Positions 1 through 30,309 of a DNA stretch of 30,309 bases are shown here, piece after piece. The first letter of the stretch is position 1; every line of letters starts with the position of its first letter. The notes below the pieces were generated by a model. It did not search any database. It worked only from the letters and a program-made list of their open reading frames with translations, and was not told where the DNA came from. The stretch comes from an uncultured Methanosarcinales archaeon (GTDB lineage Archaea; Nanobdellota; Nanobdellia; Woesearchaeales; ARS49). The stretch lies in assembly GCA_964637115.1 (NCBI GenBank), contig CAZWVL010000010.1:1-30309 (forward strand). Direction: 5' to 3'. The position numbers were made by a program, and so were the translations under genes.

Positions 1-78
1 TTCTGCTTCCATCATCGTCATAGATGTTCCGTGGTATAAGCGTATGTTTGGATGGTTTTTTGACTGGTTCTAATAACC

Positions 79-86
79 TTTATAAA
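79..86 (+). promoter_or_regulatory. TATA box (TTTATAAA) for the PINA-serS unit, likely leaderless
   Basis: TTTATAAA preceded by A-rich AATAACC, ending about 22 nt before ATG 109. Confidence 0.6.
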
Positions 87-108
87 CACCTCTTCTTCCA
101 TTAAATAT

Positions 109-1938
109 ATGCCAAAGAGTGTGGAAAAGCTTGTTCCCGACACCTCTGTTATCATTCAGGGTTTGGTCAGCGAACAGGTTACTAAAGGTGAATTGCAGGT
201 TGGAGAGCTGATTATTCATGAGGCCGTGCTCGCAGAATTAGAGCATCAGGCTAATGAAGGGCATGCTTCTGGGTATATTGGTCTTGATGAAGTCAAAAAA
301 TTGCATGAGATGTCTGAGAAGAAGCGCATCTCGCTAAGATTTGCCGGCCACCGTCCTGGCGCGAGTGAAATTCGTTACGCAAAATTAGGAGAAATTGATT
401 CTGTCATCCGCCAATTAGCATACGACGAGGATGCCACTTTACTGACAGCAGACAAAGTGCAGTCAAAAGTTGCAGAAGCCCGCGGCATTAAAGTTATCTT
501 CGTGCCTCAAAAAGAATACTGTCCTAAGCCGCTCAAGATGGATGCTTATTTTGATGAAACAACTATGTCTGTGCATTTGCGAGACAAAGTGCTTCCTATG
601 GCGAAGAAAGGCTCTCCGGGCAGCTGGCAGTTTGTTCCAATCAAAAACAAACTGATGACTGCTGAAGAAATTAAAGAGATTTCAAAGGAAATGATTGAGG
701 AAGCTGGCTGCAGGACTGATGGCTTTTTGGAAATTCAGCGTGAAGGTTCAACAATTGTGCAATTGGGATTGTACAGAACTGTTATTCTCAAGCCTCCATT
801 CAGCGACAATTGGGAAATTACCTGTGTCAGACCAGTTCGTAAACTAACATTGAAAGATTATGAGATGTCTGAAAAGTTGAGAGATCGTATTTCGGGTCAA
901 GCTGAAGGTATTTTGATTGCCGGCGCTCCTGGAATGGGCAAGAGCACTTTCGCACAAGCATTGGTTGAACAATATGCTGAGCAGGGCAAGATTGTGAAGA
1001 CTGTTGAAGCTCCCAGAGATCTTGTCTTGCCAGATACTATCACGCAGCTCTCTTACAGCCGTAGTTCTCCTGAAGAAGTTCATGACGTCTTGTTATTATC
1101 CCGTCCTGATTATTCTTTATTTGACGAAATGCGTAATGTTCCTGATTTCCTCTTGTTCGCAGACATGCGTCTGGCTGGTGTTGGTATGGTTGGTGTTGTT
1201 CACGGCACAAATCCATTAGATGCTATCCAGCGTTTCATCGGCAAGATTGACCTTGGAGTTATTCCGCACGTTATTGACACGGTTGTTTTTATCAAGTACG
1301 GTAAAGTTGACAAAGTGCTGAATATTGCAATGATTGTGAAAGTTCCTGCAGGTATGACCGAGGCAGATCTTGCAAGACCAGTTGTCGTCATTTCTGATTT
1401 TGAAACCAACAAAGCAGTGGCAGAAATTTATTCGTACGGAGAGGAAACTGTTGTTGTTCCAGTGCAGGAGGAGCGTCAGACTGGTGTAAAGGCACTCGCT
1501 GCTCGCCAGCTTGAACGTGTTTTCCAGCGTTACAGTGATAATGTGAAAGTTGAGATGCTTAGCGAGCACAAGGCAGCAGTTTATGTTCCTGAAAAGTTCA
1601 TTCCTTCAATTATCGGTCAGGGCGGCAAGAATATTCAGGCATTGGAACAGCAGTTAGGCATTGGCCTTGATGTCCGCCCTTTGGAGGTGGAGGCGAAAAA
1701 GCCTCCAAAAGGAAACGAAATTTCATATAGAGTAACAGGCAGCAGCAAGCATGTTGAATTCTTGCTTGGCGACCAGTATTCAGGCAAGGATGTCGACATA
1801 TTTGTTAACGATGAATATCTTGCCACTTTTGCTGTTAGCAAGAAAGGTGTCGTTAGAATTAAAAAATCCAACAAATTAGGCAAGGTTGTAATAGATGCTA
1901 TGGATCATGGCGAAAAAGTATCATTTGTAGGTGCGTAA
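109..1938 (+). CDS. PINc/VapC-family ATPase (PIN domain + P-loop ATPase + KH domain), PINA-type Holliday junction branch-migration ATPase
   Basis: PIN motifs (VPDTSVII, EAVLAELE, TADKVQ); Walker A GAPGMGKST; Walker B FDEMR; GVVHG; KH loop IIGQGGKNI. Confidence 0.9.
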   Translation: MPKSVEKLVPDTSVIIQGLVSEQVTKGELQVGELIIHEAVLAELEHQANEGHASGYIGLDEVKKLHEMSEKKRISLRFAGHRPGASEIRYAKLGEIDSVIRQLAYDEDATLLTADKVQSKVAEARGIKVIFVPQKEYCPKPLKMDAYFDETTMSVHLRDKVLPMAKKGSPGSWQFVPIKNKLMTAEEIKEISKEMIEEAGCRTDGFLEIQREGSTIVQLGLYRTVILKPPFSDNWEITCVRPVRKLTLKDYEMSEKLRDRISGQAEGILIAGAPGMGKSTFAQALVEQYAEQGKIVKTVEAPRDLVLPDTITQLSYSRSSPEEVHDVLLLSRPDYSLFDEMRNVPDFLLFADMRLAGVGMVGVVHGTNPLDAIQRFIGKIDLGVIPHVIDTVVFIKYGKVDKVLNIAMIVKVPAGMTEADLARPVVVISDFETNKAVAEIYSYGEETVVVPVQEERQTGVKALAARQLERVFQRYSDNVKVEMLSEHKAAVYVPEKFIPSIIGQGGKNIQALEQQLGIGLDVRPLEVEAKKPPKGNEISYRVTGSSKHVEFLLGDQYSGKDVDIFVNDEYLATFAVSKKGVVRIKKSNKLGKVVIDAMDHGEKVSFVGA

Positions 1939-3213
1939 ATGTTAGATATAAACTATATCCGTCAATATCCGGATGTTGTAAGGGCAAACTTGCGCAAAAG
2001 GCAAGTGCCTGAATATCTGACTTATTTGGACGCGGTTCTGAAGAATGATGAGCTCTGGCGTGGTTTAAAGGCAAAGGTTGACCAGGCAAGGGCGCGTAGA
2101 AACAAGATTTCTCAGGAAATTAATGATGCAAAGAAAGCAGGCAAGGACGCTTCAAAAATCATAAAGGAGGCTGCCGAGATTCCAAAGATAATTGCGCAGG
2201 CAGAGAAAGAGCTAACAGAGCTGCAGGATAAAATCAAGACTTGCCTGTACAAGATTCCTAATTTGGCGCACGATAGCGTCCCATATGGCAAAGATGATAC
2301 TGAAAACAAGGTAGTTAAGACTGTTGGCAAGAAGCCGGATTTCAACTTTACTCCTTTGAGTCACGTTGATCTCCTGCTCAAGAACAATTGGGCTGACTTG
2401 GACCGTGCTGCTAAAATTTCCGGTGCAAGATGGTATTTCTTGAAGGGTGATTTGGCAGTTCTCGAGCTTGCCTTAACCCAGTATGCCATGGACTTCATGC
2501 GAAGTAAAAAATTCATTCCTATCATTCCGCCGTTTATGATGAATCACGCAGCCTATAACGGCGTTGTTTCTCTTGATGACTTTGAAAACGTGATGTACAA
2601 GATTCAAGGTGAAGACTTGTACGCCATTGCAACTTCAGAACATCCATTGACTGGAATGTATATGGACGAAGTTCTAGAGGAAAAAGATTTGCCGATCAAG
2701 ATGGCTGGCATCTCGACTAATTTCAGAAAAGAGGCTGGCGCTCACGGCAAAGACCAGAAGGGAATATTCAGAGTTCACCAGTTTAGCAAAGTTGAGCAGG
2801 TTGTCATTTGCAAGCCTGAAGAATCCTGGCACTTCCATGAAGAACTTCTGAAGAATGCTGTCGAATTTTTCGAGAGCCTTGGTTTGCACTTCCGCGTCGT
2901 AAACGTCTGCACAGGCGATTTAGGCATTATTGCGGCCAAGAAATATGATATTGAGGCTTGGTATCCAGTGCAAGATGCATTTAGGGAAGTCGTCAGCTGC
3001 TCTAACTGCACAAGTTATCAGGCAGTTCGTTCTAATATAAGATCCCAGTGCGGGCAGGAACGCCATTACGTGCACACGCTTAATTCAACGTGTGTTGCAA
3101 CAACAAGAGCGTTGGTTGCAATTCTTGAAAACTTCCAGAACAAGGATGGCAGTGTTGAAGTTCCTAAAGTCTTGCAAAAGTACACAGGATTCAAGATTAT
3201 GAAACATGGCTGA
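1939..3213 (+). CDS. serS: Seryl-tRNA synthetase (standard type)
   Basis: MLDINYIR start, N-terminal coiled coil, ATSEHPL, FRKEAGAHGKDQKGIFRVHQFSKVEQ, EVVSCSNCTSYQA, HTLNST, LENFQ. Confidence 0.97.
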   Translation: MLDINYIRQYPDVVRANLRKRQVPEYLTYLDAVLKNDELWRGLKAKVDQARARRNKISQEINDAKKAGKDASKIIKEAAEIPKIIAQAEKELTELQDKIKTCLYKIPNLAHDSVPYGKDDTENKVVKTVGKKPDFNFTPLSHVDLLLKNNWADLDRAAKISGARWYFLKGDLAVLELALTQYAMDFMRSKKFIPIIPPFMMNHAAYNGVVSLDDFENVMYKIQGEDLYAIATSEHPLTGMYMDEVLEEKDLPIKMAGISTNFRKEAGAHGKDQKGIFRVHQFSKVEQVVICKPEESWHFHEELLKNAVEFFESLGLHFRVVNVCTGDLGIIAAKKYDIEAWYPVQDAFREVVSCSNCTSYQAVRSNIRSQCGQERHYVHTLNSTCVATTRALVAILENFQNKDGSVEVPKVLQKYTGFKIMKHG

Positions 3214-3508
3214 GATTGCTTGGTGGGCGTGGACAGGTGTTGGCTTGTTCGTTGCAGTCAGCGCTGCCTTGTCTGGCGGTAAAGTTTCTCTTTTTGCCTG
3301 GGTTGGTTTGTTATTTATCGCAATTGGAATCGGCAAAGCCGTCTATATGTTTGTCGCGAAAGAAAAAGCGTCTCCAAAAGAGCAGCGAGTTATTCACCCG
3401 CCGCATATGCATCCTGTTATGCCTCAAGGTCATTTCTGCCCCAGATGCAGAGTCACCATCCAGCAGACTGACCATTTCTGCAGGTATTGCGGGACTAGAC
3501 TAAGGTAA
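3206..3508 (+). CDS. Small membrane protein with C-terminal zinc ribbon
   Basis: Two hydrophobic N-terminal helices, then CPRC-x10-CRYCG; 8-nt overlap with the serS end. Confidence 0.75.
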   Translation: MAEIAWWAWTGVGLFVAVSAALSGGKVSLFAWVGLLFIAIGIGKAVYMFVAKEKASPKEQRVIHPPHMHPVMPQGHFCPRCRVTIQQTDHFCRYCGTRLR

Positions 3509-3509
3509 C

Positions 3510-3517
3510 TTTTTATA
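3510..3517 (+). promoter_or_regulatory. TATA box (TTTTTATA) upstream of the structured leader and SLOG-like gene
   Basis: About 20 nt before ATG 3538, similar to the spacing at other apparently leaderless genes in the window. Confidence 0.5.
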
Positions 3518-3537
3518 GTACTTCTTGTCAGGTTCTA

Positions 3538-3684
3538 ATGTCAAGAACCACTCGCTAAAGCGAGTGGCGTGAACTATAAGTTCAAGCGTCAAGTGATTGC
3601 AAGTGGTTCTTGAGCATGTTCGGAAACCCCGCGCTCATCCAACGGGCTGAAGCCAGTGGTTTCCGCGCAAGGGGTTTCCGACAT
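3538..3684. mobile_element. Palindrome-rich non-coding element, candidate non-autonomous IS200/IS605 derivative (PATE/REP-like) or structured 5' leader
   Basis: Perfect hairpin CCACTCGC-TAAA-GCGAGTGG (3548-3567); 12-bp inverted repeat TCAAGAACCACT/AGTGGTTCTTGA (3541-3552/3602-3613); stem CGGAAACCCC..GGGGTTTCCG (3621-3630/3671-3680) enclosing CCAACGGGC-TGAA-GCCAGTGG. Confidence 0.5.
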
Positions 3685-4239
3685 ATGAAAGTAGCGCTCA
3701 TAGGGCCGACAAATATGCAGAAGCTTTCGACGATAATTGGCAAATCTGTTGCTGACGTGGAGAGTTTGGCGCGTGATGTTGGCAAGGTTCTGGCTCAAAG
3801 TAAATGTCAGCTTGTTGTTGGCTTTAATTATTCTGGAATGATTAAGCTTGTTGGAGATGAATACAAAAAGGATGGCAGCAAGCTTGAAATGCTGTATACT
3901 GAAAATAATGCCGATTGGGATACTGATATTTACAAGAAGCATTTGCAGGATGCTGACATTAAGACGAAGAAGGCCAGCTGGCACGATTTGTTGTTAAGTT
4001 TGGTAAGTGATGTTGATGTTGTTCTATGCGCAGGTTTGTCTGCTGGCGTTCTTGGAGAATTGGCGTACATGAAATGGAACTTTCAGGAAAGCAAGGGAAA
4101 CGTGAAAAAGCTGATTGGAGTCAAGGAATTATTGCGCAATGGCGAGTTTCCTCCTGAAATACAGTATGATTTGAATAAGATGATCGTTATAAGTTCTGTT
4201 AAAGAATTAGATAAGATACTGAAGTCCCACAAATCTTAA
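3685..4239 (+). CDS. SLOG/LOG-like Rossmann-fold nucleotide-binding protein (TIGR00725-like); ORF open from 3610, likely start 3685
   Basis: MKVALIG; ARDVGKVLA..QLVVG..SGMIKLV; DVDVVLCAGLSAGVLGELAY resembles the SLOG GxGTLxE motif. Confidence 0.55.
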   Translation: MKVALIGPTNMQKLSTIIGKSVADVESLARDVGKVLAQSKCQLVVGFNYSGMIKLVGDEYKKDGSKLEMLYTENNADWDTDIYKKHLQDADIKTKKASWHDLLLSLVSDVDVVLCAGLSAGVLGELAYMKWNFQESKGNVKKLIGVKELLRNGEFPPEIQYDLNKMIVISSVKELDKILKSHKS

Positions 4240-4264
4240 AAACCCTTCTGTTCTCAATTCCGCT

Positions 4265-5335
4265 ATGGGGTTACGTGACTTGCCTGCAGGCGAAAGTCTG
4301 TTCAAAAATGAGGATTCATTGGATCCTGAGTGGCTGCCGAAAAACTTGCCGTTCAGGGAAACTCAGCATCATCAGATAGCTAATTGTATTAAGCCGTTAT
4401 TGCAGGGCAGAACAGGAAGAAATTGCATTATCTCAGGCGCTCCTGGCATTGGAAAAACAGCCGCAGTTAAATTAGTCCTTAAAGAACTGGAAGACAACCC
4501 TGACGTTAACGCTCCAGATATCTACGTTCTTTACGTCAACTGCTGGCAGAAAAACACCACTTACAAGATTTTTGTGGATTTCTGCGAGCAGTTGGGCTAC
4601 AAATTCACACAGAACAAGAACACTGAAGATTTGTTCAAGATTATCCAGAACATCGTCAACAAGAAAGCCGCTGTTTTTGCGTTTGACGAGGTTGACAAGG
4701 TTGAAGATGTTGATTTCCTTTACCATATTTACACTGACATTCTCAAGAAAACAATGCTGATGATCACAAATCATCCGCAGTGGTACTCTGCTGTTGACGA
4801 GCGCATTCGTTCAAGATTGATTCCTGAAAAGATTGACTTTACCAAATACTCAAGAGACGAAATAACTGGCATCTTAAGGCACCGTATGGATGCCGCATTC
4901 TCTCCAAACAGATGGGATGAGAGCGCATTTGAGATGATTGTTGACAAGACAGATTCTGCCTGCGACATACGAATCGGCTTGCATCTGTTGAGAGAGGCCG
5001 GAATGGCTGCAGAAGATGAGAGTGTAAGAAAAGTGCTTCCAATTCACACTGAGCGTGCAATGCAAAAATTGTCAGACTTTACCATTAAGCCTGCTGATGC
5101 TTTGCCGGAAGATACTAAAGTCATCTTGCAGTTGGTCAAATCTCAGTCCGGCAGGATTGGGGACTTGTTCAAAGTATACCAAGACCAGGGCGGCGCAGCC
5201 ACTTACAAGACTTTCCAGCGAAGGATAGAAACATTGGAAAAAGGCGGCTTTATTGAAACAAAGAAAATAATGGGTGGCAAGGAAGGCACAACAACATTTG
5301 TTTCTGACAAGAATAAGTCGTTGGATGATTATTGA
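4265..5335 (+). CDS. cdc6: Orc1/Cdc6 family replication initiation protein
   Basis: LDPEWLPKNLPFRE; Walker A GAPGIGKT; YVNCW; Walker B FDEVD; RIRSRL; sensor 2 DIRIGLHLLREA; C-terminal winged helix. Confidence 0.93.
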   Translation: MGLRDLPAGESLFKNEDSLDPEWLPKNLPFRETQHHQIANCIKPLLQGRTGRNCIISGAPGIGKTAAVKLVLKELEDNPDVNAPDIYVLYVNCWQKNTTYKIFVDFCEQLGYKFTQNKNTEDLFKIIQNIVNKKAAVFAFDEVDKVEDVDFLYHIYTDILKKTMLMITNHPQWYSAVDERIRSRLIPEKIDFTKYSRDEITGILRHRMDAAFSPNRWDESAFEMIVDKTDSACDIRIGLHLLREAGMAAEDESVRKVLPIHTERAMQKLSDFTIKPADALPEDTKVILQLVKSQSGRIGDLFKVYQDQGGAATYKTFQRRIETLEKGGFIETKKIMGGKEGTTTFVSDKNKSLDDY

Positions 5336-5964
5336 CGTAATTCTTCTTCTCTCAAATCAAGGATTTTGCCTTCAGTAAATGGTGCGTCTGGTTCTTCCAG
5401 TTCGGCGTGTCGAGTTGCCTCCATTAGTGCTCTTGCTATATCCTGGAGTCCATCTGTTATCAGCACAACTGATTCTGTGGGGCTGTTGTATTTTTCTATG
5501 AGTGTATAATCCATTGTTCCGTACTGGTGTACCATCGCTATTTTATCTATTTGTTCTAGAACAGCTTTTTTTCCTTCTTCATTTGAGAATTCTTTGATGA
5601 CGAATAGTTTTTTCTTTGTTTTAGAATCTTCTGCGCCATAGCCCATAATTACCCATCTTCCGTTTAGTTCCTTGTCAGCGCCGTCAATTATGTCAGTAAG
5701 GCATTCGTATTCTTTACTGCCCACGGTATGAGCAACAATTCTGCCGTTAAACCTGGATCGCTCAGAAGTAAATTGTGACGCATACTCTTCTTTGCTGCTG
5801 TAAATAGAAGGATAAGTTTCTGTTCCTTTTGGGGTGTATCCAACAACGAAAACTATTCCATCTTTATAACATAGCCTGGGGTCTTGTGCTCTTTGCATTA
5901 AATCTTTTAAATTTCTATCTTTAGAAACTCTTTCAAATAATGCCTGGCCTTGAGAAGATTGCAT
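5329..5964 (-). CDS. Hypothetical protein (start 5964 ATG or 5973 GTG)
   Basis: 211-214 aa open frame with soluble composition; divergent TATA-like boxes at 5998-6020. Confidence 0.7.
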   Translation of the reverse strand: MQSSQGQALFERVSKDRNLKDLMQRAQDPRLCYKDGIVFVVGYTPKGTETYPSIYSSKEEYASQFTSERSRFNGRIVAHTVGSKEYECLTDIIDGADKELNGRWVIMGYGAEDSKTKKKLFVIKEFSNEEGKKAVLEQIDKIAMVHQYGTMDYTLIEKYNSPTESVVLITDGLQDIARALMEATRHAELEEPDAPFTEGKILDLREEELRQ

Positions 5965-6043
5965 CTTCCTCACTCGACGATGGAAAAGAGGCTATCGTAT
6001 ATAAATCTTAACCTTTATATACTCTTTTGACCGTTCTTTTAAT

Positions 6044-6616
6044 ATGCCAAAAAAGGTGACTTTGGAAGACATTAACAGAAAACTTGACTTATTGATCCGC
6101 CAGGAAAGGAAGGAGCTGAAAGCAGAAGCAGTGGTTGAGCGTGAGGAAGAGACAGAATTGCAGAAGCTGAAAGAGCTTGAGACTTTTGAAAAAGAGATTA
6201 TGACTGAGGTTGGCCCGCATCCGTTGAGGGAGCTCACCTACAAGGATGTCGTGAAAGGCAGCATTGGCGCATTCGTCGGCGTTGCTGCTCATTACTCCTT
6301 TGTCTATGGTGTGAAAGTTGCCGCTGAAATCGATGTTTTTCGTGCAACATTGCTCTTTCCAATTGCGTATGCCTTTGGCGGAATTTTCATGTATCTCACC
6401 GGCTTCAGAAGAATCAAGGATCCTAGAGTTATATCCTTCCTGCCAATCAGATTGACAGTCCTGTACATTGTTGCTGTCATCACTACAATACTCGTGCTTT
6501 TGTTATTCAACCCGGAGTTCTTCCACGAATTCTGGACTACTTATAAACAGGTCGCAACAGTAACTTTAAACGCTGTTATCGGCGCCTGTACTGCTGACTT
6601 GATAGGTAAAGAATGA
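6044..6616 (+). CDS. Integral membrane protein, DUF2391-like, with N-terminal charged coiled coil
   Basis: Four hydrophobic segments, C-terminal IGACTADLI; paralog-like to 12966..13436. Confidence 0.6.
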   Translation: MPKKVTLEDINRKLDLLIRQERKELKAEAVVEREEETELQKLKELETFEKEIMTEVGPHPLRELTYKDVVKGSIGAFVGVAAHYSFVYGVKVAAEIDVFRATLLFPIAYAFGGIFMYLTGFRRIKDPRVISFLPIRLTVLYIVAVITTILVLLLFNPEFFHEFWTTYKQVATVTLNAVIGACTADLIGKE

Positions 6617-7038
6617 TCAACAAAGAAGAATTTGATGCATTGCAAGATGCGAAGATTGAGCAGACGAAGAAATTGTTGAATATCGCAACGAATATTGGCA
6701 CGTATGTGGAATTAAAAAGTGAGGAAGCAGCTTTGAAAAAGGGTTTGCGCATTCTTGCGGAGCATTTGCCGTTGTTATTGAAAAAAATAAAGGTGCAACA
6801 AGAAATGTGTGGAAAAGATGGCAATTGCATTTCCTTGCTCGAAGATGAAGTTCAGAAATTGGCCGGTCGGAATAAAGTGTTTGGTACAAGTGTTAGTGAA
6901 CATGTCAAGCAGGCGGCAGCGGGTTTTATAAAATTTCAGTCATTGCCGGTGTGCGAGGCATTAATATTTATCATAGGCAAGGAACAGGCCTTAAAACAGC
7001 TTTTTGCTTCTGACAAGCTCTATTCTGCTGCCGCATAA
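6613..7038 (+). CDS. Hypothetical protein
   Basis: 141 aa helical ORF, ATGA overlap with the upstream stop. Confidence 0.65.
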   Translation: MINKEEFDALQDAKIEQTKKLLNIATNIGTYVELKSEEAALKKGLRILAEHLPLLLKKIKVQQEMCGKDGNCISLLEDEVQKLAGRNKVFGTSVSEHVKQAAAGFIKFQSLPVCEALIFIIGKEQALKQLFASDKLYSAAA

Positions 7039-7114
7039 GCCACTGGACACTGGACAACCGCCTTCCTGAGCTATTTAAAGGGTAGATGCTGGAATCTTTC
7101 TTGAGGTGATACAA

Positions 7115-7204
7115 ATGGAAAACATCCAGGAACTGTTTTTTGAGCAATTTAAGGCATTGACAAAGGAGACTTGCCGGCGCGAGCTGAGGCTGAAGCAATG
7201 GTAG
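7115..7204 (+). CDS. Small ORF MENIQELFFEQFKALTKETCRRELRLKQW (possibly the 5' part of a frameshifted gene)
   Basis: TATA TATTTAAA 7072-7079 and SD GAGGTGA 7103-7109 before ATG 7115; below the ORF-track cutoff. Confidence 0.5.
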   Translation: MENIQELFFEQFKALTKETCRRELRLKQW

Positions 7205-7299
7205 ACATCTATGATGACAACGCCATTGACTACTTCGAGGACGATGATGACTTGGACTCTGCCGAAGCAAGCTTTATGCGGGGCTATCTCTCCGCATAG
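7198..7299 (+). CDS. Small acidic peptide MVDIYDDNAIDYFEDDDDLDSAEASFMRGYLSA
   Basis: Hand-translated; overlaps the previous stop (ATGGTAG); frame open from 7153. Confidence 0.5.
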   Translation: MVDIYDDNAIDYFEDDDDLDSAEASFMRGYLSA

Positions 7300-7330
7300 T
7301 TTTTTATTCTCTCTTATTTCCGCTTCTTCT

Positions 7331-7894
7331 ATGCGCATAATTTCCAAGAACGACATCATAAAGAATAAGCCGAAGTTCGTAAAGGAAATACTTGCAGGCG
7401 CAGTCTTCATTTATCTTACAGACACCATTTACGGCATCGGCTGCGATGCTACGAACGATAGTGCAGTCAAAAAAATTCGTGAGCTGAAAGACCGTGATAA
7501 AAAACCGTTCTCTATTATCGCTCCATCTATAGATTGGATAAGAGAAAACTGCGAGCTATCTGACAAGGCAAAAAAATGGCTTCTCCAACTGCCAGGCCCT
7601 TACACTCTTATTTTGCAACTGAAAAATCCAAATGCTGTCTGCGCACAAACAAATATGGGTATGAAGACTGTTGGCATCAGAATTCCAGATCATTGGATTT
7701 CAGAATTGGTGGCAGGCGTTGGCAGGCCAATTATTACAACATCAGTTAACATAGCAGGCAAACCTCCAGCTTCAACAAAACAGGAATTGGAACAGTTTGC
7801 TGTTGACTTCATCATCTATGAGGGCGACAAGCAGGGCAAACCCAGCACTATTGTTGACCTGATTTCTGGCGAAAAGATTATTCAGCGACAGTAA
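7331..7894 (+). CDS. tsaC: L-threonylcarbamoyladenylate synthase (TsaC/YrdC-type Sua5, short form); likely start 7331
   Basis: YLTDTIYGIGCDA, KDRDKKPF, LPGPYTLIL, TVGIRIPDH, TTSVN, GKPSTIVDL; TATA-like TTTTTATT 7301-7308. Confidence 0.92.
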   Translation: MRIISKNDIIKNKPKFVKEILAGAVFIYLTDTIYGIGCDATNDSAVKKIRELKDRDKKPFSIIAPSIDWIRENCELSDKAKKWLLQLPGPYTLILQLKNPNAVCAQTNMGMKTVGIRIPDHWISELVAGVGRPIITTSVNIAGKPPASTKQELEQFAVDFIIYEGDKQGKPSTIVDLISGEKIIQRQ

Positions 7895-7939
7895 GTTTTT
7901 AAACTAAACTTTGCTAACTGGCCTAAGAGGTGATTGGGA

Positions 7940-8461
7940 ATGAAAAAACTGTTCTTAATTCTTATTGCAGTGTTATTGTGTGCTTCTTTTGCAGAAGCGT
8001 ATGTTTATCGTTCTATTGGCCGGGTTAACCCGCGTGGCAGACTGTCTGGCGCATTTGTCACAAATCTTGCAGAAGAAGGTGGCCTAGGTGCAACAAAAGT
8101 CACTTGGCATCCTTACACCATTGGCAATAGGGAAGCGACTAGTGCACGGCCAGGAACGCCGGGCGTGCTTAAAGTTGTTGTTAAAAGAAAAGCGGCTACA
8201 AGTCCTCCGATTACTGAGGGCGTGACGATTTTGGCAACTGCTTACTATCCTGATGGCACGTATGAGAATTTTGGCACTGCCGACATTGAGGGTATTGCTC
8301 CAAGCAATGTTCTTGCCTTTGACCACAGCCCTGATGTCCAGGCATATACCAATGATAAGCAGATGGCTAAGGGCGACGTCAATACTGTGGTGAACTATGT
8401 AGTATTCGTCAAATATCAGGATAAGGCGCGTGTATTTGGCATGAACCTTAAAGTTAGATAG
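7940..8461 (+). CDS. Secreted/surface protein of unknown function
   Basis: Sec signal peptide MKKLFLILIAVLLCASFAEA; SD GAGGTGA 7927-7933; beta-rich mature part. Confidence 0.7.
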   Translation: MKKLFLILIAVLLCASFAEAYVYRSIGRVNPRGRLSGAFVTNLAEEGGLGATKVTWHPYTIGNREATSARPGTPGVLKVVVKRKAATSPPITEGVTILATAYYPDGTYENFGTADIEGIAPSNVLAFDHSPDVQAYTNDKQMAKGDVNTVVNYVVFVKYQDKARVFGMNLKVR

Positions 8462-8498
8462 AAACCTTTTTAAAGCCCCTATTTTGTTTTCTCTTTTT

Positions 8499-8900
8499 AT
8501 GACGACGAAAGTAGTTGGTGCAGGAACCCTTAAGGACGGCAGTTACATCGTTATTGATGGAGTTGCTTGTAAGGTTGCAACCACAGATACGTCTAAGACT
8601 GGCAAGCATGGGCATGCAAAGGTTCGCATTGTGGCCATCGGCATTCTTGACAATAAAAAACGTGAAATTGTTCTTCCAGCTCACGATAACGTCGAAGTTC
8701 CTCTAATTGAAAAGAAGTCAGCTCAGGTTTTGAGCGTTAACGGCAACATGGCTAATGTTATGGACGACGAGACCTACGAGACATTAGACTTGAAGATTCC
8801 TGAAGATCTCAAAGAAACAGTTGTTGCAGGCTGCAAGGTTTTGTATTGGATTATTCTTGGTGAAAAAGTTATGAAACAATTGAAGGGCGGTGCTGAATAA
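8499..8900 (+). CDS. eif5a: Translation factor aIF5A (eIF5A)
   Basis: Hypusine loop SKTGKHGHAK; SH3-like and OB domains; TATA TTTTTAAA 8467-8474. Confidence 0.96.
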   Translation: MTTKVVGAGTLKDGSYIVIDGVACKVATTDTSKTGKHGHAKVRIVAIGILDNKKREIVLPAHDNVEVPLIEKKSAQVLSVNGNMANVMDDETYETLDLKIPEDLKETVVAGCKVLYWIILGEKVMKQLKGGAE

Positions 8901-9061
8901 TGGTGAAGTTTCCAGAAGCGGATGCAAGAATGTTCAAGAATAAGTTTGTCTGCAGGAGATGCAAGTCTGTTTTGAGAGCACCATCAAGGAAGATTGCTGA
9001 AGGCGAAGTTAAGTGTCGTTCGTGCGCTGGAAAGAAATTTAAACCAAAGCGCAAGAAGTAG
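8900..9061 (+). CDS. rpl40e: 50S ribosomal protein L40e (missing from the ORF track)
   Basis: Hand translation MVKFPEADARMFKNKFVCRRCKSVLRAPSRKIAEGEVKCRSCAGKKFKPKRKK: FPEA start, two CxxC pairs, basic tail. Confidence 0.85.
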   Translation: MVKFPEADARMFKNKFVCRRCKSVLRAPSRKIAEGEVKCRSCAGKKFKPKRKK

Positions 9062-9066
9062 GCGTC

Positions 9067-10242
9067 ATGAGTATTGACGGTATTGCAGCGCTTATTTTTG
9101 TTATTCTTCTTGGTTTGTTTTTGTGGAAGAAGCGTCATCAGGTGCAATTGCAAAAGGCTTTGTTCCCTATTCTTTATGTCGTTATGTACAAGTCTGCTTT
9201 TGGCTTGATAGCAATGGACAGGCTTGCCAGGAAGTTTCCGCGTACATTGCGCGTAATGGCTGACATTTCCGTCATTCTCGGCTTTATCGGCATGGTTTTA
9301 ATTGGCGCCCAGATGATCATTAACACAGTTGATGTTTTCGTAAGCACTGAGAGCATGCCCGGCATTCAGCCAGTTCTTCCAATTGAGGCTAAAGGTGTTT
9401 TCTTTGTTCCATTCCTGTACTGGATTCTGAGTATTTTCCTGCTTGCTTTGTTTCATGAGTTTGCGCACGGCGTGGTTGCGCGTGCTTATAAAATTCCTGT
9501 CAAAAGCAGCGGTTTTGCGTTTCTTTGCCTTATTCTTCCAATTATTCCTGCTGCTTTTGTTGAGCCTGATGAAAAAGTTGTGCAAAAGCGTTCCTACAGG
9601 CAGCAGTTGGGTGTTTTTGCTGCAGGCCCGATTTCAAATATGTTGTTTGCTGCAGTGATGTTTGGCGTATTTTTCCTTATCTCGCCTGCGCTAAATGCAG
9701 CATTCGATTCAAGTGGCGTTGAGATCGTAAAACTTACTGAGGAAGGTCCTGCCGCTGCTGCTGGGCTGCGTGAGGGCGACATTATCACGGCTTTAAATGA
9801 TGTAAAAATCACTGCAGTTGATAATATGACCAAAATATTGAATTCTTCAATGCCTGGCGGCCAACTTCTTATTCAAACTGCAAATAATTCTTTCACAGTC
9901 ATGCTTGCTCCAAACCCAAAGAACGCCTCAAAGGCATTTTTGGGCGTGCAAACTCGTAATTATCTTGTTGTCAAAGAAGATTTTGTTGCACGTTACGGAA
10001 AATGGCTTCCTCCTCTGTTGAAATGGTTTACTGGCCTTATTTTCTGGTTGTTTATGCTTAACATTGGAATTGGTCTTTTCAACTTGTTGCCAATCGGCCC
10101 ATTAGACGGCGGCAGGATGTTCCAGCTGGTCTGCTTCAAATTGTTCAAGAATAAGGCACTCGCATTCCGCATCTGGGGTTTTGTGAGCGTGTTCTTTATC
10201 GTCTTGATTATTGCGAATATGTTGGTTGGGTTTTTGCGCTAA
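9067..10242 (+). CDS. Site-2 protease (peptidase M50) with PDZ domain
   Basis: HEFAHG zinc motif, AFVEP, AGPISN, PDZ (GPAAAAGLREGDII), NLLPIGPLDGG. Confidence 0.93.
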   Translation: MSIDGIAALIFVILLGLFLWKKRHQVQLQKALFPILYVVMYKSAFGLIAMDRLARKFPRTLRVMADISVILGFIGMVLIGAQMIINTVDVFVSTESMPGIQPVLPIEAKGVFFVPFLYWILSIFLLALFHEFAHGVVARAYKIPVKSSGFAFLCLILPIIPAAFVEPDEKVVQKRSYRQQLGVFAAGPISNMLFAAVMFGVFFLISPALNAAFDSSGVEIVKLTEEGPAAAAGLREGDIITALNDVKITAVDNMTKILNSSMPGGQLLIQTANNSFTVMLAPNPKNASKAFLGVQTRNYLVVKEDFVARYGKWLPPLLKWFTGLIFWLFMLNIGIGLFNLLPIGPLDGGRMFQLVCFKLFKNKALAFRIWGFVSVFFIVLIIANMLVGFLR

Positions 10243-11702
10243 CCTTTCACATTTCCAATCGGCTTGAACGCAACTAGTTTCTTGCTTATTCCTGCCTTGT
10301 CCATCGTGTCCACTACTTCAGAAATTGGTTTGTATGCAAATCCTGCTTCTTCCGCAAGCCCTGAGTATGATGCTGTTCTGACATAAATTCCTCTTTTTTC
10401 CATTTCTTTCTGCAAGATGTCTCCTCTTACTTCTTTTCTTGCCCTTGTTCTGCTCATAGTTCTTCCGCTTCCATGCGCAGTGCTGCCAAATGTTTCTTCA
10501 AGAGCTTTATCGGTTCCTAACAAAAGATAGCTTCCTGTTTCCATCGAACCACCAACTATTACTGGCTGTCCAATCTTCCTGAAGCGTGGCGCTAATTCTG
10601 TTCTGCTTGGTCCAAAGCATCTTGTTGCTCCTTTTCTGTGTACTACTAGCTTTTTCTCTTTGTTGCCGAGCATATGCTTTTCTACTTTAGCAATGTTGTG
10701 TGCAACATCGTACACGAGATGCATTTCCATGTCTTCTGGACTTTTCTGGAACACGTTCTTGAAGCATTCTCTGATTCTATGTAAAATGACTTGTCTGTTC
10801 GCAAATGCCGCATTTGCCGCGCAGGCCATTGCGTGATAATAGTCTTGTCCTTCTTTGCTTGTGAATGGTGCGCAGGCTAATTCTGGATCTGGCACGGTTA
10901 TGTCATATTTTTTCATTGCTTCATAGAATACTTTCAAATAATCTGTTGCTACTTGGTGCCCGAATCCTCTGCTTCCGCAGTGTACCATTACGCATATCTG
11001 GTCTTCGCTGACTATTCCCAATTTTTCAGCAGCTTTTTTGTCAAATATTTGTCCCGCGTATTGGACTTCCAGATAATGATTTCCTGAGCCGAGCGTTCCT
11101 AATTGGCCTATGCCTCTGCTGATTGCTTTTTCTGAAACTTTGCTCGTTTCTGCGTGTTCTATGCATCCATAATCTTCTATTCTCTCAAGGTCTTCTTCCC
11201 AGCCGTATCCGTTCTCTACGCACCATTTTGCCCCGTTTTTCATCACGTCCTTGAATGTTTGTGGTGTTAATTTCACAAATCCTTTGCAGCCAACTCCGGA
11301 CGGCACTTGCTGAAATAACATATCAACAAGCATTTTCAGCTTGGGCTGTACTTCTTTGAAAGTTAAATTAGTCGTGACAAGTCTCATTCCGCAATTGATG
11401 TCAAATCCTATTCCGCCTGGTGAAATAACTCCGGAGTCTGGGTCAAATGCGGCCACTCCTCCGATTGGAAAGCCATAGCCTGAGTGCGCGTCTGGCATGC
11501 AGAGAGCGTGATTTTGTATTCCTTGCAGGCAAGCAACATTAGTCAATTGATCGTACACGGCAAGGTCCATTTCTTTGATGAGTTTCTCGCTGGCATAAAT
11601 TCTGGCAGGCACTCTCATTCCTTTCTTATAGCTCATCGGAATATCCCAGATGACGTCTCCTTTTCTTTCAAATTCCGGTACTTTTACATCTCTGTTTATC
11701 AT
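10239..11702 (-). CDS. rtcB: RNA-splicing/tRNA ligase RtcB
   Basis: PDAHSGYGFPIGG, GFDINCG, GNHYLE, HCGSRG, AHNIA, HRKGA, HGSGR. Confidence 0.97.
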   Translation of the reverse strand: MINRDVKVPEFERKGDVIWDIPMSYKKGMRVPARIYASEKLIKEMDLAVYDQLTNVACLQGIQNHALCMPDAHSGYGFPIGGVAAFDPDSGVISPGGIGFDINCGMRLVTTNLTFKEVQPKLKMLVDMLFQQVPSGVGCKGFVKLTPQTFKDVMKNGAKWCVENGYGWEEDLERIEDYGCIEHAETSKVSEKAISRGIGQLGTLGSGNHYLEVQYAGQIFDKKAAEKLGIVSEDQICVMVHCGSRGFGHQVATDYLKVFYEAMKKYDITVPDPELACAPFTSKEGQDYYHAMACAANAAFANRQVILHRIRECFKNVFQKSPEDMEMHLVYDVAHNIAKVEKHMLGNKEKKLVVHRKGATRCFGPSRTELAPRFRKIGQPVIVGGSMETGSYLLLGTDKALEETFGSTAHGSGRTMSRTRARKEVRGDILQKEMEKRGIYVRTASYSGLAEEAGFAYKPISEVVDTMDKAGISKKLVAFKPIGNVKG

Positions 11703-11812
11703 ATGTCAAGGAACGTAACGGTTGATTTTTAAGCATTATGTTTTAGAATGAGTTTTTCAACGTTTCCTTGACATCAGGAGGACGCAACAAAATGTATAGA
11801 ATTCGCGTCCGA

Positions 11813-12235
11813 CTATATGTCAAGGACCACAACTGCTTTCCACGTATCTTTCTTCTTTTCAACAAGCCAGTAATGCATTGTTACTGCCTTCACGTCCTGG
11901 TGCAGCTCTTGTTCATCCGGTTTTATGGTATCTCCAGTCAAAAGAGCAGTCACTTCCATTTTTTTCTCATCAACTTTAACTTGAATGTCGTGGAATACTA
12001 GTGCATCCTTATCCTTCAGATACACTATTTCTTCCAGGAAGTTGAACAGTAACTTGTCAACACTTTTTTCTTTCATCTTAATTTTTTTTACAATTTCCTG
12101 CTTGACAGATTTTGGATTCGCCAGGCTCTCAATAACAGCTTGCGCAGCACTTTGAAAAAGTTCAGTCAGATTCTTGCCAGTAGTTTCAAAAGCAACATCT
12201 GCCATTGCAATATCTTCGACAAATTTGAAGGGCAT
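11813..12235 (-). CDS. Archease (RtcB cofactor)
   Basis: N-terminal ADVAFE, LLFNFLEEIVY, C-terminal DVKAVTMH...VVLDI; directly upstream of rtcB. Confidence 0.93.
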   Translation of the reverse strand: MPFKFVEDIAMADVAFETTGKNLTELFQSAAQAVIESLANPKSVKQEIVKKIKMKEKSVDKLLFNFLEEIVYLKDKDALVFHDIQVKVDEKKMEVTALLTGDTIKPDEQELHQDVKAVTMHYWLVEKKKDTWKAVVVLDI

Positions 12236-12258
12236 ATTGAGAATTCGACGGACTTTGT

Positions 12259-12930
12259 TTATAAAAGTTTCTTCATAACATCCACTATCTTGGCGTGTAC
12301 TTCATCAATAGTCATAAGTCTGCTGCCGTCCATGCAGCTGATGAGCGTAAAATTATTAGGGAAAAGTTTTGCCATTTCAAGATAAACTTGTTCTGCTCTT
12401 TGTAAGTGTCCCAAGTCTTTCTCGAGCAGGTCTCTTTTTTGTCCACCAACATACGCTCTGCTGCCTTTCTGGTCAACGTGCTTCTGCGCAATCTCTGCTG
12501 GTACGTGTAAAATAATATTCAAATCAGGCCTTGGTATTCCTAGAACACTGTATTCAATATCATCATTCCATTTGAAGTAATCTTGTCTTTTCTTGGAGTC
12601 TTCTATATTGCCGCCCTGGTGTCCCATGTTTGACGCGACATACCTGTTCGAAACAACTATTTTGCCTTCAGAAAGTGCCTTTTTTATCTTGAAACTTGCT
12701 TCGTGGCGGTCAAGTGCAAAGAAGAGCGATGCAGTATAAGGATTAACTTCAGTCCCGTACTTGCCATTTAGATAACTTTCAACAAAGTGGCAGGATGGCT
12801 GGCCATATTGGGGGAAGTCAAATGTCTCGACTGGTTTTCCTTCTTTTTTGAGATATTCAACTAGTTTTTGCGTTTGCGTGGCTTTTCCAGTGCCATCTGT
12901 TCCTTCAATAACAATGAAAACCCCTTTCAT
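12259..12930 (-). CDS. tmk: Thymidylate kinase (likely start 12930)
   Basis: FIVIEGTDGTGKATQ P-loop, FDFPQYG, LFFALDR, (N)RYVAS, PRPDLNIIL. Confidence 0.92.
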   Translation of the reverse strand: MKGVFIVIEGTDGTGKATQTQKLVEYLKKEGKPVETFDFPQYGQPSCHFVESYLNGKYGTEVNPYTASLFFALDRHEASFKIKKALSEGKIVVSNRYVASNMGHQGGNIEDSKKRQDYFKWNDDIEYSVLGIPRPDLNIILHVPAEIAQKHVDQKGSRAYVGGQKRDLLEKDLGHLQRAEQVYLEMAKLFPNNFTLISCMDGSRLMTIDEVHAKIVDVMKKLL

Positions 12931-12965
12931 GATTGAAGAACTCACGCACGTATTTTTATGCTTTT

Positions 12966-13436
12966 CTAGTATTTACCCAATAGATCTGACACTGCCGCTC
13001 CTATTGCTGTTGGGAAGCTGATGGCAATGACTAGTTGGAACATTTGATACGGACTTGTAACAAATTTGCCTGTGCCGTAGACTGAAAGCAGTAGAAATGA
13101 TGTAAAAATTGCGATGAAATAGTATGTAAAAAATCGTTTTGCCCAGAATTGTCCGAATGGTCTTTTCCGTTGGTCCTGTACGCGGGTGTAGCCGACAAAA
13201 TAAATCTCTGCGGTTAGAATGGCCCATGTTGCAGCGGTCATAAGGATTAAATCGGCTGTTGTCAAAGCTAACCCAACATCAAAAAGCAGTCCTTTGAGGA
13301 CAAAAGTGAATCCAAAGAACAATGCTCCGAAGAATGCCGTGATTACATGCCTCATATCAAAATGTCCTGGCGTCTTCTCAACCATTCTTTCTCTGATGAC
13401 GCGTACGTCCTGTGCTATCTGGTCTATTTTTGCCAT
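12966..13436 (-). CDS. Integral membrane protein, DUF2391-like
   Basis: Four TM segments; AFFGALFFG; C-terminal IGAAVSDLL. Confidence 0.6.
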   Translation of the reverse strand: MAKIDQIAQDVRVIRERMVEKTPGHFDMRHVITAFFGALFFGFTFVLKGLLFDVGLALTTADLILMTAATWAILTAEIYFVGYTRVQDQRKRPFGQFWAKRFFTYYFIAIFTSFLLLSVYGTGKFVTSPYQMFQLVIAISFPTAIGAAVSDLLGKY

Positions 13437-13700
13437 TTAGTAGAACTCTACTTGTGGTATGTCGTCTTTTTTCTCTGGCTCTGGAGAATTTGTTGTTGGA
13501 GTGCTTGGCGCTGAATCAAACATGCTCATTAGGTTTGGTATTGCTGGCGAAGGACTGTCAAAGATATTTGGCTGTGCGGCCGGCTTTTCCTCAGGCTCAT
13601 TGGTATAGATGCCATGTCCGCCAACAATTCCCATCAACAGCTTGATAACTTTACGTATCTCGTCATGAGAATCCTGTTTGGTGTCTACTTGAATTTTCAT
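13437..13700 (-). CDS. Small hypothetical protein with disordered Pro/Ser-rich tail
   Basis: 87 aa; stop abuts the next start; folded-looking N-terminus MKIQVDTKQDSHDEIRKVIKLL. Confidence 0.65.
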   Translation of the reverse strand: MKIQVDTKQDSHDEIRKVIKLLMGIVGGHGIYTNEPEEKPAAQPNIFDSPSPAIPNLMSMFDSAPSTPTTNSPEPEKKDDIPQVEFY

Positions 13701-13744
13701 CCTCTTTTCAATTAGAATATCCCTTCAGAACTTTAAATACTTTG

Positions 13745-14413
13745 CTACTTGAAGAACTCAAACCAGATTACGTCGTCTTCTGATCCTTTTTCGTATGAAA
13801 GTGAGAATGGTCCTTTTCCGATGCCGAATTTGTACCGATCTTCTTCAATGTCACAGTCGCGATATTCGCCGGCAACCCTGAAGCTGAATATGTTGGCATG
13901 TGCTTTGTATTTCCAGTAATCGTCCCCGCGTACTGCAAGTACAGTTGCATTTCGCACTTTAAACCCTCCTCCTGATTCATCTCCGAGTCTTACTGTCGGC
14001 ATGAATCCAAGCTTGTAGCGCGAATCGCGTTTTGGTTGTTCTTGCATTGCAAGTTCTGAAACAGTTGGCACGATGTTTCCTTCTTCGTCTTTGAATGATG
14101 GTTCAACTATTCCATCCAAAGTCGTGTCTGCCGTAAGCGCTCGCCATCCCGCTTTCAATGTGGCCTGTCCTGCTCTTTTCATTATTCTTTTTGCAGTGTG
14201 CTCAATTTGGTCATTTTCTTCATAGGATAGTTCCTGCCGAAATGGCTCGTTTGCCAGGTCTCTTAATTCTTGATTGTATGCCATTCGCTCTGCAACGCGT
14301 GCAAGCTGTTGCCGTGTCTGTTGTTCAAAGCGATCTTGATAGAAGTCGTTAATTATGCTGCATCCTTGGCACGCTACGCCTAAAGCCAGGGCCATCAATG
14401 TCTTCACAAACAT
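13745..14413 (-). CDS. Putative lipoprotein/secreted protein with beta-strand-rich C-terminal half
   Basis: Signal peptide with ACQGC lipobox-like segment; Gly/aromatic alternating strands; ends WFEFFK. Confidence 0.65.
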   Translation of the reverse strand: MFVKTLMALALGVACQGCSIINDFYQDRFEQQTRQQLARVAERMAYNQELRDLANEPFRQELSYEENDQIEHTAKRIMKRAGQATLKAGWRALTADTTLDGIVEPSFKDEEGNIVPTVSELAMQEQPKRDSRYKLGFMPTVRLGDESGGGFKVRNATVLAVRGDDYWKYKAHANIFSFRVAGEYRDCDIEEDRYKFGIGKGPFSLSYEKGSEDDVIWFEFFK

Positions 14414-14503
14414 GACATTTTACACAGGGATTTGTCCTTTTTATAGGCTGTGACATATTTGTAGAAAGCCTTTAAAATCACGGCAGGAAATCACTTGTGT
14501 AAC

Positions 14504-14574
14504 GGGGCTGTAGTCTAGTGGTAGGATACAAGGTTCGGGACCTTGTGGCCCGTGTTCGAATCACGGCAGTCCCA
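14504..14574 (+). tRNA. tRNA-Pro (anticodon CGG), no encoded CCA, no intron
   Basis: Acceptor GGGGCTG/CAGTCCC; anticodon arm CAAGG-TTCGGGA-CCTTG; T arm CCGTG-TTCGAAT-CACGG; TATA TTTAAAA 14471-14477. Confidence 0.95.
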
Positions 14575-14575
14575 T

Positions 14576-15259
14576 ATGCTTTCAGAGGAATTTCTCGATT
14601 TCGCGCATAGAAAGATTGACGTTCCCGTAAAGCAGCTTTTTCCCAATCTTAATCTGGAAAAAATTAGGCAGCAGTTCTGGCGTTTTAATGTCAAAAATTT
14701 TCATCAGACTGTTTATGCGGTGGCGCGTGAGCTTTGGAACGGTCATTATGGTGCCATATTGTCAGAGCATGGTTTTTGGGACAGTACATATGCGAAGTTT
14801 TCCGGTCATTGTCATCAGTGTACTCCTGTTTTAGGTCTTGTTTTGCACGCGCTTGGCTTTGATGTTTCTTATTTGGAATGTTTCCGCATTAGAGAACATT
14901 TTTTGCAAACCGGCAGAATAGAGCAAGTGCCTCCGTCAGAAGAGCCGAATCCGGCTATGAAAGAAGAATTCTGCAGCATTAAGCGTATTCCGTATTGCTG
15001 TTTAGAAGTTATGATTGATGGACAGCCATATTATATGACTAGCAAGCATCTGAAGCCGCAGGGCGAGTGTGCTGTTGCATTGTTAACACCTGTCTGCTAT
15101 CGTGATTTTGTGGGAGTGTTTCATCATCAGGACAATCCGTCAAAGAGCGGCATATATTTGCAGCCAATTTCCAGAAATCCGGTTGTCTGGATGAAACAGA
15201 CTGCTAAAGACCCGTCTCCTGAACTATTTGCCACGTTTCTAAGAATAAAATTAATATGA
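14576..15259 (+). CDS. Hypothetical Cys-rich protein with arylamine N-acetyltransferase/transglutaminase-like motif (likely start 14576, after the tRNA)
   Basis: SGHCHQCTPVLGLVLHALGFDV resembles NAT GGxCxE...LxxLGFxV; CLEVMIDGQPYY resembles the NAT LxVxIDGxxY strand. Confidence 0.6.
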   Translation: MLSEEFLDFAHRKIDVPVKQLFPNLNLEKIRQQFWRFNVKNFHQTVYAVARELWNGHYGAILSEHGFWDSTYAKFSGHCHQCTPVLGLVLHALGFDVSYLECFRIREHFLQTGRIEQVPPSEEPNPAMKEEFCSIKRIPYCCLEVMIDGQPYYMTSKHLKPQGECAVALLTPVCYRDFVGVFHHQDNPSKSGIYLQPISRNPVVWMKQTAKDPSPELFATFLRIKLI

Positions 15260-15328
15260 ACCCGCCCAGATTCGAACTGGGGCATTCTCCCTGTGAAGGA
15301 GAAATCCTAACCACTAGATCACGGGTTC
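15257..15328 (-). tRNA. tRNA-Val (anticodon CAC), no encoded CCA, no intron
   Basis: Reverse complement GAACCCG TGATCTAGTGGTTAGGATT TCTCC-TTCACAG-GGAGA ATGC CCCAG-TTCGAAT-CTGGG CGGGTTC A. Confidence 0.93.
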
Positions 15329-15383
15329 GTGAAGCAACACGTGATCTTCCGGAAACAGCAGTTTCCGCTAGATCACGGGTTCG
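15314..15383. repeat. 16-bp direct repeat (CTAGATCACGGGTTCG) duplicating the tRNA-Val 5' end, with palindromic spacer
   Basis: Copies at 15314-15329 and 15368-15383; spacer contains CGGAAAC-AGCA-GTTTCCG (15350-15367). Confidence 0.9.
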
Positions 15384-15406
15384 ATAATATGGTCGTCCAT
15401 AGAAGG

Positions 15407-15415
15407 GTTTAAAAG
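15407..15415. promoter_or_regulatory. Probable bidirectional TATA box serving tRNA-Val (-) and the oxygenase gene (+)
   Basis: GTTTAAAAG lies about 24 nt from ATG 15439 and about 25 nt from the upstream tRNA 5'-end copy (15382). Confidence 0.5.
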
Positions 15416-15438
15416 GTTTTTCTAGTAAAGAAAGCGTT

Positions 15439-16023
15439 ATGAACTGGGTAAATCCCGTCTATCTGAAAAGTGCAGCAGGTCTGAAAAAGCAGTTTAGTGC
15501 AAACAAGCCTTTTCCTCATCTTGTTCTTGGCAATTTTTTCGCATCTAAAATAAACAGGGTGGCGGAGCAACTTCTCAACGAAAAATTTGTCGAACAGAAC
15601 TCTGACTTATTTCAATTTCAGCAAACTGATGATTGCAAAAAAGCCACGCAGCCCATTGTAAAAGAATTTCACAAATTCTTTTCCTCAAAGGAGTTTATTT
15701 CCTTTATTGCCTCAATAACAGGAGAAAAATTGAAGTTTATTGACATGTCCGCGTTCATTTACGATGATACTGATTATCTTCTTCCTCATGATGACCGTTT
15801 GGAAGGCAGGAAAATCGCATACATTCTCCAGATAGGAGACAATTTAACAAAAGAAGACGGCGGTGCGTTGCAATTTTTAAAGGGGAAAAAGATTGCAAAA
15901 TCTATTCCTCCAACTTTCAATACTTTCACAATTTTTAAAGTCTCAAATAAATCCTGGCATCGGGTGCAGGAAGTGATTTCCAGTAAGAAGCGCGTTTCTT
16001 TTGCAGGGTGGTTCCATGGCTGA
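15439..16023 (+). CDS. 2OG-Fe(II) oxygenase, OGFOD1/Tpa1-like catalytic domain (prolyl hydroxylase family)
   Basis: PFPHLVLGNF; DLFQFQQTDD; IDMS..Y..TDYLLPHDDRLEGRKIAYIL (HxD); GGALQF; SWHRVQEV (distal His); RVSFAGWFHG (2OG-binding Arg). Confidence 0.9.
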   Translation: MNWVNPVYLKSAAGLKKQFSANKPFPHLVLGNFFASKINRVAEQLLNEKFVEQNSDLFQFQQTDDCKKATQPIVKEFHKFFSSKEFISFIASITGEKLKFIDMSAFIYDDTDYLLPHDDRLEGRKIAYILQIGDNLTKEDGGALQFLKGKKIAKSIPPTFNTFTIFKVSNKSWHRVQEVISSKKRVSFAGWFHG

Positions 16024-16531
16024 CGTAAATCACGAATATGACGAAAAAACCCTGAAAGAAGCCGCTAGTAGTTCCAAATTGTCTGGGAATTTGCAGCTTA
16101 TGTCATTTCTTTCAGCAGAGGCTTTCAATTCTTTCAAAAATTTGAAGTTCAAGCGCGTCTATATTCCTGGGAAATATTCATACAGTATTGCAAAGGCTCC
16201 TGAGTTGGGATTGCAGCCGGTTCTACAAAAACTTACTGGAAAGAAATTCAAGTTTTCCATTCTCAAATTCGAGCACGGCGATTATACAGTGCTTTATGAC
16301 GCATTGAGGCCGGCTAAAGGCTTTGTCGTTATGCTTGACTTGTTCGACTTTGACGAATCTTGGGGCGGTTATACCTCTTTTGTAAAAGATAACAAGGAAA
16401 TGGTTCGTGTTGTCGCAAAACAAAACGCTTTGATAATCATTAACCAGTCTGGCTTGAGGAGCTTTACTAAATATGTTAATCATCACGCTACTCATCCAAG
16501 GATTTTCTTATATGGTGTGCAACAGAAATAA
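16016..16531 (+). CDS. OGFOD1/Tpa1 C-terminal-like non-catalytic DSBH domain (Ofd1_CTDD-like)
   Basis: FEHGDYTVLYD, WGGYTSFV, NALIII, FTKYVNHH match the recalled OGFOD1/Tpa1 CTD pattern; no HxD; 8-nt overlap with the upstream gene. Confidence 0.75.
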   Translation: MADVNHEYDEKTLKEAASSSKLSGNLQLMSFLSAEAFNSFKNLKFKRVYIPGKYSYSIAKAPELGLQPVLQKLTGKKFKFSILKFEHGDYTVLYDALRPAKGFVVMLDLFDFDESWGGYTSFVKDNKEMVRVVAKQNALIIINQSGLRSFTKYVNHHATHPRIFLYGVQQK

Positions 16532-16560
16532 TTAAATAAGCTCTGCAAAGGCAGGAAGCT

Positions 16561-17130
16561 ATGCATTTAAGCCGGGACGTGTTAAAAAAATTGATTGCTG
16601 AGAATAATCTTATCTCTGATTTTGACAATCTTGATGGGCAAATGACTGCTAATGGTTTTGACGCCCGTCTGGCCGCAATTGTCGAGATTACTGATGGGGG
16701 CAGGCTTGCAGTCAACAAGGCGGACCATCTGCCTCCAAAGCTTGGCTCTGCAGTTGTTCTCAAGGGTTGTGAGGACCGTCTGCAAGGTTACGATCTTAAG
16801 GAAGTTCAAGTCGTCGATACAGGAGTGGTAAAGCTCGACCGTCTAAAGCCTTATTTTGTAATCACAATTGAAAAAGTCAACACGCCTAATAATTTGATGT
16901 TGCAGATTGCTCCGAGAACATCTTTATTCAGATTAACGCAATCGCTGCTCGGCTGCGGTTTGTCAGAAGCCGGCTATCAGGGCTTCTTGACATTTATGCT
17001 AATTCCTTTTCTTGATTGCGAAATAGAACTCGGCTCCAGATTCGCGCAATTATCTTTCAGCGAATTGAAGGGTGAAGCTCATTATGAGCAGCAGAAAGAA
17101 TCCAATTACCAGGGCGGCAAGTTATTTTAG
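16561..17130 (+). CDS. Trimeric dUTPase/dCTP deaminase superfamily protein (more dUTPase-like)
   Basis: NGFDARL, PRTSLFR, EAGYQGFLT, GSRFAQL, C-terminal YQG. Confidence 0.8.
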   Translation: MHLSRDVLKKLIAENNLISDFDNLDGQMTANGFDARLAAIVEITDGGRLAVNKADHLPPKLGSAVVLKGCEDRLQGYDLKEVQVVDTGVVKLDRLKPYFVITIEKVNTPNNLMLQIAPRTSLFRLTQSLLGCGLSEAGYQGFLTFMLIPFLDCEIELGSRFAQLSFSELKGEAHYEQQKESNYQGGKLF

Positions 17131-17918
17131 CCATATATTCTCTGAAAATTCAGCCATATGTTGTTCGCCACTTCTTCTGGAGTGAAGTTTTTTATCTGCG
17201 CAATTTTATCAACCACTGCTTTGACATTTGCAGGTTCATTTGGGAAACTGCCGTCGGGTGACAAATATGGTCCGTCCGTTTCTGTTGTTATCTGGTTTAT
17301 TGGCGCCATTTCCGCTAATACTTGGAAATGCTGGCTTTTCACGATATTGGTCGGTATTGAAAAAATAAATCCTGCATCTGCTGCTTTTTTTATCAAACTT
17401 TTTCTTCCTTCAAAGCAGTGTAATACGACATTTTTCAGTTTGCTGCTCGTTAACATGTCTATGCAGTCTTGTTCTGCTTTTCTTGTGTGCACAATCATTG
17501 GTTTTTTCAATTTCTCAACAAATTCTATGATGCGTGCAAAATTCTCTCTTTCTTTTTTCTGTAATTCCACATCCTTAACCCAATGGTAGTCCAGACCTAC
17601 CTCTCCAACGGCTGCAATTTTGTCTTTATTCTCCTTGATGAACGCAAACTCTGCATCTAAATCAATCGGTCCTTTATGTACCGCTAATCCGCCCTCAACG
17701 TCCTGTCCAATGCCAAGCGCATCAACCGGATAAATTCCCAAGCTTGCTCGCACCATTGGGTACTTCTTTGCTATTTCCAGTGCTTCTTTATTCGTTGGCG
17801 GATTTACTCCGGAACAGATTATTGCCTTGACCCCTGCTTTCTTTGCTCTGTCTATGACTGCATCTAAATCAGAATATGCTTTGTGCATTAGATGGCAGTG
17901 GTCGTCTACTAATATCAT
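17127..17918 (-). CDS. tatD: TatD family deoxyribonuclease
   Basis: DDHCHL, GEVGLDY, IVHTR, LHCF, TETDGPYL, PNEPAN. Confidence 0.95.
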   Translation of the reverse strand: MILVDDHCHLMHKAYSDLDAVIDRAKKAGVKAIICSGVNPPTNKEALEIAKKYPMVRASLGIYPVDALGIGQDVEGGLAVHKGPIDLDAEFAFIKENKDKIAAVGEVGLDYHWVKDVELQKKERENFARIIEFVEKLKKPMIVHTRKAEQDCIDMLTSSKLKNVVLHCFEGRKSLIKKAADAGFIFSIPTNIVKSQHFQVLAEMAPINQITTETDGPYLSPDGSFPNEPANVKAVVDKIAQIKNFTPEEVANNIWLNFQRIYG

Positions 17919-18748
17919 ATATGCTTCGCAAAGAACTCTTTCACTCGTGCTTTATATTCTTTAGGGTTAATAACATAACTCATTCCGTGGTCCGCCCCCG
18001 GAATAATCCATAGTTCTGCCAGGTTTTTGTTCGTTGTATAGATTTTCTGCGAATTCTTGACAGATATCTGGCTGTCAGAACCTCCGTGTATCAATAGTGT
18101 TGGCACAGTGACGCGTGCAACATATTTGTCTGGACTGATGCCCAGGAATATTCTGCCGTATAATTCTGTCATCCAGACAAATGGGTATTTTAATGGCCCC
18201 AGATACCAATATAGTTCTGATATGATGTCGTGTATGCTTGCATACGGGCTGTCTGCAACAATTGCTTTTACGTTAGAATTATTTGCCATTATGAACGTGG
18301 CTGCACTCAACGAAAATCCGTATGCTCCGAAGGTGTGGTTGATGTCTTTGCGTGACTTCAAATACTTTAATGCAGCATTGAAATCTTCAATCTCTCGCGC
18401 TCCTGCTGTTGTCAAGTTTCCTTCGCTTTCTCCGAATGATCTGAAGTCAAACAGGAATAGCGTGTAGTCTGGATGCAAAAACTTGACAACTGGAAGTATG
18501 TTGCCTTTGTCAAATGGATATCCGTGTCCGGCAATTATTGTCGGCGAGTTCTTCTTGCCTGGTATCAGCCAGCCCGCCAAAGTTAACCCATCTTTTGTCT
18601 TGAAGCGTATTTTCTCAAATTCCAGTCCTTGGTCTGCTGGTGTTTCCTTGCTTCTGTATTTTGGCGGGTGTGTGTTAAGCCAGAAGTTCAAAAGTGAAAA
18701 TAATGCTATGATAAAAACTGCATATCCTATTATTTTTATCAGGTTCAT
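17915..18748 (-). CDS. Membrane-anchored alpha/beta hydrolase
   Basis: N-terminal TM; HGY; FDFRSFGES; nucleophile elbow GFSLS; PTLLIHGGSD; GADHG. Confidence 0.88.
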   Translation of the reverse strand: MNLIKIIGYAVFIIALFSLLNFWLNTHPPKYRSKETPADQGLEFEKIRFKTKDGLTLAGWLIPGKKNSPTIIAGHGYPFDKGNILPVVKFLHPDYTLFLFDFRSFGESEGNLTTAGAREIEDFNAALKYLKSRKDINHTFGAYGFSLSAATFIMANNSNVKAIVADSPYASIHDIISELYWYLGPLKYPFVWMTELYGRIFLGISPDKYVARVTVPTLLIHGGSDSQISVKNSQKIYTTNKNLAELWIIPGADHGMSYVINPKEYKARVKEFFAKHI

Positions 18749-19713
18749 GTGATTTTGTAAATTTCAATGGCGAGGAACACTGCATACAATGCCAAAAATG
18801 CAATGCCGTGTTTCCAGGTTAATTGTTTTTTGTTCATCCAGAACATGACGAGAGTTATTCCTGCTGCCAAAAATATCATGGCGTTCATTCCTTCTGATAA
18901 ATCAAATTTTGAAGGAACAATAAGTGCTACAATTCCGAAGAACAGTAATAGTTCTATCATCAGTGATCCGAGCAAATCTCCCAGTCCTATGTTCGCGTGC
19001 GCTTTGAATAATGATTTTATTTCAACGGCAAAATCAGGTATTGTTGTGCCAATTCCAATAATGGTTAATGCTATGAAGTACGCGGGCACGTTGAAGTATG
19101 ATGCTATTTGGATGCTGCTGAACACGAGCCATCTGCCTGCTAATATCAGCGCGGCAAGTGCAAGCATGAAAATGACTGCATCTCTCCAGATGTTTTTGAA
19201 TTCAACATTGTGTTTAATCTGTCCTTTTTTCCCTTCCATTTTCCACAGCATGGTTAGGTAGGTGGCAAACGCGGTTATCATGATTATGCCGTCTATTCTG
19301 CTGTATCCGCTGCCGTGTATTGCGAGGATAAATGGCAGCATCAGCAAGCTCCACATAAACAGTCTTTTTTTGGTGAAAATGCTTGGCTCAAGCTTGATTT
19401 TTTTGCCTATCAGGCATAGCAGTCCTAGTGCAAAGCCTATGTGCACCATATTACTGCCTAGTATTGTGCCAAACCCTACTCCTTGTTGTCCTGTTAAGAA
19501 TCCTGTGAGTGAACTAACAATCTCTGGCGCGCTTGCAGCCATTGCTACAACAACTAATCCAATGATCGCATCGCTTAATCCCAGTCTGCGTGCGTAGTGT
19601 GAAATGCCGTATACGATAAGGTCTGCGCTCTTGAACAAGATGTAGAAGCTTGCCAATAGTATTATGCTGTTGAAAATCAGCGGGTGTGCTAGTTCTGCTG
19701 GGATGAATGCCAT
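18745..19713 (-). CDS. Calcium/sodium (CaCA, YrbG-like) cation antiporter; likely start 19713
   Basis: Alpha repeats AMAASAPE..GTILGSN and GIGTTIPD..GDLLGS; about 10 TM helices. Confidence 0.9.
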   Translation of the reverse strand: MAFIPAELAHPLIFNSIILLASFYILFKSADLIVYGISHYARRLGLSDAIIGLVVVAMAASAPEIVSSLTGFLTGQQGVGFGTILGSNMVHIGFALGLLCLIGKKIKLEPSIFTKKRLFMWSLLMLPFILAIHGSGYSRIDGIIMITAFATYLTMLWKMEGKKGQIKHNVEFKNIWRDAVIFMLALAALILAGRWLVFSSIQIASYFNVPAYFIALTIIGIGTTIPDFAVEIKSLFKAHANIGLGDLLGSLMIELLLFFGIVALIVPSKFDLSEGMNAMIFLAAGITLVMFWMNKKQLTWKHGIAFLALYAVFLAIEIYKIT

Positions 19714-19714
19714 T

Positions 19715-20461
19715 TTAAGTGGGTGCTGGTGGAGGTGGTGTTGATAAGAATTCGCAGGTTTGTTTGATGCCAGCATCTGTAATCAGTTCGCAGACGCTTG
19801 CATCCGAAGAAGTCATGCCGTATGCAGCATAGCAGTCATCTTTTGATGCTGCCGTGTTGCAGATTTCTTTGTTTTTCTGTTGTCCTGCTATCATTCCTAT
19901 GCATCCAGACTTTTGTTGGTAGTCTCCAATATTATTGCATATTTCAAGATTGTTTCTTTTGCTCGCAACATTGGTGTAGCACAAGTCTTTGCCTTGCGTA
20001 TCTGTTACTTTGTTGCACAGTGTTTCATCTTTCCTTGCGACTGCAAGGTCTGCATTATAGCTGCTAATGCACTTTTCTTCTGAGTCAGAGCATCCTTCGC
20101 TTGTTATGCCTTCTGCAGATACTGAATAGCACCATTGTCCTGGCGTTCTCTCAACACATGCCGATGGTTCTTTTATGGGTGTTTGGCTTGTAGGCGATTC
20201 CTGCACTTGTCTTGTGTCCAGCAGCAGGAAAATAAGCGTGCCTAAAAGAAGGATGATTATGACTGTTAGTATGAGCATCAAGAAAATCCAATATCCTGAT
20301 TTTACTGATTGCACAGGCGGTTGGTTGTATTGGACATTCGCAAACGCTTCTTGTATTGTTTCTTCAGAATACCCTGCCTGCAGTAATGCCTGCTTTACTT
20401 GTTCTGGCCTGAATCCTTTGGCCACAACAGTTTGTATGTAATCTACCAGCTCTTTTTGCAT
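19715..20461 (-). CDS. Bitopic membrane protein with extracellular Cys-rich repeats
   Basis: N-terminal helical domain (YIQTVVAKGFRPEQVKQALLQAGYS), single TM, repeated CxxIx6-7C units, Pro-rich end. Confidence 0.8.
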   Translation of the reverse strand: MQKELVDYIQTVVAKGFRPEQVKQALLQAGYSEETIQEAFANVQYNQPPVQSVKSGYWIFLMLILTVIIILLLGTLIFLLLDTRQVQESPTSQTPIKEPSACVERTPGQWCYSVSAEGITSEGCSDSEEKCISSYNADLAVARKDETLCNKVTDTQGKDLCYTNVASKRNNLEICNNIGDYQQKSGCIGMIAGQQKNKEICNTAASKDDCYAAYGMTSSDASVCELITDAGIKQTCEFLSTPPPPAPT

Positions 20462-20561
20462 TGGTTCTTTCAAGCAGAATTTGGTTTATAAAGGTTTGGC
20501 ACGATTACTCGTATTAACCCGATTCGTAAACCTTATATATTGGCAGTCTTCCCATCGCTTC

Positions 20562-20969
20562 ATGCCAGTAGTAGGATTATCGTTAAACAAGATTGTTGTT
20601 GAGAAGTTCGGTCCAGTTAAAGGCAAGGTTTCTGTAAACAATAATGTTGTATTGAAGGACATTGAAAAGACTGATTTGTCAATTGGTGCGAGCAAACAGG
20701 GCGCTTTAAAGTTCCATTTTGAATTCACTGCAAATTACGAGCCAAAGCTGGCTAACATTACGATTCTTGGCTTTTTGACTTTCTTTGAAAAGCCTGAGCA
20801 GGTTAAGGTTATTGCTGATGGCTGGAAGAAGGACAAGAAGATTCCAAAAGATGTCATGTCCAGTGTCTTGAACACTGTTTTGTCAAGGTGCAATGTTGAG
20901 GCAATAATTTTGGCCCGCGAAGTTAACCTTCCTCCTCCAATTCCGTTACCTAAAGTGACTGTTAAGTGA
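20562..20969 (+). CDS. Conserved archaeal hypothetical protein, possible SecB-like fold; likely start 20562
   Basis: TATA TTATATAT 20533-20540; beta-beta-beta-alpha pattern ending EVNLPPPIPLPKV. Confidence 0.65.
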   Translation: MPVVGLSLNKIVVEKFGPVKGKVSVNNNVVLKDIEKTDLSIGASKQGALKFHFEFTANYEPKLANITILGFLTFFEKPEQVKVIADGWKKDKKIPKDVMSSVLNTVLSRCNVEAIILAREVNLPPPIPLPKVTVK

Positions 20970-20978
20970 CCGCGGGGT

Positions 20979-21010
20979 TCGAGAAGGGGGCGGCGGTTGA
21001 GCCCCCTCGA
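20979..21010. other. GC-rich stem-loop after the stop of the 20562 gene (terminator-like, RNA-stability element or repeat)
   Basis: TCGA[GAA]GGGGGC-GGCGGTTGA-GCCCCC TCGA. Confidence 0.5.
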
Positions 21011-21115
21011 TATGTTTGCAAAGTCTAATGTTTTTAGTGGAGTTTCTTCACTCTTTAGGAAAAACTATATATACAGCAACTGTTCTTATAATCGCATTAA
21101 AAACGTGGGTAGGGC

Positions 21116-23368
21116 ATGCCAGCTGACATAAAACTAAAAGTTGCAGAAGCTATTCAGGACGACGTCAATAAGGGCATCGTTCGTGTAGATAGCAGTTTCA
21201 TGCGTGAGATAGATGTCAGGCCTGGCGACATCGTGGAAATAGAGGGCACAAGGAAAACAGTTGCCATTGTTGACCGTGCTTACCCTGGCGACATCGGTCT
21301 TAACATTGTTCGTATGGATGGTTTGGCGAGAAAGAACGCCCGTACTTCTATTGGTGAACTCATTACAGTTAGAAAGGCCAAGGTTGAGCCTGCTAAAAAA
21401 GTTATTATTGCTCCGGCAAGGGAAGGCATTGTTGTCCGTGCTTCTCCTCTTTTGTTCAAGCAGAATCTTCTTGGCCGCGCGATGACAAAAGGCGACATTA
21501 TTGCATTGGGCGGTCCAAGAAAGCGCAGGAACTTTGATGATGTTTTCAATTTGCTTGAGGATCAAATGATGGCTGTTGGTTTTGGCGATTTGAAGTTTAT
21601 TGTTGCCGAGACTAATCCAAAGCTGCCTGTTATTGTTACCGAGCAGACTGAAGTTGTTTTGAATCCTGAAGCGATTAATGTTAACGAGGACGCTTTGCCT
21701 GGCGTTACTTATGAGGATATTGGCGGCTTGCAGTCAGAAATCACCAAGATCAGGGAAATGATTGAGCTTCCTTTGAAGCATCCGGAAATTTTCGAGCGTC
21801 TAGGAGTTGAGCCTCCAAAAGGAGTTTTGTTGCACGGTCCTCCGGGCACTGGAAAAACTCTGTTGGCAAAAGCTGTTGCTAACGAAACAAACGCGCACTT
21901 TATCTTAATTAACGGTCCCGAGATTATGTCCAAGTATTATGGTCAGTCTGAAGAGAATCTCAGAAAGAAATTTGAGGAAGCCGAAAAGAACGCTCCTGCT
22001 ATTATTTTTGTTGACGAAATTGATGCTATTGCGACAAAGCGTGAAGAGACTAAAGGAGAGGTCGAAAGGCGTGTTGTTGCGCAGCTGCTCGCACTTCTGG
22101 ACGGTCTGAAATCGCGTGGCAAAGTCGTTGTCATTGCCGCTACAAACGTTCCAAACATTCTTGACCCCGCTTTGCGGCGTCCTGGACGTTTTGACAGAGA
22201 GCTTGAAATCGGAGTTCCTAACAAGGAAGGTCGTCTTAACATTCTCAAGATTCACACGCGTAATATGCCGTTGTTAAAAGATGTCAACTTGAAGGAGCTT
22301 GCAGCTGTTACGCACGGTTTTGTCGGCGCAGACCTTTCTGCTTTGGCAAAAGAAGCAGCTATGATTGTGCTTAGAAGAGTTCTTCCAGACTTGAAGTATG
22401 ACAAGGAAGAACCATTGTCAAAAGAGATTCTCGAAAAATTATTCGTTTCAAAGAAGGACTTCAGAGATTCTTTGAAAGTTGTCAGGCCTTCCGCACTCCG
22501 TGAAGTGCTTGTTGAAGTGCCGAATGTCAAGTGGACTGACATTGGTGGATTGGAAATGCCAAAACAGGAGTTAAAAGAGGCTGTCGAGTGGCCGTTGCAG
22601 TATCCTGATTCGTTCAAGCGTCTTGGCGTTAAGCCTCCAAAGGGAATTTTGTTGTATGGTCCTCCTGGAACCGGCAAGACCATGCTCGCTAAGGCTGTTG
22701 CAACGGAGAGCCAGGCCAACTTTATCTCAATTAAGGGTCCTGAACTTCTGAGCAAGTGGGTTGGCGAGTCAGAAAAGGCAGTGAGGGAAGTTTTCAAGAA
22801 GGCAAGGCAGACTGCTCCGACCATTATTTTCTTTGACGAGATTGATTCTCTTGCGCCAAGAAGAGGGATAAGCAGTGATTCTAACGTGACTGAGCGTGTT
22901 GTTAATCAATTGCTTACAGAAATTGACGGTCTTGAAGGAATGCATGACATCGTTATTGTTGGCGCGACGAACAGGCCCGACATGCTTGATACTGCCTTGC
23001 TCAGGCCTGGCAGATTTGACCGCATTATTTTGTTGCCATCTCCTGACTATGCTGCGCGTTTGGATATTTTCAAAGTTCATACAAAAAACATGCCTTTGAA
23101 GGATGTCGATATTGAAGAGCTTGCCCGCAGGACTGAAGGTTACGTTGGGGCTGATATTGAAGCTATTTGCAGGGAAGCTGCCATTCTTGCACTGCGCGAG
23201 AACATCAATGCAAAGGAAGTCCCGATGGAGAATTTCGAGGAAGCTATGAAGAAAGTGCACGCTTCTGTTACAAAAGATGTCGAGAAGATGTACGAGGACT
23301 TGAAAGAACGCTTCCGAGGCGCTCGTGCCAAGGAAATGAAGGAAGAATTGCCGATTTACTTTGGATAG
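21116..23368 (+). CDS. cdc48: CDC48/VCP (VAT) AAA+ ATPase
   Basis: N domain; D1 [23 protein letters not shown]; D2 [22 protein letters not shown]. Confidence 0.97.
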
Positions 23369-23380
23369 GAGAGTAGAAAA

Positions 23381-23743
23381 ATGAAATGTGAAATAGTTGT
23401 TGGCGGAAATATCACTGATCTTTTAGCGGCGCATGGAAAAGTTGCAGAAGCTACTAATGCTGTTCTTGATTCCCCTGAAATGCTTATGTGGTTTGAGGAC
23501 GCACAATTGCCGCCCCTTAAAGACGATTGTCGTATTCATAACTTCATAGGATCCGGATTTAATTATCAGGCTGGTGGAAAAGAAAATCAATTAGACGTTA
23601 AAACTGCACCTCGTGGTAAAAAATATGCACTGGTCATTTATGGTGCTGGTCGCTGTGAATCTATTGCAAGGTTTGTTGCCGATGAAGTGTCAAAAGATCT
23701 TCCCAAACGTGTTGAAGGGCAAGTAACCTATCGCAGTCAATAA
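23381..23743 (+). CDS. Hypothetical protein
   Basis: 120 aa ORF with GGAG SD-like motif upstream; alpha/beta pattern. Confidence 0.6.
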   Translation: MKCEIVVGGNITDLLAAHGKVAEATNAVLDSPEMLMWFEDAQLPPLKDDCRIHNFIGSGFNYQAGGKENQLDVKTAPRGKKYALVIYGAGRCESIARFVADEVSKDLPKRVEGQVTYRSQ

Positions 23744-23790
23744 TTAACAAAAGTCAATCTTTTTATAGTATTCATCTACTCCCACTCATA

Positions 23791-25302
23791 ATGGTCTCAC
23801 ATTTGATTGCTGATTTGCAGAGATTTGACGAAGCTCTTTCACGTGAGCATTATTTGAACAGTTCTGGCCAGAAGGACGAGCTGGAAAGCAGTAAAATTTA
23901 CAAGCAGTTCAAGCATTTGTTCTCAAAAGTGCACATTGAAGAGGCAAAAAAGAGCCTTTCTGATAAAAAAGGCCGTTTGCTTTATGACGCTTTTGTTGGC
24001 AATTTTATAGGCAACCAGTTGAAAAAGATTAGTGACAAATCAAATTCTTACGAGGCTGCTGCTACTATTGAAGTCAGCGGTCAGCAGATTCCGTTCAGGC
24101 AAGTGTCTTCTTTAGTCATGAACGAGGACATTAGGGAAAAAAGAAAAATGATTTTTGAGGCAACAAAACCTGTCAAGAAAAAGCTGACTTCTTTTGAAAA
24201 GCGTTCGTGGAAAAAGGTTTACTCGCTTATTCAGGAACTGTCAGGCAGATCATATGTTGATTATCTCTCATTCATCAAGGAAGTTGAGTACGATAAAATT
24301 GCAGAACAACTGCGAGAATTTCTTGTCAAGACTGAAGATTTGCATAAATCTCATATTGAGAAGAACATGGCTTCTATCGGCGTAAGAGCTAAGGACGCGC
24401 AGCCGTACGATTATGCTTACTTCGCTCGTGCAAAGCCGTTTGATGCTTTCTTCAAGAAGGAAAAACTGGTTGAAACTGCCAAGTCATTCTGGAATAGTTT
24501 CGGTTTTGACATCAATCATCAAAAGAACGTCATTGTTGATGTTGAAGAGCGACCGAAGAAGGTTCCAAGAGCCTTTTGCATGCCTGTCAGAGTGCCTGAA
24601 GAAGTTATTCTTGTTATCAAGCCGCAGGGTGGCCAGGATGATTATCAAGCTTTCTTCCACGAGTCTGGTCATACAGAACATTTTGCCAACACTGATGCAA
24701 ATCTTTCGTACGAATTCAAGCATTTGGGCGACCATAGCGTGTCAGAGTCATACGCGTTCCTTATAGAGTATTTGCTCGCAAATAAATTATTCCTGCAGAA
24801 GCATCTTGGAATGTCAGAGAGTGATACCCACAACTTCTCTCATTTCATTATGGAACAAAAACTGCAGGCTTTCAGAAGATATGCTGCAAAAGTTATCTAT
24901 GAACTTAAATTACACAGAAATGACTTGACAAAACTTGATGATAAGTTCATGCCAACTGCTGGTTCTTACACATCTTCTGCTAAAATGTATGTTGACTTGC
25001 TCTCAAAAGCTACAAAAATCAATTACAAGCCGGAAAGTTTCCTGCTTGATGTCGACTCAGGTCTTTACGCTGCTGATTATTGTCGCGCTTGGATGTTTGA
25101 AGTGATGATTCGCAGGAAATTGGAGGAAAAGTTCGGCAAAACCTGGTTTGAGAACAAAGAAGCAGCTTCTTTCATGAAAGAGATGTGGAAGTGGGGCAGT
25201 TCCGGCAAGAGCGTTAATGAGCTTGCCGGAATGATCGGCTACGAGAAGGTTGATATTTCTTATATTACTGAAGATTTTCTTAAGTTTTTTAAGCAGGAGT
25301 AG
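23791..25302 (+). CDS. Zinc metallopeptidase, M3/oligoendopeptidase-F-like gluzincin
   Basis: KVPRAFC, FHESGHTEH (HExxH), downstream SESYAFLIE; TATA TTTTTATA 23760-23767. Confidence 0.75.
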   Translation: MVSHLIADLQRFDEALSREHYLNSSGQKDELESSKIYKQFKHLFSKVHIEEAKKSLSDKKGRLLYDAFVGNFIGNQLKKISDKSNSYEAAATIEVSGQQIPFRQVSSLVMNEDIREKRKMIFEATKPVKKKLTSFEKRSWKKVYSLIQELSGRSYVDYLSFIKEVEYDKIAEQLREFLVKTEDLHKSHIEKNMASIGVRAKDAQPYDYAYFARAKPFDAFFKKEKLVETAKSFWNSFGFDINHQKNVIVDVEERPKKVPRAFCMPVRVPEEVILVIKPQGGQDDYQAFFHESGHTEHFANTDANLSYEFKHLGDHSVSESYAFLIEYLLANKLFLQKHLGMSESDTHNFSHFIMEQKLQAFRRYAAKVIYELKLHRNDLTKLDDKFMPTAGSYTSSAKMYVDLLSKATKINYKPESFLLDVDSGLYAADYCRAWMFEVMIRRKLEEKFGKTWFENKEAASFMKEMWKWGSSGKSVNELAGMIGYEKVDISYITEDFLKFFKQE

Positions 25303-25315
25303 TGTTGTCCTCATC

Positions 25316-26482
25316 ATGAAGTCTTTCTGGCAAGATATCCCATATCGTCCGCGCAAAAAGCTTACGCGTAACATTCGTGCTGACGTTGCCATAGTTGGCG
25401 GCGGTATTACAGGAGTTTCTGCTGCGTATCATCTTGCCAAAAAAGGTTTCAAAACAGTTCTTGTCGAGAAAGACGTGATTGCCAATGGTCCTGCGGGCAA
25501 GAATATGGGCATGGTGTTGGAAGGAACTATCCTTGATTTGATTGAGATTATTCCGATGATCGGGCCAAAACTTTCAAAACAACTATTAGCCTCTACTGCT
25601 AAGGCCAGGTGGCTTGTAGCCACAATCATCAAGAAAGAGCATATTGCGTGTGATATGCAGAAGTCAGGCAGTTTGTTTGTGGCTGCTGACAAAAAGTGGA
25701 TAGGTTGGTTGAAAAAAGAGACAGCAGCGCGCAATAAGTATGGTTTTCCATGTAAATTCTTGGACAAGGTCAAACTGCGTGATACAATTTCATCAACTTT
25801 TGAAGCGGCATTGTATACGTCCAAGGATTTTTTGATTAATCCAGTAAAATTCGTGCGAGGCATGGCTGCACGCGCGGAAAAATATGGGGCAAAACTCTAT
25901 GAACATACGCCTGCCCTGAAGTGGGATGAACATCAGGTCCGGACACCAAATGGAATTATTACTGCAGATAAAATTATCGTTGCAATTGAATCAGAAACAA
26001 AAGTGATGCGCCCGCACAGTGTAAATGCGCAGGTTATTATGACAAAGCCTTTGCGGAATCCTGGCAGGCTTGGTTGGAAGCGAGGTCATATGTTGTGGGA
26101 GGCTGGTTATCCTTATCACGCAATTCGTTTTTCGCATAATCGTCTTTTTATTGGTGGGGAAATCTCCGTCAACTCTTCAGAAAAGGATAAAAAAGTGTAT
26201 GCGCAGAAAATGGTTAAGACGCTTATGCGTTACTTTCCTGTTCTTACAAGGCAGGATGTTTCTATTGCCAGGCGGTGGGAGTGTTTGGTGGCGCTCCCTC
26301 CAAGAAGGATATTCACAATTTCGAACGAGAATGGCGTGTATTATGCATACGGCTGCGCAGGCAACGGTTTGACGCAGGGCGTGCTCGCTGGAAAGCTCTT
26401 TGCTGACCATTTCTCTGGTAAAAAGCTGCCTGAAATCTACGTTCCTTCTTCGAAAATCAGACTGACTGGATCATCGTGGTAA
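25316..26482 (+). CDS. FAD-dependent oxidoreductase (DAO/PuuB-like); likely start 25316
   Basis: VAIVGGGITGVSAAYHLA, GPAGKNMG, INPVKFVRGMA, YGCAGNGLTQG. Confidence 0.9.
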   Translation: MKSFWQDIPYRPRKKLTRNIRADVAIVGGGITGVSAAYHLAKKGFKTVLVEKDVIANGPAGKNMGMVLEGTILDLIEIIPMIGPKLSKQLLASTAKARWLVATIIKKEHIACDMQKSGSLFVAADKKWIGWLKKETAARNKYGFPCKFLDKVKLRDTISSTFEAALYTSKDFLINPVKFVRGMAARAEKYGAKLYEHTPALKWDEHQVRTPNGIITADKIIVAIESETKVMRPHSVNAQVIMTKPLRNPGRLGWKRGHMLWEAGYPYHAIRFSHNRLFIGGEISVNSSEKDKKVYAQKMVKTLMRYFPVLTRQDVSIARRWECLVALPPRRIFTISNENGVYYAYGCAGNGLTQGVLAGKLFADHFSGKKLPEIYVPSSKIRLTGSSW

Positions 26483-26515
26483 CCTTTTTAAACCGCTGAC
26501 TTCCTAATGCAATGT

Positions 26516-27787
26516 ATGAAAGCAAAAGCCGGTGACAAGGTTAAGCTCATTACTTCTGACGGTGAGTTTGAAGGTGTTTTACTGCCCAGACCAGAGCTTT
26601 TGTCGCAGGACATCACTGTTCTCAAGCTTAAAACCGGCTATAATATTGGTATTGAATCAAAGAAAATCAAGAAAGCTGAAGTTTTGGAAGAATACAGGGC
26701 TCCTATCTCAAAAGCGAAGAAATTGAAATTAAATCCAGACCTGCCAACAGTTGCCATTCTTTCTACAGGCGGAACTATTTCTTCCAGAGTTGATTATAGG
26801 ACTGGCGGAGTCTATGCCGATTACACTGCAGAGGACTTTGTCGCTATGTGTCCTGAGCTGGAAAATATTGCCAACATAAAAGCTGCTAAAATTATGAGCA
26901 TGATGAGTGAAGATCTTTTAACAAGCGACTGGCTGCGTATGGCAGAAGAAATAGTGAAAGTCATTAAGGATGTTGACGGTGTTGTAATAACGCACGGCAC
27001 TGATACAATGCACTTTACCAGTGCAGCATTATCTTTTCTGCTAAAAGACCTCAATAAGCCAGTTGTAATCACCGGCTCTCAACGTTCAATCGACCGTGGC
27101 AGCTCTGATGCCTTCATGAATTTGATTTGCTCAGTTACTGCTGCAGCCAAGTGGGATGGTGCTGCTGTTGCAATCTGCATGCACGGTTCAATTGCTGATG
27201 ATTTCTGCAATCTCACGCGCGGCACAAAAGTTAGGAAGATGCACACGTCCAGAAGAGATGCTTTCCGTTCTATTAACGACGAGCCATTAGCTCGCATTTT
27301 CATTGATGGAAGAATTGAAGTTACAAATGAAGATTATCCTAAAAGGCACAAGGGAGCTGTTTCTGTCAGAGATTTAGATCCAAAAGTGGCGCTCGTGTAC
27401 GTCTATCCTGATATGGACCCGGGAATTATTGACTATCACATTAAGCAGAAGGTGCATGGTATCGTAATAGTTGCAACTGCGCTCGGTCACGTTCCCACCA
27501 ATAATCAGAAATCTTTGATTCCGAGCTTGGAAAAAGCAGTAAATGCAAAAATCGCTGTTATGATCTGCACGCAGACATTGTACGGCCGTGTCCATCCTTA
27601 TGTTTACACCAATTTGCGTAAGCTCAGCATTGATGTCGGAGCGACTTTTTTGGCAGATATGCTTCCTGAAGTTGCTTACGTGAAACTAATGGTCGCATTA
27701 AAACAAAAGAATCCAGCGGAATTCATGCTTACTAATATTGCAGGAGAACTTAGCAGCAGGGAAGTTGATGACTGCTTCCTGAGATGA
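26516..27787 (+). CDS. gatD: Glutamyl-tRNA(Gln) amidotransferase subunit D (start 26516 or 26507)
   Basis: LKLKTGYNIG, STGGTISSRVDYRTG, THGTDTMHF, GSQRSIDRGSSD, RKMHTSRRDAF, DMLPEVAYVKL. Confidence 0.97.
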   Translation: MKAKAGDKVKLITSDGEFEGVLLPRPELLSQDITVLKLKTGYNIGIESKKIKKAEVLEEYRAPISKAKKLKLNPDLPTVAILSTGGTISSRVDYRTGGVYADYTAEDFVAMCPELENIANIKAAKIMSMMSEDLLTSDWLRMAEEIVKVIKDVDGVVITHGTDTMHFTSAALSFLLKDLNKPVVITGSQRSIDRGSSDAFMNLICSVTAAAKWDGAAVAICMHGSIADDFCNLTRGTKVRKMHTSRRDAFRSINDEPLARIFIDGRIEVTNEDYPKRHKGAVSVRDLDPKVALVYVYPDMDPGIIDYHIKQKVHGIVIVATALGHVPTNNQKSLIPSLEKAVNAKIAVMICTQTLYGRVHPYVYTNLRKLSIDVGATFLADMLPEVAYVKLMVALKQKNPAEFMLTNIAGELSSREVDDCFLR

Positions 27788-28023
27788 GGCCTATTCAAGA
27801 TGTGCTTAACCAGATTAAATGGGATGAGAAGTGCAAGCCAGGAGATTATACTATTGAATATGTTGACTTTGGCAAGCTCAAGTCAATGGCATATACCGAC
27901 ATCAAAAGAATTGAGGAAGGTTTCATGATAGTTGGAGCTGATGAAGCGCACATTCCGATGCACAGAATTAGGATAGTCAAAAAGAATGGAGAAATTGTAT
28001 GGCAAAGATCAAGTGCGGCTTAG
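27784..28023 (+). CDS. DUF504 / MJ1316-like RNA repair domain protein
   Basis: DVLNQIKWD..IEYVD..IPMHRIRIVKKNGEIVWQR. Confidence 0.8.
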   Translation: MRPIQDVLNQIKWDEKCKPGDYTIEYVDFGKLKSMAYTDIKRIEEGFMIVGADEAHIPMHRIRIVKKNGEIVWQRSSAA

Positions 28024-29813
28024 AAATTCACCAGCAGCTTGATTGTAAGAAGCTGTTTTGCGAGTGTGATAGCATTATTCAGGAGAATAACCCTCTTTAC
28101 ACAGTAATGCGCAAGCTCCGCGCAGTTGTAGGAGAAACCGGAGAAGTCGACATTGCAGCTGCGCAGGAAGCAATGAAAGGCAAGCAATACATTTACGAGG
28201 GCTACGACGAAAACTGTTGCTTGATTGAGCTTGATGAAGAGCCTCCCAGAAACTTGCGTCCTGAAGCCTTGACTGCTGCAATTCAAGTTGCTAAATTATT
28301 CAAAGCTAAATTTGTTGACGAAGTGCAGGTGATGCGAAAGACTATTGTTGATGGCAGCAACACTTCCGGCTTTCAAAGAACTTCATTAGTTGCTTTTGAT
28401 GGCAGGATTGATTCTTCTCTCGGGTCAATAAGCATTCCTACAGTTATTGTTGAAGAAGACAGCGCCAGGTTAATCAAAGAAGAATCTGATAAGACAATTT
28501 TCCGTCTTGATCGTCTTGGCATTCCGCTTGTTGAAGTGTCTACTGGTCCTGATATTGTTTCTCCTGAGCATTGTGCTGAAGTTGCTGAGAAGCTTGGAAT
28601 GTTATTGCGTAGCACTGGCAAAGTTAAGCGAGGTCTTGGCACTATTCGTCAGGACGTGAACGTTTCGATAGAGGGTGGCGAGCGTGTTGAAATCAAGGGA
28701 GCTCAAGATTTGAAATTGCTGCCAAAGCTTGTTGAACTTGAAGCAAGTAGACAGCAAAATCTGTTGGACCTCAAAAAAGAGCTCGAAAAACGCAAGGTGC
28801 GCGAAGTTTTCTCTCAGATTGTGGACTGTTCAAGATTATTGGTAAACTCTAAAGCAAAAATTATCAAAGCTACCCTGTCTAAGGGCGGAGTTGTTCTTGG
28901 AATTAAATTGCCAGAGTTCAAGGGACTGCTCGGTAGAGAAGTTCAGCCCAACAGGCGTCTTGGCACCGAATTTTCTGATCGTGCAAAGGTTGCTGCCGGT
29001 GTTGGCGGCATTTTCCACAGTGATGAACTGCCGGATTATGGTATTCTGCCTGATGAAGTTGAACAAATTTTTAAGCATCTTGATTGCGGCGACCATGATG
29101 CCTTTGTTTTGGTTGCAGATATGAAGCCAAAGGCAGAACGAGCGCTTAAAGCTGTCATCATTAGGGCAAATGATGCTGTTAATGGTGTGCCTAAGGAAGT
29201 CAGGCGTGCAAATGAAGATGGCACAACCACTTTTCTTCGTGTTATGCCTGGTGCAGCAAGAATGTATCCTGAAACTGATGTCCTGCCTATTCGTATAACG
29301 AAAGAAATGATAAAAGCTGTCGAGCTGCCAGAATTAATAGAGCACAAAACTGGGAGATATGAAAAACTTGGTCTTGGTCACGATTTGGCAGAGCTTGTTG
29401 CTAAGTCCGACCGTTCTGTGTTGTTTGATGATTTTGTTAAGTCTTTCAAGCAGCTCAAGCCTGCTTATGTCGCAGAACTTTTGATGACTTCCGAGCGCAC
29501 TATCAGGCGCCAGTTCAATATTGAGATTTCTCCTTCTGATGAAGACTTCTGTGTTTTATTCACTGCATTGGAGCACGATGAAATTTCGAAAGAAAGCATA
29601 TTGGATATTCTGAAGGAGAACAAGCCTGTCAAGGAAGTGTTGCATAAGTACAAATTAATGTCTGAGAGCCAATTATTGCGCGAACTAACAAGAATTGTCG
29701 AGCAGAACAAGGGAGTGCAATTCAATGCCTTGATTGGCAAGGCAATGTCTGAACTTAGGGGCAAGGCTTCTGGTCAGAAGATTGTTGAGTTGTTGAAGAA
29801 GCTGGCTGGGTGA
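27999..29813 (+). CDS. gatE: Glutamyl-tRNA(Gln) amidotransferase subunit E
   Basis: KCGLEIHQQL, RKTIVDGSNTSGFQRT, LDRLGIPLVE, GTIRQDVNVSI, GGIFHSDELP, PGAARMYPETD. Confidence 0.97.
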   Translation: MAKIKCGLEIHQQLDCKKLFCECDSIIQENNPLYTVMRKLRAVVGETGEVDIAAAQEAMKGKQYIYEGYDENCCLIELDEEPPRNLRPEALTAAIQVAKLFKAKFVDEVQVMRKTIVDGSNTSGFQRTSLVAFDGRIDSSLGSISIPTVIVEEDSARLIKEESDKTIFRLDRLGIPLVEVSTGPDIVSPEHCAEVAEKLGMLLRSTGKVKRGLGTIRQDVNVSIEGGERVEIKGAQDLKLLPKLVELEASRQQNLLDLKKELEKRKVREVFSQIVDCSRLLVNSKAKIIKATLSKGGVVLGIKLPEFKGLLGREVQPNRRLGTEFSDRAKVAAGVGGIFHSDELPDYGILPDEVEQIFKHLDCGDHDAFVLVADMKPKAERALKAVIIRANDAVNGVPKEVRRANEDGTTTFLRVMPGAARMYPETDVLPIRITKEMIKAVELPELIEHKTGRYEKLGLGHDLAELVAKSDRSVLFDDFVKSFKQLKPAYVAELLMTSERTIRRQFNIEISPSDEDFCVLFTALEHDEISKESILDILKENKPVKEVLHKYKLMSESQLLRELTRIVEQNKGVQFNALIGKAMSELRGKASGQKIVELLKKLAG

Positions 29814-29817
29814 GGAA

Positions 29818-30126
29818 ATGACTGGATTGCTCGCGCATTTGGTAATGAAAGATGGGCTGGTTATTGATGTTGACGTGCCGAATCATCGTCGTCATCCAGA
29901 AAATAGTAGTGACCTTGAACATGCAGCATGTGCTTTTGATACTTTTGATGAACTTGCTGATAAGTGCAGGAGAATTATGTCATACGATAATAGGCCGGCA
30001 AGGGTTATTCATCTTGAAATCGTGGGCGATGCGCGGTTTGAAATATTCAAAGTTATATATTTGCAAAATGGCAGAGAACTTTCATGTAAATACAGTGCAA
30101 GCCAATTTCATGACTTGACTAAATGA
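29818..30126 (+). CDS. Hypothetical protein
   Basis: 102 aa ORF, GAGG 4 nt before ATG, follows the gatE stop. Confidence 0.5.
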   Translation: MTGLLAHLVMKDGLVIDVDVPNHRRHPENSSDLEHAACAFDTFDELADKCRRIMSYDNRPARVIHLEIVGDARFEIFKVIYLQNGRELSCKYSASQFHDLTK

Positions 30127-30309
30127 CTTGCTGTCTTCTAGAAGCCTTAATAACTATCATAATCAACATTCCTATAATTATTCCAATCGTATTCCATATA
30201 AAGTCCCATCCCTCATTTATCCATCCGCCGCCTAAAGCGTCTATTAAGTCGCTTCCTTCTTTTCCTGCAAGTCCGTCTCCTGGTCCGAATTGGAATGTTC
30301 CTTCTCCGA
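30119..30309 (-). CDS. 3' end of a membrane protein truncated by the window edge (DUF2238-like)
   Basis: Hand translation ...GEGTFQFGPGDGLAGKEGSDLIDALGGGWINEGWDFIWNTIGIIIGMLIMIVIKASRRQQVI*. Confidence 0.5.
   Translation of the reverse strand, partial: GEGTFQFGPGDGLAGKEGSDLIDALGGGWINEGWDFIWNTIGIIIGMLIMIVIKASRRQQVI

Follow-up and report, generated by a model that had tools for sequence, protein, structure and literature searches.

Locus and host genome

The window (the whole stretch of DNA analysed, 30,309 nt) carries two overlapping genes on its forward strand that correspond to the two domains of the OGFOD1/Tpa1/Ofd1 prolyl hydroxylases, a family dependent on Fe(II) and 2-oxoglutarate (2OG). 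Their positions and those of the main motifs are collected in Table 1. An earlier interpretation made from the DNA letters (the sequence-only reading in what follows) had described the same coordinates, frames and motifs (PHDD, SWH, RVS, GWFHG), all of which are present.

Table 1. Features of the two-gene locus, in window positions
Feature	Position	Strand	Description
TATA-like box TTTAAAA	15408..15414	+	25-31 nt 5′ of the gene-1 ATG; read from sequence
Gene 1	15439..16023	+	194 aa; predicted catalytic subunit, OGFOD1/Tpa1-type 2OG-Fe(II) prolyl hydroxylase N-domain; C-terminus GWFHG, stop TGA
H117-D118-D119 codons	15787..15795	+	HxD of the iron triad; equivalent to OGFOD1 H155/D157
H174 codon	15958..15960	+	Distal iron-binding histidine; equivalent to OGFOD1 H218
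R185-V186-S187 codons	15991..15999	+	RxS, binding the 2OG C-5 carboxylate; equivalent to OGFOD1 R230/S232
Gene 1/gene 2 overlap	16016..16023	+	8 nt, ATGGCTGA; read from sequence
Gene 2	16016..16531	+	171 aa; Ofd1_CTDD-type second DSBH domain, predicted non-catalytic subunit without metal ligands

The ATG of gene 2 at 16016 is one frame over from gene 1 and is formed from the caT of His193 and the G of Gly194, after which the stop codon of gene 1 follows. We infer that this overlap is probably a translational-coupling junction. Upstream, the TTTAAAA box may be the promoter for a transcript of both genes with no leader or almost none, its spacing being judged by what is generally known of archaeal promoters.

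The host genome (1.27 Mb in 27 contigs, 98% complete) has the locus on contig 10, among archaeal housekeeping genes: RtcB, archease, thymidylate kinase, TatD and a dCTP-deaminase-like gene. Because the close relatives of the locus are found in MAGs labelled Woesearchaeota or Nanoarchaeia, the host is a DPANN-type archaeon, as had been proposed from the sequence.

Gene 1, the catalytic half

Human OGFOD1 (PDB 4NHX/4NHY) is the trans-3-prolyl hydroxylase of Pro62 in the ribosomal protein uS12 (RPS23); Saccharomyces cerevisiae Tpa1 is a uS12 prolyl 3,4-dihydroxylase and Schizosaccharomyces pombe Ofd1 a 3-hydroxylase. These enzymes couple the availability of oxygen, iron and 2OG to translational accuracy in eukaryotes.

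Gene 1 matches the Pfam families 2OG-FeII_Oxy_4 (2.3e-24) and 2OG-FeII_Oxy_3 (1.1e-14), and is the sole 2OG-FeII_Oxy_3 gene of the host genome. Human OGFOD1 (4nhx) is by far its best match among PDB sequences (E 7.7e-33), with Tpa1 second (7.6e-8); PDB chains from outside the OGFOD1 family reach 0.05 at best, and bacterial PPHD is marginal (E 0.8). Gene 1 is thus far closer to OGFOD1 than to other prolyl hydroxylases. Its homologues form more than 200 stand-alone clusters of about 190-210 aa, some already labelled ‘Rps23 Pro-64 3,4-dihydroxylase Tpa1-like’ by automated annotation.

In the alignment with 4nhx the ligands H117, D119 and H174 and the motif R185-x-S187 fall on their OGFOD1 counterparts (Table 1); the crystallised chain has 20 extra N-terminal residues, judged from the position of the triad, for which the numbering allows. 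The roles of these residues in OGFOD1, iron triad and RxS 2OG-binding motif, are established (PMC4396695). Both motifs are intact, and gene 1 can be identified as a catalytic domain of the OGFOD1 type. The residues L95, Y96, L152 and R162, mutation of which reduces OGFOD1 activity (PMC4396695), correspond to L57, F58, L114 and R124 of gene 1, F58 being a conservative change. Across 43 aligned archaeal homologues H117, D119, H174, R185, L57, L114 and R124 are invariant. The position of Tyr169, a 2OG ligand of OGFOD1, is occupied by Gln131 in gene 1 and by Asn in the consensus of the archaeal family.

The crystallographic limits of OGFOD1 are 24-238 for the N-terminal domain (NTD), 239-269 for the linker and 270-542 for the C-terminal domain (CTD) (PMC4396695). 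Gene 1 ends one residue beyond the NTD limit, so that the gene boundary coincides with the domain boundary, as the sequence-only reading had noted.

Gene 2, the inactive half

Searched singly, gene 2 scores 20.9 bits on Ofd1_CTDD (PF10637), against a cut-off of 27, and has no match among PDB sequences. A family alignment was prepared from 21 relatives and copies from related genomes. All 22 of the 22 family members match Ofd1_CTDD, the best at 1.1e-19, and the family profile finds human OGFOD1 with an E-value of 1.1e-26, aligning to chain residues 288-386 and 456-544. It thereby covers the whole OGFOD1 CTD except the disordered acidic loop, residues 387-455 being skipped. The same profile finds Tpa1 (3.4e-5) and the Ofd1 CTD as an isolated domain (5e-5). 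The similarity to the OGFOD1 chain, of gene 1 as of the gene-2 profile, greatly exceeds what chance would produce. The identification of gene 2 as Ofd1_CTDD is therefore made by way of the family profile, since the single sequence falls below the Pfam cut-off.

Fold comparison gives the same assignment. An AlphaFold2 model of gene 2 (pLDDT 91.7) has as its top Foldseek matches OGFOD1 (TMq 0.85), the Ofd1 CTD (6e0t, 0.84) and then Tpa1. Profile and fold together bear out the earlier description of gene 2 as a second DSBH domain lacking HxD.

Aligned with hhalign, the gene 1 and gene 2 families match over 174 columns (probability 99.3%, E 3.6e-20), and on the strength of that probability the two are paralogues. 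In this alignment Y94, A96 and T151 of gene 2 sit at the His, Asp and His ligand positions of gene 1. Judged from sequence, gene 2 is a paralogue of gene 1 from which all three metal ligands have been lost.

The openings of the two proteins are also alike. Gene 1 has NWVNPVYL and gene 2 ADVNHEYD, relatives of gene 2 have DWLNPAY or WVNPTYL, and the C-domain of human OGFOD1 opens with DWINPTYL, so the motif W-x-N-P-x-Y is common to both genes and the human CTD. The similar starts had earlier been read as consistent with an ancient tandem duplication; the shared motif and the hhalign match agree with this, as do trees of the two domains (below), in which the N/C split predates the divergence of split and fused forms.

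Conservation of the two-gene arrangement

Gene 1 is found in 14 of 41 related genomes and, wherever the contig allows, gene 2 lies next to it in another frame. Scanning one genome of each prokaryotic species for the pattern yielded 28 further loci, all with two open reading frames (ORFs). In the sample of 401 high-quality genomes from the host's phylum, a gene-2 homologue is present in 73, distributed over 57 of 280 genera, and every gene-2 open frame in that sample is shorter than 300 aa.

A simple doubt about any split gene is that its two ORFs are really one, through an assembly frameshift, a pseudogene, or a programmed +1 frameshift giving a fused chain. The +1 overlap beside a stop codon does resemble some programmed frameshift sites. 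Yet approximately 40 inspected loci, from separate assemblies and at 40-90% identity, have two ORFs without exception, which excludes an assembly frameshift, the error that the sequence-only reading had wished to see checked; the same loci show the synteny of the pair to be kept down to about 40% identity. The junction has the form ATGnnTRA in most of 42 related loci, the gene-2 ATG usually lying inside the His-Gly codons of GWFHG, and around this theme the geometry varies: there are overlaps of 4, 11 or 13 nt, spacers of 11 and 395 nt, and the second frame is offset by +1 at some junctions and by +2 at others. The codons before the gene-1 stop vary as well (GGC, GGT, GCT, GAT, AAT, GAA), and what is conserved is the ATG. 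With variable junction geometry and no conserved slippery motif, programmed frameshifting was rejected. Gene 2, moreover, begins at the CTD boundary without the 31-residue linker. We therefore regard a single gene as very improbable here.

Apart from the pair itself, no neighbour is common to the 38 compared loci, and among them there is no conserved linkage of the pair to the uS12 gene. The dCTP-deaminase-like and TatD neighbours are common to close relatives only and so give no functional hint. The gene pair is a self-contained module.

The family has been described as ‘found only in eukaryotes’ (Horita et al. [quoted passage not shown] Full-text literature searches yielded no description of archaeal OGFOD1/Tpa1/Ofd1 members. 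The distribution given above, together with pairs in six of 400 Asgard genomes, contradicts restriction to eukaryotes. Because its domains are on two ORFs and the linker is absent, the archaeal form is better called a variant than a plain OGFOD1-family member; that it is a genuine, conserved, two-subunit variant is well supported as to both identity and architecture.

Fused forms and phylogeny

An exhaustive search of 1.84 billion representative proteins with gene 1 as query gave 1684 matches. Among the best 150 of the 1684, some proteins are about 200 aa long and others, of 411-998 aa, have both domains (NTD+CTD). The named long, fused proteins come from eukaryotes (Rozella, Amorphochlora and a beetle), and two further fused proteins are on contigs with eukaryotic genes. 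A word-indexed search for longer proteins, again with gene 1, had a single match, the beetle OGFOD1. One fused protein of 426 aa, P0157, is encoded on a prokaryote-type contig, surrounded by prokaryotic housekeeping genes according to NCBIfam, and falls inside the eukaryote-type clade; it is absent among the 400 Asgard genomes, and its look-up in the Atlas gave eukaryotic OGFOD1 clusters alone. Cross-domain transfer may therefore occur.

In the N-domain tree the short and fused forms are on the two sides of one branch (support 97), and in a concatenated N+C tree (IQ-TREE, LG+C20 PMSF) the fused clade stands apart (support 100). Joint trees of the N and C domains fully support the division of N from C and have split and fused forms on each side, so the duplication predates the divergence of split and fused forms. 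In the N half and the C half alike, the paralogue root is placed between the archaeal clade and the fused one, with supports of 51-80. Given a root in that place, the archaeal pairs are not a recent capture from within the sampled eukaryotes, nor is the eukaryotic gene derived from within the sampled DPANN diversity.

The sequence-only reading had offered the pair as a candidate pre-fusion form of the eukaryotic enzyme. That claim does not follow from the trees: split forms make up one clade and fused forms another, the paralogue root lying between the two, a topology that we take to be compatible with fusion and fission alike.

The split pair is found in six of 83 Heimdallarchaeia genomes, in one case on a contig of more than 660 kb, and these six are the only matches among the 400 Asgard genomes. 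The Asgard pairs make up a single clade, which is placed with some of the DPANN sequences (support 95 in the concatenated IQ-TREE analysis, with which the paralogue-rooted IQ-TREE agrees); in a FastTree built from every N and C domain together, two Asgard N-domains are placed beside the fused clade with weak support. Forcing Asgard and fused forms together costs 5.5 lnL units (AU p 0.358). On these sequences a sister relationship of the Asgard and eukaryotic forms is neither supported nor rejected.

The trees also bear on whether the pair could be a lateral relic of a broken eukaryotic OGFOD1 gene, having no ribosomal role in archaea or being merely a mobile accessory module. Its distribution is patchy, in Asgard archaea as in the host's phylum, some copies have in-frame stops (G257, G335, G399, G226), and P0157 gives an instance of a fused gene from within the eukaryote-type clade in prokaryote-type surroundings. 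All archaeal sequences nevertheless form one clade outside the fused clade (support 100), and the root position, moderately supported, leaves them un-nested in the sampled eukaryotes. Even between deeply diverged members the catalytic and interface residues do not vary, which indicates purifying selection. On balance an origin as a broken eukaryotic gene seems improbable to us.

Predicted heterodimer

Complex prediction for the gene 1 and gene 2 products gave an ipSAE of 0.89 in three runs, while the best of three controls had 0.01; the partner pLDDT was 89 and contacts were consistent between runs. The mark applied to such predictions is passed by 58 of 80 solved complexes and by two of 110 mismatched pairs. 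As OGFOD1 and Tpa1 structures are already solved, the pass may reflect likeness to them. The heterodimer put forward in the sequence-only reading is supported to this extent, and we speak of it as a predicted complex.

On the gene-1 side the predicted interface comprises residues 56-59, equivalent to the beta4-beta5 hairpin, and 111-117. On the gene-2 side it comprises the two most conserved motifs of that protein, GDYTVL (88-93) and FTKYVNH (150-157), and so offers an explanation for their conservation. The NTD of OGFOD1 packs on its CTD through minor sheets and the beta4-beta5 hairpin (PMC4396695).

Comparison with characterised enzymes

Human OGFOD1 is the nearest characterised relative. 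In common with it, the archaeal pair has the N-domain sequence, the HxD...H triad, RxS and the substrate-groove residues; and a ligand-less DSBH second domain of Ofd1_CTDD type. The predicted inter-subunit surface would resemble the hairpin and sheet between NTD and CTD. OGFOD1 differs in being a single chain, whereas the archaeal pair is two polypeptides from overlapping genes; in its proline-rich linker of 31 residues and its acidic CTD loop of approximately 60 residues, both missing from the pair; and in having Tyr169 where the archaeal protein has Gln. The archaeal host is further set apart by the lack of a respiratory oxidase (below).

Tpa1 and Ofd1 likewise have two DSBH domains of which the first alone is active. 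Unlike the pair, Tpa1 has a helical linker of 95 residues as well as dimerisation elements in its CTD (PMC4396695), and of the two enzymes OGFOD1 is the one to which the archaeal pair is closer. Bacterial prolyl hydroxylases of a single domain, such as Pseudomonas PPHD (PDB 4IW3/4J25), share a prokaryotic DSBH fold and have a target in the translation machinery, as the pair would, but they lack a second Ofd1_CTDD domain or subunit and their similarity to gene 1 is marginal.

Proposed function and substrate

The interpretation that we favour, as probable though well short of secure, is that the two genes form an operon encoding a heterodimeric prolyl hydroxylase of the OGFOD1/Tpa1/Ofd1 type, which acts on the proline of the uS12 KQPNSA loop. 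Gene 1 would encode the catalytic subunit, dependent on Fe(II), 2OG and O2. Gene 2 would be translated by coupling, from a start codon that lies within the end of gene 1, to give a catalytically dead paralogous DSBH subunit, which would dock on the first by sheet and hairpin surfaces as in the eukaryotic single-chain enzyme. By analogy with the family, the likeliest substrate would be the KQPNSA-loop proline of uS12 at the decoding centre, and its hydroxylation would take place only when O2 is available.

The uS12 of the host, encoded on contig 7, has EAKQPNSAMRKC. Since uS12 proteins in general have a conserved KQPNSA loop, its presence is only permissive.

A heterodimeric oxygenase of this kind might instead act on another substrate. 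This could be a different translation protein or a release or elongation factor, but also nucleic acid, free proline or some small molecule. Bacterial PPHD modifies EF-Tu, and Tpa1 is said to act on nucleic acid. Gene 1 has a weak NCBIfam match to YhhC, a 2OG oxygenase that modifies peptides (33.7 bits; cut-off 150), its equivalent of Tyr169 differs, and linkage of the pair to the uS12 gene is not conserved, all of which would suit a different target. Set against these are the great difference between the E-values of gene 1 with OGFOD1 and with chains from outside that family, the retention of the substrate-groove residues defined by mutagenesis, and the retention of the family-specific second domain. 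We rate a substrate other than uS12 as unlikely, while giving it more weight than an origin as a broken eukaryotic gene. The proline of uS12 accordingly stands as the putative substrate, by family analogy.

Oxygen

The host genome encodes neither a haem-copper oxidase nor a cytochrome bd oxidase, and it does encode an Fe/Mn superoxide dismutase (SOD). The host cell is therefore one that is not an aerobe, lacking these oxidases, and that meets oxygen, since it has SOD. With no terminal oxidase, the enzyme would act on incidental O2 only.

An SOD domain is present in 230 of the 401 phylum genomes. By hand count it occurs in 70 of 73 pair-bearing and 160 of 328 pair-free genomes (odds ratio 24.5), figures that describe co-occurrence and are not a valid test, related genomes not being independent and shared ancestry being uncorrected. 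Three unpublished genomes (G463, G023, G499), which enter this tally and bear on no other result, are SOD-positive and pair-free; without them the counts are 70/73 and 157/325. Within the host's own family SOD is present in 12 of 13 genomes with the pair and 10 of 16 without, which is the same direction and not significant (p 0.09).

The sequence-only reading had called such an enzyme unexpected in a presumably fermentative symbiont. The surprise is reduced by the presence of the pair in 73 of 401 genomes of the phylum, nearly always with SOD, and the host, which has no terminal oxidase, has SOD as well. That the pair is found almost only alongside SOD suggests that it marks DPANN lineages that live with oxygen.

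Implications

The structural literature has treated both the family and its two-domain architecture as specific to eukaryotes. The archaeal genes extend the OGFOD1 family to archaea, and do so as separate subunits. A separate inactive subunit is a natural experiment on the role of that half of the enzyme, for it can be expressed, omitted or swapped, and the pair is small and compact, which should suit recombinant co-expression, biochemistry and crystallography.

Whether ribosomal prolyl hydroxylation predates eukaryotes becomes testable. It is conceivable, though in our judgement rather doubtful, that O2-dependent hydroxylation of the decoding centre is not a eukaryotic invention, that a pair which arose by tandem duplication in archaea modifies uS12 in DPANN and some Heimdall-group archaea, and that fusion of such a pair gave rise to the single-chain OGFOD1 of eukaryotes.

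Gene neighbourhood and upstream region

The features flanking the pair (gene 1, the OGFOD1-type catalytic subunit, and gene 2, the Ofd1_CTDD-type non-catalytic subunit) are tabulated below with loci from other contigs. RtcB and archease are a textbook pair in archaea. The 222-codon ORF was assigned to no Pfam family, and the 238-codon ORF likewise had no Pfam match. The latter occupies the gap between the convergent tRNA-Pro and tRNA-Val genes and overlaps each of them; its real start probably lies 3′ of tRNA-Pro. The distance from the AT-rich box to the gene-1 ATG fits a leaderless gene-1 transcript. The box also faces the tRNA-Val gene, which is divergent from gene 1.

Features of the window and loci from other contigs
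Feature	Position	Strand	Basis or remark
RtcB tRNA-splicing ligase and adjoining archease (its activator)	window 10239-12235	-	E 2.4e-172 (RtcB); E 5.7e-31 (archease)
ORF, 222 codons	window 13745-14413	-	lipoprotein-like signal at N-terminus (…ALALGVACQGC…)
tRNA-Pro	window 14504-14574	+	
ORF, 238 codons	window 14543-15259	+	no Pfam match
tRNA-Val	window 15257-15328	-	
AT-rich box, TTTAAAA	window 15408-15414		25-31 nt 5′ of gene-1 ATG
Gene-1 homologue, 352 aa	L036:1746-2804		Woesearchaeota MAG, UBA10207
P0157, 426 aa	L050:10001-11281		metagenomic contig from SRR6202010

Variation, possible decay and a fused form of the pair

The gene-1 homologue of the UBA10207 MAG carries an extra ~150 residues at its N-terminus, and despite this greater length retains the 8-nt overlap with the downstream gene 2. 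Among the 401 genomes sampled from the phylum, G293 has the pair twice, on separate contigs. In-frame stops interrupt some gene-2 copies: that of G257 contains three, while those of G335, G399 and G226 contain a single stop each, which suggests decay in some lineages.

P0157 has the catalytic N-domain and inactive C-domain fused on one polypeptide, and falls within the eukaryote-type fused clade of the trees. The remaining genes of its 23-kb contig are prokaryotic-looking and encode AhpC, DsbD, exodeoxyribonuclease III, pyruvate kinase, acyl-CoA dehydrogenase and a B12 radical-SAM enzyme. A prokaryote may have acquired P0157 from a eukaryote.
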